From the NCBI GenBank assembly GCA_965243025.1, contig CBDETY010000003.1:640001-704000 (forward strand): a DNA stretch of 64,000 nt. Reading direction: 5' to 3'. Positions 1 through 64,000 of the stretch are shown one piece after another. The notes under the pieces are model-generated. The model was not told where the DNA came from and did not search any database. It saw nothing but the letters and a program-made list of their open reading frames with translations. This stretch comes from Candidatus Latescibacterota bacterium (GTDB lineage Bacteria; Latescibacterota; UBA2968; UBA8231). The first letter of the stretch is position 1. Each line of letters opens with the position of its first letter. A program made the translations under genes and the position numbers.

Positions 1-100
1 CGTCGCCTCCGAGGAGGTGTCCCTCAACCGCCTGTTCCCCGGCCAGGCCCTCGACACCCGCGAGCCCCCGCCCGGAGATTTCGACACATGGTCCAGGTAG
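1..100 (+). CDS. 3' end of a probable class II glutamine amidotransferase (MgsA/GlxB-like), truncated by window edge
   Basis: Frame 2 reads VASEEVSLNRLFPGQALDTREPPPGDFDTWSR* (TAG 98-100), overlapping the next ATG at 88; ASEE motif and position before GXGXG/FMN subunits fit this family. Confidence 0.5.
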   Translation, partial: VASEEVSLNRLFPGQALDTREPPPGDFDTWSR

Positions 101-2042
101 ACCTCGCCGAGATCCCGGTCCGCCGCGCCAACGAGCTGATCCGCGAACACGGGGAGGCCGGTGAGGACGTCGAGGTCCTCAACCCCGACGCCCGCCACCA
201 CATCGGCGTCGGGCTGACCGCGCCGGTCCGGGTGCGCGTGCGCGGCTCGGCCGGGTACTTCTGCGCCGGCCTCACCGACCGCGCCCGCTTCGAGGTCGAC
301 AACAACGCCGGCTGGGGCCTGGGGGACAACATGTACACCGGCTCGGTGGTGGTCCGGGGGAACGCCGGGGCCATTGCCGGGGTCGCCATCCGCGGCGCCG
401 AGCTGGTGGTCCACGGCAACGTCGGCTCGCGCGCCGGCCAGGTGATGAAGGCCGGCACCCTCTGCTGCGCCGGCAACGCCAACTTCATGGCCGGGTACAT
501 GATGTACGGGGGGCGCATCATCATCCTCGGCGACTCGGGCGAGCGCGTCGGCGAGGACATGACCGGCGGCGAGATCTTCGTCGGCGGCAGGGTGCGGGAC
601 CTCGGCAGCGACGCCGCTCTGACCGACGCCGGCAGCGACGAGATCGACGGCGTCCGCGAGTTCCTCGACCGCTGGGAGATCCCCTTCCGCGGCGGCTTCA
701 GCAAGATCGTCAACGCCGGCGGCAAGCTGCGCTACGGGACCGAGGAGCCGACGGTGCGCAGCCTGCCGTTCTTCACCTACTCCGGCGGCTCGCAGTACTG
801 GAACGGGAAGATCCAGGAGGACATCGGCATCAAGTCGCGGATCGGGCGCTACCGCATCCGCGGGTACGGCGCGGCGCGGCCGCTGCCCCACCTCGCCGAC
901 CTGGGGTTCCGCGCCGACCTGTCGCGGGCCGGCAGCGACCCCGAGGTCCTCTCGAGGGTGCGCATGCGCACCGAGATCGGCGGCCTCAACGGCGCCGAGC
1001 CGCTGAAGCTGAGCATGCCGGTGATGGTGGCGCCGATGAGCTACGGCGCCCTCAGCCGCTCGACGAAGCAGGCGGTGGCGATCGCCTCGGGGATGTCGGA
1101 CATCGCCGAGAACACCGGCGAGGGGGGGATGAGCGACGCCCAGAGGACTCGGCCAAGCAGCTGATCTTCCAGTGCCTCGGGGGGCGCCTCGGCTGGAACA
1201 TCCACGACATGAAGCGGGCCGACGGCCTCGAGATCTACATCTCGCAGGGGGCCAAGCCCGGGCTCGGGGGCCAGCTGATGGCGAAGAAGGTGACCCCGGA
1301 GCTGGCCGCCATCCGGGGCATACCGGCCGGCATCGACCTGCGCTCGCCGTCGCGGCATCCCGACATCCTCGGGGCCGACGACCTCGTCATCAAGATCGAG
1401 GAGTTCCGCGAGGCCACCGGGTACCGCCTGCCGGTGAGCGTCAAGCTCGGGGCCGGCAGGGTGCGCGACGACATCAAGATCGCGGTGAAGGACGGCTTCG
1501 ACTTCGTCGAGCTCGACGGCATGCAGGGGGCCACCGGCGCCGGCAGCGGCGAGGTCATCGACCACGTCGGCATCCCGACCCTGTCGGCGATCATCGAGGC
1601 CGAGGAGGCGCTGGCCGAGATCGGCCGCCGCCGGGACATACAGATCGTGCTCATGGGCGGCCTGCGCGACGGCGTCGACGCCGTCAAGGCGCTCTGCCTG
1701 GGAGCGGACGCGGCGGCGTTCGGCACCTCGGTGCTGATCGCCGGCGGCTGCATCGCCTGCATGCAGTGCCACGTCGGCCAGTGCGTCACCGGCATCGCCA
1801 CCCAGGACCCGGAGCACGAGGAGCGCTACCACGCCAACACCGAGGCCCTCAACATCCACCGCTTCCTCGAGTTCGTGCGCTGGCAGATCGCCGCCATCAC
1901 CCAGGCCCTCGGATACGCCGACACCGGCGACCTCAACCGCGGCGACCTCGTCGCCCTGACCCCGGACGCCGCGGCCATCACCGGGCTGCCGTACCAACCC
2001 CGGCCGCAAGCGGAAGCGCCCGCGGGAGTCAGCCTGCCGTGA
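88..2042 (+). CDS. GXGXG beta-helix domain fused to FMN-binding glutamate synthase domain (MgsB-MgsC-like fusion), one frameshift at ~1146
   Basis: GxAG repeats, MSYGALS, NTGEGG, then SQGAKPGLGGQL, DLRSPSRHPD, SVKL and 3Fe-4S motif CIACMQCHVGQCVTGIATQDP. Adding one G in cagagg(g)actcg joins ORFs 88-1164 and 1209-2042 as ..AQRDSAKQLIFQCLGGRLGWNIHDMKRA.. Confidence 0.8.
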
Positions 2043-4585
2043 GCGTCTACGACCTCCACCGCATCGAGATGCCGCAGGCCCCCTCGGGGTTCGCCGACGA
2101 CAGCGGGGGGACGCATTTCGTGCCGGCCCCCTGCCAGGTCGCCTGCCCGGTGGGGACCGACGCCCCCTCGTACATCGCCCTCATCTGGGAGGAGAAGTAC
2201 GCCGAGGCGTTCGAGGCGATCACCGCCACCAACCCGTTCAGCTCGATCTGCGGGCGCGTCTGCGACGCCCCGTGCGAGCCGGCCTGCCGGCGCACCGACA
2301 GCGACGGGCCGCTGCAGATCCGCAACCTCAAGCGCTTCGTCATGGACAAGGTGGGGCACCGGTACGACCCGCCGCCGGTGCCGGTGACGAAGAAGGAGAG
2401 CGTCGGCATCGTCGGCTCCGGACCTGCCGGGCTGACCGCCGCCCACGACCTCTGCGTCGCCGGGTACACCGTCGACGTCTACGAGATGAGCGACCGCCTC
2501 GGCGGCATGATGGCCTGGGGCATACCGGCGTTCCGGCTGCCGCCCGGGATCATCGACGAGGACATCGACCGCCTTACAGGCAAGTGCCAGGGGCTCAACG
2601 TCCACCTCAACACCGAGCTGGGGAAGCACGTTCACCTCGAGGAGCTCAAGGAGCGGCACGACGCCGTGCTGCTGGCGATCGGCTCCTGGTGGGGCAAGCC
2701 GATGGAGATCCCGGGGGAGGAGCACCCGCTGGTGGTCGACGGGGTCGGTTTCCTGCGCCGCGTCAACGCCGGCGAGAGGCCTACCCTGCCGGAGAAGGTG
2801 GTGGTCGTCGGCGGCGGCGACGTCGCCATGGACGCCTGCCGCGTCGCCAGGCGGCTGCCCGGCTGCGAGCACGTGACGGTCATCTACCGCCGCGGGCCCG
2901 ACGAGATCCCGGCGCGCCGCATCGAGCTCGAGGGGGCCGTCGCCGAGGGGATCGAGTTCGTCTACCACACGCAGCAGGTCTCCGTCGCGGAGCACGGGGA
3001 CGGACTGCGGCTGCGGTGCGTGAAAACCGGGCTCGGGGAGCCGGACGAGAGCGGCCGCCGCAGCCCGGTCGCGGTGCCGGGCAGCGAGCACGAGATCGAG
3101 TGCGGCATGGTGATCGCCGCGGTCGGACAGAAAGGGGTGTGCGGGGAGCTCGACCGCATCGGCATGATGCTGCCCGACCGGGTGCGCACCCGCTGGGAGA
3201 CCATGCGCACCGACGATCCCAAGGTCTTCGCCGCCGGGGACGGCGCCTTCGGGGGCTCGACCATCGTCCTGGCCATGCACCACGGACAGCGGGCCGCCTA
3301 CTACATCGACCAGTACCTCGAGGGGAACGACGACCCCATGCCGTACCGCACCCCCTACCGGACCCGGCAGGTCGACGTCGCCCAGGACATGATGTGGGAG
3401 CGCTTCAAGCTGCAGCACCCCGAGTTCTTCGGGCTCGGCGCCGTGCCGGTCGAGTTCCCCGAGATCGAGGCGACCTACGACGACGACACCGCGAAGAAGG
3501 AGGCGGCCCGCTGCTACCGCTGCGACGCCGAGACCGGAACCCCCGACTACTCCGTGCAGCACCGCGAGGACCTGTTCTCGATGGCCCGCATCGGCCCCGA
3601 CGAGCACGACAAGCGCCGGGCGATGCTGCAGCGCCGCCTCGAGCCCCGGGAAAACCCGTTCCCCGAGGAGCGCCCCGCGCAGCTCGACGACATCGTCTTC
3701 CTGCCGGCCAACCTGTCGCGGCTGGTCATCGACCCGTACCGCGAGGCCTGCCGCGTCGACTTCGATCTCGGCGGCCGGATGCGGCTGGAGCACCCCTTCC
3801 TCGTCACCGGGTTCGACGGGACGCCGCGCGAGGTGCGCACCGCCGTTGCCCGGGGGCTGAGCGAGGCCGGGGGCGTCTACCTCGGGGCCCGGAAGCTTCC
3901 CGGGGAGGAGGAGGTCCCCTGGGTTCAACTCCTGGTAGGGGGAGGGGATGGGGCGGACCCCGGGGCCGCGGGCTTCGTACAGCCGTTCGCCGCGGATAGA
4001 CCGCCGCCCACCGGCCTGGAGCGGGTCGTCGAAGGCCAGTTGCTCGGGCTGGCGGTGTCGTCGGCGAGGGACCTCGAAGCGGCGCTCGCTTACGCTCTGG
4101 AAGGCGGGCTCGACCTGCTGGTGCTCGACGGCACCGGCGGGCTCGCCGCAAGTGCCTGGCCCGAGCTGCGGGGGGCTCCCGACCTCGGGCTGCTGCGGGA
4201 CGCGGTCGCCATCCTCAGGCGCCTCGACCGCGAGGAGGAGGTCGACCTCGTCTGGTTCGGAGGGGTGCGCTCGGGAACCGACGCCGCCAAGCTCGTCGGC
4301 CTCGGGGCGGTCGCCATGGTTCTGGGAGTCTCCACCGGGATCGCCGCCGGAGGCCGGATCTCCGGGGATTCCCTGGTCTTCGAGGCCGGCCTGGGAACGG
4401 ACGAGCGGGCCGAAGCGGTGGCCAACCTGATCAGGGCGAACACCGGCGAGGCCTCGATGATGGCGCGCTGCACGGGCAAGACCGATCTCCACAACATCGA
4501 GCCGGAAGACCTGCGCGCCCTCACCCTGGCGACCGCGGAGAGCGCCGGCCTGCCGCTGGCCGGGACCAGGGAAGAGAGCGGCTGA
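2039..4585 (+). CDS. GltD-like FAD/NAD(P) Fe-S oxidoreductase fused to a degenerate C-terminal glutamate-synthase FMN barrel
   Basis: GTG at 2039 overlaps upstream TGA (GTGA); PCQVACP, ICGRVCDAPCEPAC, GSGPAG, GGGDVAMD, VFAAGD, EAARCYRC; C-terminal GGVRSGTDAAKLVGLGA. Confidence 0.8.
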   Translation: MSVYDLHRIEMPQAPSGFADDSGGTHFVPAPCQVACPVGTDAPSYIALIWEEKYAEAFEAITATNPFSSICGRVCDAPCEPACRRTDSDGPLQIRNLKRFVMDKVGHRYDPPPVPVTKKESVGIVGSGPAGLTAAHDLCVAGYTVDVYEMSDRLGGMMAWGIPAFRLPPGIIDEDIDRLTGKCQGLNVHLNTELGKHVHLEELKERHDAVLLAIGSWWGKPMEIPGEEHPLVVDGVGFLRRVNAGERPTLPEKVVVVGGGDVAMDACRVARRLPGCEHVTVIYRRGPDEIPARRIELEGAVAEGIEFVYHTQQVSVAEHGDGLRLRCVKTGLGEPDESGRRSPVAVPGSEHEIECGMVIAAVGQKGVCGELDRIGMMLPDRVRTRWETMRTDDPKVFAAGDGAFGGSTIVLAMHHGQRAAYYIDQYLEGNDDPMPYRTPYRTRQVDVAQDMMWERFKLQHPEFFGLGAVPVEFPEIEATYDDDTAKKEAARCYRCDAETGTPDYSVQHREDLFSMARIGPDEHDKRRAMLQRRLEPRENPFPEERPAQLDDIVFLPANLSRLVIDPYREACRVDFDLGGRMRLEHPFLVTGFDGTPREVRTAVARGLSEAGGVYLGARKLPGEEEVPWVQLLVGGGDGADPGAAGFVQPFAADRPPPTGLERVVEGQLLGLAVSSARDLEAALAYALEGGLDLLVLDGTGGLAASAWPELRGAPDLGLLRDAVAILRRLDREEEVDLVWFGGVRSGTDAAKLVGLGAVAMVLGVSTGIAAGGRISGDSLVFEAGLGTDERAEAVANLIRANTGEASMMARCTGKTDLHNIEPEDLRALTLATAESAGLPLAGTREESG

Positions 4586-4595
4586 GGCGGGCGAG

Positions 4596-4750
4596 TCCGC
4601 TTCACTTTTTCAGCTACTCCATCGACACGCGGGCAAGGTAGGTCGAGCAGGGCGGCGGCTTGCGGCTCCCCTGCCCGGAGTGGGTCTGGGCGTGGCCCTT
4701 CTTCCGCTTCACTTCTTCAGCTACTCCATTGACACCGGGGGCGAGGTAGG
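4596..4750. repeat. Two ~47-bp imperfect direct repeats in a convergent intergenic region
   Basis: tccgcttcactttttcagctactccatcgacac.. at 4596 and tccgcttcacttcttcagctactccattgacac.. at 4703; partial third copy near 9750. Confidence 0.7.
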
Positions 4751-4806
4751 ACCGGGGAGGCTGAGGGCTCGCGCCACCTGCGCGGGGCTTGGCCTTCCCG
4801 CCGCCT

Positions 4807-7800
4807 TCAGCGCAGCAGCGTGAGCTTGCGCGTCCGCACCCCTTCGGGGGTCACCAGCCTGTACAGGTAGATGCCGCTGGCAAGGGAACGGCCCTCGTTG
4901 TCGCGCCCGTCCCAGTGGAGGCGGTGACTGCCGGCTTTCTGGTCTCCCCGGCGCAGGACCGCCACCCGTTGTCCGGTGAGCGCGAAGATCTCCAGGCGCG
5001 CCGGCCCCGGAGAGAGGAGGACGTAGGGGATGACGGTGTTGCTGTTGAACGGGTTGGGGGCGTTCTGCTGCAACAGGAGCTCCTGCTGCCGGTTCTGCCT
5101 GAGGCCCGGGGGCTTTGCCGGGATTCCCGGGTGCAGGTGAAGCCGCGTGTCCAGCAGCAGGATCCCGCCGTCCTGCAACCCGCAGGCCAGGCTCGTCCCA
5201 TCCGGGGAAAACGCCACGGAATTGACCTTGCGCACATGTCTTGCGAGGGTGGCGGCGATCTCCTTCCCGGGTACGTCCCACAGCTTGACCCTGCCGTCGT
5301 GGGACGCCGAGGCAAGGGCTGTTCCATCGGGAGAAAACGCCACGGAGCGGACCGCGGCGGTATGCCCGGAGAAAGTGACGGCGCTTCCTTCGTCCAGGTC
5401 CCACAGGCGGACGGTTCCGTCCTCGGATCCGGAGGCGAGGATCGAGCCGCCCGGGGAGATCGCCACCGAATGGACCGCACCCCCGCTTCCGCGGAGTCCA
5501 TTCCCTTTTCTTCTGGCGTCCCAGACCTTTATGGAACCGTTGTTCAATCCGACGGCGAGGGTGGTGTCGTCGGAGACCGCCACCGAAAGGACAGGGACCG
5601 AAGCCCAGTAAAGGGTGATCAGGTTCGCCCCGGCCGGATCCCAGAGCCTGACTGTCTTGTCCTCCGATCCGGAGGCCAGCAGCGCGCCGCTTGGGGAAAA
5701 CGCCACGGAACTGACCACATCCAGGTGGTCGTACAGGGTGGCGGTACTCTTCCCCGTATCGAGGTCCCACAGCTTGACGGTCTTGTCCTCCGACCCGGAA
5801 GCGAGGGTCCTCCCATCGGGGGAGAAGTCAACCGACCGGACAACTGCCGTATGGTCCTCCAGACTGGAGGTGCTGCCCGTTCCCGGGTCCCACAGCAGGA
5901 CCGAGTTTTCCGACCCGGAGGCCAGGGTCGCCCCGTCGGGGGAGAAGGAAACCGAAGCGACCTTCCCTGCATGTCCTTCGAGGCTGCTGCTGCTTCCCGT
6001 CGCCGCGTCCCACAGTCTGACCGTGCCGTCAGCCGAGCCGGAAGCCAGCCGTGATCCGTCCGGGAAGAAGGCCACCGAGTTGATCCAGGCCGTATGTCCG
6101 GAGAAGGTTTCGGCGCTCCGCGCCGCCATGTCCCACAGAAGAACCGCACCGCCCTCCGACCCGCAGGCCAGGCTGCCTCCATCCGGGGAGAAGGCGACCG
6201 ACCTGACCCCGCCCCTGTGCACCAGGAGGGTGGCGGTATTCGTTCCCGCCCCTGCGTCCCAGAGCTCAACCGACCTGTCGGATCCCGAGGCCAGCGTCCT
6301 GCCGTCGGGCGAGAAGGCCACGGAATTGACCGCGTCCCTGTGCGCCGGAAGGGTGGCGGTATTCGTTCCCGATGCAAAATCCCAGAGCCTGACCGATTTG
6401 TCGGCGGACCCGGACGCCAGGGTGGCGCCGTCCGGTGAGAACGCCAGGGAATGGACGAGACCTGAATGCCCTTCGAGGGTGCCGGCGTCGGTTCCGGCCG
6501 CCACGTCCCACAGCCCGACGGCTCCCCCGGGCGAGCCGAAGGCCAGTGTGGCCCCGTCCGGTGCGAAGGCAACGCATCCGCTCCCGGGCCCGATGTCGGC
6601 GATACGCTGTCCGGCGTCGACGTGCCAGAGCTCGACGGAGCCCCCCTCCGGGCCGCCCGCGGCGAGGAGGGTCCCGTCGGGCGAGAAGGCCAGGGAATGG
6701 GCTTCTTCGGCGGGGAGGCGCAGCAGGGGAGCGCCCGGCGGCGCCGCGTCGTACAGCCAGATGCCGATGCCGCTGGCCACCGCGAGGCGGCTGCCGTCGG
6801 GGGAAACGGCTACCGCCCTGTCCCCGAGTCCGATCCTGCCTTTCCCCAGGCGGACGGTCCCGTCGTCGAGCACCCGCCGGGTCTGCAGGTCGTCCTCGAA
6901 GACGGGAATGCCGATCCCCGTGGCGTCGAAGGTCACCCGTCCGAGCCCCGGAACCGCTGCCTCGACCCTGTTGGTTCCCGGGTTCGGACCCAGGGTGAGG
7001 AAACATTCCGCCCTTCCCCCGGCAGCGGTGGTCACCTTCTCGACCGCGAACTTTTCGCGCAGCCTCCCGGACCCCGCAGTGACGGAAAATGCGACAGCGA
7101 CGTTTTCCAGTCCCCTGCCGTTCCGGTCCCTTACGGAAACGACGAACGGATCCTCCAACCGGGAGCCGGTCCATCCCCGGCCGTCGTCCCCGGAGATTTT
7201 CACCAGCCTGTGCGGGATGGGACGAATCCACTCCGACACGTCCCACAGGCGCAGGGTGCCGTCGAGCGCGGCCGAGGCGAGAATCCCGCCTTGCGGTGAA
7301 AACTTCACCGAAGTGATCCGGAAGTCATGCCCCCTGAAGGTGGCGGTGGCTTCCCCTGTGCCGACGTCCCACAGCCGGATCGTGCCGTCCGACGCCGAAG
7401 CGATGGTGGCCCCGTCCGGGGAAAAGGCCAGGGAATTGACGTTCGTTCCATGTCCGGACAGGGTGGCGGTGTTTATCCCGGACGCCACCTCCCACAGCCT
7501 GGCCGTGGCATAGGCCCCCGAGGCGAGCAGCTGCGAGTCCGGTGAGAAGGCCAGCCACCTCACCCGGCCTCTGTGCCCCTCGAAAGCCATGGAAAGTTGC
7601 CCCGTATTCACCTCCCACAGGAGCAGCCAGCCGTAGGCTGACCCAGCCGCCAGAGTGGCCCCGTCGGGAGACACGGCCATGGCTCCGACCCGGCCTTTGT
7701 GTCTCCCAAGGGAGTAGGTTCTGTTGGTCCGCTCGACCAGGTCCCACAGCTTGATCGTGGAGTGGGACCTGGAGGCCAGCGTCCTCCCGTCGGGGGCGAA

Positions 7801-9177
7801 CACCACCGAGGTCCAGCCATGGTGCGTAAAGGTTGAGGTGATCTCTCCCGTATCCAGGTCCCTCAGCTCGATCGAGGTGTAGGTTCCCGAGGCCAGCGTC
7901 CTGCCGTCGGGGGAAATCGCCAACTCGCCCCAGGAGTCGTCGAACTCCAGGGTAGCCGTGGGTGTGCGCGTCCCCAGGTCCCAGAGTTTGACGGTGCGGT
8001 CCTTCGACGCCGAAGCCAGGGTCTTTCCGTCGGGGGCAAAGGACAGCGAGCTGACCAGGTCCGAGTGTCCCCGGAGAGCGGCGATCTGGTTGGGGGAAGT
8101 CTGCCAGAGAACGACAGCCTTCCAGGCCCTGTTCCCATTAACATCGACTGCCGAGACCCGCACTTTGTGGGCGGCGGAATCGGCAAGGCCCGAATTGAGG
8201 GCGGACGGCACGACACCGTCGAAATCGAATTCGGCGACGGCTCTTTTCCCGGACAACCTGCGGCACGCCTTGACCTCAAAAAATCCGGCGGAGCTGTGCG
8301 GTTCCCGCGTAGTCACGAACAGGGACACCTGCTGAAGACCCTCCGCATCCTGGATCTCGAGGCGTACCGGGACGGTTTCAGACCCTGCGGGATACTCGGG
8401 CAGCGAAAGGAGCTCGACCGTCGGGGCGGTCGTCTCTTCGGCCGGCGCGCCCGGCAGGAAGTAGGGGTGCACGGCCAGGAACCCGGCGCTGCACGCGGAC
8501 AACCGGTTCCTGGTGCGGCCGTAGGACATGAGGTAGGAGTCATCGCGGAAATCGTGAGGCAATCCGAAGGCGTGGCCGAGCTCATGGGCGGCCAGAACCC
8601 AGTCGAAGTCCGCCGAAACCACTGCGCTGCCGCTGTTTCTTCCCTTCCTGCCCCCCTTGCCCCGCGCGCTTCCGGCGCCCACCAGGTTGCTGCTGTTGTC
8701 GCTGACGATCAGGTAGACGCTCTGGGAGAAGTCGAATGACCCGGCGACCTCGACGGCTTCACCTTCGTGAGTGAGGTAGTGGCTGTCAGGGTGCCGGCCA
8801 TTCACCCGGTGAACCAGCGGCTCTCCACGGACATCGGTCTCGATGCGGAAGGTCCGGTCGCCGTACCCGTGCCACCGCAGCTGCCTGGCATAGAAGGACT
8901 GAACCTGCCTGATGACGGTTTTCATCGAATCGACCACGCCGGGCCGAAAGGGACGGTCGCTCGGCAGGAAGTAGATCAGCCGCACCGTGCGCGGGGCTGC
9001 GGAGTCGAGGTCGGCCAGCCGCTTGGCGGCGGCCGTGGTGTCGCGGGTCAGGTGATCGAAATCGAGGGGGCGGCAGAAATGCACGCTGCCGGGAGGGGAA
9101 GACGCGTGACCGGCGGCGGCCGTGAACAGAACGAGGCCGAACTGGAGAAATGCAAAACGAAGAACCCGGGGTTTCAT
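4807..9177 (-). CDS. Secreted metzincin-like peptidase / WD40 repeat / Ig-like / FlgD-Ig C-terminal protein (copy 1, ~1456 aa)
   Basis: Start MKPRVLRFAFLQFGLVLFTAAAGHA (signal peptide); HELGHAFGLPH with Met-turn YLMSY; about 20 GH..V.SVAFSPDG..LASGS.D..V.LWD repeats; tail QNAPNPFN..WDGRD..G..LASGIYLYRL. Confidence 0.9.
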   Translation of the reverse strand: MKPRVLRFAFLQFGLVLFTAAAGHASSPPGSVHFCRPLDFDHLTRDTTAAAKRLADLDSAAPRTVRLIYFLPSDRPFRPGVVDSMKTVIRQVQSFYARQLRWHGYGDRTFRIETDVRGEPLVHRVNGRHPDSHYLTHEGEAVEVAGSFDFSQSVYLIVSDNSSNLVGAGSARGKGGRKGRNSGSAVVSADFDWVLAAHELGHAFGLPHDFRDDSYLMSYGRTRNRLSACSAGFLAVHPYFLPGAPAEETTAPTVELLSLPEYPAGSETVPVRLEIQDAEGLQQVSLFVTTREPHSSAGFFEVKACRRLSGKRAVAEFDFDGVVPSALNSGLADSAAHKVRVSAVDVNGNRAWKAVVLWQTSPNQIAALRGHSDLVSSLSFAPDGKTLASASKDRTVKLWDLGTRTPTATLEFDDSWGELAISPDGRTLASGTYTSIELRDLDTGEITSTFTHHGWTSVVFAPDGRTLASRSHSTIKLWDLVERTNRTYSLGRHKGRVGAMAVSPDGATLAAGSAYGWLLLWEVNTGQLSMAFEGHRGRVRWLAFSPDSQLLASGAYATARLWEVASGINTATLSGHGTNVNSLAFSPDGATIASASDGTIRLWDVGTGEATATFRGHDFRITSVKFSPQGGILASAALDGTLRLWDVSEWIRPIPHRLVKISGDDGRGWTGSRLEDPFVVSVRDRNGRGLENVAVAFSVTAGSGRLREKFAVEKVTTAAGGRAECFLTLGPNPGTNRVEAAVPGLGRVTFDATGIGIPVFEDDLQTRRVLDDGTVRLGKGRIGLGDRAVAVSPDGSRLAVASGIGIWLYDAAPPGAPLLRLPAEEAHSLAFSPDGTLLAAGGPEGGSVELWHVDAGQRIADIGPGSGCVAFAPDGATLAFGSPGGAVGLWDVAAGTDAGTLEGHSGLVHSLAFSPDGATLASGSADKSVRLWDFASGTNTATLPAHRDAVNSVAFSPDGRTLASGSDRSVELWDAGAGTNTATLLVHRGGVRSVAFSPDGGSLACGSEGGAVLLWDMAARSAETFSGHTAWINSVAFFPDGSRLASGSADGTVRLWDAATGSSSSLEGHAGKVASVSFSPDGATLASGSENSVLLWDPGTGSTSSLEDHTAVVRSVDFSPDGRTLASGSEDKTVKLWDLDTGKSTATLYDHLDVVSSVAFSPSGALLASGSEDKTVRLWDPAGANLITLYWASVPVLSVAVSDDTTLAVGLNNGSIKVWDARRKGNGLRGSGGAVHSVAISPGGSILASGSEDGTVRLWDLDEGSAVTFSGHTAAVRSVAFSPDGTALASASHDGRVKLWDVPGKEIAATLARHVRKVNSVAFSPDGTSLACGLQDGGILLLDTRLHLHPGIPAKPPGLRQNRQQELLLQQNAPNPFNSNTVIPYVLLSPGPARLEIFALTGQRVAVLRRGDQKAGSHRLHWDGRDNEGRSLASGIYLYRLVTPEGVRTRKLTLLR

Positions 9178-9254
9178 GGCTGGTCTCCGTTGATTTCGGT
9201 GCAAGCCGCAACAACCGCCGCTGACCAGAAGGTAGTTCAGGGCGGGCGAATACA

Positions 9255-9736
9255 AAGGCGGGCTCGACCTGCTGCTGCTCGACGGCACCGGCGGGATCGC
9301 CGCAGGCCCCTGGCCCGAGCTGCGGGGCGCTCCCGACCTCGGGCTGCTGCGGGACGCGGTCGCCATCCTCAGGCGCCTCGACCGCGAGGAGGAGGTCGAT
9401 CTCGTCTGGTTCGGGGGGGTGCGCTCGGGAACCGACGCCGCCAAGCTCGTCGGCCTCGGCGCGGTCGCCATGGTCCTCGGGGTCTCCACCGGAATCGCCG
9501 CCGGAGGCCGGATCGCCGGGGATTCCCTGGTTTTCGAGGCCGGCCTGGGAACCGCGGAGCGCGCAGAAGCGGTGGCCAACCTGATCAGGGCGAACACCGG
9601 CGAGGCCTCGATGATGGCGCGCTGCACGGGCAAGACCGATCTCCACAACATCGAGCCCGAAGACCTGCGCGCCCTCACCCTGGCGACCGCGGAGAGCGCC
9701 GGCCTGCCGCTGGCCGGGACCAGGGAAAGCGGCTGA
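9255..9736 (+). pseudogene. Duplicated 3' fragment of the 2039-4585 oxidoreductase gene
   Basis: Near-identical to 4101-4585 (aaggcgggctcgacctgctg.. to ..agcggctga); lacks the 5' part and a start context. Confidence 0.9.
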
Positions 9737-9848
9737 GCGCGGCCCTGCCTCCACTTCACTTCTTCAGCAAACACATCGCACTCGGAGGCAGACCGGGCAG
9801 GGGCGCTGGCTTTCGGCATCCCTTCCCCGCCTGGCCTGCCCGCCGCCT

Positions 9849-19626: not shown

Positions 19627-20808
19627 TTACTCCAACGACACGCGGGCGAGGTAGATCGAGCAGGGCGCCATCTTGCCCGGCAGCGGTCCCGGCCCCATGC
19701 GCAGCTTGTCGTCGGTGCTCTCGGAGCAGCTGTAGTAGACGACGAGCAGCTCCCCCTCTTCGGTGACCTCGATTCCGGGGTACGATCCGTCCCCCCAGCT
19801 CGGCAGCGTCGTTTGCGCCCTCACCACCCCGGTCTCCTCGTCGAGCAGCCAGATGCGCGTGGGGCACCAGGCATCGCTCTCGATGCCCGGGGCGAAGCGG
19901 GACGGCACGCTGGTCCCCTCGACGAGGCCGCGGCCGGCGACGATCCAGCGGCCGCTGACGCGGCGCACCGCCGGGGCCTGGAGGGGCTCGCTCAGGGGGA
20001 TCCGCCGCCACGTGCGGAACGGGGGCTCGCTGCTGTAGGCCATGGCGGGCCGCTTGAGGCTGGCGCCGGTGCGGCTGACCAGCAGGATGCGGCCGTCTTC
20101 GGTGAAATCGAAGTCCGGCTCGTCGTTGTCGTCGGTTGCGATGTCGGCGGTCTTCTCCCAGTGCTCGCCGTCCTCCGAGGCGAACAGCGAGGCGCTCTCG
20201 AACATCTCGATCTCATCCGCGTCCGGAATCATGCGCTCCAGCTCCGGGGTCAGGCTCCAGGACTGGCCGTGGCACAAGTACCCTGCCAGGTAATGCCTGC
20301 CGCCGAAACTGTGCGGCCGCCAGACGCGCCAGCCGGGTCCGAGCAGGGGGCGCGGCTCGGAGAAGGTGCGCCCGTCCTCGCTCCAGGCGATGCCGCTCTG
20401 GTGCAGGGCCTCGTGGTGCCGCGCCCAGCGCTCGAAGCTCTGCGGCGATCCTCCGAGCTGGCGCCAGCGGCGGGCAAGCGACTCCCTGGGCCCGGCGTCG
20501 GCGTCGCCGACTCCCTGGCGGTAGTAGTTGAAGACCACGTAGAGCCGCTCTTCGGTCGGCAGCAGCTTCGGGCAGGTGCCGCCGCGGGTGGCGTCGTCCG
20601 AGGGGGCCCACTCGTCGGGGCCGGTCGCGTGCTCCCGCACCCACTCGACGCCGTCTGCCGAGGAGAGGAAGCAGAGGCCGTGGCCGCCGCCGTGGCCGCC
20701 TCCGCCGCAGTTGAAGGCGACGTACCAGCGCCCCCTCCAGCGGCAGATGTCGGGCCAGGCGTTGTGGCGGCCGTCGGCGTAGATCTCCTGCACGTTGAGC
20801 CATCGCAT
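19627..20808 (-). CDS. Sialidase-like beta-propeller protein
   Basis: Start MRWLNVQEIYADGRHNAWPD; Asp-box-like SADGVEW, SEDGRTF, SEDGEHW; C-terminal LPSWGDGSYPG..YYS. Confidence 0.65.
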   Translation of the reverse strand: MRWLNVQEIYADGRHNAWPDICRWRGRWYVAFNCGGGGHGGGHGLCFLSSADGVEWVREHATGPDEWAPSDDATRGGTCPKLLPTEERLYVVFNYYRQGVGDADAGPRESLARRWRQLGGSPQSFERWARHHEALHQSGIAWSEDGRTFSEPRPLLGPGWRVWRPHSFGGRHYLAGYLCHGQSWSLTPELERMIPDADEIEMFESASLFASEDGEHWEKTADIATDDNDEPDFDFTEDGRILLVSRTGASLKRPAMAYSSEPPFRTWRRIPLSEPLQAPAVRRVSGRWIVAGRGLVEGTSVPSRFAPGIESDAWCPTRIWLLDEETGVVRAQTTLPSWGDGSYPGIEVTEEGELLVVYYSCSESTDDKLRMGPGPLPGKMAPCSIYLARVSLE

Positions 20809-20912
20809 GGCAGCTTGCTCCTGCGTATTGTTGGGGGAGCAATATACCCCCCCTGCCCCAGGGGAACGATCATGACCGAGCTGACACGGCAGTACCGCGA
20901 GAAGGGACCGGG

Positions 20913-22103
20913 ATGAGCCTCTACCGCCGGGCGCTGCGCCCCTTGCTGTTCCGCCTCGACCCGGAGCGGGCCCACAACGGCGCAATCGCCATGGGAGCGG
21001 CGCTTGGCAGGACGGGATTCGGGGCCGCGGCTGCCGGCCGGCTCTTCCGCTTCGAGGACGACCGCCTGCGGCAGCAGGTTGCGGGGATGACCTTCGCCAA
21101 CCCGGTCGGCCTCGCCGCCGGCTTCGACAAGAGCGGCAGGGCGGTGCGCGGGCTGGCGGCCCTCGGCTTCGGCAGCATCGAGGTCGGCTCGGTGTCGGCG
21201 CGCCCCTCCCGGGGAAACCCCGACCGGCCGCGGCTGTTCCGCCTGCCCGCGGACGAGGCCATCGTCGTCTACTACGGCGTCCCCAACGACGGCGCCGAGG
21301 TGGTGGCGCGGCGGCTGGCGCGCTGCGGGGTGAAGGTTCCGCTCGGGGTCAACCTCGTCGAGACCAACACCGGGATCCCGGCCCCGGCGGGCGAAGTGAT
21401 GGCGGAGCTGGGCGAGGCGGCGCGGGCATTCTCCGGGGTCGCCGGCTACCTCGCGTTGAATCTCAACTGCCCCAACACCAGCGGCGGCCGCAGCCCGTTC
21501 GACGACGCGGCGATGATCCGCGAACTGCTGGGCCTGCTCGCCGGCATCCCCGGGCTGCCCCCGGTGTTCCTCAAGCTGACCGCCAGCGCCGATCCTGCCC
21601 GCCGCGACGGGGTGCTGGAGGCGATCGACGGTTTCCCGTTCGTAAAGGGGATCATCTTCAACCTGCCCCCGGGGATACCTGCGCAGGGACTGAGGACCCC
21701 CGCCGCGGAGCTGGCGCGCATGCCGGGAACGCTGTGCGGCCCACCCGTCAGGGAGCTCGTCAACCGGGCGATCAGCGCCTGGTACCCCCACCTCGACCAC
21801 TCCCGTCACGTCATCGTCGGCAGCGGCGGCATCTCCTCCGCGGAGGACGCGTACGGGAAGATCCGCCTCGGGGCGACCCTGCTGCAGCTGTACACCGCCC
21901 TCGTTTTCAGGGGGCCGGGGATCGTCCGGGAGATCAACCGCGGCCTGTGCCGGCTCCTCGAACGGGACGGATTCTCCCACCTGAGCGAAGCGGTCGGGGC
22001 GGACTGCGTTTCCGGGGGCCGCCCGGCGGCCGGGGCGGCACCAGGACCGGGGGGCATCGGTTCGACTGCCATTCCGGGCGCGAGCCGGGGATCGAGCGGG
22101 TGA
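20913..22103 (+). CDS. pyrD: Quinone-dependent dihydroorotate dehydrogenase (class 2)
   Basis: LFRLDPERAH, NPVGLAAGFDK, GNPDRPRLFRL, NLNCPNT, GSGGISS, GATLLQLYTALVFRGP. Confidence 0.9.
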   Translation: MSLYRRALRPLLFRLDPERAHNGAIAMGAALGRTGFGAAAAGRLFRFEDDRLRQQVAGMTFANPVGLAAGFDKSGRAVRGLAALGFGSIEVGSVSARPSRGNPDRPRLFRLPADEAIVVYYGVPNDGAEVVARRLARCGVKVPLGVNLVETNTGIPAPAGEVMAELGEAARAFSGVAGYLALNLNCPNTSGGRSPFDDAAMIRELLGLLAGIPGLPPVFLKLTASADPARRDGVLEAIDGFPFVKGIIFNLPPGIPAQGLRTPAAELARMPGTLCGPPVRELVNRAISAWYPHLDHSRHVIVGSGGISSAEDAYGKIRLGATLLQLYTALVFRGPGIVREINRGLCRLLERDGFSHLSEAVGADCVSGGRPAAGAAPGPGGIGSTAIPGASRGSSG

Positions 22104-22341
22104 CCGGTCGCGGGAGCGGCCGCATCCTGGCCGAGGTCTTCGAGCTCGAACGATTGGGAAACCTGTCGCGGCTTTCGGGCAGCTTCCTGCCTTGGGGCCG
22201 GCGTTTTAAATGGAACGGTCGCTGCCGGCAGGACTCGTCTGCCAGAACCGAAAAGCGGGAGAAGGAACCGGGTTGCTGGACCTCCCCGGCGGCCGCTGCT
22301 ACCTTGGCGTTTTCCCCCATGACTCCGGACCGGAAGGACCG

Positions 22342-23754
22342 ATGTACGGCGAACTGCACCGGCCGCAGTTTCACTTCACTCCGCGGGCGCACTGGATGAA
22401 CGATCCCAACGGGCTCGTCTGTTACAAGGGGGAGTACCACCTCTTCTTCCAGCACAGCCCGGGCTTCGTCTACCACGCCCCCAACTCGTGGGGACACGCC
22501 GTCAGCACCGACCTCGTGCACTGGGAGCAGCTGGAGGATGCGATCACCCCGGACGAGTACGGATTCATCTGGTCCGGTTCCGGGCTGGTCGACTGGAACG
22601 ACACCGCCGGCCTGAAACGGGGGAGCGAGGACACCCTCGTCGCCGTCTACACCACCGGGGGCTTCGGCGATCCGGTGAGTCCCTGCGTGCAGGCGATCGC
22701 CTTCAGCAACGACCGCGGCCGCACCTTTTCCCCGTACGAAGGCAACCCGGTGCTCGGCCACGTCCGCGCCCGCAACCGCGACCCCAAGGTCGTCTGGCAC
22801 GAGCCGACACGGCGATGGATCATGGCCCTCTACCTCGACGGGATCGATTTCGCCCTCTACGGATCCGGCGACCTGAAACAGTGGGAGTTCCTCTCCGAGC
22901 TGCAGGTCGAAGGGACCGGCGAATGTCCCGACCTGTTCGAGCTGCCCGTCGACGGCGATCCCGGCAACCGGCGCTGGGTCTTCTGGGGAGCCGCCGGGGT
23001 GTACCTGGTCGGGAGGTTCGACGGCACCCGGTTCGTTCCCGAAACCCCGCCGCTGGTGTGTGAGGCAGGACCCAACGGCTACGCCGCGCAAACCTTCAGC
23101 GACGTGCCGCCCGGAGACGGGCGCACGATCCAGATGTCCTGGATGAGGGGAGGCCGCTACCCGGGAATGCCGTTCAACCAGCAGCAGTCGTTCCCGGTGG
23201 AGCTGACCCTGCGCACGACCGCGGCCGGCATCCGTCTGTTCCGCGAGCCGGTCGGGGAGATCGAGCTGATCTACGAACGGAAGCTCGAGTGGCGCGCTCT
23301 CGACCTGAAGCCGGGTATGAACCGCCGGGCGGTGTTCGTCCGCTACGGTCCGGCCTGGAAGGAGCGCATGGCCGATGCCCACGACAACCTGATTCCGGAA
23401 ACCCGCGGCGACCTGTTCGACATCCGCGCCACCGTCGCCCCTGGCGACGCGGCCGGTTTCGGGGTCCGGATCCACGGGGAGGAGCTGCACTGCGACGCGG
23501 CCGGAACCATCCGCTTTCTCGACCGCGAGGTGGCCGCGCCCACCGGACCGGAGGGCAGGCTCGACCTGCGGCTGCTCGTCGACAGGACCTCGCTGGAGCT
23601 GTTCGCCAACGGCGGCGAGGTCTCGGCTTCGTTCTGCTACCTGCCCGGACCGCGCGACTGCGCGCTCGAGTTCTACGCCGAAGGGGGCACCGTCCGCTTC
23701 GACGAGCTGACCGTTTGGGAACTGAAACCAGCATGGAAGGAAACGCAACCATGA
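22342..23754 (+). CDS. Glycoside hydrolase family 32 (levanase/beta-fructofuranosidase-like)
   Basis: RPQFHF, WMNDPNG, WGHAVSTDLVHW, WSGS, RDPKV, ECPD catalytic motifs; ATG at 22342. Confidence 0.9.
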   Translation: MYGELHRPQFHFTPRAHWMNDPNGLVCYKGEYHLFFQHSPGFVYHAPNSWGHAVSTDLVHWEQLEDAITPDEYGFIWSGSGLVDWNDTAGLKRGSEDTLVAVYTTGGFGDPVSPCVQAIAFSNDRGRTFSPYEGNPVLGHVRARNRDPKVVWHEPTRRWIMALYLDGIDFALYGSGDLKQWEFLSELQVEGTGECPDLFELPVDGDPGNRRWVFWGAAGVYLVGRFDGTRFVPETPPLVCEAGPNGYAAQTFSDVPPGDGRTIQMSWMRGGRYPGMPFNQQQSFPVELTLRTTAAGIRLFREPVGEIELIYERKLEWRALDLKPGMNRRAVFVRYGPAWKERMADAHDNLIPETRGDLFDIRATVAPGDAAGFGVRIHGEELHCDAAGTIRFLDREVAAPTGPEGRLDLRLLVDRTSLELFANGGEVSASFCYLPGPRDCALEFYAEGGTVRFDELTVWELKPAWKETQP

Positions 23755-24749
23755 CAAACCTCGGATTCATCGGCCTCGGCGGCATGTCGCGCAGCCAGAT
23801 GTCGGCGTTCGAGCCGCTTCGGGGCTGCCGCCTGCGCGCCGGCGCCGACCCTTCGGAAGAGGCGCGCGAGCTGGCCGCCGAGCGCGTTCCCGGCATGAAG
23901 CTGTACGCCGACCACCGGGAGATGCTCGCCGACCCGGAGATCGACGCGGTGGTGGTGGCGACGCAGACGCTTTACCACAAGGCGACAGCCATCGACGCCA
24001 TGCGCGCCGGCAAGCCGGTGATGACGGAGAAGCCGATGGCGCGCACGGTCGCCGACTGCCGGCGGATGATAGAGGTGTCGAGGCAGACCGGGCAGCTGCT
24101 GATGGTCGCCCACTGCCGGCGCTTCGATTCGATCTGGGGGGCCTGGGGCAAGGCCGTCGTCGAGGGGCGCATCGGCGCCCCGGTGCTGTGGCGCGACGTC
24201 TCGGCCAGCCTCAACGGCAGGTGGTTCATGGACGACCGGATCGGCGGCGGCCCGCTCATCGACGGGGCGGTGCACAACTACGACTTCGCCAACATGATCT
24301 GGGGAGATCCGCAGAGCGTGGTGGCGAGCTCGATCAAGCTGAACCCGGAGGTCACCGCGGTCGACACAGGCACCGCGGTCGTCGAGTACCCGGGCGGCAA
24401 CAAGCTGATGATGAGCTGGTCCTGGGCGACGCGCGGCACGCGCCTGTTCGACGTTCTCGGCAGCAGGGGATCGATAACGACCGGCACCGGCTCGCTGGGG
24501 GTCCCCGCCAACGCCCGGCCGGGGCAGACCTTCTACTGCCTGACCGATTCCCGGGGCAGGGAGAAGCTGATCCGGACGCGGGGCGTGGCCGCGGACATGT
24601 ACCGGAGGCAGGCGCGCCATTTCCTCGCCTGCATCGCCGGGAAGGAGGAGTGCATCACTCCCGGCACCGAGGCGATCAAGGCGGTCGCCGTCGCCGAAGC
24701 GGTGTTGAAGGCCGGGCCCCGGGGCGGGGCCCGCAAGGTAACCTGGTAG
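23751..24749 (+). CDS. Gfo/Idh/MocA family oxidoreductase
   Basis: GFIGLGGM, EKPMA, GGGPLIDGAVHNYD; ATGA overlap with the GH32 stop. Confidence 0.9.
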   Translation: MTNLGFIGLGGMSRSQMSAFEPLRGCRLRAGADPSEEARELAAERVPGMKLYADHREMLADPEIDAVVVATQTLYHKATAIDAMRAGKPVMTEKPMARTVADCRRMIEVSRQTGQLLMVAHCRRFDSIWGAWGKAVVEGRIGAPVLWRDVSASLNGRWFMDDRIGGGPLIDGAVHNYDFANMIWGDPQSVVASSIKLNPEVTAVDTGTAVVEYPGGNKLMMSWSWATRGTRLFDVLGSRGSITTGTGSLGVPANARPGQTFYCLTDSRGREKLIRTRGVAADMYRRQARHFLACIAGKEECITPGTEAIKAVAVAEAVLKAGPRGGARKVTW

Positions 24750-24783
24750 CGCGCGAGCGCATTGACATGATGGGAGAAGCAGA

Positions 24784-25740
24784 ATGATCAGAATAGCCGG
24801 ATGGTGCCACGACCTTTCCGATTCCAACCTGAAGCGGCTGTGCCAGCTCGGGGTCGACTGCTGCGACGGCATGCCGCTGCCGGCGGACGACCGCGGCGTA
24901 TTCGATCTCGACGAGGCGCTGAAGATCAGGAAGAAGATCCACTCCTGGGGGATGCAGGTGAACCGCGTCAGCCTGCCGAACCTCGGCGAGGCCTTCATGG
25001 ACGGGAAGGAGGGGGCCGATGACAACCTCGACGCGGTCTGCGACGCGCTGCGGGTGCTCGGGGAAGCGGGGTATCCCCTCGGCAGGGTCAACTTCCATTA
25101 CAGCACCTACGACTGGATGGTCGGGGGGTACGAGGCCCCCCACCGGGGCGGCTACCTCGCCCGCGGCGGCAGCCTGGCGAGGGCGGAGGACAAGTCCCCG
25201 CCGCCGCCCGCCGAGGTGCAGGAGCAGCGCTGGTCGAGAGTGTGCGCCGCGTACGAGCGCCTCGTGCCGATCGCCGAGGAGAACGGGGTGAAGCTGATGA
25301 TGCACCCCTCGGATCCGCCCAACCCCGACGCCCTCTTCGGCGGCCTCGGGCTGCACCGGCTGATCGACGCCTTCCCCAGCCCGAGCGTGGGGTACCTGTA
25401 CTGCTGCGGCACCCGCGCCCAGGCCGGCGGCCTGCCCCTGGTGCTCGACGAGCTGCACAACTACGGCCGCAAGGGGAAGCTGTTCGAGGTCCACTTCCGC
25501 AACGTGCGCGCCAGCCTCGCCACCGCCGGCGCCTTCGAGGAGACCCTGCTCGACGACGGCGACATGAACATGTTCAAGATCCTGCTCGAGCTCAGGCGCG
25601 TCGGCTTCGACGGCTGCCTCAACCCCGACCACTACCCGCGTCTCGAGGGGGACGTCGTCAAGGTCGACGGCAACACCCACTCGTTCGCCTACTCGGTCGG
25701 GTACATCAAGGCGCTGCTCGCCGCCCTGGCCTGCGTGTAG
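24784..25740 (+). CDS. Mannonate dehydratase (UxuA)-like protein
   Basis: LVPIAEENGVKLMMHPSDPP, VHFRNV, GDMNM, PDH. Confidence 0.75.
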   Translation: MIRIAGWCHDLSDSNLKRLCQLGVDCCDGMPLPADDRGVFDLDEALKIRKKIHSWGMQVNRVSLPNLGEAFMDGKEGADDNLDAVCDALRVLGEAGYPLGRVNFHYSTYDWMVGGYEAPHRGGYLARGGSLARAEDKSPPPPAEVQEQRWSRVCAAYERLVPIAEENGVKLMMHPSDPPNPDALFGGLGLHRLIDAFPSPSVGYLYCCGTRAQAGGLPLVLDELHNYGRKGKLFEVHFRNVRASLATAGAFEETLLDDGDMNMFKILLELRRVGFDGCLNPDHYPRLEGDVVKVDGNTHSFAYSVGYIKALLAALACV

Positions 25741-25915
25741 GGGTTCCTGTAATCCAAGTGACGAAAGTCCCGCAGACCGCCCCGCGCATCGCCGGCCAAC
25801 ACCAAATCTGCAGTCTGCGCGACGACAATCAGCTTGAGGAAAGCACCGCTTTCCGTCGTGCGCCGGAAATTGAAAATGGCTCCTGAATGCCGGATTACCT
25901 GGAGTCGTTGACGCC

Positions 25916-26107
25916 GTGCCCAAAGTATCGGATGCGATTCGCAGAATCGAAGATGATGGTTGGCGACAGGTTCGCCACAAAGGCAGCCATCGCCATTACA
26001 AGCATCCTTCCAAGCCAGGCCTTGTAACCATAGCCGGGAAGCCCAGCAAAGACTTGTCCCCAAAAACATTTCGCAGCATCCTAAGGCAAGCCGGCCTGTT
26101 GCAATAG
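25916..26107 (+). CDS. hicA: HicA family mRNA interferase toxin
   Basis: 63 aa; GW..VRHKGSHRHYKHPSKPGLVTI..L...T..SILRQAG. Confidence 0.92.
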   Translation: MPKVSDAIRRIEDDGWRQVRHKGSHRHYKHPSKPGLVTIAGKPSKDLSPKTFRSILRQAGLLQ

Positions 26108-26117
26108 AGGTGCATCA

Positions 26118-26342
26118 ATGAACCCAACGACCATGAAAGTCTATACCGTAGTCTTCGAACGGACGGGCACCGGCTATTCCGCTTACTTGCCCGATTTGCC
26201 CGGTTGCGTAGCCGCCGGCGATACCAAGGAAGAGACCGAACGACTGATAGCCGAAGCCGTCTCCGAACACCTGGACATGCTCGCAAACGAAGGGATCCCT
26301 ATCCCACAACCCGTCGATGCAGTCCTTGTCTCCCCCGCCTGA
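26118..26342 (+). CDS. hicB: HicB family antitoxin (short form)
   Basis: YSAYLPDLPGCVAAGDT.EE....EA...HL..L...G..IP. Confidence 0.92.
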   Translation: MNPTTMKVYTVVFERTGTGYSAYLPDLPGCVAAGDTKEETERLIAEAVSEHLDMLANEGIPIPQPVDAVLVSPA

Positions 26343-26460
26343 CTAAAAAATAGGAACTTATACCGGTGGGTTACGGAAGCTGATTTCTTAGCTTTCAGCT
26401 TCCCGGCGTGAGAGCCGAAAAAAAGGGCCTCAGGGAAACACTTTGAAGGGGAGATGTCCT

Positions 26461-26760
26461 ATGGCCGCTTACCAGACATTTCATCAGGCATATGATGAAG
26501 CCATTCTGAGAATCGGATGGAAACAGATACAGAATGGAGCAGCCGCATTTCAGGAGGTGGAATTAGAGATAGAGTCCGTATTAGTTTCAGAACTACGATC
26601 TCATAAGAAGGCTCGTTTTATCGAGGTCAATAATGCGTTAATGATTCAGCTGACTGATGACGGGAAAAACGCCTTTATTGCATTGGCAATGGAGCGGAAA
26701 CAATCAGCTGATCAGTACACAGAAAAGAGCTTGATGGAGGCTCTCTTACTCACCTCCTGA
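26461..26760 (+). CDS. Hypothetical protein (transposon cargo)
   Basis: 99 aa ORF with GGGGAG RBS-like sequence upstream. Confidence 0.55.
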   Translation: MAAYQTFHQAYDEAILRIGWKQIQNGAAAFQEVELEIESVLVSELRSHKKARFIEVNNALMIQLTDDGKNAFIALAMERKQSADQYTEKSLMEALLLTS

Positions 26761-26958
26761 TTCTTCCTCACCTTCCGTGCCGCTTCTGTCACCTTGTATC
26801 CGCTCGATCTCTAACAGCTTCAAGCAGAGATCGATACGTTGATTAAGACAGTTACTCGGATCCGCGATGAACTTTTTCAGATCCATCTTTAGGCTGAGTA
26901 CTGCCGCATCTGTGCTGAGTGACGGTTGTTCTTTTTTGCTGGTTTCCACTTGAATCAT
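26746..26958 (-). CDS. Hypothetical protein (transposon cargo)
   Basis: 70 aa ORF preceded by AAGGAG. Confidence 0.5.
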   Translation of the reverse strand: MIQVETSKKEQPSLSTDAAVLSLKMDLKKFIADPSNCLNQRIDLCLKLLEIERIQGDRSGTEGEEESGGE

Positions 26959-26972
26959 TCTCCTTGAGCGTG

Positions 26973-27007
26973 AAAAACGTCCCTCCGCGCAGGAGCAGAG
27001 GGGCGTT
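26973..27007 (-). terminator. Probable intrinsic terminator
   Basis: Minus strand AACGCCCCTC..GAGGGACGTT stem running into a T tract, just after the 27035 stop. Confidence 0.55.
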
Positions 27008-27034
27008 GGTGTTTTCGATTCGCGTCAGGTTGAC

Positions 27035-27286
27035 CTATTTCAGGCGCCGGTAGAAGCCATCCTGAATCATCTCGATTTTACCCTGACGTGGAAGTTGTCG
27101 AGTCAAAACTTCTGAAAGAGAATTATATGGGTTCTCTGCTCTTGATTTTGTCTTTTTCAAAATCCTGTCAAACCGAACCCTGACCTTGAGATCGGCAGCA
27201 TAGAAAGTGCACCCGCAGGGTACGAAACTCACGATTTCATCCCATACGGCTTGTTTCCATGAGATTCTCTTTTCAGACTGGCTCAT
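27035..27286 (-). CDS. Small winged-helix-like protein (resembles DpnI C-terminal wH domain)
   Basis: AGGAGG upstream; SWKQAVWDEI..F..NP..SLSEVLTRQLPRQGKIEMIQDGFYRR. Confidence 0.55.
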   Translation of the reverse strand: MSQSEKRISWKQAVWDEIVSFVPCGCTFYAADLKVRVRFDRILKKTKSRAENPYNSLSEVLTRQLPRQGKIEMIQDGFYRRLK

Positions 27287-27334
27287 CTTGCTCGGTTCCG
27301 CCTCCTTCCCGGTTCCGGTTCGGCGAATCCGCTC

Positions 27335-27350
27335 ACCGGTCATGACCGGT
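27335..27350. promoter_or_regulatory. Perfect 16-bp palindrome, candidate operator
   Basis: ACCGGTCATGACCGGT in the intergenic region upstream of the wH-like gene. Confidence 0.35.
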
Positions 27351-27384
27351 CAGGGATCGCCAGCAAGCCGGTGGGGTTCCCCCT

Positions 27385-27624
27385 CTATGTAGATATGGAT
27401 ACGGAAAGGAATGATCCAGATCGGCTTGGATGTATTATCAATAAATTTGCTTCATGCGGTTTTCGATCTATGTGATGATTCCACTCATCGATTCCGGACT
27501 TGATGGTGGCCGGGGTCAGGAGGCGCCAGCTTTTCTGGTCAGCCACCATCTCGCGGAGGGAATTGCTCTTCCTTGACTTGAAATCTTCCCCTCCTACCAG
27601 AATTTCAGCATAACAAAGGTCCAT
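27385..27624 (-). CDS. Hypothetical protein (transposon cargo)
   Basis: 79 aa ORF within a tightly packed minus-strand run. Confidence 0.4.
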   Translation of the reverse strand: MDLCYAEILVGGEDFKSRKSNSLREMVADQKSWRLLTPATIKSGIDEWNHHIDRKPHEANLLIIHPSRSGSFLSVSIST

Positions 27625-27929
27625 CTAAGCCACTCGGATAGGGATTTTCGTCTAGAAAGACGTGGGTTAGGGGATAGTATGTTAGGTTCCTCGCATAGCC
27701 TACGGATAAGACTCATGTCTTTTGTGATCGTCTCATTGAGGAGGTGTAATGATTCCCTAGGCATACCCGATCCATTATCTTCCGAAGCTAGGCCAATGGT
27801 GTTTCTAAGGTGAGATTGGATGTCCTCAGTTGACATGCCTCTGCTCTTAAAGTCTCTGGCACACATTAGAGCAACGATAATTCTAAGAGAGTATATGTGT
27901 GCCAGTAGCTGATGTTCTTGACATGACAT
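27594..27929 (-). CDS. Hypothetical protein (transposon cargo)
   Basis: 111 aa ORF starting 3 bp after the upstream stop. Confidence 0.45.
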   Translation of the reverse strand: MSCQEHQLLAHIYSLRIIVALMCARDFKSRGMSTEDIQSHLRNTIGLASEDNGSGMPRESLHLLNETITKDMSLIRRLCEEPNILSPNPRLSRRKSLSEWLRWTFVMLKFW

Positions 27930-27932
27930 ATA

Positions 27933-28187
27933 TCATACCTCTGGTATGTTAAATTCATCCACTATATTCTGTACTGGAATGTCTCTGTTAATACACCACT
28001 CAACGGCCGATTGCGTTGTGAAAAGAACTTTCCAACTATTCGTCCTATCTTGAGTCAAATAATAGATGTTTCCTCTGGATCGGTACCGAAATAGCTTTTC
28101 GAGTTTGGTGGAACATGTGTCTATGGGTTCCGCATTCTCGGTGTTAAAAGCCATCTGTCCGTCAATAGTCTCTCCGATTATTTTCAT
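27933..28187 (-). CDS. Hypothetical protein (transposon cargo)
   Basis: 84 aa ORF with GAGGGAG RBS. Confidence 0.6.
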   Translation of the reverse strand: MKIIGETIDGQMAFNTENAEPIDTCSTKLEKLFRYRSRGNIYYLTQDRTNSWKVLFTTQSAVEWCINRDIPVQNIVDEFNIPEV

Positions 28188-28196
28188 AATACTCCC

Positions 28197-28445
28197 TCAG
28201 TCTCGTAGATCCGGGACCACAGCGGCGACTCTCGCCGCTATTCCAGTCTGACGGCCCAGAGCGGATAGCTCGCTCAGGGCCTTCTGGCGTTTCTGCTCCG
28301 CCCGATTGCAAGACATGGCTACCTGATGGATTTCTTCATGGTATGGACGCGAGAGGAGATGGGCGAACTCCGGCTTGCGGTTAGTGTCATGCACAATCCA
28401 CGACCGCGCTCTTCCAGTTACCCGGTAGCTAACCTGAATCGCCAT
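28197..28445 (-). CDS. Hypothetical protein (transposon cargo)
   Basis: MAIQVSYRV.., AAGGA upstream, overlaps the previous stop. Confidence 0.45.
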   Translation of the reverse strand: MAIQVSYRVTGRARSWIVHDTNRKPEFAHLLSRPYHEEIHQVAMSCNRAEQKRQKALSELSALGRQTGIAARVAAVVPDLRD

Positions 28446-28632
28446 CAGCCGGTCCTTTCGATCCTTCTGAGGTGTCATCTGGCCGATTGGGCTTACGCAG
28501 CGACGGATCTGGCGGGTTGGCGGTGGCGAAGATGGCCTGAGCCAGCTCCTCCGGGGTGCAGTCGATCTTCAGGCGCCACTCAGGGCGGCCCTTCTGCTTG
28601 GCGCTGTCGTCTGAATCTGCGCGGTCAGTCAT
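28429..28632 (-). CDS. Small hypothetical protein with KID.TPEELA.A.F motif
   Basis: 67 aa, KGRP..LKIDCTPEELAQAIF. Confidence 0.55.
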   Translation of the reverse strand: MTDRADSDDSAKQKGRPEWRLKIDCTPEELAQAIFATANPPDPSLRKPNRPDDTSEGSKGPADGDSG

Positions 28633-28653
28633 GCTCGGAAATTACCCCCCGGC

Positions 28654-29484
28654 TCATTCTGGGTCAATTACGAAAGCGTCGTAGGAGACGGGCAGGCTGA
28701 CCCGCTGGCCTACGGCCTGAAGATGCTCTATTCCATTAGAAGGTTCTTCTGTGAATCCGAGCGGCTCCCACATGGCTGCGGAGTCCCGGACCATGATGAC
28801 GGCCCGCCCGTCAGGGGCCAACATCATGTGGATCTTGTCCACGTCCTTTGCGCTCAGGAGTCCGTCATGGCCGTGCAACACGAGGATCTGGTCGTACGGC
28901 TCCGTGGGATACCAGTGACCGAATGAGCAGTTGTGCAGCCGATCTGCGAATAACGGGTTCCTGCTGGCGCACACGCGGAGCATGTTTTCCGACAGGTCGA
29001 TTCCGCAGTAGTTCTGGGGTCGGATGTCCGGGCAGTTTCTCAGTAACCAGCCGGTGCCGCAGCCTACGTCGAGGATGCGCTGGCCGGTCAGATCGCCCAA
29101 CAGGGCCAGGAGGGGCTCGCCTCCGTGGTCATTAACCATTGCCTGATCGTACTGGTGGGCAACCTCATCATATGGCGTCTCGTAGTGCATCCGGGCGCGA
29201 TTCAGGATGGTGGTTTTGGCTGGCGGCCATCCCATCGTCCAGTAGTAGTGCCCGTTCAGCGTCAGGCTGCGGTAGTACTGGCGATTACCGTACCTGCGCC
29301 GGTAGCCGTAGGTCTGGACCATCTCCACGACTTCCTCGAACTCGTCCTCCGGCCAATTCACCCTGACGGTGTAGAAATGAGGTTTTTCGGGTATCGTCTT
29401 GGCGAATCGGAACGAGGCCGCGCCTACCAGCTCGGCCACCCGGAAAAGGCGCTCATGACTAATGGTGGGATCATTATCGAACAT
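28654..29484 (-). CDS. Class I SAM-dependent methyltransferase with an extra aromatic-rich N-terminal domain
   Basis: YDEVAHQYD, ILDVGCGTG, GIDLSENML, LAPDG; N-terminal FAKTIPEKPHFYTVR..YYWTMG..ILNRA. Confidence 0.8.
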   Translation of the reverse strand: MFDNDPTISHERLFRVAELVGAASFRFAKTIPEKPHFYTVRVNWPEDEFEEVVEMVQTYGYRRRYGNRQYYRSLTLNGHYYWTMGWPPAKTTILNRARMHYETPYDEVAHQYDQAMVNDHGGEPLLALLGDLTGQRILDVGCGTGWLLRNCPDIRPQNYCGIDLSENMLRVCASRNPLFADRLHNCSFGHWYPTEPYDQILVLHGHDGLLSAKDVDKIHMMLAPDGRAVIMVRDSAAMWEPLGFTEEPSNGIEHLQAVGQRVSLPVSYDAFVIDPE

Positions 29485-29509
29485 GGCTGATTCCTTGATA
29501 GGGGAAGGA

Positions 29510-30091
29510 CTACCCGGCCAGCAGAATGCCCAGATAACTGCCGTATCGGATCAGTCCATCGGGGTCCGTGATGACGATCTTGCCATCGGAAATTTCACAC
29601 GTCGGGGCCGTCTGGAAGGACGAGGCGAACAGCTCGCCCCAGGCACCAAACTCCATCCAGTTGGAGCCGCCTACATCGTCGTACCCGGTTACGTCGACAA
29701 TGTCCTCTGAGACCCTGCTGCGTTCCAGATAGACGCCGAGGATATTGTCTTCCGAGAAGTTTTCGTTCGTGATGGTCCAGGATCGGGCCCCTCGACTGTT
29801 CCCGGAACCCGCGTGAAGTCCTACTTCGATGAAGGCGAACAGATTCCCAAAGGTAGTGGTAGTACTGCCGGTATCGACCGCTACGGTGTCGTAAACCGTG
29901 ACGGTGTTTGTGTCTGGATTATCGCCTTGGTAGACGACAGTTTCACCGGTGATATTGATCACCACACAGGCGGTGGTATCGGCGGCTTGTTCGGCGGTGG
30001 TCTTGGGAGAGGTGGCCGGGCCCATCGGGCCCTCGGGGCCCTGACAGGCCGACAGCAGGTAGGCGGCGAGCAGGATGGCTGAATACTGCAT
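29510..30091 (-). CDS. Lipoprotein with short collagen-like GXY motif
   Basis: Lipobox LLSAC followed by QGPEGPMGP; AAGGAG RBS. Confidence 0.75.
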   Translation of the reverse strand: MQYSAILLAAYLLSACQGPEGPMGPATSPKTTAEQAADTTACVVINITGETVVYQGDNPDTNTVTVYDTVAVDTGSTTTTFGNLFAFIEVGLHAGSGNSRGARSWTITNENFSEDNILGVYLERSRVSEDIVDVTGYDDVGGSNWMEFGAWGELFASSFQTAPTCEISDGKIVITDPDGLIRYGSYLGILLAG

Positions 30092-30150
30092 GGTCCCTGT
30101 CTCCTTGAGGCGGGTGGGTTGACCCCGGCTCCGCTGTGGGGCCGGGCCTT

Positions 30151-30292
30151 GTCAAGCCTACACGCCAAGAGACAGCGGGAAGGATCCTGCTATTCGCCAG
30201 CTGAGAGGTAGCTAGCCCCCCAGCTCGGATGGTACGGCTGTTGTATTCACAGGAGACCCGACATCAGGGACCTCCTGACGCATAGACTTGAC
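30151..30292 (-). ncRNA. Candidate 142-nt rod-shaped structured RNA, family unknown
   Basis: Minus strand 5' GUCAAGUCUAUGCGUCAGGAGGU pairs with 3' GUCUCUUGGCGUGUAGGCUUGAC over 23 contiguous bp (16 Watson-Crick + 7 G-U); inner CGGG/CCCG and UCCUG/CAGGA; apical AGCUGGGGGG/CCUCUCAGCU. Confidence 0.55.
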
Positions 30293-30380
30293 GGGTGGTA
30301 ATTTGCAGCCTGAGCGGCTGGCCATCAAGTCAATTCTGCGCTAATTGCTTATTCCAGCTTGTGTTAGGTGGTTGATCTCG

Positions 30381-31547
30381 TCAGATCGCGATCCCCCGCT
30401 CGCCCCCGGTCAGCTCGTCATATCGAAGACGCTTTCCGGTCATACCTCGGGCGAGAACCACCATCATCTCAATCGTGTCCTTGTCGCGGATGTTATGACG
30501 GCCGGCGAACTCGTTCAGGTATCGCTGCAGGTGCTTGAATGACATACGGAAGAAAGTACCTCCATAAGCCCGTTTCAGCACCGCCCAGTATCCCTCGGCG
30601 GAGTTGGTATGCGCCATGCCCCGGACGTATTCCCCGACACCGTGATTCACGGACTCATGGTTGGGGAGCCCCTTGTAGCCGTGGTGCTGATCGGTGTACT
30701 TCTTGGCATTCGGCTTGACGTTCGCCATCACCTGAGCCTGAAGCGTGATGGCCGTCACGTCAGGCACCGTTACGGCCCGGATTTCATTGGTTTTCCGATC
30801 CACGATTGCGACGACCGCCTGTTTGCCCACCGTGCCGCGCCCTTTCCGTAGCTTCTTGCGAGCGTGCTTGTTGGGCTCCTTGCCGCCGAAGTAGCTCTCG
30901 TCAATTTCCACCGGACCTTCCATCAGCTCGCCGGTGTTTTTCACGAATGCTTCCCGGATGCGGTGCATCAGGAACCAGGCACTCTTGTACGTGATTCCAA
31001 GGTGACGGCGTACCTGTATGGCGCTCACACCTCGCAGATGAGTGGTCACCAGAAACAGGCCGATTGCCCACTTCTGGTACCCCAACTTGGAGCCCTCCAT
31101 CACGGTACCCTTTTTCACCGAGAAAAACTGATGACAGTCCCGACACCGATACGGCATTTTCGGGTGCTTCGAAACCGAGGTGCTGACCGATCCGCAGGCC
31201 GGACAATACCGCTGGTCATTTGGCCACCTCTGCTCCTCGAACCATTTCTCCGCCGCCTTGTCGTCAGGGAACATGCGCATCAGTTCAGGGAGAGTAATCC
31301 CCTTGCGGTAGGCCCGTCCGGGTCCCTTGGAGCTATAGTTTGTCGGAAACTTGCTCATATCGGTATATGCTCGCTCATCGTCGTAATAAATATCAGCCAT
31401 TATCCGCTTTTTGTCAAGGTCTAAGTCGTTGTTTTCAAAGAGTTTAGGCTTAAGGAGACGGTGAGGGATCGCCCTGGTGGGCTCTGGCGGTACACCCGGT
31501 GAATTGGGCTTGACAACTCGTTTCTTAGTCCTGAACTTAGTACGCAT
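30381..31547 (-). CDS. IS1595-family DDE transposase (alternative start at 31358)
   Basis: Zn ribbon CPACG..YRCRDC, TYKSAWFLMHRIREA, VEIDESYFGG, YTD..GY, VNH..EYVRG.AHTNSAEGYW, HLQRYLNEF. Confidence 0.93.
   Translation of the reverse strand: MRTKFRTKKRVVKPNSPGVPPEPTRAIPHRLLKPKLFENNDLDLDKKRIMADIYYDDERAYTDMSKFPTNYSSKGPGRAYRKGITLPELMRMFPDDKAAEKWFEEQRWPNDQRYCPACGSVSTSVSKHPKMPYRCRDCHQFFSVKKGTVMEGSKLGYQKWAIGLFLVTTHLRGVSAIQVRRHLGITYKSAWFLMHRIREAFVKNTGELMEGPVEIDESYFGGKEPNKHARKKLRKGRGTVGKQAVVAIVDRKTNEIRAVTVPDVTAITLQAQVMANVKPNAKKYTDQHHGYKGLPNHESVNHGVGEYVRGMAHTNSAEGYWAVLKRAYGGTFFRMSFKHLQRYLNEFAGRHNIRDKDTIEMMVVLARGMTGKRLRYDELTGGERGIAI
31389..31417 (-). promoter_or_regulatory. Possible sigma70 promoter for the shorter transposase form
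   Basis: TTGACA-N17-GATATT, about 30 bp upstream of ATG 31358. Confidence 0.35.
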
Positions 31548-31648
31548 AACGCCCTCCTTACTGTAGGTGGGTGGAGGTCAGCAAAAAGCTCATCCCGCGA
31601 ATCGAGAGTGGCTTTCTGCTGACTGTGGATGCGAGAAGTAACGGAATC

Positions 31649-31688
31649 AGCCGATCTGGTCGTCGTCAGCGACCTGATCGGCTTTTTT
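31649..31688 (+). terminator. Intrinsic terminator not preceded by a plus-strand CDS
   Basis: AGCCGATC-T-GGTCG-loop-CGACC-T-GATCGGCT followed by TTTTT. Confidence 0.65.
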
Positions 31689-31780
31689 CGTGCTTCTCGT
31701 CGAAATTCACATACAATATACATATCCCGCTGGGTTTCCGCAGGGGGCGGGATACTTCCACATATGACTGGGTACTGAAA

Positions 31781-32254
31781 ATGGATGCTCTCAAACCCTT
31801 TAGCGATGTCCTCGTTTCGCTACTGCCCGAATCCGATTCAGGCAAAATAATCTGGCTGATTGTTTTCGGTCTTTTCGTCTTGATTGTAACTGGACGTCTG
31901 AAATTGGAATGGATTGGACAAGGGATTCTATGGATCGTACAAGTCGTTATACGGATTGCAAAACACTTTTGGAGCCAAGCACAGAACAGGAAGGAACGAG
32001 AACGGATCAGGCGTCAACAGGCACGGGATAGTAGGGAACAACAACGGATCAAGCGTCAATATTGTTCAATTGGAAGACATTTCTTCCAAGGGATAGAGGG
32101 GATTAGGACTGTGACTTTTACTTGTAGATTCTGTCGGATAGAAAAGAAATTTGGCGAAATCGAATTTGATGAAGATTTTGAGTGGTGTTCCTATGGCCTT
32201 GAGGGGTCCGGGTGGGGTACATTGAAAGACCATGATGCCACCAAGGGTAGCTGA
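31781..32254 (+). CDS. Membrane protein with charged linker and C-terminal Cys/His cluster (transposon cargo)
   Basis: TM IIWLIVFGLFVLIV; R/Q-rich helix; YCSIGRH..TCRFC. Confidence 0.6.
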   Translation: MDALKPFSDVLVSLLPESDSGKIIWLIVFGLFVLIVTGRLKLEWIGQGILWIVQVVIRIAKHFWSQAQNRKERERIRRQQARDSREQQRIKRQYCSIGRHFFQGIEGIRTVTFTCRFCRIEKKFGEIEFDEDFEWCSYGLEGSGWGTLKDHDATKGS

Positions 32255-32383
32255 ATACCTGTGGGCTGTTAATCCGGAAAATCGACCATCTGAGCAGGGT
32301 AACATCAAAGCCAAAAGCTAAGAGTCATTCACCCGTAACCCTCCGGTATAAGTTCCAAAAAATAGGACAAAGCCAGGTCGCCG

Positions 32384-33058
32384 ATGATACTGCGCGGGAA
32401 CCGCTTCGAGATCCGCTCGCAGAACTCCAACCTCGTCTACTGGGAGCAGGAGGAGTTTCCGTCCTGGACGGCACTCAACTGCCTGCGCCTGTTCACGACC
32501 GTCCCCTCAGGGCACGGGGTCGAGCCCCATTACCACGACAACGACGAGATCTGGCTGTTCCGCTCCGGCCGCGGCGAGGTCTGGGTCGGCGGTGAAAAAC
32601 GGGAAGTGACCCCGAACACGATGGTGTACACCCCGATGGGGGTGGTGCACCGTTTCCAGATGTTCGAGCCCTGGGAGAACACGGCGATCGTGACGCGGTT
32701 GGAGGGAAAGAAGCGGGCCGCCCACATACTGGTGGAGGAGGACGGGGAGCCGGTGCCTGCCGCCGAAGGGTTCGTCGTTCCCGGGGCGGAAAACCGCGGG
32801 CCCCTGGCGGATCCGGGGTCCCGCTGTCCGTTGAGCGAGTTCCGCGAGATCCATTTCGATGCCGGCGAAACCCTGGCTGCCGAGGGTTCCCTGCAGGTCA
32901 ACGAACACTGGCTGGTGTCGGGAGGAGAGATCGAGCTGAGCGTCGACGGCGCGCAGGCCCTGCTCGTCGAGGAGGACGTCGCCCTGATGAAGGCCGGCGC
33001 CGTGCGGGCGGTGCGCGCGATCACCGGCGGGCGGGCGATCCTGGTGCGCGAGCGCTGA
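32384..33058 (+). CDS. Cupin domain protein
   Basis: PHYHDNDEIW..G.G..TPMGVVH. Confidence 0.8.
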   Translation: MILRGNRFEIRSQNSNLVYWEQEEFPSWTALNCLRLFTTVPSGHGVEPHYHDNDEIWLFRSGRGEVWVGGEKREVTPNTMVYTPMGVVHRFQMFEPWENTAIVTRLEGKKRAAHILVEEDGEPVPAAEGFVVPGAENRGPLADPGSRCPLSEFREIHFDAGETLAAEGSLQVNEHWLVSGGEIELSVDGAQALLVEEDVALMKAGAVRAVRAITGGRAILVRER

Positions 33059-33245
33059 CCGGCGCCCCGCATTGGTATCCGCAAAGTCGTTCTACAGTGC
33101 CCGCCCAGGTTCGGGGTAGCGCCTCACTCGGACAACACCCGGGTTCGGGGAGCTGGCGTCAGCGACCGCCGGGGGGAAAGCGGCGGGCGGCCCCTCTGAC
33201 CATCGGGTACCTGAGCAGGCAAGCGCAGGGACGAGTGCGGCGAAT

Positions 33246-34274
33246 TCACTCCTCCGGCAGGAGCAGGTACTTGTGCCCGCGCCGGGAGCGCACCGCCGCG
33301 AATGCCTGTTCCCACTCGCTCAGCGGGAAACGGCCGCTTATCAGCGGGGCCGTCTCGATCTTCCCCTCACCGAGCAGATGCAGCGCCCGTTCCCAGGTCC
33401 CGTGCCCGTAGGTGAAGCTCGGGAGCAGGGTCAGCTCCTTGATGACCGCCGCGTTCAGATCGACCGCGACATCGCCGCTGAAAAGGCCGACCAGCACCAG
33501 CTGCGCCCCCTTGCGGGCATGGGCGATGCACTGCTGCAGCGAGGCCTGCGAACCGCCGCATTCGATCGCGACATCGGCTCCCAGTCCGCCGGTCCTGTCC
33601 CGCAGCTGATCGAAAGAGTCGGCGCCCGCCTGGATGACGGCGTCGGCGCCCAGTTCTTTTCCGAGTTCCAGGCGGGCTTCATCTCCGGAAGCTCCGACCA
33701 GGACGACGGCGGCGCCGAGGCTCCTTGCCGCCTGCAGACAGAGCAGGCCGACCGGCCCCGGTCCCGAGACCATGACCACGTCGCCCTGGTTCACGGAGGC
33801 GCGTTCGTACACGGCGCGCACCGCTACCGCGGTCGGCTCGCACAGGGAGCCGCTTTCGAAGTCGACGCCGGCCGGGAGCCTGTGCGCGCTTTCCTCCCGC
33901 TGGCACACGTACCTGGCGAAAGCCCCGTCGACGTGCACGCCCATGCTGCGGCGCTCGGGGCAGAGCCCGATGAGTCCGCCGCGGCAGAACCGGCATGCGC
34001 CGCAGGTATGCCGGAAACTCTCGCAGCTCACCCGGTCGCCGGCCTTGAAGCCCGTCACGCGGTCCCCCACATCGACGACGACCCCGGACATCTCGTGCCC
34101 CAGGACGAAGGGCGGGTCGTTCGGGTACTCGTCGTCGTGGATGTGCAGGTCGGTGCCGCAGATCGCCGCGGCCATCACTTCGATCTTGATCTGACCGGAC
34201 TCCGGCGCCGGCTCCGGGACATCGAGCAGATCGACGTGGCCGATTCCTGCCGCGGTTTTCACGAGCGCTTTCAT
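33246..34274 (-). CDS. Zinc-binding alcohol/polyol dehydrogenase
   Basis: ICGTDLH, GHE, CGACRFC..C, GPGPVG. Confidence 0.9.
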   Translation of the reverse strand: MKALVKTAAGIGHVDLLDVPEPAPESGQIKIEVMAAAICGTDLHIHDDEYPNDPPFVLGHEMSGVVVDVGDRVTGFKAGDRVSCESFRHTCGACRFCRGGLIGLCPERRSMGVHVDGAFARYVCQREESAHRLPAGVDFESGSLCEPTAVAVRAVYERASVNQGDVVMVSGPGPVGLLCLQAARSLGAAVVLVGASGDEARLELGKELGADAVIQAGADSFDQLRDRTGGLGADVAIECGGSQASLQQCIAHARKGAQLVLVGLFSGDVAVDLNAAVIKELTLLPSFTYGHGTWERALHLLGEGKIETAPLISGRFPLSEWEQAFAAVRSRRGHKYLLLPEE

Positions 34275-34348
34275 CTTTTGGCGAGTGCTCTCATGGCAGG
34301 TCTTGCTCAAAAAAGCGCTGACCGGCATACCCTCCCGTCACTGAGAAG

Positions 34349-35454
34349 GTGATGAATATGGCCACTGTGAAACCCTCTCTCAAAACCGCCGTGGTAGGCC
34401 TTCGCATCCACGCGGGCGACCTCGATCCGGACGGCAATCACGGCCTGCTGAAGTCGTTCAAGGCCCAGGCGGACGTCGACGTGGTCGCCTACTGCGAATG
34501 GGACCGGTCGGAAGCCGCGGCCCTCGAGGCGATCCGCAGGGCAGACCCGGAGGCCGGCATCCATACCGATCTGTCGGCCCTGTTGGCCGAGGTGGAGTTC
34601 GACGCCGCCCTCGTCATGCTGCCGCCGTCGGAGGCGGCCCCGGCGGCTCTGCGCCTGGCCGAGGCGGGCAAGCACCTGTACATCGAAAAGCAGGCGGCGC
34701 GGAGCGCCGCGGAGCTGGACCCGCTTTGCAGGGCAGCGGCCGACCGGAACCTGGTGATCCAGGCGGGGTACCCGTGGGTCTGCCATCCGGTCGCCCGGGA
34801 GATCAAGCGCCAGATCGACGCGGGTGTGCTCGGGGACCTCGCGGCCATGGAGGCCCGCTGGTCACGCTCCAGGTCGGGCCCGGAATGCGGGACCCCGAAC
34901 ACTGGATGTACACCAGCGCCGGCGAAGGGGGCGGCATCCTCCACATGGAGGGGGGCCACTGGCTCACCCTGTTTCACTATTTCAGCGGCGCACAGGTCAA
35001 GTCGGTGACCGCCCTGTGCAGCCGCGCGATCGGGGCAATTGAAGAGGACCTGGAAGATGTGGCCACAGTCGCGCTGGAATTCGAGAACGGCGTGCACGCC
35101 TGTCTGCACATGGGGTATCTCCTGCCCGGTGTCGGCCCCCGGAACGACACCTGCTTCAGCCTGCGCGGCACCCTCGGCACCGCGACATGGCCTTCCCCGG
35201 GCGACGGTGAGTTTACGGTCGCCAGCGCGCTGCCGGCTTGGCAGGGGGCGCCGGTGCGCACCTTTCGCATGGAGGTCGCTCCCCGGCCCGTCTATGCCGA
35301 TGAGTGGGGGTATCAGTTCGTCGCCGCGTTCGTCAGGGCCGTGCGGGAGAACGGGCGGCCCCTGGTCAGCGCGAAGGATGCCCGGCGCGTGCTGCAGACA
35401 ATCGAAGCCGCGTACGAGTCGTCGCGCACCGGGCGGCGGGTGCAGCTGAGCTGA
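34349..35454 (+). CDS. Gfo/Idh/MocA family oxidoreductase, one frameshift at ~34858
   Basis: GKHLYIEK in ORF 34349-35008; GGGILHMEGGHW, EDVA and YESSRTGRRV in ORF 34498-35454; adding one C in cgc(c)tg gives EARLVTLQ. Confidence 0.8.
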
Positions 35455-35597
35455 GAGCGGCCCTCACACTCGCACGGCCCATCTCCGTTCCATCCAGGTC
35501 TCGCGTGCAGGGACGGGCAGCCGAAATCCCCAGGCAGCGCTGGTGGGCTGCCATCACCCGAACTGGTTCTGCACCGGCGAAAACAGACCGCCATCGA

Positions 35598-36008
35598 TCA
35601 GGCGGGTGGGGTTTCGGAACCGCCGGCGTCGAGCTGCCTGAAGACCTCATCGGCTGCGGCGAGTCCTTCCCAGGCGACCGGGAAACCGGCGTAAAAGGCC
35701 ATCTGCAACAGGGTCTCGCGAATCTCCTCGCGGGTGGCGCCGTTGCCGAGGGCCATCTCGATGTTCAGGCTGAGCGCGCGCGGGCGGTTGAGGGCGGCCA
35801 GCGCCGAGATCGTGACCAGGCTGCGGGTGCGCGGGTCCAGGCCGGGCCGGGTCCAGACCTGGCCTCCCAGAGCCCCGAGGACGAAATGCTCGAAGTCCGG
35901 CGAGATGCGGTGCCAGGTTTCTCGCAGCTGCGAGGCGCGTTCCTCACCCGCCATCCTGGCGAACTGTTCGAACCCCTGCTGGACGGTCTGATCGGTGACT
36001 TCGGACAT
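35598..36008 (-). CDS. Carboxymuconolactone decarboxylase family protein
   Basis: GQVWTRPGLDPRTRSLVTISAL, ALGNGATREEI.E.LLQMAFYAGFP. Confidence 0.88.
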   Translation of the reverse strand: MSEVTDQTVQQGFEQFARMAGEERASQLRETWHRISPDFEHFVLGALGGQVWTRPGLDPRTRSLVTISALAALNRPRALSLNIEMALGNGATREEIRETLLQMAFYAGFPVAWEGLAAADEVFRQLDAGGSETPPA

Positions 36009-36187
36009 GGGTGAAATTTCCCGTTGGGTTGAGGTGACGGTTGGCTTGGCGAAATGCGCGGATCAACATGGATTCCAATCGGTTGCCGGGGCAATTACCC
36101 GAGCAGGCTTCCCTGCCGGGCGCGGGCTCCGTCTGTTTCCCGCAGCTGCCCGGCCGGCCTGGAAACCCCGGTAGCGGCCGCAGACGA

Positions 36188-37873
36188 TCATTGCGCGCTC
36201 TGCCCGGCGCACCTGACCAGCAGCTCGCACTGGTGCAGGGTCGGCCAACCCGGTCCCGGTTGCGGCCCCTTCTGAACGTACCCTTGCGGCTGCTCTGACC
36301 CCTCGATCACCACCAGAACCCGGTTTTCACCGCGGCGCAGCGGGGGGTCGTCCACCACCAGCCATTCCTCGCCGGGGGAGTTCGCCACTTTCCGCGCCGA
36401 CAGCAGGTCGACGCGCCCTCCGTTCACCTCGCAGCGGATCCGCGGCAGGCACCGCTCGTGCCCGGTGAGACGGAGGCGCAGCTCGGTCCCGGCGATGCGC
36501 CCGTCGGCCCGCCCCCCGTCGATGTCGTCCTCGATGAGAAGCCGCAGGGCGTGGGCCTCACCTGCCCCGCGGCCGGTCAGCGCCAGCTTGCGGGGCAGCT
36601 GGGGCGGAAAATCCCCCAGGTTGGAACCGTGGTTCAGGTGGTAACAGCGGTCCAGCCGCGCCAGGGCCTGCGGATCCCCCAGGTCGCGCAGGGTCTGCAG
36701 GTCTTTTCTCGTGAACCGGTCGGAGTCGAACGCACCCCGCAGCCCACTGTAGAGAGGCGGCGGTTCGACCAGGGGCATGTCGCTGGCGTCCCCCTCCGCC
36801 ACCGGCTGGGCGCGGTGGTTGGCGTAGTCGTGATTGAAGAGATGGACCCCTGCCGCTCCCCGCCGATAGCCGTTGAGGGCGATGGCGCGCCGCAGCGAAG
36901 GCTGGCCGCTCTCGTAGCCCTCCTGCGGCGAGGCTTTGTACGTCCCGGCGGAGCCGACGTACACGAGAGCCCCGCCTTTCTCCGCCGCGGCCACGGCCCG
37001 CTCGACGTCCATTTCCAGCTGCCAGCCTCCGGACGAGGAAATCACCGCGACATCCACCAGGCCGTTCTCGAGCCAGGTTTCCGGATCGAGCCCCAGCTCC
37101 ATGCAGGCGTCGAAGCTGCAGGGGACGCGGCAGCAGAGCTTCACGTCCCTGCCCTTTCGGGCTGCGCCGCGGCGCGCGGTCTCTCGCGCCCGGCGCACGA
37201 ACTCCGTCATCGTCGCCATCTGCCTGAATCCCCGGTGCGGTTTGAAGAACGGAGGGGCCCGGCAGAAATCCAGCTCCAGGCCGTCGACGTCGTAGCGCCC
37301 GATGGTTTCGTCGAACAGGCCGAGGAAACGGTCGCGCACCTCGGGTCGGGCGTAGTCCCATTGCCAGCTGAAGTTGAACTCTTTCCCGTACCCCGTGGTG
37401 CCTTCGGGCGCCGGAGAGCCGATCAGCAGATCGGGGCGATTCAGCATCAGGGCGGAGCGGCGCCCGTCGGCCATGCGGTGCTCCATGTTGCGGTGGGCGT
37501 CGTTCATCCGGAAAGAGGCGTAGATGCCGAGGCCCGACTGCCGCGCGCGGTCGACGTACAGCTGGAAGACGTCGTGCCCGTCCTCCACCAGGGCGGCGAG
37601 GTTCTTCTGCAGGAGGTCGCTGGGGGCCATTCCCTCCGGAGCGGCGGCCATGGTTTCCCCCCACAGCTCGCCGTGCGGGCTGCCCGGCCAGCTCAGGTCG
37701 TCGTTGATGCCGACGAGCACGGAGACGACGTCGACGGCGGTGTCGGCCAGGGGCTTCATCATGGCGGTCACGTCGTCGGGATTGCGGCGTTTGAGGTACT
37801 TGAACACCAGGCAGCCGTCGGTGTTGAAGATGATCCGCGGCGGCCACCGGTAGGGCAGCGGGTTGTCAGGCAT
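36188..37873 (-). CDS. GHL10/DUF187-like TIM-barrel putative glycoside hydrolase
   Basis: RIIFNTDG, SFRMNDAH, DYARPEVR, YDVDGLELDFCR. Confidence 0.65.
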   Translation of the reverse strand: MPDNPLPYRWPPRIIFNTDGCLVFKYLKRRNPDDVTAMMKPLADTAVDVVSVLVGINDDLSWPGSPHGELWGETMAAAPEGMAPSDLLQKNLAALVEDGHDVFQLYVDRARQSGLGIYASFRMNDAHRNMEHRMADGRRSALMLNRPDLLIGSPAPEGTTGYGKEFNFSWQWDYARPEVRDRFLGLFDETIGRYDVDGLELDFCRAPPFFKPHRGFRQMATMTEFVRRARETARRGAARKGRDVKLCCRVPCSFDACMELGLDPETWLENGLVDVAVISSSGGWQLEMDVERAVAAAEKGGALVYVGSAGTYKASPQEGYESGQPSLRRAIALNGYRRGAAGVHLFNHDYANHRAQPVAEGDASDMPLVEPPPLYSGLRGAFDSDRFTRKDLQTLRDLGDPQALARLDRCYHLNHGSNLGDFPPQLPRKLALTGRGAGEAHALRLLIEDDIDGGRADGRIAGTELRLRLTGHERCLPRIRCEVNGGRVDLLSARKVANSPGEEWLVVDDPPLRRGENRVLVVIEGSEQPQGYVQKGPQPGPGWPTLHQCELLVRCAGQSAQ

Positions 37874-38164
37874 GTCGGGCGTCGAAAACTGAACGGGGCG
37901 GGCTGGAGTTTCTGTTGGACCTCGGCCGCATTTCGGCCAGGCCGTTTCCCGGCGATGAAATAAGACGAAGGCCGCCGGCATTCAAGGGGGATAATCCGAA
38001 TCAGTTCAACGGCCTCGCCATTCCCTCTGCACCGTCGGCTTCCTTGCGGTTCGGGCGCCTCGACACCCTTATTCCCATTTACGTGAAGATTGCATGATTC
38101 GGGTTTCCCTGGCTATTGGTGAGGGCAGCCGGATCTTGCGCCGAAAGCCACTTGGAGAGCTGAA

Positions 38165-39070
38165 ATGAAGCTGAGCGAAAAACACCGGGAGCAGTTCGTC
38201 GACCAGGGATACGTCGTCGTCGAGGGGGCGCTGACCGACGGCGACCTGCAGCCGGTGATCGACGACTACTCCGCCATCGTCGACGAGCTGGCGAAGAAGC
38301 TGCACGCCGGGGGACGGATCTCCCGCCTGTACGAAGAGGAGCCGTTCGACACGCGGCTGGCGCGCATCTGCGACGAGGACGAGGAGACCTACTTCGCATC
38401 GGACGAGTTCCTCGACATCGGCCATGTTCGCGGGCGGGGGACCTTCGAGTTCATGCGCAACCGGAATCTCCTCGACCTGGTCGAGGGGTTCATCGGGCCG
38501 GAGATCGCCTGCAACTCCATCTCCCACATCCGCGCCAAGCTGCCTTCCGACGAGTCCCGCAGCAGGGACTCCAACATCGCCTCCCGGCACCAGGACGCGA
38601 TCTTCACCACCCCCGAGGCGCGGGACCTCTTCGTTCTGACGGTCTGGCTGCCGCTGAACGAGGCCACCGCGGAGAACGGCTGCCTTCAGGTCGCGCCCGG
38701 GGTGCACCGGAGCGGGATCGTGTACTGGGGCGGGTCGCTCCCGGAATACGAGGCCGCGACCGTGCCGATGCGGAAGGGGGACGTGATCTTCCTCCACAAG
38801 CTCTGCCCGCACGGCTCCGGAACCAACGATACCGACGGCATCCGCTGGAGCATGGACCTGCGCTACCAGCGGCTCGGCACCCCCTCGCCGCGGCCGGAGT
38901 GGCCGGGCCTGGGGGCGAGAAGCCGGGAGAACCCCGGTGCGCTGACTGAATACGAGGAGTGGGCGGCGGCCTGGGAACAGGCGCTGGAGAAGCACCCGAA
39001 GAAGCTGGGATACCCGCGGCCGTCCGAACCGGCCCCGTTCGCCGGGGAGATGTACCCGTGGATGTCGTGA
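38165..39070 (+). CDS. PhyH family Fe(II)/2-oxoglutarate dioxygenase
   Basis: FVDQGYVVV, HQD, TVWLPL..ATAENGCLQV.PG.H, PHGS, RWSMDLRY. Confidence 0.88.
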   Translation: MKLSEKHREQFVDQGYVVVEGALTDGDLQPVIDDYSAIVDELAKKLHAGGRISRLYEEEPFDTRLARICDEDEETYFASDEFLDIGHVRGRGTFEFMRNRNLLDLVEGFIGPEIACNSISHIRAKLPSDESRSRDSNIASRHQDAIFTTPEARDLFVLTVWLPLNEATAENGCLQVAPGVHRSGIVYWGGSLPEYEAATVPMRKGDVIFLHKLCPHGSGTNDTDGIRWSMDLRYQRLGTPSPRPEWPGLGARSRENPGALTEYEEWAAAWEQALEKHPKKLGYPRPSEPAPFAGEMYPWMS

Positions 39071-39104
39071 ACGACCCGAATCCGGCAAGGGGAGGGGAGA
39101 GGGA

Positions 39105-39878
39105 ATGACCATGACGATCGGGGAGGCGCTCGCCAGCCTCGGGGTGCACGACGGCGTCCTCTCGAAGGAGGAGAAGAACTTCCTCGACGGGCAGGGGTAC
39201 CTGCCGCTGCCCGGCCTCCTCTCTCGAGCGGAGGCGGCCGCTTTCGCCGCCCGCCTCGGGGAGCTCGCGGAAATGGAAGGGGAGGAGGCCGGCAGGGAGG
39301 TGCACCAGGAGGAGGGGACCACGCGGCTCGCCAACCTGATCGACAAGGACCCGCTGTTCGAGAAGTGCGTCACCGACCGCCGGCTGCTGGCCGCGGTCCG
39401 GCACGTCATCGGCGGCGATCTCAGGCTCTCCTCGCTCAACGCCCGGGCATCCCACCCGGGGCAGGGCCTGCAGGGCCTGCACGCCGACTGGGGAAAGGGG
39501 GTCGAGCCGGGGGAGTTCCAGGTCTGCAACTCGGTCTGGATGCTGACGGACTTCACCGCGGAGAACGGCGCCACCCGCGTGGTCCCGGGATCGCACCTGA
39601 GCCGCAGGACCCCGTCCGAGGCGATGGAGGACCCCACCGACGCCCACCCCGAACAGGTGCAGCTGCAGGCGCCGGCCGGGACCGTGGTGGTCTTCAACGG
39701 GCACCTCTGGCACGGGGGGGCGTTCAACGCCAGCGGCCGCAAGCGCTGGGGCATGCACGGGTACTACTGCCGCCGCAGCGTCCCGCAGCAGACCGACCAG
39801 CGCCGCTGGCTCAGCCCCGGGACGGTGGCGCGCCTGTCTCCGGAGGCGCGCGCCGTCGTCGACGTCGAGGATCCCTGA
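39105..39878 (+). CDS. PhyH family dioxygenase
   Basis: LHAD, WMLTDFTAENGATRVVPGSH, LWHGG..N. Confidence 0.9.
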   Translation: MTMTIGEALASLGVHDGVLSKEEKNFLDGQGYLPLPGLLSRAEAAAFAARLGELAEMEGEEAGREVHQEEGTTRLANLIDKDPLFEKCVTDRRLLAAVRHVIGGDLRLSSLNARASHPGQGLQGLHADWGKGVEPGEFQVCNSVWMLTDFTAENGATRVVPGSHLSRRTPSEAMEDPTDAHPEQVQLQAPAGTVVVFNGHLWHGGAFNASGRKRWGMHGYYCRRSVPQQTDQRRWLSPGTVARLSPEARAVVDVEDP

Positions 39879-39910
39879 GGGGACGGCGGCAGACGGGAGT
39901 TCCTGCCCGG

Positions 39911-39988
39911 TTACGCCGCCTCTATATCGGTGCGGGTGAAATCCTCTCCCTTGAACAGCAGCGGTTCCCCGGTCTCGTGTGCGAGCGA
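39911..39988 (-). pseudogene. C-terminal remnant of a VapC (PIN domain) toxin
   Basis: Reads SLAHETGEPLLFKGEDFTRTDIEAA*, matching the typical LA...GEPLLFKG.DF..TDI end of VapC30-like proteins; in-frame stop just upstream and no start. Confidence 0.7.
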
Positions 39989-40005
39989 CCAGGATCAGCG
40001 CCGCC

Positions 40006-41883
40006 TCACCGGAACGGGATGGACCCGCCGTGCCAGGGAAAGGCGCAGCTCGGCCGGTGGCAGTGCAGGTCCATGTCGAGCCGCAGCTCGATCTCGGTGC
40101 CGGGCCGCAACTCGACGTCGAAATGCCTGCCGTTGACCGGCACCGTCGCCGGCGATTCCCCGGCCTCGGAGGCGGTGCTGAAGCGGTGCTCGCCGAAGGA
40201 GCCCGCCTGCACGGTTAGCCCGCGGCTGCGGTGGGGGCTGAGGTTGACCAGGGTGAGGTCGACGCCGTCGGGCCGCACCGCCGACACCAGGGCGGCGACG
40301 TCGTCGGGCAGGCCCGGGCGCTGCCGGCCGCGGTCGAAGTAGCGCACGCGGCCGCGGGCGAGGCCGCCCCAGTAGTTGGTCTGGTGGCCGCCGGTGGTCA
40401 GCAGCTGCAGCGCCTCGGTCACCACCGGGTTGCGCTGCAGCCAGTGGTGCTCGTCGGTCTGCGCCAGGTCGGTGAGGTCGGCGTCGTCGCTCTCTATAAG
40501 GTCCATGCGCCGCATCATCTCCCGGTAGTTGGCCTGCAGCACCTCCTCGGGGAAGCCGGGGCAGTCGCCGGCGAGGTAGCGGGTCCAGGCGCGGTCGTCG
40601 CCGCCGCGCGGGTCGTTCTGGCGCACGCTGCCCCACTCCTCCTCGGCGCCTCGGCGGATCGTCTCGAGGCGCTGCCAGTCCCGCTCCTCCTGCGAGGCGA
40701 ACCACAGCTGGATCGGCTGCTGGTGGCCCATCGGCGCGTGGCCGACCCAGCCCTCCTCGTTGTGGCGGTAGGGGATGAGCACGCGCCCGTCCTTCTCGAC
40801 CGCGCGCTCCAGCAGCATGTCGAACTGGGAGCGGACCAGGTCCAGGTACCCCTTGTCCCCGGTGACCAGGTGGGCGCAGGTCGAGGCCACGGTCATGGCG
40901 TTGAACATCATCTGGTACGAGGAGGAGGCCGCCCAGCCGTAGAAGCCGCCCCACCACTGCCCCTGGCGGTTGCCGCCGATGCGGCCGTCGAGGCCGACGT
41001 TGTCGGGAATGATCCCCCCGTTCTCCCCGATCCGGTCCATCCAGGCCTCGACGTAGTCGGCGATCCAGGTGCGGTACTTGTCGTCGCCGGTCAGGGTGTA
41101 GGTGTGGGCGACGAGGCCGACGACGCCGAGGTTCACGGGCACGTCTCCCTCCATGACGACCTTGTCGAACATCGAGTGGATCCGCTCCCTCCTGGCCGGG
41201 TCCTCGAACCAGAGGCCGCGGTCCTCCCCCTCGCTGCGGTGCGACTCCCGCTCCGCGGGCGTCGAGCGGCGCTCCAGCCATTCGCGGGGGATCTCGAAGG
41301 TCGGGGAGAGCTTGACGTGGCCGTGCTCGATGTTGTACTGCACGTCGTCCCAGCGGGCGTGGAACATCGGGCCGGCGCTGCCGCTGAACGGCGAGCGGAT
41401 GATGCGGTGCTCCGGGTCGTAGTTCGGGACCTCGGGATCCTCGGCCATGTAGAAGCCGGAGAAGCGCCGCGCCCGGCGCATCATCTCGGCGTTGGCCGGG
41501 TCGGCGAGCCCGATGGCGTAGAAGTAGACGTAGTTCTCGCTGCTGTGGAACCAGTCGTCGTCGCAGACGAACTCCCTGGCGATGCGGCCGTAGTCGTAAG
41601 TGATCTGGCGGGTAACGGCGTTCCACTGGCTCACCGCCTTCTCGCCGATGTACTCGCTTCCCCCGAGGGCGTAGAGCAGCGGCCAGTTGAAGAATGCCTC
41701 GTAGAGGTCGTCGACCCAGACCCCGTCCCCGGGGTACTGCTCGGTCCAGACGAGGGAGCCGCCGGTGCGGGTGTACTTGTCGATGTAGACCGGCGCCGCC
41801 TGGTTCAGGGCGTCGATCAGCCGCCGTTCGAGCACCGCCCATACCGGCGGTTCGGTTCGTTTCGCGCTGGTGAAGGTCGCCAA
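40006..41883 (-). CDS. Conserved hypothetical protein (~625 aa)
   Basis: TTG start after AGGAGG; strong GC3 bias; DDLYE, IIPDNVGLDG, WWGGFYGW, RPGLPDDVAALV, QAGSFGEH. Confidence 0.8.
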   Translation of the reverse strand: MATFTSAKRTEPPVWAVLERRLIDALNQAAPVYIDKYTRTGGSLVWTEQYPGDGVWVDDLYEAFFNWPLLYALGGSEYIGEKAVSQWNAVTRQITYDYGRIAREFVCDDDWFHSSENYVYFYAIGLADPANAEMMRRARRFSGFYMAEDPEVPNYDPEHRIIRSPFSGSAGPMFHARWDDVQYNIEHGHVKLSPTFEIPREWLERRSTPAERESHRSEGEDRGLWFEDPARRERIHSMFDKVVMEGDVPVNLGVVGLVAHTYTLTGDDKYRTWIADYVEAWMDRIGENGGIIPDNVGLDGRIGGNRQGQWWGGFYGWAASSSYQMMFNAMTVASTCAHLVTGDKGYLDLVRSQFDMLLERAVEKDGRVLIPYRHNEEGWVGHAPMGHQQPIQLWFASQEERDWQRLETIRRGAEEEWGSVRQNDPRGGDDRAWTRYLAGDCPGFPEEVLQANYREMMRRMDLIESDDADLTDLAQTDEHHWLQRNPVVTEALQLLTTGGHQTNYWGGLARGRVRYFDRGRQRPGLPDDVAALVSAVRPDGVDLTLVNLSPHRSRGLTVQAGSFGEHRFSTASEAGESPATVPVNGRHFDVELRPGTEIELRLDMDLHCHRPSCAFPWHGGSIPFR

Positions 41884-41986
41884 GGGTTCCTCCTGTGCGA
41901 TGTCCGGGGCGGGACCGGGAAACCCGGCCTCGCCTGTGCCGATGGTCGTCGGAAGGCCTCCGCAGAGGCCGGTCAATCGAAATGAG

Positions 41987-42835
41987 CTATCTCACGACAC
42001 CGCCGCAGTAGCTGCACGGCCTGTCGTTCTCGAGGTAGTAGACCGGCAGGTTGTTCCTTTCGGCGAGGTAGCGGTCGTACTCCCCGCACAGCCAGAAGAA
42101 CATGCCGGCGTGGTCGTCCCGGGCGCGGTGGAACTCGCGGTGGTCGCACCACTCGTCGGGGGGATGGTAGGCGTGCATCAGCGGGAAGTCGGGCTGCACG
42201 ATCCAGTCGCGCCGCGGCGGGCAGGTGCGGACGTACCAGTACTTCAGGAGGTTGCGCGTCCCGGAGGCGGTCGACGCCGAGCGGCGGTGCCAGAGGTTGT
42301 AGGCGGTCAGGAAGATGCTGCCCGCCGGAGCCGCGGTGGAAACGGCGCCGCGGAAGCTGCGGTAGTGCTGCATGAACTGGCTGGCGGCGTAGAGGAGGTG
42401 CGACCCGGGCAGGATTTCGGTCGGTCCCAGCTCCCCGGGGACGTCCTGGGGGTAGTAGAACACCTGCAGGGAGTCGAGCTCGTGGGGGGTGTGCTTGGAG
42501 CCGCCGTCGCGGTGCCAGCCCTGGGGTTGCGGGTTCGCCTCCTCGGTGCGGTGGTTGTGCAGGAACGGCATGGTGATGCGGAAGTTGCGTCCGAGCAGGG
42601 AGCGCACGGCGCCGGCGGCGGCCGGGTTGAGGAGGACGCCGTCGACGAACCAGTCCTGCTCGAGGATGGTCTCGTGCGGCAGGCCCTCGCCGGCGACGCG
42701 GTCCATCAGCTCGCAGGACCTCTCGTTGACGTCGCCGGGGACCACCGCTTCGAGGACGAGGTATCCCTTGCGGCAGAAGTCGAGGATCTGCTCGTCGTCG
42801 AGGGTCGGTTTGCAGTCGTGGGTTCGGATCGCCAT
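41987..42835 (-). CDS. PhyH family dioxygenase
   Basis: FCRKGYLVL, WHRD, GPTEILPGSH, LWHR. Confidence 0.85.
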   Translation of the reverse strand: MAIRTHDCKPTLDDEQILDFCRKGYLVLEAVVPGDVNERSCELMDRVAGEGLPHETILEQDWFVDGVLLNPAAAGAVRSLLGRNFRITMPFLHNHRTEEANPQPQGWHRDGGSKHTPHELDSLQVFYYPQDVPGELGPTEILPGSHLLYAASQFMQHYRSFRGAVSTAAPAGSIFLTAYNLWHRRSASTASGTRNLLKYWYVRTCPPRRDWIVQPDFPLMHAYHPPDEWCDHREFHRARDDHAGMFFWLCGEYDRYLAERNNLPVYYLENDRPCSYCGGVVR

Positions 42836-42996
42836 GGGTGGTCCCGGGGAATGTCGTCGGAGTTGGCGGGAACGGCGAGGGGCCGGTGCGCGGCGGGTTC
42901 GGAGGGCGGCTGCATCCTTGCCGCTGCCGGGAAAATAGACCTATATCTCCCGCCCCGGTAGGGAACGTCGAGCCGCGAGAAGGAGATCGACACGAA

Positions 42997-43713
42997 ATGT
43001 CAGGGGCAACCGAGGAACAGCGAAAGCAGTGGGAGGAGGAGGGGTACGTCCGTATCGACGGGGCGATTGCGGGCGGCCGGCTGCAACGGCTGCAGTCGGC
43101 CTTCGACCACTGGGCCGACGCCTGCCGCGAAGAATGGGTCGAGGCGATCGAACGGGGGGAGGCGGCGCCGACGTGGTACGACGTGCCGGATCCGTTCGCC
43201 AGGGACGACGCCTTCCTCGACCTCGTCGACCACCCGGGCTGGTACCCGCTGGCGGCGGAGTTCTGCGGCGGGGACCCGGTGGTGTCGGGCGGCCCCCAGG
43301 TGCGCACCGTTCCCTGCTGGCCGGTCAGCTACACCGGCTGGCACCCCGACCGGGCCGACGACGGGGTGCGCAGGGTGAAGATGCAGCTCTACGTCAACGA
43401 CGTGCCCGCCGGGGGAGGGGAGTTCGCCTACGTGCCGGGCAGCCACCTCGCCGACCCGGGGACCTGGTACCGCCCGGAGCGCAACGACGCCATGCCCGGG
43501 CACGTCACCTTCCCGGGCGGGGCGGGCACCGCCGTTCTCTTCGACAACCGGGGGATGCACACCGCCATGGACAACACCACCTCCGAGCCGCGCAAGTCGA
43601 TCATCATGGGCTGGTGCGAGCGCGCCGCGGGGCAGGCGGCCCCGGGTGAGTTCGCCGCGCTCGCGGACAGGCTGAAGACGCCGGAGCGCCGGCGGCTGTT
43701 CGGACTGGAATGA
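42997..43713 (+). CDS. PhyH family dioxygenase
   Basis: WEEEGYV, WHPD, FAYVPGSH, AGTAVLFD..MHTA; AGGAG upstream. Confidence 0.85.
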   Translation: MSGATEEQRKQWEEEGYVRIDGAIAGGRLQRLQSAFDHWADACREEWVEAIERGEAAPTWYDVPDPFARDDAFLDLVDHPGWYPLAAEFCGGDPVVSGGPQVRTVPCWPVSYTGWHPDRADDGVRRVKMQLYVNDVPAGGGEFAYVPGSHLADPGTWYRPERNDAMPGHVTFPGGAGTAVLFDNRGMHTAMDNTTSEPRKSIIMGWCERAAGQAAPGEFAALADRLKTPERRRLFGLE

Positions 43714-43723
43714 GGAGGAAGCG

Positions 43724-44617
43724 ATGGTGAGGATCGACTGCCACCTGCACGTGTTCGCCAAACGGTCCGCGGAGTTCCCGCGCGAGGCCTCCGACGCCTA
43801 TCCCGCCGACCGCGAGGAGACCGCCGAGAAGCTGCTCGGGGAGATGGAGGCCAACGGCATCGACCAGGCGGTGCTGACGCAGATGGGGGGCGCCGAGCCG
43901 GAGCACCACAACTACGTCCGCCACTGCGTCGACACGTACCCCGACCGCTTCCGGGGGATCGGCCTGATCCCCGGCGACTGCGCCGAGCCGGAGGAGCACA
44001 TGGACCGGGTCGCCGGCGACGGGCAGTTCATCGGTTTCCGCCTCGGCGGCCTCGGGGGGCCGCGCGACCCCCTGACCCCGATGGACCTGCGCGACTACGG
44101 GACCTACCGGATCTGGAAACACGCCGCCGAGCGCGACTACGTGATGTGGCTCTACCTCGGGCACGCCGACATCTACGCGGCCGGCTACCTGGTCGAGGCG
44201 TTCCCCGAGGTCAGGGTGGTGTTCAACCACCTCGGCGTCAGCCCGGGCAGCGGCAACTTCTCCTGGGACGAGCACGGGCGCCCCCACGTCGAGAATCCCA
44301 ACATGTATTTCCTGTGGCACAACGTCTACCGCCTGTCGCGGTTCGAGAACGTCTCGATGATGTTCTCCGGCCACTACGCGTTCAGCAACGAGCCGTGGCC
44401 GTGGCGCGACTTCGCCGACAACGCCCGCCTGCTGCTGCGGCATTTCCCGGGGCGGCTGATGTGGGCCAGCGACTTCCCCTGGATCTGCGTCGAGCCGGGG
44501 TACGACAAGATGGTGCGGCTGCTGAAGGAGCTGGTCCCCGACGTCGGCGACGAGGAGCACGACTCCGTCATGGGGGGCGCGGCAAAGCGGATCCTGCGGT
44601 TCCCCGACAGGGACTGA
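43724..44617 (+). CDS. Amidohydrolase family protein (Amidohydro_2)
   Basis: IDCHLHVF, VVFNHLG, RLMWASDFPW. Confidence 0.88.
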   Translation: MVRIDCHLHVFAKRSAEFPREASDAYPADREETAEKLLGEMEANGIDQAVLTQMGGAEPEHHNYVRHCVDTYPDRFRGIGLIPGDCAEPEEHMDRVAGDGQFIGFRLGGLGGPRDPLTPMDLRDYGTYRIWKHAAERDYVMWLYLGHADIYAAGYLVEAFPEVRVVFNHLGVSPGSGNFSWDEHGRPHVENPNMYFLWHNVYRLSRFENVSMMFSGHYAFSNEPWPWRDFADNARLLLRHFPGRLMWASDFPWICVEPGYDKMVRLLKELVPDVGDEEHDSVMGGAAKRILRFPDRD

Positions 44618-44660
44618 GCCGCTTGCGACCGGCGTGCCCTGGCGAGGCTGTCACCCGGCC

Positions 44661-44750
44661 ATGCTCACCCGGCTGATCCGGCTCGCCTGCAACCTGTGCC
44701 TGTTCCTGTGGGGCCTGGCGCTGCTGTTCTACGTGATCCGGAGCTGCTGA
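44661..44750 (+). CDS. 29-aa hydrophobic small protein (not in the ORF track)
   Basis: MLTRLIRLACNLCLFLWGLALLFYVIRSC*; every sense codon ends in G or C; GAGG upstream. Confidence 0.55.
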   Translation: MLTRLIRLACNLCLFLWGLALLFYVIRSC

Positions 44751-44945
44751 AGGCAGGAAAAGACCGGCGCAGGAGACCGTTCCCGCCGCCCGGGCCCCTT
44801 CCCCGCATCGAGCTTCTGCCGCCCGGCCCAGGAATCCCGGGTCCTGTCCTGCATCGAGTTCCCCGGATTCGTTCCGGCCGTTGCGGGCTCCTTTGCCCAT
44901 CGATCCCCCGCAGCCCCAGGTCACCGGGGGCCGCGGGTTCCGATT

Positions 44946-45773
44946 CTAAGTCGGCTTGTCCATGACGTTGGCGTAGTAGTACTCGTCCGAGTACCCGGCC
45001 GCGGCGAACGCCCTGGTCGCCTCCGTCCACTGGCTGTAGAAGGCGCGCACCTCCGGGTCGTGGTGCTCGGTCAGGCGCCGGGGCAGCATAACCCAGTCGG
45101 TCAGCGGCGGGCTCTGCTCGCGGCCGAAGTAGTTGTGCTGGGTCAGGCGGCGGCCGGCGCCGCTCACGCGGGTGTGCAGGATGCCGATGTTGTAGAGCAC
45201 GACGGTCCCCGCGGGCCCGCGGACCGGCACCATGCGGAACTCCTCCCCGAGCTCCTCCTTCGCCTCATCGAAGTTCCCGCAGCGATGCGAGTTGGGCACC
45301 ACCGCGAAACAGGGCTGGTCCTCGCCGACGTCGGTCAGGTAGTGGATGGCGCAGACGTAGCTGCAGTCCCAGCGGGGACCGGGATCGTCCGCGGCCCGGG
45401 GCAGCCAGGGGCGGTCCCGGTGCCAGCGCATCGGCCCGCTGGCGGCCCCGTCCCAAAGGTCGCGGAAGTCGAACTGGGAGAAGCGGGTGTCCGGCCCCAT
45501 GATGGCGTCGACGAGCCCCCAGGCCACGGACGGGCGCACGTGCCCGTCGAGCTCGGGGTGGTGGACGAGAATCTGCGCGTGCGAGCGGCAGCCGAGCCTG
45601 TCGGGCCCCCACTCGGCGGCGATCTCCCGCTCGGAGCGGTCCACGAAATCGGTGAGGGTGCGGATGTTCTCCGGCGGCAGGGCGTCGCTGACGACGACGT
45701 AGTTCCAGGCGGCGAAGAAATCGAGGGCCTCCTGTTTCCGGTCGGGGGTGAAGGTCGGGTGTGCGGGCATCAT
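44946..45773 (-). CDS. PhyH family dioxygenase
   Basis: WHRD, YLTDV, VVPNSH, GPAGTVVLYN..LHTR. Confidence 0.85.
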   Translation of the reverse strand: MMPAHPTFTPDRKQEALDFFAAWNYVVVSDALPPENIRTLTDFVDRSEREIAAEWGPDRLGCRSHAQILVHHPELDGHVRPSVAWGLVDAIMGPDTRFSQFDFRDLWDGAASGPMRWHRDRPWLPRAADDPGPRWDCSYVCAIHYLTDVGEDQPCFAVVPNSHRCGNFDEAKEELGEEFRMVPVRGPAGTVVLYNIGILHTRVSGAGRRLTQHNYFGREQSPPLTDWVMLPRRLTEHHDPEVRAFYSQWTEATRAFAAAGYSDEYYYANVMDKPT

Positions 45774-45852
45774 GCTCCTGTGTCTGTTGCGATGGCGGGG
45801 ACTTCCGCCCGGGCCGGAGTGGATCGCCGGGAAGGTGCCGGCAACCGGGCTT

Positions 45853-46623
45853 TCAGGCGGACTCCTCGATTCCGAAGGCGCGCATGTACAGGCGGGTGAT
45901 GGCGTTGAGGTTGCCGTAGAAGGCGCGCACCTCCGGGTCGGGGTGGTGGTTGAAGAACATCGGCGGAATGAGCGAATCGTCGGCGAGGTAGGGGCGGTCG
46001 CGGTGGCCGTAGTACACCTGGATCGACTTGCGCTCCCTGCCGGTCTGGCGGACGGTGGCGCGGTGCAGGACCGCCACGTTGAAGAGGCAGACGGTGCCGG
46101 CCGGGCCGTGAACGTCGAAGCAGCCGCGGCGCTCGAGCTGTCCGGCCTTCTCGAGGACCGGCTCGTCGACGGATTCCGGCGAGAGCGAGAAGCAGTGGGT
46201 GGTCTCGTCGACGTCGGTCAGGTAGAGCATGAGCTGGATGTAGTCCATGCGCAGCGGGTGCTCGAGGTAGTGGCCCCGGTCCCGGTGCCATCCGCCGCTG
46301 CCCGGGGCGTCGGCAGGCTCCATGTGGCGGATGCAGAGCTCGCCGAAGCAGACCGGCCCGCCCATCAGCTCGCCGACCGCCCGCAGGATCAGCGGGTGGC
46401 GGACGACCTCGTCGAACTCGGGGGTCGTGCACAGGGCGTCGCAGTTCATGGTCTGGGAACCGCGCTGCGCCCAGCGCAGCGGCGCCCGTTTCCGGTCCTC
46501 GTCGAAGAGCTCGAGGAAGCGCTCGATTTCGGCGGCGGGAAGGAGGTTTTTCAGCAGGACGAAGCCCTGCCGGCGGAAGAACTGATGGTCGGAGTCGGTA
46601 AGCAGGGTCATGAGAAGTGCCAT
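45853..46623 (-). CDS. PhyH family dioxygenase
   Basis: FRRQGFVLL, WHRD, YLTDV, GPAGTVCLFN..LHRA. Confidence 0.85.
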   Translation of the reverse strand: MALLMTLLTDSDHQFFRRQGFVLLKNLLPAAEIERFLELFDEDRKRAPLRWAQRGSQTMNCDALCTTPEFDEVVRHPLILRAVGELMGGPVCFGELCIRHMEPADAPGSGGWHRDRGHYLEHPLRMDYIQLMLYLTDVDETTHCFSLSPESVDEPVLEKAGQLERRGCFDVHGPAGTVCLFNVAVLHRATVRQTGRERKSIQVYYGHRDRPYLADDSLIPPMFFNHHPDPEVRAFYGNLNAITRLYMRAFGIEESA

Positions 46624-46836
46624 GGGTTGGGTGAGGAAGACTGTGGAAGCAGTTCTGGTTTGGCTACTTTTTCAGTTTAAACCCGGACTAGTAAGTTCCC
46701 TTTCCGCCGCGTCTTTTTTACGGCACCGCAATGACGACCGGGCATGGCCGAGGACTCTCCCCCCCTGAGGCCACCCCGCCGCGACCGATCTCCAACGGGA
46801 CCGTCCAATCGCAACACCATTGCCCGAATCCCCTGC

Positions 46837-47427
46837 ATGGCAGAGAACGACAGCGAACTGGTCAGAAGGACGCTCGAGGGCGATTCGAAGGCGTTCGACG
46901 AACTGGTGAAACGGTACGTAAAACTCGTGCACGGCGTGATTTTCGAGGCCGTTCGGCGGTCCGAAGAGGTGGACGATCTCAGCCAGGACGTATTCTGCAA
47001 GGCCTACCTCGAGCTAACCAAGCTCCGGAAGCATTCCAGATTCGCCCCCTGGCTGGCGAGAATGGCGAGCAACGTCTCTACCGACTGGCTTCGAGGTCAT
47101 CAGGTGCGCCGTCGTCCTCAGCTCAAGGGGGTCGTCAGGGAGGGGGTTCTCGACGCCATGCTTCCCGTGACCGGGAGGGAGAAGACCCCGGAACAGAAAC
47201 TGGTGGAAAAAGAGGAACGCGAGGCGTTGATGGAGGCCCTCGACCGCGTCAGGCCGGAGTACCGGAGAGTGCTCATCCTGTTCCACATCGAGGGTTGCTC
47301 GTACGAGCAGATCTGCAGCTTTCTCGGGCTGAGCTTCGCGACGGTGAAGATGCGTCTGTACAAGGGCAAGAAGCTCCTGCGCGAGGAATTCGAAGCCATG
47401 CAGGGCGATTGCGGAAGGATGGAATGA
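46837..47427 (+). CDS. ECF sigma-70 factor
   Basis: DSELVRR..GD..AFDELVKRY, DLSQDVF.KAY, FAPWL, SYEQI..LG....VKMRL. Confidence 0.9.
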   Translation: MAENDSELVRRTLEGDSKAFDELVKRYVKLVHGVIFEAVRRSEEVDDLSQDVFCKAYLELTKLRKHSRFAPWLARMASNVSTDWLRGHQVRRRPQLKGVVREGVLDAMLPVTGREKTPEQKLVEKEEREALMEALDRVRPEYRRVLILFHIEGCSYEQICSFLGLSFATVKMRLYKGKKLLREEFEAMQGDCGRME

Positions 47428-47526
47428 AGGGAATGGAGCGCATGTGAAGTTACCCGGGGGGCCGCAACCTGCGGCGGCCGGGAGCGGAGGTGCAGGGGCC
47501 CGAACCGGAAGGTGCCTGCGACCTTC

Positions 47527-48624
47527 CTACTGCTCCACTCCCAGGCGCACCCAGCGGATGTTGTGAATGCAGTCCTCGAGGCACCAGAAGGCGACGAATA
47601 CGTCCCCGTCCTCGAGCAGGTGAGGGTTCGGAAAGCCGAACTGCAGGCCCGCCAGCTCCTCCGCCGCCCGGCCGTCCCCGAGCATGCGGGAATCCGCCCC
47701 CTGCCAGACCGGGGCCTCGGCTTCGTTGATCCACCCGCCCCCTTCGATCCGCGACACGCAGGCCCACAGTCCGGGCCGGTCGGTCCTGCGCATGAACGAC
47801 ATGACGCGGTTGCCGCCGAGGCCGACGAGCTTGGTGGTTTCCCCCGGTATCTCCGTCGACCCGCGCACGCTGAAATCCCCGCCCTCGGGGGCCAGGGCGA
47901 ACGGCACCTTCGTCACCGTGCGCCCGACCTCCGGGTTGAACGGCCAGGCGACCGCCAGCAGGCCGCCGTCGGGCAGCTCGATCAGGCTCACCTCGTGGTG
48001 GAAAATCTTCCCCTCCGGATCGCTGAACAGCTCGACGCTGTCGGGCCAGGTCGAGCCGCGGTCGTGCGAGACCAGGGCGACCGTCTTCAGGCCGTTGGGG
48101 GCCTCCCCCTCCCAGGTGCGCACCAGTGCGGCGGGCAGGAGCAGGCGGCCGTCCGCGGTCTCCAGCGCCGCGTGGCAGTGCTCCCAGGGCTGCCCGGTGA
48201 TCGCCGGCTCGAAGACCAGCGGTTCGCTCCAGGTCTGGCCGTTGTCGGCGCTGCGGATCGTGAACCACTCGCCGGGGCGGCACCCGTAGGTCTCCGGGTT
48301 CCAGCTCTGCGTCTCCAGGTCCGGCACCTTGCGCTGGCCCACCCCGAGGACGGTGCCGTCCGACAGGCGGCTCAGGCGGATGAAATCGGTGACTTCGGTG
48401 TGGCCGGGCACGAGCCGGCGCGGCTCGCTCCAGGTGCGGCCGCCGTCGTTCGACCTGGCCATGTAGGACCGGTAGTTCGCCGCGGAGATCGCCTCGGCGA
48501 GGTCGAAGCCGGCGAGCATCACGCCGCCGCCGAGGGGAACGATGGTCGGGTGCCAGGCGTGGACCGACCTGAGGTAGGGTTTCGGGTTGCGGTAGACGAG
48601 TCCTGTCGATTTGACCTCGATCAA
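47527..48624 (-). CDS. Sialidase/BNR-repeat family protein
   Basis: Asp boxes SNDGGRTW, SADNGQTW, SHDRGSTW. Confidence 0.8.
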   Translation of the reverse strand: MIEVKSTGLVYRNPKPYLRSVHAWHPTIVPLGGGVMLAGFDLAEAISAANYRSYMARSNDGGRTWSEPRRLVPGHTEVTDFIRLSRLSDGTVLGVGQRKVPDLETQSWNPETYGCRPGEWFTIRSADNGQTWSEPLVFEPAITGQPWEHCHAALETADGRLLLPAALVRTWEGEAPNGLKTVALVSHDRGSTWPDSVELFSDPEGKIFHHEVSLIELPDGGLLAVAWPFNPEVGRTVTKVPFALAPEGGDFSVRGSTEIPGETTKLVGLGGNRVMSFMRRTDRPGLWACVSRIEGGGWINEAEAPVWQGADSRMLGDGRAAEELAGLQFGFPNPHLLEDGDVFVAFWCLEDCIHNIRWVRLGVEQ

Positions 48625-48727
48625 TGGGGTTTCTCCTGAAAACGGATCGCCGGAAATCCAAGCCGCCGGTCCTGAAAAAGGGTACTGCCGCGGACTGCCA
48701 GGTGCCCGGCGCCTGGACGCGCACGCT

Positions 48728-49936
48728 TCAGTCCCGGAACGGATCGTACTCCTCGGCCCCTGCCATCGCCACCCCGATCGGTTTCAGGGTGTGCAGGATG
48801 CGGATGCCCGCGGAGTGGTACTCCAGCACCTCCGGCAGGCGCTTGTAGCAGTGGGGGGACTCGTCGGTTCCGGCGCCGCGCAGCTCCACCCCTTCGCGGG
48901 ACACCCACTCCATCATCATCTGCCGGCTGACGGCTCCCCCCTCGGCCTTCCTCTGTTTCTTCCCGGCCCGGCGGCGCGCCCGTTTCCAGCGCCGCTTGCC
49001 GGCGGCCGCGGTCCGCGACATCACCCGCCCGGCGCCGTGAACGGTGGAGTACATCGACCGGGCGCTCTCCTCCCCGTCGACCCCCTCGACGATAACGGAG
49101 ATGTCCCCCATCGAGCCGCCGATGAAGCCGCGCTGCCCCGGGAACGCCGGGGTGGCCCCCTTGCGCACCACCCACAGCTCCTCGCCGAAATGCTCCTCCT
49201 CCCAGGCGAAGTTGTGGTGGTTGTGGACCTCGTCGAGGATGTTGCAGCGCAGCAGTGAGGCGACCTTGGCGCACACCCAGTCGCGGCCGGCATAGGCGTA
49301 GCGGCCGGCGAGCTTCATGCAGGCGACGTACTCCTGGCCGAGCTGGGAGCCGGTGCCCAGAAGCACGGGATCGACGTCGATTCCCTCCCTGCCGCCGCCC
49401 GCCCTGATGAAGTGGGTCGCCAGCTTGTGGCCGAGGCCGCGCGAGCCGAAGTGCACCCCGCACCAGACGCGCCGTTCCTCGTCGAGAAAGAGATCGACGT
49501 AGTGGTTGCCGGAGCCGATGGTTCCCAGCTGGCCCTGCGCCAGGGACTTGAGCCTGCCGGCGACCTCGATGTCCCAGGCCGGGTCGTCGCGGAACAGCTC
49601 GTGCTCCACCGGTTCGTCGTTCTTGCGGCCGATGCCGAAGGAGAGGGTCTCCCAGATCTCGTCCATGACCGCGGCGATTTCCGAGGTGACGAGATCGGGG
49701 TCGGCGTCGAGCAGGACCGCCTTGTTGCCGCAGCTGATGTCGTAGCCGACGCCGGAGGGACTGACGGCGTCGCGGTAGGCGGCCACCCCGCCGATCGGCA
49801 TGGAGTAGCCGAGGTGGTGATCGGCCATGAGCGCGGTGTGCTCGGCGCTGCGGGCGCAGTTGACGATCTGCCGCACCGCGTTGTCGAGCGGTTCTCCCCA
49901 GACCGGTACGCCTTCGATTTCAGTGTGGGTTTTCAA
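48728..49936 (-). CDS. rtcB: RtcB family RNA ligase
   Basis: GVGYDISCG, GSGNHY, HFGSRG, HNF, RKGA, HGAGR. Confidence 0.92.
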   Translation of the reverse strand: MKTHTEIEGVPVWGEPLDNAVRQIVNCARSAEHTALMADHHLGYSMPIGGVAAYRDAVSPSGVGYDISCGNKAVLLDADPDLVTSEIAAVMDEIWETLSFGIGRKNDEPVEHELFRDDPAWDIEVAGRLKSLAQGQLGTIGSGNHYVDLFLDEERRVWCGVHFGSRGLGHKLATHFIRAGGGREGIDVDPVLLGTGSQLGQEYVACMKLAGRYAYAGRDWVCAKVASLLRCNILDEVHNHHNFAWEEEHFGEELWVVRKGATPAFPGQRGFIGGSMGDISVIVEGVDGEESARSMYSTVHGAGRVMSRTAAAGKRRWKRARRRAGKKQRKAEGGAVSRQMMMEWVSREGVELRGAGTDESPHCYKRLPEVLEYHSAGIRILHTLKPIGVAMAGAEEYDPFRD

Positions 49937-49960
49937 ACTGCTGGTCCGGCTGGATTAGCG

Positions 49961-50785
49961 CTACGCCGTTTCCCGCCTGCCCAGCTCGGCCTTGCGCTCG
50001 ACGAACTCCCGCGGCGGAGGCGTCAGGATGGCGCGCTTGCGCTCGTCCACCCCTTCCCATGAGTCGGCGCCGGTCGGGCTGAAGAAGTTGTCGGGTCCGG
50101 AGTAGGCCTCCCCCCGCTCGGTGTACTTGTAGAAGAGGGTGGTCCGTGTGCTCGGCGCGGTCCAGGGCAGGGTGACGTGGAAAAGGGCCTCGGTGAAGAC
50201 GATGGCGGTGCCGGCAGGGGCGGGCACCCGGGTGACCATCGGATGCACCCCTTTGGCCAGGTCGACCCATGTTTCGGGGACCGGCAGATGTCCCTTGTGC
50301 GAGCCGGCCAGGCATCCGAAACCGCCGCCGTTGCAGACCGTGTCCTCCAGCTCGTAGGCCACGGTCACCAGACCGTTGGAATAAGCTCCGGTCTCGGGAT
50401 CGCGCGCGAAGTAGATGGGCGTCAGCTCATGCGGCCGGTCCGGATTCAGCAGGCGTCCGTTGCCGCCGTGGAGGCGCCCCCCGGCGAGGTTCTTGTTGAA
50501 GGTGCCGTGGGTGTGGACGTTGATGTGGTCGATGCGGAAGGGAGGGAGTCCTTCTGGCCGCCGGCCCCCGAATATCTCTTCCAGGATGTCGGAGACCACC
50601 GGGACGTCGAGCAGATCGACGAACGCCTGGGACCAGAAACCGCCCCGGTCGGGGTGCTGAGAGTAGAGCTCCGGGCCCCGTGCGTCGACAGTGGCCTTCA
50701 GCTCCGCGACCTGCCCGGGGGTAATCGCATCCTCAACGGTGAGGAAACCCCAGGTGTCGAAGGCGAAGCGCTGTTCTTCGTCCAT
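49961..50785 (-). CDS. PhyH-like Fe(II)/2OG enzyme with HxG motif
   Basis: FDTWGFL, LHGG, GFGCLAGSHK, AGTAIVFTEALFH..W..R. Confidence 0.8.
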   Translation of the reverse strand: MDEEQRFAFDTWGFLTVEDAITPGQVAELKATVDARGPELYSQHPDRGGFWSQAFVDLLDVPVVSDILEEIFGGRRPEGLPPFRIDHINVHTHGTFNKNLAGGRLHGGNGRLLNPDRPHELTPIYFARDPETGAYSNGLVTVAYELEDTVCNGGGFGCLAGSHKGHLPVPETWVDLAKGVHPMVTRVPAPAGTAIVFTEALFHVTLPWTAPSTRTTLFYKYTERGEAYSGPDNFFSPTGADSWEGVDERKRAILTPPPREFVERKAELGRRETA

Positions 50786-51269
50786 GGTTGAACCAGTCTC
50801 CTCACAAATAGGTCAATGGTTTCCTGCCCCTGTCAGCGGTCCGGACCGACCGGCAAACTTCAGGGATATGCCCGTGTCCGCAAGGGCCCGGGGGACAATC
50901 GGGATCCGGGACCCGCGGCGAGGCCAGGCGCTGGTGCGAGGTGGGAAAGGGGGGAATCAGGGACGGGTATTTTGCGGAAGGCAGGTGCGTTCCGGCGGGC
51001 GGAGCAGGCAGGTTTCCATCCGGCGGCCGGCCAGAGGCGAAGGCTGGCGAACTGACTGCGGAAGTCGGGGGCGCTGTCCGAGGTTCATGCAAACGCCTCC
51101 TGCGCCGGCGGCATACAGGGCCGGCACAGGAAGCGGGGGGTACTCAAGGCACTTTCGAACGACTCGGCGAGATCGCAAGCGGAATCGGGAACATGACCCT
51201 CCCCTGGAGCACACCCCGCACCGCGAAAAGCGTTTCGACGAAAGTACCTCGGGGTACCGGTACTTCGAT

Positions 51270-51602
51270 TCAACCCTTCAGGCGGTTGATCGCCCTCGTG
51301 ACCAGAACGGTAACGGCGCCGGCGAACAGGGCGATGACGGCCTGGTCGAGGATGGCGTCCAGCCGGTCGCCAACCATCGCGAGAATATCCTGGTCCAGCA
51401 CGTTCATGCTGGCTGCACCCCCGGCGGCAAGGGTGACGACCAGGTATGCGGTCGCGTCCTCGGCATCGACCCCCAATGACCCGTACACCAGGCCGAGAAT
51501 GACCAGCGCGAGGGTCAGAATGCCCCCTCCGATCGGATCGCCCGCCAGGCCCTGGATGATGGCCAGCAGGGTGATCAGGGCAACGATGATTCTGACTGCC
51601 AT
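51270..51602 (-). CDS. Small membrane protein (about 4 TM)
   Basis: 110 aa, hydrophobic, AGGAGG RBS. Confidence 0.75.
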   Translation of the reverse strand: MAVRIIVALITLLAIIQGLAGDPIGGGILTLALVILGLVYGSLGVDAEDATAYLVVTLAAGGAASMNVLDQDILAMVGDRLDAILDQAVIALFAGAVTVLVTRAINRLKG

Positions 51603-51986
51603 TTCTTCCTCCTGCGATTTGCGGTGCCACTTCCAGCGCCCCGCCCCCCCGTGGCGATCACGGAAGTATTCGGAGCCGCGGGATTCGTGCCACCAGTGGG
51701 GAAAAAACTTCCTCAGAAATCGGACTTCATGCGGTTCCGCAGCCGACCGCGGACGGGCGGCTGGTGCATGTCGACAACTCGTTCAGGCAACCTGGCATGG
51801 ACCGGCTGCCGCGATCGCTTTCCTGACCAGCGAACTCTGATGAATATGGTTGAGAGGTACGTTATTTTCGGGCGCCTATCAAGGAAATTCTGGGGGCCCT
51901 CCCGGTAGGGGGAGATAGGCGCGATTGCCGGGTGAAACCCCAACCTGTTGTGGTGCCCCGGAATCCCCCGCACCTCGAGAAACCCT

Positions 51987-52706
51987 GTGCGGATCAGCGA
52001 ATTTCCCGTCCTGACCTTCGACACCTATGGCACCCTGATCGACTGGGAGACCGGAATCTGGGAGGCCCTGCAACCGCTCTGCTCGCGTCTGGCCGAACCG
52101 CCGGCCCGGGAGGAGGCCCTGGCGGCCTTCGCGCAGGCGGAATCCGCATGCCAGGAGGCGGCGCCCGGAATGCTCTACGCGGATGTCCTGGCTGCAACCC
52201 ACCGCACCCTCGCCCAGGGCTGGGGAGTCGAAGCGGACGATGCCGGGAGCGTCCGCTTCGGCCGGTCGGTCGGTGACTGGCCGGCCTTCGAGGACGCGGC
52301 CGATTCGCTGGCTTATCTGAAAAACCACCACCGGCTGGTCACCCTGACCAACTGCGACCGCGCCAGCTATCCGGGCAGCGCCGCCCGGCTCCGGAATCCC
52401 TGGGATGCGGTCCTCACCGCAGAAGAGATCGGCTCGTACAAGCCGGCGGCGGCCAACTTCGAGTACCTGCTCGAACGGGTGAAAGCGGACTTCGGCTGCG
52501 GGCCCGAAGACATTCTGCATGTCGCGCAGAGCCTCTTCCACGACCACGTGCCCGCAAAGAGGACGGGACTGGCGACCGCCTGGATCGACCGGCGCGCCGG
52601 CCGCGGCGGCGGGGCGACCGCCCCGCCCCGGGAGGAGGTGAGGCCCGATTTCCGGTTCGCGAGCATGGAGGAATTGGTTGCCCGGCACCGGGGGGAGCGA
52701 GGCTGA
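51987..52706 (+). CDS. HAD-superfamily hydrolase, haloacid dehalogenase type II-like
   Basis: TFDTYGTLIDWE, LTNCD, IGSYKP, LHVAQSLFHDH. Confidence 0.9.
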   Translation: MRISEFPVLTFDTYGTLIDWETGIWEALQPLCSRLAEPPAREEALAAFAQAESACQEAAPGMLYADVLAATHRTLAQGWGVEADDAGSVRFGRSVGDWPAFEDAADSLAYLKNHHRLVTLTNCDRASYPGSAARLRNPWDAVLTAEEIGSYKPAAANFEYLLERVKADFGCGPEDILHVAQSLFHDHVPAKRTGLATAWIDRRAGRGGGATAPPREEVRPDFRFASMEELVARHRGERG

Positions 52707-52844
52707 AATCGGGAAATCACTGCCGCAGGAAGAAACGGGGATTCAGGCGGCCATCCGGTCAGGCTCCGAAATCAAAGAGCCGCCGAGCCTGACCGTTCCG
52801 CTTGCAGTATTCGCTCCCGCTCAGATCGTGCGCATCCGCTTGAG

Positions 52845-54026
52845 CTACCAGCCTTTCCAGCTCCCGTCTTCGTGGCGGTACTGGCGGTACTCCATCGGCA
52901 CGTGGGGGAGCTTGGCGATGTCCGCCTCTTTCACCTCGACCCCGAGCCCGGGCCCCCCGGGAGTGTTGACGTACCCCCCTTCGATGCGCAGGTCGTGCTC
53001 CATGTACCTGGCGAAGTGCTGCAGCTGGTGGGATTCCTGGATCAGGAAGTTGGGGGTCGCCGCGTCGGCGTGCAGGGAGGCGACGTACAGCAGTCCCCCG
53101 ACCCCGAGATGGGGGGCCATCAGGATCTGCTGCTGCTCCGCATGGCGGGCGATCTCCATGTAGCTGCCCAGGCCGAAGCTGTGTCCGATGTCGGGCTGCA
53201 GGAAGGAGACGGCCCGCGCCCGGATGAGCGGCTCGAACCCGGGCAGGTCGAAGATCTTCTCCCCCGTGGCGATCGACACCGGGCTGTTGCGCGAGACGTC
53301 GAGGAGCGCTTCGAGCGATCCGACCTTGCAGGGTTCCTCGAGAAAGAGCGGGCGGTACGGGGCGACGCGGCGGGCGTACTCGATCGACAGCTCGGGATGG
53401 GGGCTGCCGTGGGTGTCGAGCATGATGTCGAACCCGGGACCGGCCGCCTTGCGGATGGCGGCGACCACCGATGTGCTGTTGGCCAGGGCCTGCTCGTCCA
53501 TCGCCCACAGCCGCTCCTCGAGCGGATTGCCCTTGACCCCGGCGTATCCGGCGGCCTGCACCTTCAGGGCCGAGGCGGCCGCGGCGTCCGGGCTGCTGAA
53601 GTCGCCGCCGCTGTACACGCGGATGCGGTCGCGGCGGGCACCTCCGAGAAGGGTGTGGACGGGGACTCCCCAGGCCTTGCCGGCGAGATCGTGGAGGGCG
53701 ATGTCGACCGCGGCGACCGCGGTGCCGGGCACGGCCCCTCCTTTCCATGGACTGCGGTTCTGCAGGTCGTCGGTGATCGCGGCGATCCCCAGGGGATCCC
53801 GGCCCACCAGCAGCGGTTCCCAGTCGCGCAGCATCGCCTCTACCGGTGAGGTGAGCCATTCCCCGGAGCCTTCCCCCCAGCCGGAGATTCCCGCGTCGGT
53901 CTCGATCTTGAGGAAGAGCCAGTCCTTGGCAGGGGAAGCCGGCAGCAGCTCGCCCCGTTCGCCGTTGATGGTCTGGCCTTCGCCGACGTGGGTGAACTTG
54001 TAGATCCTGATGCCGGTGATCTTCAT
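52845..54026 (-). CDS. Enolase-superfamily acid-sugar dehydratase (DgoD-like)
   Basis: KIETDAGISGWGE, DIALHDLAGK, MLDTHG, FLEEP, ATGE, LQPD, GPGLG. Confidence 0.85.
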   Translation of the reverse strand: MKITGIRIYKFTHVGEGQTINGERGELLPASPAKDWLFLKIETDAGISGWGEGSGEWLTSPVEAMLRDWEPLLVGRDPLGIAAITDDLQNRSPWKGGAVPGTAVAAVDIALHDLAGKAWGVPVHTLLGGARRDRIRVYSGGDFSSPDAAAASALKVQAAGYAGVKGNPLEERLWAMDEQALANSTSVVAAIRKAAGPGFDIMLDTHGSPHPELSIEYARRVAPYRPLFLEEPCKVGSLEALLDVSRNSPVSIATGEKIFDLPGFEPLIRARAVSFLQPDIGHSFGLGSYMEIARHAEQQQILMAPHLGVGGLLYVASLHADAATPNFLIQESHQLQHFARYMEHDLRIEGGYVNTPGGPGLGVEVKEADIAKLPHVPMEYRQYRHEDGSWKGW

Positions 54027-54144
54027 GGTGGATCCTGTGATCGGCTCCTTAACCGAATGCCAAATTGTTTTGGGCCGTCATCGGCTGGGTTTCGCGGAAT
54101 CGCAACGGGTTGGCCGGGGCCGGTCGGTGGCCGAAGGTGACCGG

Positions 54145-54570
54145 TCAATCCGGCTGCTGCTCTTGTTGCTCGAGGGCGGCAATACGGCGGGCAAACTCGG
54201 CGATTGGCTCGAGATCCCGGATCGCCCCGACAACCTGCTCGTAGTCGAGAGAGACGTACTCGTGAATGAGGATGTTGCGGAAGCCCGGGAGGCGGGCGAG
54301 GCGATCGACGAGCTCCTGCGGGAACTCCTCCCAGGCCGACAGGTTCCTCACGGCCTCGGTGTAATCCTCGAAACGCAGCCCGCGGCGCGCACCGAGTTCC
54401 CCGGCGATGTCGATGACGAGCTGAGACGCAGTCAACAAGGAGAAAAGGACGTCGTTGTGGAGGCTCAGGTCGTCCCGAAGTGATGCGGGCCCCTCGACCT
54501 TCGGTTCCAGCATGCGCAGGTGGTCGAGGTGTTTGCGCAGCTCGGCGAGCCGCTCTACCAACCAGGTCAC
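54145..54570 (-). CDS. HEPN/DUF86 RNase toxin (HepT-like)
   Basis: GFRNILIHEY (RX4H motif followed by Y); overlaps the MNT stop. Confidence 0.88.
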   Translation of the reverse strand: MTWLVERLAELRKHLDHLRMLEPKVEGPASLRDDLSLHNDVLFSLLTASQLVIDIAGELGARRGLRFEDYTEAVRNLSAWEEFPQELVDRLARLPGFRNILIHEYVSLDYEQVVGAIRDLEPIAEFARRIAALEQQEQQPD

Positions 54571-55013
54571 GAGGAAAGAGCCCCGAGCTTTATCTGCCGC
54601 ATTCGGCGCAGGAACGGCTCGAGATCGGCGGCGCGCAGCTGGACGTCCCGGAAAAAGGCGTGATCCGCCTCGGGGTCGGCCACGTACACCCGAATTCCCT
54701 CCGTGACTGCGTGGCGTCCGAGGCCCGGGGGTACGTCGTTGAGGATGACGAGGTCGACGTCGTTGTTCCTCAGAACGTGGATCAGCTCCGCGGTGAGCCG
54801 GACCCGTTCCCCGGATCGTTGCTGGCGCGAGGGAAAGCGGGCGCGGTCCAACAGCACCGCGACGTCGACGTCGCTTTCGGCATGCGCCTGTCCCCGGGCG
54901 GCGCTTCCGTAGAGATAGGCCGAGGCCACTCCTGCCGGCCGCACCCGGTGGAAGTAATCACGCAAGGCGCTTTCATGCGTTTGGGTGTCGGTTGTGTGTT
55001 TGGGGCGGCTCAT
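54567..55013 (-). CDS. Minimal nucleotidyltransferase antitoxin (MntA-like)
   Basis: YLYGSAARG..SDVDVAV..VDLVILN; likely start MSRPK at 55013. Confidence 0.85.
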   Translation of the reverse strand: MSRPKHTTDTQTHESALRDYFHRVRPAGVASAYLYGSAARGQAHAESDVDVAVLLDRARFPSRQQRSGERVRLTAELIHVLRNNDVDLVILNDVPPGLGRHAVTEGIRVYVADPEADHAFFRDVQLRAADLEPFLRRMRQIKLGALSS

Positions 55014-55145
55014 TTTCGCGTCCTCAGATTCCGCCAGAATATAAGCCCCCGCCCGAGGGAGTTCTTGAGGATGAGGCCGGCATTTTTGATAGTCTCCTGG
55101 CCTCTGTCCGGGCAGATTGGGCGATCCGACCGTCCCCAACGGCTC

Positions 55146-55420
55146 ACCGTTGACGACGTAGAGATCGAGCCAGCCGTCGTCGTCGTAATCGAAGAACGCC
55201 GCCCCGCTGCCGTTGGCCTCGAGAATGAACCGCTTCTCGACGCCTCCGAAGGTGTTGGTGAGGCTCCGAAGTCCGGCCTCCGCCGTGCGGTCGACGAACC
55301 GGGGTTGGCTCCATAGCGGGAAGGCGCCCAGGATCAGTCCGGGAAAGAACGGGGTTAGGCTGCGAAACAAGTCGATACCTCCGTATCGCAGGGTCAGACC
55401 CTTGAGAACCCAGGCGGTGA
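55146..55420 (-). pseudogene. Juxtaposed fragments of a DUF6784-like membrane protein C-terminus and a CRTAC1/ASPIC-UnbV N-terminus
   Basis: WVLKGLTLRYGGIDLFRSLTPFFPGLILG followed by FVDRTAEAGL..GSGAAFFDYDDDGWLDLYVVNG. Confidence 0.55.
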
Positions 55421-55588
55421 AGATCGCCGGCAGTCCCTGTAATGTTCCCCGGAAACCGGACAGTCGGTCAAGGGGCATTACTTGAGAAATCCTCCCTGTC
55501 CAGAGGATAGCCGATGGCCGGGAAACACACCTTTCACTTCCCGCAGTCCAAGGCCAAAGACCCGGCTCGCGCGATGGGTGCGCGTGGT

Positions 55589-56878
55589 TTACTGAAGACC
55601 TTCCTGGCTCCTTCTGTCAGGCTCCCTGATGAACCAGACCGCCACTGCGCACAGCAGCGGCAGCAAGGCGAAGGCGAACAGGGCGCCGGTATAGCTTCCG
55701 TACAGATCCCAGGCCAGTCCGAACGGGATCGGTCCGACGGAAGCCCCGAGAACGCTGACCATCTGCGAGGCCCCCTGGATGCTGCCGAGATGCCGGCGCC
55801 CGAAGAACCGCGGCCAGATGTAGGCGAGCAGGTTGTGGCTGCCGGCGTTGGCGGCGCCGAACAAGATGCCGAAGAATACCGAGGACAGGGTGTCGGAGGC
55901 CGCGGCGAGCGCCGCAAGGGAGCAGGAAAGCAGCAGCAGGCCCCCGGCGAACACGGTCCGGGTCCGCAGGCGGTCGAGGAGGCGGCCGAAGACCGGCATG
56001 AAGGCGACCATGGTCATGGCGGACACGGCGAACACGCGGGAGGCGTCCCCGGGGCTCAACCCGCGCGACTCGAGGATGGAGACCTGGTGGAAGAAGATCG
56101 CCGTGATCGCCAGCGACAGGGTGGCCACGGCAACCGCGCAGATCCAGAAGGCGGAGGTCCGCATCGCCTCCCCCAGGGTCAGTCCGGCTTCGGCGGAATC
56201 CCCCGGTTCGTCTGCTCCCGCGGCGCTGCCGCCGCGGTCGCCGTCCGGGGCCAACCCGAGATCCTCCGGCCTGTTGCGCACCAGCAGGGCGGCGCACGGA
56301 ACCAGCAGCACCCAGGTCGAGACGCCGAGCCAGAGCCAGGCCTGGCGCCAGCCGGCCTCGTCGATCAGCCACTGCGAGAAGGTGGGATGCACCGCCATGC
56401 TCAGGGAAAACCCGAGGCTGACAAGGCCCATGGCGAGGCCGCGTTTCCGGCTGAACCACTGCGCCACCAGGTTGTAGGAGCAGATCATCAGCGATCCCTG
56501 GCCGAGGAAGCGCAGGGCCGCGAACCCGACCGCCAGCAGCCACAGGTCCGGGACCTGCCCGAAGGCCGCGGCCCCGGCGCCGAACAGCACCCCCACCCAG
56601 AGCATCACGGCGCGGACCCCGAAGCGGTCGACGAGGCGCCCAACCCAGGGCAGGCCGCAGGCGGCCGCCAGGGTGGCCGCGGCGTAGGCGGTGGAGACCG
56701 CGGTGCGCGAGATCCCGAGGTCCTCGCCGATCGGCGTGATGAAGACGCTGAATGCATGGGACTGGCCGGGGCCGCTGGCGAACAGGCAGAGAGCGCCGGC
56801 GGCGAGCATAAGCCAGCCGTAGAAGAAGCGGTCGTTGATGATCAGGGGGATCGGCCCGGGGGTTCGGCGGGGAGTCAT
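55589..56878 (-). CDS. MFS transporter
   Basis: FFYGW, GRLVDRFGVR, WFSRKRGLA, GRLLDRL; about 12 TM segments. Confidence 0.9.
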   Translation of the reverse strand: MTPRRTPGPIPLIINDRFFYGWLMLAAGALCLFASGPGQSHAFSVFITPIGEDLGISRTAVSTAYAAATLAAACGLPWVGRLVDRFGVRAVMLWVGVLFGAGAAAFGQVPDLWLLAVGFAALRFLGQGSLMICSYNLVAQWFSRKRGLAMGLVSLGFSLSMAVHPTFSQWLIDEAGWRQAWLWLGVSTWVLLVPCAALLVRNRPEDLGLAPDGDRGGSAAGADEPGDSAEAGLTLGEAMRTSAFWICAVAVATLSLAITAIFFHQVSILESRGLSPGDASRVFAVSAMTMVAFMPVFGRLLDRLRTRTVFAGGLLLLSCSLAALAAASDTLSSVFFGILFGAANAGSHNLLAYIWPRFFGRRHLGSIQGASQMVSVLGASVGPIPFGLAWDLYGSYTGALFAFALLPLLCAVAVWFIREPDRRSQEGLQ

Positions 56879-57963
56879 GGAACGCTGAATCTCCGCAGCG
56901 CCCCGGCATCGAGGTCAACCCCGAGCCCGGGGCGGTCCGGTACGCGGACGAATCCGTCCTCTACCTCGAACCGGGTCGGCGACAGGCCGGTGCGGAGACC
57001 GTTTTCCGTCACGTCGAGCTCGAGAAAGGGGGGTAGCTCCCCGCGGGGATCCTCCGGTACCGCGGCCAGCCAGTGGAGGGTGGCCGCCAGCCGCACCACC
57101 GACCCGAACATGTGCGGGATCACGTGGACCCGGTTCGCCGCGGCGAGCCCGCAGACCCTCATTCCCTCGGTGAACCCGCCGGCGCGGCCGATGTCGGGCT
57201 GGATGATGTCCATGGCTCCGCTCTCGACTACGTCGCGGAAAGAAGCGAGCCCGCTGCGTCCCTCCGCGCCAGCCACCGGCATCGGCAGGGCCTGCCGGAG
57301 CTCGCGGTACCCGTCGAGGTCTTCGGCCGGGACCGGCTCCTCGAACCACATGACATCACTGGTGGCAAGCCGGTTGCCTGCCTCGATAGCCGCCGGAAGG
57401 TCGTACCCCTGGGTGGCGTCGACGGCGAGCCTCACCTCGCTGCCGACGGCGCTCCGCACCGCCTCGACGATGCGTTCGTCCCGCTCGGGACCGAAACCGA
57501 TGCGGACTTTGACTGCGTCGAACCGGCCCCGGCAGCGGCGGGCTTCTTCGGCGACGTGGCGCAGGTGATCCTCCCCCTGCGGCTGGAAGAACCCGCTGGC
57601 GTACGCGGTCACCCTGTCCCGCAGGGTACCCCCGAGAAGTTCGCAGACCGGCTTGCCTTCCGCCTTCCCCGCGAGGTCCCAGAGGGCGATCTCGATTCCG
57701 CAGGCAGCGGGGATGTCTTCCCCGCAGGCCGTCAGGCTGTCCCAGATCTCCTCGCGGTCGAACGGGCTCTTCCCGACCAACAGGGAGTCTGCCGTTTCCC
57801 GCGCCAGGGTCCCATCCCCTTCCCCCCAGCCGGCAAGGCCGTCGTCGGTCCTGACCTCCACGATCGCCGCTGTCCGTTCGCGGATCCAGTCCGTGCGGCA
57901 GGCCCGGAAAAGACGCGGGACCGGGCAGGCGAGGCGGTGGGTGATTACCTCGGTGATCCGCAT
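56875..57963 (-). CDS. Mandelate racemase/muconate lactonizing enzyme family protein
   Basis: GWGE, EIALWDLAGK, KVRIG, VDA, WFEEP, IIQPD, RPGLG. Confidence 0.88.
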   Translation of the reverse strand: MRITEVITHRLACPVPRLFRACRTDWIRERTAAIVEVRTDDGLAGWGEGDGTLARETADSLLVGKSPFDREEIWDSLTACGEDIPAACGIEIALWDLAGKAEGKPVCELLGGTLRDRVTAYASGFFQPQGEDHLRHVAEEARRCRGRFDAVKVRIGFGPERDERIVEAVRSAVGSEVRLAVDATQGYDLPAAIEAGNRLATSDVMWFEEPVPAEDLDGYRELRQALPMPVAGAEGRSGLASFRDVVESGAMDIIQPDIGRAGGFTEGMRVCGLAAANRVHVIPHMFGSVVRLAATLHWLAAVPEDPRGELPPFLELDVTENGLRTGLSPTRFEVEDGFVRVPDRPGLGVDLDAGALRRFSVP

Positions 57964-59613
57964 TCAGGCATACCGGACGTGCAGCTCGAGCTTCTCGATC
58001 CGCGCCCCCGCGGTCGTCCGGTCGGTTCGGCAGATGCCGACGAGGTTTTCCCCCAGGGCGAGGAACCGCGGCGGGACGGCAAAGATCAGCCAGTGTTCGA
58101 AGCGGGCGTTCAGCCGGGTCGCGGTTCCCGTTTCCCGGACCGGGGCGCCCAGTAGCAGATTGTTGATTCTCACCTCAACCTGGAGCCCGCCGGCCGCCTC
58201 CTCCGGATCGGCGGTGAGGGCGAGGTTCAGGGTCAGGCTGTCGAGGCGGTCCGCCGCGGCCGCGAGGTCGTCGGCAACGTCGAGGGTGAGAAGCGTGTCC
58301 GGGGAGCCGCCGCCCCCCAGCGCCGCGGGCAGCTGCGCCCGCATGTTGGTCTGGAAGTAGCAGTGCCGGGGGGTGCGCCAATCGTCGGGGGCGGGTACGA
58401 AGTCGCTGCCGTGGCCGCCCCCCCGGCGCTCGACCAGGAACACCTTGTCGCGGCCCTCGAGGGTTTCGGGGCTGCCGATTTCCGCGAAGACCCGGCACTG
58501 GGTCTCCCAGTCCGACAGCGGCGCTCCTCCGTCGAGGCCGCCGCGGCGGTGCTCCGGCGCCGCTTCGATTCCGAGGCCGCGCTCCGATTCCGGCGAGGGG
58601 AACATCAGGTTGAAGGTGTGCATGCCGTCCGGGTTCTGCCGCCACCAGTTGGCGCAGACCCCGCGCCAGACCTCGACCTTCGGGTGGCGGTACCCGTCCG
58701 AGGAGTGGTGATCGTCCCAGCTCGGGTACACCTTGACCGGGGTCCCGCTCGTCAGGGCGCGGAAGCCGGCGACGTCGGCGGCCGCCGTACGCGTGCCGAT
58801 CGCGAGGATGTCGACCACTCCCTCGGCGACCCAGGTCTCGACGTCGATGCCGTCGAAACGGCACCCCGGGATGTCTTCGGGGATCCTGGCGGCCAGCAGG
58901 TACGGCCGCCCGCGGCGGCGCGCGATCCCGTGCAGGGCGGAGCGGACCTCGCGCATGAAGCCGGTAAGCAGGTCGCGGTGTTTCCACTGCTCCCCCTCGG
59001 GAAACAGCACAGGGACCCTCGCGAAGTCGACGGAGATGCCGTCGTAGTCGTACATCTCTGCGACTTCGCGCAGGACCTCGAGCTTGAGGCCGCGGACCTC
59101 CTCGCGGCGGAAATCCCAGTACACGTGCCACTTGTGGATGAGCCAGTCCGGGTGCCGGGCCTTCAGCGGGACGGGGCCTTCGAGGGGGTGCGGGGGATCG
59201 AAGAGGTCGTCGTTGTCCGAGCCGTTGATACGGTAGGAGAAGAAGACCTCCCGCCCGCGTTGCCGGGTCTCGTCGAGGAGCACCCTGACCGGGTCGATTC
59301 CCGCCTCCCACCAGCGGGGGAAGACGTTCTCCGTGCGCGGCAGCACCTCGCTCGGCCAGACCGCGGTGTTCCCCTCGCCCCACTCGTGCCAGACGCTGTC
59401 GATCTGGTTCGGCGCCGCCTCGAGACGGCTCATGTAGAAGGCGATCAGCCTGTCCAGGCGGGAGGGGCCGACCTCGCCGCGGCGGAAGGCGTCGTTGGCG
59501 AGGATGTCGTCCTGGAAGATGATGCGGCGCTGCCGGGCGGCGGCGAGCGCATGCGGGTCGTCGGGGGTCACGGCACGCGGCTCAGCCTGCGGCGTCCGGT
59601 TCCCAGATCGCAA
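57964..59613 (-). CDS. GHL10/DUF187-like putative glycoside hydrolase (start uncertain)
   Basis: RRIIFQDD, FFSYRING, WDFRREEVR, YDYDGISVDFAR; distant paralog of 36188-37873. Confidence 0.65.
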   Translation of the reverse strand: MRSGNRTPQAEPRAVTPDDPHALAAARQRRIIFQDDILANDAFRRGEVGPSRLDRLIAFYMSRLEAAPNQIDSVWHEWGEGNTAVWPSEVLPRTENVFPRWWEAGIDPVRVLLDETRQRGREVFFSYRINGSDNDDLFDPPHPLEGPVPLKARHPDWLIHKWHVYWDFRREEVRGLKLEVLREVAEMYDYDGISVDFARVPVLFPEGEQWKHRDLLTGFMREVRSALHGIARRRGRPYLLAARIPEDIPGCRFDGIDVETWVAEGVVDILAIGTRTAAADVAGFRALTSGTPVKVYPSWDDHHSSDGYRHPKVEVWRGVCANWWRQNPDGMHTFNLMFPSPESERGLGIEAAPEHRRGGLDGGAPLSDWETQCRVFAEIGSPETLEGRDKVFLVERRGGGHGSDFVPAPDDWRTPRHCYFQTNMRAQLPAALGGGGSPDTLLTLDVADDLAAAADRLDSLTLNLALTADPEEAAGGLQVEVRINNLLLGAPVRETGTATRLNARFEHWLIFAVPPRFLALGENLVGICRTDRTTAGARIEKLELHVRYA

Positions 59614-61060
59614 CCGGGTTCGCCGGGTCCGGATCGACCGGCCAGAGCCCGCGGCCGCTCCCGGTGAACGGGATGGAGGCGAAGTCCAGGGTGCAGACCC
59701 CGGGGCCGTCGAACAGCATTCCCCGCTCCCAGCCGGCGCCGAAGGCCGCCATCCACCCGGTCATGCTCTTGGCCATGACCGCGAGGGCGGCGTCCGGCTG
59801 CAGTCCGGCGCACTCGTAGAAGGCCGGATCCGGAGTCATCGCCGGCAACGAGCAGGCGACGAGCTGGATCTGCCCGGACTCGACGACCGCGGCTTCCCCC
59901 ATCGAGAAGGCCTGGCCGGTGTAGGCTCCGCCGCGCGCCTTGTAGTTCCCCTCACCGGTCCAGGTGACCCGCCCGTCCCAGGAGACCGGCGGGTCGCCGG
60001 TGGTGAAGCGGGTCGCGCCGCGGCGGGCGGCGGCCGCGGTGTCGGGGTCGACCACCCAGAGCAGGACCTTGCCGGGCAGCTCTTCGCGGAGCGGCAGCAG
60101 CCGGCGCAGGGCCTCGGCGCTGTGGCCGGGGGAGCCCCCGGCGGTCGCGTCCGCGGTGTCGACCAGCACCCAGGGCTCCGGCTCCTTGCGCCGGAGCTTC
60201 CGCAGGATCTCAGGCCAGGGGGTGAGCCGGTTTCTCCAGTTTTGCCGCTGGGCGTACCACTCGCCGGCGAGTTTCTGCAGCTCATCGAGGGGAACGCCGC
60301 CACCGGCAGCGGTGACGACCACGGAAGAGCCCATTTCGTCGATGTCCATCCAGGGCTGCACCGGCAGGATACAGACGTCGAGGACGTCTCCGTGCCGCCG
60401 TTCCAGCTCGCGGGCGCGGGTCAGCAGGCCGCACAGGTTCCCCTCGAAATGGGTGCTGTCCGCCGGCGACATGAGGGCGGACACCTTGGCCGCGGCCCGG
60501 GTGAAAGGGCCCGGGTGCAGGGCCAGGCGCGCGGCGCGCTCGCCGGTGGCGGTGAAGTCCATGTGGGGGAAGGTGCGGTACGCGGTGACCGCGTCGGCGT
60601 GCTGCAGCATGCGGCGCGTGAAGTTGGCGTGCAGGTCGAGCGAGAGCACCACCCGGCCGCGGTACCCGAGATCGGTGCGCACCTTCTCGAGGATGTACCC
60701 CTCGGGATCGTCCTCGCCGTCGGCGGCGGCGGCCCCGTGCAGGTGGAGGATGAGGACGTCGAACGGCATCGCCGCGGCGACCCGGTCGAGCAGGGTGCCC
60801 CCGATCTCGCGGAAGCAGGCGGCGCTGAGGCGTCCGGCGGGAGAGCCGCAGAGGGCGGTGAAACAGGGTGCGGTCTCCCAGCCGGCCGCGGCCAGCACCT
60901 CGAGGCTGCCGTGCATCTGCGAGTCGGTCCCGGCGGCCCAGGCGCGCACCCGGGCTTCCTCTTCGAGGAAGACTCCCCCTTTCCTGAAGAGGTCGATCTC
61001 CGCCAGGCCGGGGGCGAAGGTGTTGCTTTCGAAGATGAACTGGGCGAGGGCGGCTTTCAT
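59582..61060 (-). CDS. M81 family metallopeptidase (MlrC-like)
   Basis: ESNTF, LHLHGA, DDPEG, SLDLHAN, YRTFPHMD. Confidence 0.88.
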   Translation of the reverse strand: MKAALAQFIFESNTFAPGLAEIDLFRKGGVFLEEEARVRAWAAGTDSQMHGSLEVLAAAGWETAPCFTALCGSPAGRLSAACFREIGGTLLDRVAAAMPFDVLILHLHGAAAADGEDDPEGYILEKVRTDLGYRGRVVLSLDLHANFTRRMLQHADAVTAYRTFPHMDFTATGERAARLALHPGPFTRAAAKVSALMSPADSTHFEGNLCGLLTRARELERRHGDVLDVCILPVQPWMDIDEMGSSVVVTAAGGGVPLDELQKLAGEWYAQRQNWRNRLTPWPEILRKLRRKEPEPWVLVDTADATAGGSPGHSAEALRRLLPLREELPGKVLLWVVDPDTAAAARRGATRFTTGDPPVSWDGRVTWTGEGNYKARGGAYTGQAFSMGEAAVVESGQIQLVACSLPAMTPDPAFYECAGLQPDAALAVMAKSMTGWMAAFGAGWERGMLFDGPGVCTLDFASIPFTGSGRGLWPVDPDPANPVAIWEPDAAG

Positions 61061-61300
61061 GGGGCAATTCGGGGAAACGGGTTGCAGCTGCCGCACCTGG
61101 TTTTTTCTCGCGCTCGCAGATGCGCCGGGGTGCGGGCAGATGGTTTCGGGCGGCTCCGGCGGGGGCCGGGATGGCAGCGGCCGGTGTCTCAGGCAGCTCG
61201 GGCCGGTGCTCTGCGGCGCTCCTTCCGTCCCGTGCGGCAAAACATATCCAATACAGTGAAAGCGGGGCCACCGGAGAGTTGCACCCGGGTGCTCGCCCGC

Positions 61301-61521
61301 AACGCATGCCCGCGGATACCCGGACAGGCGGAGTCGCGGCGGGTCGGCACCCTTCAAGGCGTACGGGGCGCTCGGGCGGCAAGCATTCCCGCAAGATACG
61401 GGGCCGGGCGGAGTCGCGGCGGGTCGCGGTATCCTTCAAGCAGAACCGGGGGCGCTCCCCGGCAGGCATGGCTGCAGATACGGGGCCGGGGAGTCGCTTC
61501 CGGTCGCGGCATCCTGCAAGC
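61301..61521. repeat. Three degenerate ~80-bp tandem repeats
   Basis: GGAGTCGC at 61330, 61410 and 61490, each with GATAC upstream and CCT(T/G)CAAG downstream. Confidence 0.7.
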
Positions 61522-61860
61522 CGAGGTGAGCTCGGCACTTGCCCCGGGATTGCGCCGGGGAATTGAAGTGTCGGATCGGTTCCCGGGAATGCGGGCGGCG
61601 GAGACTGGATTCATGCCGGTCCCGTGCGCGCAATCAGCAGCCCGATTCATTCCGGCACGGACCCGGCGACCAGTCCTGTCCCTGACCGTTGCCCTGGGCG
61701 GTGGTGCGGGAATGCCTGCCCGAGGGGGACTGGATCGATGCTTGATCCGGTCCCGCGCGAGCGGTCTGCCTGAATCGGGGCCCCGTGGATTGCCCGGCCT
61801 TTACTGCAAGGCGACCTTTCCCCGGCGGTCAGGGGGTGACGAAACCGCTCTGTCAGCCTT

Positions 61861-62030
61861 GAGTTCCAACCGACGCCGGCGACCCGGAGTTTTCACCGGC
61901 CTGGCGAACCCGGAGTTCCAACGGCCCCCCGCGCCCCGGAGTTTTCACCGGCCTGGCGGCCCGCGGTTCCAACGGCTCACGGCCGCCCGGAGTTTTCACC
62001 GGCCTGGCGGAACCGGGGTTCCACCGGCCC
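61861..62030. repeat. About 3.5 copies of a 51-52-bp tandem repeat with an invariant 24-bp core
   Basis: CCCGGAGTTTTCACCGGCCTGGCG at 61883, 61935 and 61986; GTTCCA at 61863, 61915, 61966 and 62018. Confidence 0.85.
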
Positions 62031-62089
62031 CAGGGGCCTCGAACCGCAACATCCTCTAAGACCACTTCCGACCACGAAAGGAAAGAACC

Positions 62090-63181
62090 GTGCTGATCTT
62101 CGACGGCGACTACCCGATGGCGCACGGCGCCCTCAATCTCAACAGGGACCTGACCCTTCCGCTCGACGAGCTGCGGGAAGCCGACGCCAACCCCTCCAAC
62201 ATTCCGTTCGCCTGCCTGCCGGAGATGCGCAGAGGGGGGGTGTACTGCGCGCTGATGAAGATCGCGGCGCGGCGCATGCGCAAGGACAGCATCCTGCCGG
62301 GGTACCGGGGCAAGGAGGCGGCGTACGCCGCGGGCAAGGGGGAGCTCGCCCTGTACCGCGGCCTGGAGAGCACCGGGGAAGCGGTCGTCGTCACCACCGC
62401 GGCACAGCTGCGCGCCCTCGCCGGACAGTGGGAGCAGGGGGAAGGGGACTCGCGGCTTCCGGTCGGCTGCCTGCTCGGAATTGAAGGGGCCGACCCGATC
62501 CTGACGCCGGGGCAGGTGGGGGAGTGGTGGGAAGACGGGGTGCGCGTGGTCAGCCTGACCCATTACGGGCGCAGCCGTTACGCCCACGGCACCGGCACCG
62601 GGACCGAGGGAGGGCTGCTGCCCCCCGGACCGGAGCTGCTGCGGGAGATGGAGTCCTGCGGCATGCTGCTCGACGCCACCCACATCGCCGACCGCAGCTT
62701 CTGGGAAGCCCTCGACCATTACTCCGGCCCGGTCCTGGCGAGCCATCAGAACTGCCGCGCCCTGGCCCCGGGAGAGCGCCAGTTCAGCGACGCGCAGGTC
62801 CGGGCGGTGATCGAGCGGGACGGCGTCGTCGGGGCCTCGATGGACACTTGGATGCTGCGGGAGAAGCAGGAGATCGACTGGTCCTGCACCGAGAAGTTCC
62901 CGCGGCGGCAGCACTACGCGCGGGAGGAGGTCACCCTGGAGCATATCGCCAACCACGTCGACCACGTCTGCCAGCTGGCCGGCAACTCCCGGCACGCCGG
63001 GATCGGCGGCGATACCGACGGCCAGGGCGGGATCGACGGGGCGCCGTTGGAGATCGACAGCGTCGCCGACTACCAGAAGCTCGCCCCGATCCTCGAGCGC
63101 CGCGGCTACGGCAGCGAGGACGTCGCCAACGTCATGTACGGGAACTGGCACCGGTTCTACACCTCGTACCTGCCGCAGTAA
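62090..63181 (+). CDS. Membrane dipeptidase (M19) family protein
   Basis: IEGAD, SLTHY, DATH, ASHQN, HVDHVCQL, GIGGDTDG, GNW.RF. Confidence 0.85.
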   Translation: MLIFDGDYPMAHGALNLNRDLTLPLDELREADANPSNIPFACLPEMRRGGVYCALMKIAARRMRKDSILPGYRGKEAAYAAGKGELALYRGLESTGEAVVVTTAAQLRALAGQWEQGEGDSRLPVGCLLGIEGADPILTPGQVGEWWEDGVRVVSLTHYGRSRYAHGTGTGTEGGLLPPGPELLREMESCGMLLDATHIADRSFWEALDHYSGPVLASHQNCRALAPGERQFSDAQVRAVIERDGVVGASMDTWMLREKQEIDWSCTEKFPRRQHYAREEVTLEHIANHVDHVCQLAGNSRHAGIGGDTDGQGGIDGAPLEIDSVADYQKLAPILERRGYGSEDVANVMYGNWHRFYTSYLPQ

Positions 63182-63296
63182 GGCGGCCCGGTGGAAACGG
63201 CGTTCCACACCGGCAGCTGCAGCCGGTTTTCCGCCGGGCAGGCCCTGGAGCTGGCGGCCCGCTGCTGCGGGAAGCGGAGCCGGCCCTGGCGGCGGA

Positions 63297-64000
63297 TCAG
63301 GAGACGTCGGCCTTCGCCAGGTAGATGCTCGTCTTCTCTTCGTGGCTCGAGTAGTAGCTGATCCAGAGCAGGCCGTCGTGCCAGACCATCCCGGGATAGG
63401 AGCAGTCGCCGCCGCTGGGCAGGCGAGCAACGGTCTCGTACCGGGTCGCCGTCATGCGGGCGAGAACGGTGCCGCGCTCGCCCTCGTGGGTGCCGCGCGA
63501 GCCTGCCCACAAGGTTCCGTCCGGAACGCGGATGAAGTTGGGGCCGCCGAGGCCGGCCTCGATGCGGGTGAACGACCAGTCGGTGTAGGGCGGCCAGCTG
63601 CGGCCGATCCAGTCGGGGCGGATCAGGGCGATCATCACCTCGTCCGGCATGACGCGCAGCGTGGTTTCGCTGGCGGTCCAGATGTCGTCGGGAAGCCGGA
63701 ACTCGGTGACCCACTGCCAGTCGAGGGCGTCGGCGGTCCTGTAGAGCATGCCGCGGCGCGGGTTGCTCCCCTCGCCCAGCTTGGAGACGGAGTACCCGGT
63801 CCCGTTGTGCCAGGTCACCCGCCACAGCCAGTGGTCTTCGGCGAGGCAGCGGACCGGCGCGGTCCAGGAGGTTCCGTCGTCGGAGAACGCTACCCGCGGG
63901 GAGCGGGTGAGGTACCTGCCGGCATCGTCGATGATCGAGCCGCCCGCCAGCAGCAGCATGCGGCCGTCCGGCATGACGGAGAGCTTGGGGTCGCGGAGGT
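63297..64000 (-). CDS. Exo-alpha-sialidase-like beta-propeller protein, 5' end beyond window
   Basis: LRDPKL, SDDGTSW, WLWRVTWH, LPSGGDCSYPG, ISYYSSHE..TSIYLA. Confidence 0.75.
   Translation of the reverse strand, partial: LRDPKLSVMPDGRMLLLAGGSIIDDAGRYLTRSPRVAFSDDGTSWTAPVRCLAEDHWLWRVTWHNGTGYSVSKLGEGSNPRRGMLYRTADALDWQWVTEFRLPDDIWTASETTLRVMPDEVMIALIRPDWIGRSWPPYTDWSFTRIEAGLGGPNFIRVPDGTLWAGSRGTHEGERGTVLARMTATRYETVARLPSGGDCSYPGMVWHDGLLWISYYSSHEEKTSIYLAKADVS

Follow-up and report, generated by a model that had tools for sequence, protein, structure and literature searches.

The window analysed here, a stretch of 64,000 nucleotides from a Candidatus Latescibacterota bacterium, holds a 6,004-bp element that has almost certainly moved as one unit, passenger genes included. 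The element is an intact, autonomous IS1595-family 'transporter IS' (tIS), an ordinary but clean case. The explanation that we consider best, and on the whole probable, combines such an autonomous tIS with a two-state leader RNA.

Ends and movement of the element

The element proper spans 26353-32356. The preliminary description had placed it at 26345..32364, bounds that count in the target site duplications (TSDs).

26345..26352, + strand: left TSD, AAAAAATA
26353..26376, + strand: terminal inverted repeat (TIR) downstream of the transposase, 24 bp
26386..26395, + strand: subterminal 10-mer TCTTAGCTTT
32314..32323, - strand: subterminal 10-mer, other end
32333..32356, - strand: TIR upstream of the transposase, 24 bp
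32357..32364, + strand: right TSD, AAAAAATA

The remaining details of the boundaries stand as first described. The two 24-bp TIRs match at 23 of 24 positions, the 10-mer is present at both ends, and the AT-rich 8-bp TSD is perfect on both sides, starting 2 bp beyond the hicB stop (stop at 26342, TSD from 26345). The TIR 14-mer GGAACTTATACCGG occurs twice in the window, compared to 0.01 expected occurrences. The subterminal 10-mer, which recurs at the corresponding end of the relative in genome G001, is probably a second transposase-binding site. The element ends, GGAACTTAT, appear to resemble the consensus of the ISNwi1 group, a subgroup of IS1595. The GC content is 53% in the element and 65% in the genome.

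A second copy of 6,004 bp, 100% identical, lies in the same genome (G000:C3:1271162-1277165). Its TSD is CACTTTTA, unlike that of the window copy, and it interrupts an MMPL gene; in G001 this gene is uninterrupted, and the flanks abut there to the base. The window site likewise has an empty allele, as a contig from run X6, which belongs to another study, joins 26345 to 32357 (1 difference in 638 nt, depth 2.9). The search for empty sites suggested in the preliminary description was thus successful at both insertion sites. In run X2, which may be the source sample, the read depth is 21 on the element and about 12 on its flanks, which fits two copies. Together, the identical second copy with its own TSD and the empty alleles bear out the recent insertion of an intact IS1595-family element. 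The complete identity of the copies would also be expected if they were an assembly artefact or a segmental duplication of the host without transposition. However, identity stops at the TIRs, each copy has a separate 8-bp TSD, and one copy splits a conserved gene; this exceedingly improbable origin is ruled out by the empty alleles of both sites. In the IS1595 family, a DDE transposase works on two TIRs and an 8-bp target is duplicated. The existence of two copies and of empty alleles leads us to infer that the transposase would act on both of these TIRs, with the whole unit entering AT-rich 8-bp targets.

Transposase and exchangeable cargo

The first description put the internal transposase at 4 kb and 0.8 kb from the two ends. 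This holds for the open reading frame 30381-31547 (- strand); from the likely start, an ATG at 31358, the shorter distance becomes 1.0 kb.

30381..31358, - strand: IS1595-family DDE transposase; the frame is open from 31547, and 325 aa follow from the likely start
31389..31417, - strand: sigma-70-like promoter ahead of the transposase start, TTGACA-17-GATATT, a consensus match only
31560..31710, no strand assigned: non-coding stretch with 80% conservation in the G001 relative

The transposase scores 174 bits against NF033547 (cut-off 75), 115 bits against PF12762, the DDE_Tnp_IS1595 catalytic domain (cut-off 27), and 32.4 bits against the N-terminal zinc ribbon PF12760 (cut-off 25.4), which contains two CxxC. 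The motifs VEIDE, YTD and NxxExxWxxLK are present. A DDE domain in a single transposase, the zinc ribbon, the TIRs and two different 8-bp TSDs place the element in IS1595, and the presence of methyltransferase and lipoprotein genes within one TIR pair, duplicated as a whole unit, makes it a tIS. The region around the promoter-like match is no richer in such sites than shuffled sequence. The non-coding stretch contains a 22-bp hairpin followed by a T-run (+ strand) and a terminator-like site (- strand).

About 11 passenger ORFs are present, close to the ten first reported. Homologues establish the status of only three of them as genes, namely the methyltransferase, the lipoprotein and the 67-aa ORF.

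26461..26760, + strand: 99-aa orphan ORF that has a Shine-Dalgarno-like site
26746..28478, - strand: six short putative orphan ORFs in a run (70, 102, 79, 111, 84, 93 aa)
28429..28632, - strand: 67-aa ORF of a small family that related IS1595 elements also carry near their downstream end
28654..29484, - strand: 276-aa protein with an uncharacterised N-terminal domain and a class I SAM methyltransferase domain (Pfam)
29510..30091, - strand: predicted lipoprotein of 193 aa with the lipobox LSAC, encoded by the first gene after the RNA
31781..32254, + strand: 157-aa ORF that contains a 42-bp tandem repeat and encodes a single hydrophobic segment

The 99-aa ORF matches no Pfam or NCBIfam family and a PHROG only at E 0.006. 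Searches with the 84-aa ORF and the 3' 83 aa of the 102-aa ORF found no homologues, and the DNA from 26400 to 28480 is present in none of the 70 other family genomes. The 67-aa ORF has tblastn matches in L044, L045, L046, L050, L064 and L025. For the 276-aa protein, there are about 80 homologues with both domains and a structure model with a pLDDT of 90. A PDB fold search with this model returned generic methyltransferase folds only, the list being filled by that domain, and the N-terminal domain has no match in the Atlas. The model further matches a 93-aa viral protein over 89 columns (rmsd 1.5 A), probably within the N-terminal domain. The lipoprotein has 9 relatives among 50%-identity representatives, and its nearest Atlas cluster ('Lipoprotein family protein', 0.93) is a weak match.

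The 23 TIR-bounded relatives measure 1.8-9.8 kb, with a median of 3.3 kb. The proposal that the element is unusually cargo-rich is weakened: it is the second largest of 24 delimited single-transposase elements, large for its kind without being exceptional, and two-armed IS1595 transposons of 34-45 kb occur in the same genome. Among the 20 closest same-phylum loci, 18 are TIR-bounded and 17 have an 8-bp TSD. The G001 relative shares one end, the transposase, the RNA and the lipoprotein, while its upstream cargo differs; the slot of the 157-aa ORF is occupied there by a Panacea antitoxin and a partner gene. As part of the overall explanation held above to be probable, cargo would be exchanged as modules on either side of the transposase. 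In a comparison with 449 plasmid records, the top-ranked were only 36-39% identical and all stayed below 60%. A TIR pattern scan of metagenome contigs gave nine matches, which were judged to be chance; none had a transposase or cargo match.

A structured RNA ahead of the lipoprotein gene

The preliminary description spoke of RNAs carried by the element. One structured RNA is present, and the other, weak Rfam matches are at chance level: those to Acido-1, ceN109, PyrR208 and PhrS fall far under the cut-off, and the Acido-1-like stretch has no further copy in the genome or the compared loci.

30272..30292, - strand: 5' leader arm of duplex P0, 21 nt, complementary to 30151-30171 with 5 G-U pairs
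30141..30262, - strand: RNA core, 122 nt, with P1, P2 bearing an AAUACAA/GAAUA internal loop, a tip hairpin and a P3 region
30151..30171, - strand: 3' arm of P0, inside the core
30124..30146, - strand: downstream hairpin H4, a competitor of P1, whose 3' strand it uses

The RNA sits behind the transposase gene and is found in 31 of 71 family genomes. Among sequencing runs, no RNA run was listed as containing it, a result that has no bearing on expression. The RNA covaries: in the alignment, 93% of cells are paired and two-sided changes occur at 10 of 21 pairs, compared to 31-56% in slid controls and none as high in 500 shuffles; the structure was drawn from the same sequences that were scored, and related copies do not count as independent. 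Conservation is highest in unpaired loops. An IS1595 transposase lies within 7 kb of only 5 of 20 best-per-genome matches, so the occurrence of the RNA is not tied to these transposons. The lipoprotein gene starts 49 nt past the core, and the leader RNA that heads the lipoprotein-methyltransferase module very likely has a two-state structure.

This leader resembles sRNA-Xcc1 (RF02221), which most discussions treat as a trans-acting virulence sRNA. The window RNA scores 21.4 bits against that model, below the cut-off of 53; the model matches 5 of 15 copies (20-28 bits) and 0 of 20 further loci. Both have P1 with the AAUACAA/GAAU internal loop and an ORF about 50 nt behind; the long RNA is a distant, longer relative of sRNA-Xcc1. 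Our model R1 matched 1 of 121 genomes and none of those with true sRNA-Xcc1, the latter counted without genome G202. NCC comes after P1 in at least 46 of 53 copies, and U stands at -1 in 33 of 53, which is suggestive of a putative RNase P-type 5' maturation. The Rfam C4 and isrK models gave no match to the RNA at E up to 5 or 10.

In each copy, a 5' leader of about 20 nt pairs with the 3' domain of the same RNA, and this pairing excludes the conserved P1. The copy's own leader is the best partner in 15/15 training copies (-32.5 vs -15.6 kcal/mol) and in 30/38 held-out copies (-27.7 vs -14.6 kcal/mol). The duplex is also stronger on the sense strand in 30 of the 38 held-out copies; this, together with the conserved P1 outside the arms, led us to reject P0 as a MITE-like DNA repeat. 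The duplex occurs in 0/15 true sRNA-Xcc1 and in 5/37 pattern-picked viral copies. P1 is the minimum-energy fold in only one of 53 copies with the 3' flank present, even without the leader, and costs 12.8 kcal/mol on average with that flank; P1 therefore needs a helper or kinetics. A promoter-like motif lies just upstream in 37 of 53 copies, compared to 31 of 583 control windows; the window copy has, by eye, a good -35 and no clear -10 before the leader. The ribosome site was predicted to be more open with P0 in 25/38 copies by a first model, in which the P0 constraints were partly mis-indexed, and more open with P1 in 24/38 by a second, so there is no consistent change.

Of 38 copies of the long RNA, 35 are followed by a gene whose product has a hydrophobic, signal-like N-terminus, compared to 0 of 12 for sRNA-Xcc1. 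These genes have an export signal in common, not a sequence. Behind true sRNA-Xcc1, 12 of 17 chosen ORFs match Rha, P22_AR_N, KilA-N, ORF6N or Bro-N, and 2 more match SymE. Many long-RNA copies are located among ordinary metabolic genes.

Proposed function and comparison with known systems

As in C4 and CI, a complementary target lies upstream in the same transcript. No downstream target such as seqC or a2b2 recurred at a consistent position across 15 copies, each searched over 1.5 kb for ungapped runs of at least 9 nt, a search that short split targets would escape. We infer a two-state leader like those of C4, CI and IsrK, a role also suggested by the constant spacing at which both sRNA-Xcc1 and its long relative precede a gene on mobile DNA. 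In a fresh transcript, the first ~20 nt would pair with the 3' domain of the RNA (P0) and H4 would form; both would have to break for the alternative P1 fold. In the mechanism that we rank first, while regarding it only as a good possibility, the P1-closed core would be excised as a small RNA, like C4 and sRNA-Xcc1, and the freed core could pair in trans with leaders on newly made transcripts from its own copy. By blocking P0, it would refold the 5' UTR of the exported-protein gene, resulting in copy-specific feedback like that of P4 CI/seqA or IsrK.

Three other readings were weighed against this processed-core feedback. The RNA could be a purely cis-acting switch, with a protein or small molecule at the AAUACAA/GAAUA loop or the tip loop tipping P0 and H4 into P1 and no trans-acting small RNA. 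The best-kept letters being unpaired loops, the help of about 13 kcal/mol that P1 requires, and the export signal shared by otherwise dissimilar genes, as for a signal-sensing leader, would all suit it. However, the leader arm varies from copy to copy and matches its own copy only, which fits a trans address, although a drifting cis helix would yield the same pattern; and the relative sRNA-Xcc1, according to one report (PMC2996969), accumulates as a discrete RNA. We regard the cis switch as somewhat unlikely. It is less likely still that the RNA regulates nothing and is a module for constitutive processing or stability (a portable promoter, a tRNA-like body that can be cleaved and a 5' hairpin for the mRNA), with P0 only chaperoning folding. 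The lack of a consistent ribosome-site change agrees with this, as do the many relic-like copies amid metabolic genes, but it does not account for the exported-protein bias or for the retention of P0, P1 and H4, which are mutually exclusive. Finally, a cargo picked up by the IS from a phage or satellite is improbable. The antirepressor-type phage genes behind true sRNA-Xcc1 and the viral match of the methyltransferase model point towards it. In contrast, the 'phage-like small genes' of the preliminary description are hardly supported: the best PHROG match among 14 scanned ORFs has E 0.0048, and no phage with the same gene order was found in the searches run. On viral contigs, the long-RNA pattern has one match and the sRNA-Xcc1 pattern at least 114, the two patterns differing in strictness.

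We tentatively postulate a new RNA family apart from sRNA-Xcc1: a portable, self-addressed two-state leader of genes for exported proteins and lipoproteins, whose private address would be read in trans by its own processed core, giving up to 14 non-cross-talking switches per genome. IS1595 cargo transposons would spread it with interchangeable surface-protein cargo and leave it in chromosomes. The RNA offers a testable handle on what sRNA-Xcc1-type RNAs do. Should the leader duplex prove to be a copy-specific address, this would make a natural set of orthogonal RNA switches, and transposons could control the surface proteins they deliver. Literature searches found no report of a structured RNA linked to IS1595, nor of Latescibacterota transposases and sponges.

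Known tIS (MTnSag1/tISSag10, tISCpe8) have a single zinc-ribbon IS1595 DDE transposase, TIRs of about 25 bp beginning with GG, an 8-bp TSD and passenger genes (PMC8101967, PMC5704250, bioRxiv 2021.05.26.445724). The present element shares its one such transposase, GG-type TIRs, 8-bp TSD and passengers; it differs in its size of 6 kb, in an internal transposase with cargo on both sides, in having no recognised resistance gene and in bearing a structured leader RNA. sRNA-Xcc1, mapped as a discrete 88-nt RNA (PMC2996969) and placed in a mobile-element setting in two further sources (bioRxiv 2025.06.18.660453, PMC7313666), has in common with the long RNA the 9-bp P1, the AAUACAA/GAAU internal loop, NCC after P1, that setting, and a first ORF about 45-55 nt behind. 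Compared to sRNA-Xcc1, the long RNA has a core of 110-123 nt rather than ~80, an extra tip hairpin, a larger P3 and a leader duplex of ~20 bp, and it leads exported-protein genes, not antirepressor or SymE genes. P1/P7 C4, P4 CI and Gifsy-1 IsrK are complementary to a target in their own transcript and have a variable pairing region, alternative folds and possible RNase P-type ends (PMC5320573, PMC4825925). The long RNA resembles them in its complementarity to its own transcript, its variable pairing region, its alternative folds and its possible RNase P-type ends. In contrast to these systems, the only target found for it is upstream, it stands outside a prophage immunity region, and it controls no antirepressor here.

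Structure and unit transposition of the element

The IS1595-family transposon spans positions 26353-32356 of the window (6,004 bp) and has a GC content of 53%, compared to 65% for the genome. The 24-bp terminal inverted repeats (TIRs) carry a single mismatch, the subterminal TCTTAGCTTT is common to both ends, and the perfect target-site duplication (TSD), AAAAAATA, has its first base 2 bp past the hicB stop; the sequence bears out this architecture as given in the preliminary description. The outermost 14-mer of the TIR occurs twice in the window, with 0.01 occurrences expected. The transposase frame is open and belongs to the IS1595 family (NF033547, 174 bits; PF12762, 115 bits), and its zinc ribbon (PF12760) scores above the cut-off. 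Its start is likely the ATG at 31358, directly preceded by a TTGACA-17-GATATT match. The non-coding region 31560-31710, located 5' of the transposase, is 80% conserved in G001, a genome of the same genus, and features a 22-bp hairpin and a T-run. Another low-GC region of the window lies at 14000-17000 (54-61%).

A second copy in the same genome (G000:C3:1271162-1277165) is identical across all 6,004 bp, is flanked by its own TSD, CACTTTTA, and splits an MMPL-family gene. In G001 this gene is uninterrupted: the two flanks join with base precision in an open frame. For the window site, a single contig from sequencing run X6 of another study (depth 2.9; one difference in 638 nt of the left flank) joins 26345 to 32357. 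The site also lacks the element in G001, which holds hicAB and about 90 other bases, and in G002, which lacks hicAB too. The element has thus moved as a unit. Based on the empty alleles, the insertion is recent and polymorphic; recency had been proposed beforehand, and the identical copy with its own TSD and the empty alleles at both sites agree with it. As a separate observation, hicAB (25741-26345) is itself an accessory module, present in G001 and absent from G002 and from contigs of runs X6 and X8.

Relatives and cargo

The closest relative in genome_contigs, L042, has a transposase 76% identical to that of the element. A same-phylum survey took the best 20 new loci from 49 matches listed, of which 18 are TIR-bounded and 17 carry an 8-bp TSD. 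Two loci, L082:8511-18327 and L083:565-10381 (both G044), are copies of a single 9,817-bp element with different TSDs, holding just the 5' half of the structured RNA described below, beside one TIR. Together with L027, L028, L046, L044, L045 and L049, the survey yields 23 distinct TIR-bounded relatives, ranging from 1,788 to 9,817 bp (median 3,291); only one exceeds the window element in size. The same genome further contains giant two-armed IS1595 transposons with TIRs and 8-bp TSDs:

G000:C3:1304677-1339122, 34.4 kb
G000:C3:6017644-6058067, 40.4 kb
G000:C3:1941107-1986021, 44.9 kb

With one larger relative among 23, the element is fairly large; the 9.8-kb relative and the 34-45-kb elements weaken the earlier reading of its cargo load as unusual. 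Passenger-carrying IS1595 elements with TIRs of about 25 bp and 8-bp repeats are already known (PMC5704250, PMC8101967, bioRxiv 2021.05.26.445724), and the present element is a new, fairly large addition to them. Seven related IS1595 transposase genes (G000:C3 near 879222, 953045, 1024440, 1325678, 1956966, 4258550 and 6033007) all have the same trio of short ORFs behind them, along with a conserved hairpin; a search within 10 kb of these genes found no TIR/TSD pair.

Homology establishes three cargo genes: a methyltransferase, a lipoprotein with nine relatives, and a 67-aa ORF that recurs close to the ends of related elements. The methyltransferase is a two-domain class I SAM enzyme with about 80 similar proteins. 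An alignment of 82 proteins shows H, Y, W, M and N residues to be invariant in its N-terminal domain (29170-29484, minus strand), for which a stand-alone viral protein of 93 aa is a probable match. The 2-kb short-ORF block at 26400-28480 was found in none of the 70 further genomes of the family, and searches with two ORFs from the block yielded no homologues. As no small ORF of the element has a convincing PHROG match, their earlier labelling as phage-like is hardly supported. Among nine chosen ORFs scanned, the cargo of relatives includes restriction-modification, Mom-family and Panacea genes. The broken relative in G001 shares one end, the transposase, the RNA, the lipoprotein and the methyltransferase with the element, yet carries a Panacea antitoxin pair upstream, showing that the cargo is modular.

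A structured RNA behind the transposase

A full-length yet weak match to sRNA-Xcc1 (RF02221; 21.4 bits, cut-off 53) led to a conserved RNA motif at 30141-30262 (minus strand). A profile of eight copies matches inside seven of 17 distinct surveyed elements, partially in one more, and nowhere in the flanks. In 15 copies, which include related kin and from which the structure itself was drawn, the P1/P2/tip fold has 93% of cells paired and two-sided changes at 10 of 21 pairs; none of 500 shuffles scored as high, and slid registers reached 31-56%. Twelve strong matches in 54 sources (946 kb) all lie in IS1595 elements, those of L022 and L024 being broken.

The model of the RNA, R1, has at least 126 matches in at least 31 of 71 family genomes and at least 14 in the richest (49 candidates scored per genome). 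It also matches in two of five genomes outside the family and in one of 121 genomes of the class of G155, where it matches none of the genomes with true sRNA-Xcc1. Genome-wide, the association with IS1595 is looser: an IS1595 transposase lies within 7 kb of five of the 20 best-per-genome matches, and 49 ORFs neighbouring 13 of the remainder are mostly metabolic or unknown. Among the papers searched, none linked a structured RNA to IS1595; the comparison with known RNA families covered Rfam. Further copies in the same genome are:

G000:C2:301-427, on an 11-kb contig
G000:C3:325789-325912, adjoining a transposase that is IS1-like by eye
G000:C3:1954217-1954336, near another IS1595 element
G000:C3:3026706-3026830, before a secreted-protein gene

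Alternative helices and possible function

In every copy, a leader of about 20 nt, starting about 30 nt before P1, is complementary to the stretch directly before the P1 3' strand. The resulting helix, P0, comprises 21 bp with five G-U pairs in the window. The partner within the same copy is best in 15 of 15 training copies (-32.5 vs -15.6 kcal/mol) and in 30 of 38 held-out copies (-27.7 vs -14.6 kcal/mol), the latter drawn from 136 matches. Among the exceptions, three are tandem copies, and two or more have a near-identical twin within the set. The sense strand gives the stronger pairing in 30 of the 38. In the tandem copies of L107, L110 and L118, the 3' part of the upstream copy replaces the leader. 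P0 crosses P1, and the downstream hairpin H4 takes the P1 3' strand in all 53 copies. The minimum-energy fold of the full transcript contains P0 in 40 and P1 in one of the 53 copies; that of the bare core contains P1 in 46 of 53. Directly 5' of the leader, a promoter-like motif is found in 37 of 53 copies, compared to 31 of 583 control windows; the window copy has no clear -10. In 38 of 53 copies, an ORF preceded by a ribosome-binding site follows 31-62 nt behind the RNA; of these 38, 35 have a hydrophobic start and 18 a lipobox by our own heuristic. The covarying RNA has three mutually exclusive helices and a fixed place before predicted exported-protein genes.

We tentatively favor a reading by analogy, in which the P1-closed core would be released as a small RNA, pair in trans with the leaders of newly made cognate transcripts and so refold them, much as IsrK and P4 CI refold their own transcripts (PMC4825925). 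Release is suggested by sRNA-Xcc1 being a discrete 88-nt RNA (PMC2996969), by the RNase P maturation of C4 (PMC5320573), and by the NCC that follows P1 in 46 or more of the 53 copies. Against it, P1 costs about 13 kcal/mol with H4 present, no downstream pairing target was seen in 15 copies, and the predicted ribosome-site change reverses between two folding models. A cis switch driven by a ligand or protein is considered less likely, and a non-regulatory processing module less likely still.

The RNA of the element has its core in common with sRNA-Xcc1 but scores below the RF02221 threshold, and is therefore a new variant related to that family, not a member. In the same leader test, own-leader pairing was found in none of 15 true sRNA-Xcc1 copies and in five of 37 pattern-picked viral ones. 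The ORFs behind sRNA-Xcc1 differ as well: none of 12 has a hydrophobic start, and 14 of 17 (hand-chosen, with a Pfam hit) are antirepressor-type or SymE, in agreement with the setting described in bioRxiv 2025.06.18.660453 and PMC7313666.

Follow-up and report, generated by a model that had tools for sequence, protein, structure and literature searches.

The window (the whole 64,000-nt stretch analysed, taken from the genome here called G000) contains a 6,004-bp transposon of the IS1595 family with passenger genes (26353..32356, minus strand). Its transposase gene (30381..31547, minus strand) encodes a protein of 388 aa that matched the Pfam families DDE_Tnp_IS1595 (3.4e-33) and Zn_ribbon_IS1595 (9.3e-08). 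Read along the minus strand, the transposase is followed by the RNA that is the subject of this report, a predicted lipoprotein of 193 aa without Pfam family (29510..30091, minus strand; N-terminus ...LLSAC), a class I SAM methyltransferase of 276 aa (28654..29484, minus strand; Methyltransf_23 at 2e-10) and small ORFs. Pfam searches with 10 other ORFs of the transposon yielded no match.

The transposon occurs in a second, identical copy in the same genome (G000:C3:1271162-1277165). The exact repeat spans 26351-32356 and C3:1271160-1277165 and includes, by chance, 2 bp of the target site duplication. Both copies end in terminal inverted repeats of 24 bp that match at 23 of 24 positions (GGAACTTATACCGG(T/A)GGGTTACGG), and each is flanked by a duplication of 8 bp, the length typical of the IS1595 family: AAAAAATA at the window copy and CACTTTTA at the second copy. 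Because of these inverted repeats and the separate duplication at each copy, we define the 6,004-bp IS1595-family transposon as the mobile unit. The second copy (G000:C3:1271100-1277230) apparently interrupts an ORF; across the duplication its flanks read ...GIDYGIHFYARYAEERG..., which we take to resemble a motif of MMPL/RND-type transporters. A stretch of ~540 bp just outside the window transposon (25201-25741) has four more copies in G000, with 78-83% identity.

The RNA is encoded on the minus strand, where arm A (30270..30292) pairs with arm A' (30151..30173), that is, 30292-30270 with 30173-30151. ViennaRNA drew 21 bp of this closing helix. Reading the sequence directly, we obtained the 23 bp with seven G-U pairs and no other mismatch that a first-pass annotation of the locus had described. 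From the strand-specific wobble pairs the same annotation had argued for selection at the RNA level. The minus strand folded with a minimum free energy (MFE) of −68.8 kcal/mol (z −4.93; 0 of 200 shuffles were as good), compared with −50.8 kcal/mol (z −2.36) for the plus strand. Among the 105 copies of the RNA family described below, the sense strand folded better than the antisense strand in 81, the mean difference being −4.5 kcal/mol. Two other features of the first-pass annotation, a large, asymmetric internal loop rich in A and C and an apical stem of 10 bp, were on the other hand missing from both the MFE and the comparative structure, so that its observation holds for the closing helix and the strand-specific G-U pairs but not for the inner bubble and apical stem. 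What fills the interior of the hairpin is a conserved core with the helices B, C, D and P4.

The feature also exceeds the hairpin originally noted at 30151-30292. Segment B' (AGGCCCGGC, 30149-30141) lies 3' of it and, as judged from alignments and fold, pairs with segment B (GUCGGGUCU, 30262-30254), which contains the invariant GUCGGGU; the resulting helix 1 is 97.2% paired across copies and has five covarying pairs. Between B and the closing arm A' lie the core (30186..30253, minus strand), made up of helix C/C', an internal loop AAUACAACA / GAAUAG, helix D/D' and the P4 hairpin with its loop U+AGCU, and a pyrimidine-rich, anti-Shine-Dalgarno-like linker L3 (AUCCUUCCCGCU; 30174..30185, minus strand). 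The invariant loop sequences of the family read UGAAUACAACA and GAAUAG in the window copy. Downstream of B' follows a putative expression platform (30100..30129, minus strand) that consists of B'' (GCCGGGGUC, 30129-30121), an A''-like segment (GUCAACCC) and the Shine-Dalgarno (SD) sequence AAGGAGA (30106-30100). B'' is the predicted alternative pairing partner of B'. The functional unit extends as far as the SD and the ATG (30091) of the lipoprotein gene.

We searched for relatives of this RNA at the DNA level in 61 genomes (G000 and 60 relatives) and recovered a copy with 93% identity from the sister species, G001, as well as short, highly conserved matches in other genera and families. The blocks GUCGGGU, UGAAUACAAYAGCC, GGYRAAUAGG and GCCCGRC were shared across these loci and are enclosed by a long outer helix, which had a different sequence in each copy; the invariant core of the family is GUCGGGU, UGAAUACAAYAGCC, GRAAUAG and GCCCGRC. 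A motif scan with one genome per species yielded at least 66 loci (the pattern loci, labelled by L-numbers). According to the record titles, in which the labels of metagenome-assembled genomes (MAGs) may be inexact, the listed loci comprise 24 of Gammaproteobacteria, 15 of Alphaproteobacteria, eight of Gemmatimonadota, five of Latescibacterota, three of Chloroflexota, two of Acidobacteriota and one each of Poribacteria, Binatia, Nitrospirales and Limisphaerales. Four further loci have no group name in the title, and L046 is a chance match inside a coding region. The motif scan of viral contigs gave no match. Many of the bin names resemble what we take, from naming habits, to be sponge or coral microbiome bins; we hold any sponge specificity only loosely.

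A covariance model (R1; 69 copies, 120 positions, 26 pairs, arm A not included) gave 109 matches, of which 105 are distinct copies, labelled as at least nine phyla. G000 has at least six copies, a lower bound because 150 of 1,290 candidates were scored. In the class to which G000 belongs, 72 of 132 genomes were positive, with 1-14 copies each, and none was found in the other 60. The distribution is patchy by genus: 26 of 31 genomes were positive in genus g14 and 15 of 15 in g22, as against 0 of 8 in g16 and 0 of 5 in g13. We also observed pairs of leader copies close together, in tandem (L031, L092), divergent (L110) or convergent (L024, L079) orientation, and short forms of 83-84 nt that lack P4 and come nearer to sRNA-Xcc1, a known RNA discussed below (L060:3373-3455 and L068:675-758). 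The short form of L068 adjoins the left inverted repeat of its insertion sequence and carries compensatory changes in the otherwise invariant B:B' helix.

Covarying homologues, proposed earlier as a check on the fold, were found. In the nested core, 94.5% of cells were paired over the 109 matches (105 distinct) compared with 82.8% after shuffling, and 0 of 500 shuffles reached the observed value. The core helices are B:B' (9 bp), C:C' (6 bp), D:D' (4 bp), P4a (3 bp) and P4b (4 bp). Two-sided changes occurred in 19 of the 26 pairs (331 cells), slid controls remaining at or below 51%; the alignment behind these counts was fitted to the model, and paralogues make up many of the copies. The core helices were already visible in plain MAFFT alignments made before model fitting.

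MAFFT was unable to align arm A with A', and we therefore used duplex energies of cognate and non-cognate arms together with a rank-wise pile-up. Arm A bound its own A' with a mean of −27.7 kcal/mol, compared with −12.4 kcal/mol for the arms of other copies, and 59 of 69 cognate pairs beat the 5th percentile of the non-cognates. Helix A has a median length of 18 bp, and four to six pair types were present at every rank. Its sequence differs in every copy, yet each arm stays paired with its own partner. The gap between A' and B' is 0-1 nt in 99 of 105 copies. Since the segments follow one another as A, B, core, A' and B', helices A:A' and B:B' cross. These two are the best-supported long-range helices and may form together as a pseudoknot or alternate. 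We conclude that the hairpin is a real, widely conserved folded RNA and one copy of a large family.

The apical loop of P4 is a pentaloop in 98 of 105 copies, and its first base is U in 95. The last four bases are self-complementary in 67 of these 98 loops (30213-30209 in the window), where chance would give ~1/16, and eight of the 14 tetramer types are palindromes (AGCU, AAUU, GAUC, CAUG, UGCA, UAUA, GGCC and CGCG). Shuffling of whole stem-loops, a design that is uninformative here, gave 21.8 palindromes against 24 observed. The loop sequences suggest that two leaders could dimerise through kissing loops. Between D and P4, 38 of 105 copies carry an internal block with the sequence RYCCGRY, often ACCCGGC. 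It could pair with B and would then be a possible third competitor for this segment, besides B' and the CCCG of linker L1.

IS1595 transposase homologues were found in 14 of the 66 listed pattern loci, plus three weak ones, against an estimated chance background of a few percent (from ~20 paralogues in the 6.8 Mb of G000). In G001, the gene order is identical to that of the window transposon, and at the DNA level the two transposase genes share 77% identity. The transposase-RNA spacers are unrelated, which means that the homology begins exactly at arm A. In five further loci (L049, L068, L041, L034 and L020), related inverted repeats (GGrrnTTAT...) enclose a transposase, the RNA and an ORF within 2.3-3.0 kb. 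Four of these elements (L068, L041, L034 and L020) have 8-bp duplications and one has a 6-bp repeat. The position of the transposase varies: it may precede the RNA on the same strand or lie downstream of it in convergent orientation. Directly behind the RNA there is always the ORF, which makes this cargo ORF, not the transposase, the fixed partner of the RNA. The earlier suggestion of a transposase-associated RNA therefore applies to its residence in IS1595-family transposons, here and in the five other loci, but not to its partner. We conclude that the RNA travels between distant bacteria as cargo of IS1595-type transposons.

Subgroups of the IS1595 family that are marked '+' in ISfinder are insertion sequences with passenger genes. 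The present elements resemble them in the DDE_Tnp_IS1595 transposase with its N-terminal zinc ribbon, the short inverted repeats, the 8-bp duplications and the presence of extra genes; they differ in their recurrent passenger, which is the RNA leader with an exported-protein gene and sometimes a tRNA gene. Such tRNA genes lie inside the repeat-bounded elements of L068 (842-917 and 3107-3179; a tRNA-Asn(GTT) and an odd tRNA-like gene) and L034 (1929-2002; tRNA-Gly(GCC)); none was found in the window transposon. Contig C3 of G000 carries ~20 further IS1595-type transposase paralogues (e.g. 1024440-1025390, 6032965-6033924 and 853538-854470), which fall into two classes with 43-47% and 37-41% identity to the window transposase. 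Behind the members of one class come a terminator and a conserved ORF cluster; behind those of the other there are repeated non-coding blocks. These paralogues may belong to other cargo-carrying IS1595 elements.

Upstream of arm A, the window copy has the promoter-like motif TTGATG-N17-CAAATT that the first-pass annotation had pointed out (30328-30300, minus strand). The motif is present but weak: a promoter scan made no call, and CAAATT matches TATAAT at three of six positions. The G001 copy has TATATT at the corresponding place, and the window copy is thus without the good −10 box found in its relatives. A TANNNT box precedes arm A in 72 of 104 copies, at a distance of 2-12 nt (mostly 4-6 nt) from the first paired base.

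Downstream of the RNA, 77 of the 104 copies with enough DNA have an SD and a same-strand ORF of 45 aa or more; in these 77 the start codon follows B' at a median distance of 43 nt (IQR 37-54 nt). The remaining 27 copies have no ORF by these criteria, several of them carrying short, SD-poor or apparently broken ORFs. The downstream ORFs are unrelated to each other, no Pfam family occurring in more than two of the 73 scanned. The types found among them are envelope or secreted proteins (TbpB_B_D, RTX, matrixin, astacin, CsgG, PEGA, LpoB and DUF805). An N-terminal hydrophobic stretch was present in 43 of 77 leader ORFs compared with 309 of 2,396 control ORFs of G000, where paralogues are not independent, and 16 leader ORFs have a lipobox-like motif. 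This enrichment of export signals was the only shared trait: the 73 scanned ORFs revealed no common metabolic theme pointing to a ligand. No terminator-like site follows the leader in the window. In two sets of MAGs labelled Gammaproteobacteria (L018, L032, L052, L060, L019 and L047; L021, L028, L050 and L071), the leader and a signal peptide (MQISEKLSRFFQGTA... or MKTLRKLLAGT...) are common to the loci and the mature proteins differ, a pattern that suggests shuffling of the 5' module.

We compared the pairing described above with pairings that involve the region around the SD. An imitation of B lies downstream of B' in 58 of 105 copies, and in many copies an imitation of A runs into the SD. 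The best duplex of L3-A'-B' with the downstream leader overlapped the SD in 68 of 77 copies. Cognate duplexes of A'B' with the leader had a mean of −32.7 kcal/mol and non-cognate ones −24.2 kcal/mol, and 22 of 77 cognates beat the 5th percentile; because the non-cognates are already strong and only these 22 exceed them, we rate the evidence for an SD-masking helix as moderate. The 3' half of the window leader alone folded into a hairpin of −58.9 kcal/mol (z −4.39) in which the SD is paired (GGAGACAG with CUGUCUCU). At full length, A:A' was kept, the SD was free and the fold with A:A' and B:B' (fold 1) won thermodynamically, so the window leader may simply be always on.

The structure, its covariation, the position before ORFs and the carriage by transposons were all observed here, as was, in computed duplexes and folds, a competing pairing. 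The reading that we favour, at a probability of roughly 0.6, is that the RNA is a cis-acting, riboswitch-like translational leader of exported-protein cargo genes that is carried in IS1595-family transposons. Judging from the modelled pairings, the leader probably switches translation of the cargo gene; the switching itself, its direction and the kind of signal are what we infer. Transcription would start at or just before arm A. In fold 1, A:A' and B:B' would clamp the core (helices C and D and the loop UGAAUACAAYA / GRAAUAG), leaving the SD free. In fold 2, L3-A'-B' would pair with the downstream imitations of B and A, including the SD, and initiation would be blocked. A binder of the invariant core would favour fold 1 and thereby turn translation of the exported protein on. 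As the module works across phyla, its partner would most likely be a small molecule or other factor common to all bacteria.

Several of these observations would also suit a structured leader that senses nothing and serves as a stabilising 5' cap helix, processing site, thermometer or dimerisation module, giving constitutive expression of the cargo in new hosts. Helix A is long and 5'-terminal and starts where the transcript is presumed to start, the window leader is most stable in fold 1, the cargo genes have no function in common, and the P4 tetramers are self-complementary in two-thirds of the pentaloops. However, the internal-loop sequences are invariant across phyla, beyond what a stabiliser needs, and the downstream imitations of A and B, which include the SD, look like an expression platform. 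We regard a leader without sensing as unlikely.

Rfam 15 at the gathering threshold gave no match in the window; the RNA lies below every threshold of that release, in line with the first-pass annotation, which had called it a candidate novel RNA. In E-value mode, the sole notable match of the window was to sRNA-Xcc1 (RF02221), with 21.4 bits (E 0.37) against a gathering cut-off of 53 bits. The best scores among the relatives were 36.5 bits (E 0.0088) for the short variant of L060 and 31.7 bits for L066, and no match to sRNA-Xcc1 exceeded the cut-off in G000 or in 14 control genomes. In a full-length alignment to RF02221 (1-87), B:B', C:C' and the loop motifs coincide with helices of the model itself. 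The two RNAs share an outer helix (GnCGGG.../...CCCGnC) and a second helix, together with the internal loop AAUACAA / GAAUA and a small hairpin that closes the structure, and both occur on mobile DNA upstream of an ORF. Apart from the scores, all of which are below 53 bits, the present RNA differs in being about twice as long, in its additional 5' arm A, which pairs into the place of the third hairpin of sRNA-Xcc1 and crosses the outer helix, and in the addition of the P4 hairpin and a predicted SD-masking platform downstream. Since it fails the score test, we treat the window RNA as a distantly related and enlarged version of the sRNA-Xcc1 fold and not as a member of that family.

sRNA-Xcc1 is reportedly called a trans-acting sRNA in the title of Chen et al. 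2011, whereas the evidence on the present RNA points to control in cis. As far as the accessible parts of the sources go, sRNA-Xcc1 is a Northern-confirmed RNA of ~88 nt (PMC2996969), is located ahead of symE in the Xanthomonas integron cassette with the widest distribution (bioRxiv 10.1101/2025.06.18.660453) and upstream of an ORF6N gene in APSE phages (bioRxiv 10.1101/2020.03.17.996009), occurs in tandem arrays in a Xylella island (PMC12189769) and is among the families improved with R-scape in Rfam 15 (PMC11701678). In open full text, that is, outside subscription-only papers and supplements, we found no description of the leader reported here, of IS1595 elements carrying such a leader or of a cis role for sRNA-Xcc1.

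An independent trans-acting small RNA on mobile elements, as sRNA-Xcc1 was first described, with the downstream ORF a mere neighbour, would fit the weak but repeated likeness to RF02221 (21.4, 36.5 and 31.7 bits), the Northern band of sRNA-Xcc1 and the 27 copies that have no ORF by our criteria; the palindromic P4 loops could mediate RNA-RNA contacts. Riboswitch leaders, too, often show as small RNAs on Northern blots, which reduces the weight of that band. The tight distance to a start codon that is always on the same strand, the ability of the leader to pair with its own SD and the lack of a terminator-like site behind it in the window all speak against a trans-acting RNA. So does, in the accessible parts of the papers cited above, the position of sRNA-Xcc1 itself upstream of symE and of the ORF6N gene. 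This explanation is improbable, slightly more so than a leader without sensing.

No Rfam riboswitch model matched the window region 29900-30500 at E≤10. The c-di-GMP riboswitch classes, which are translational and regulate varied surface genes, nonetheless offer a parallel to the cis-acting leader that we propose: they likewise combine an aptamer-like core with covariation, a position in the 5' UTR and sequestration of the SD by alternative pairing (predicted in the present case), and they control diverse surface or secreted proteins and not one pathway. The present RNA differs from them in being transposon-borne and multi-copy and in a closing helix that crosses a second helix. More tentatively, the RNA could represent a new riboswitch class on the sRNA-Xcc1 fold that responds to a signal common to very different bacteria, e.g. 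a second messenger, an ion or a host-derived compound, and that IS1595 elements spread as a module of promoter, sensor and exported-protein gene. Such a riboswitch may act as a kissing-loop dimer through the self-complementary P4 loop. On this view, sRNA-Xcc1 would be a regulator in cis that has wrongly been taken for a trans-acting sRNA.

It is very unlikely that the element acts as DNA, whether as a miniature inverted-repeat element (MITE), as a binding site for the transposase or as an integron attC-like site for recombination in single-stranded form. The hairpin is an imperfect inverted repeat within a transposon, the module resembles a cassette with its conserved end and variable ORF, and G-T pairs are tolerated in single-stranded DNA. 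However, the arms differ between copies, even within G000, and it is the coding-sense strand that folds, preceded by a putative promoter and followed by an SD. DDE transposases, to which the transposase here belongs, act on double-stranded ends. These points led us to reject an attC-like site. A dispersed MITE with its own target site duplication, which the first-pass annotation had named as the finding that would overturn an RNA, is not what we found: the inverted repeats and duplications belong to the 6-kb transposon and not to the hairpin, and the bases next to the hairpin (..CCACCC / AAGGCC..) form no direct repeat.

The least credible suggestion, a 6S-like decoy of RNA polymerase or an RNA antitoxin, has in its favour the long terminal helix and rod-like outline of the single-sequence fold, which recall 6S RNA (RF00013), and the lack of an Rfam 6S match elsewhere in G000 at E≤0.001 (a model that also missed 9 of 14 control genomes). 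However, the region 29900-30500 gave no 6S match at E≤10, and comparison of the copies yields a core of several helices and no bubble. A 6S gene is a housekeeping gene that usually occurs once or twice per genome and is present in related genomes too, whereas the RNA here is mobile, sits inside a transposon, is present in multiple copies (at least six in G000), is patchily distributed among relatives (60 of the 132 class genomes yielded no copy) and is fixed just upstream of ORFs. These ORFs are many kinds of exported proteins with no single toxin family, and nothing suggests an antitoxin. Thus, the first-pass interpretation stands as far as a structured, IS1595-linked RNA below the Rfam thresholds and under RNA-level selection is concerned, and falls for the 6S-like and antitoxin readings.

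If the cis-acting leader that we propose is real, it would constitute a large orphan riboswitch-like class of more than 100 copies, labelled as at least nine phyla, that Rfam thresholds have missed, and its regulon would be defined by export and not by a metabolic pathway. The transposon family would carry a regulated expression module and not only a gene. This could explain how surface and secreted proteins are exchanged among uncultured, apparently host-associated bacteria and function in a new host straight away. In addition, sRNA-Xcc1, annotated in numerous pathogens of plants and animals, would have to be reinterpreted as a cis-acting leader.
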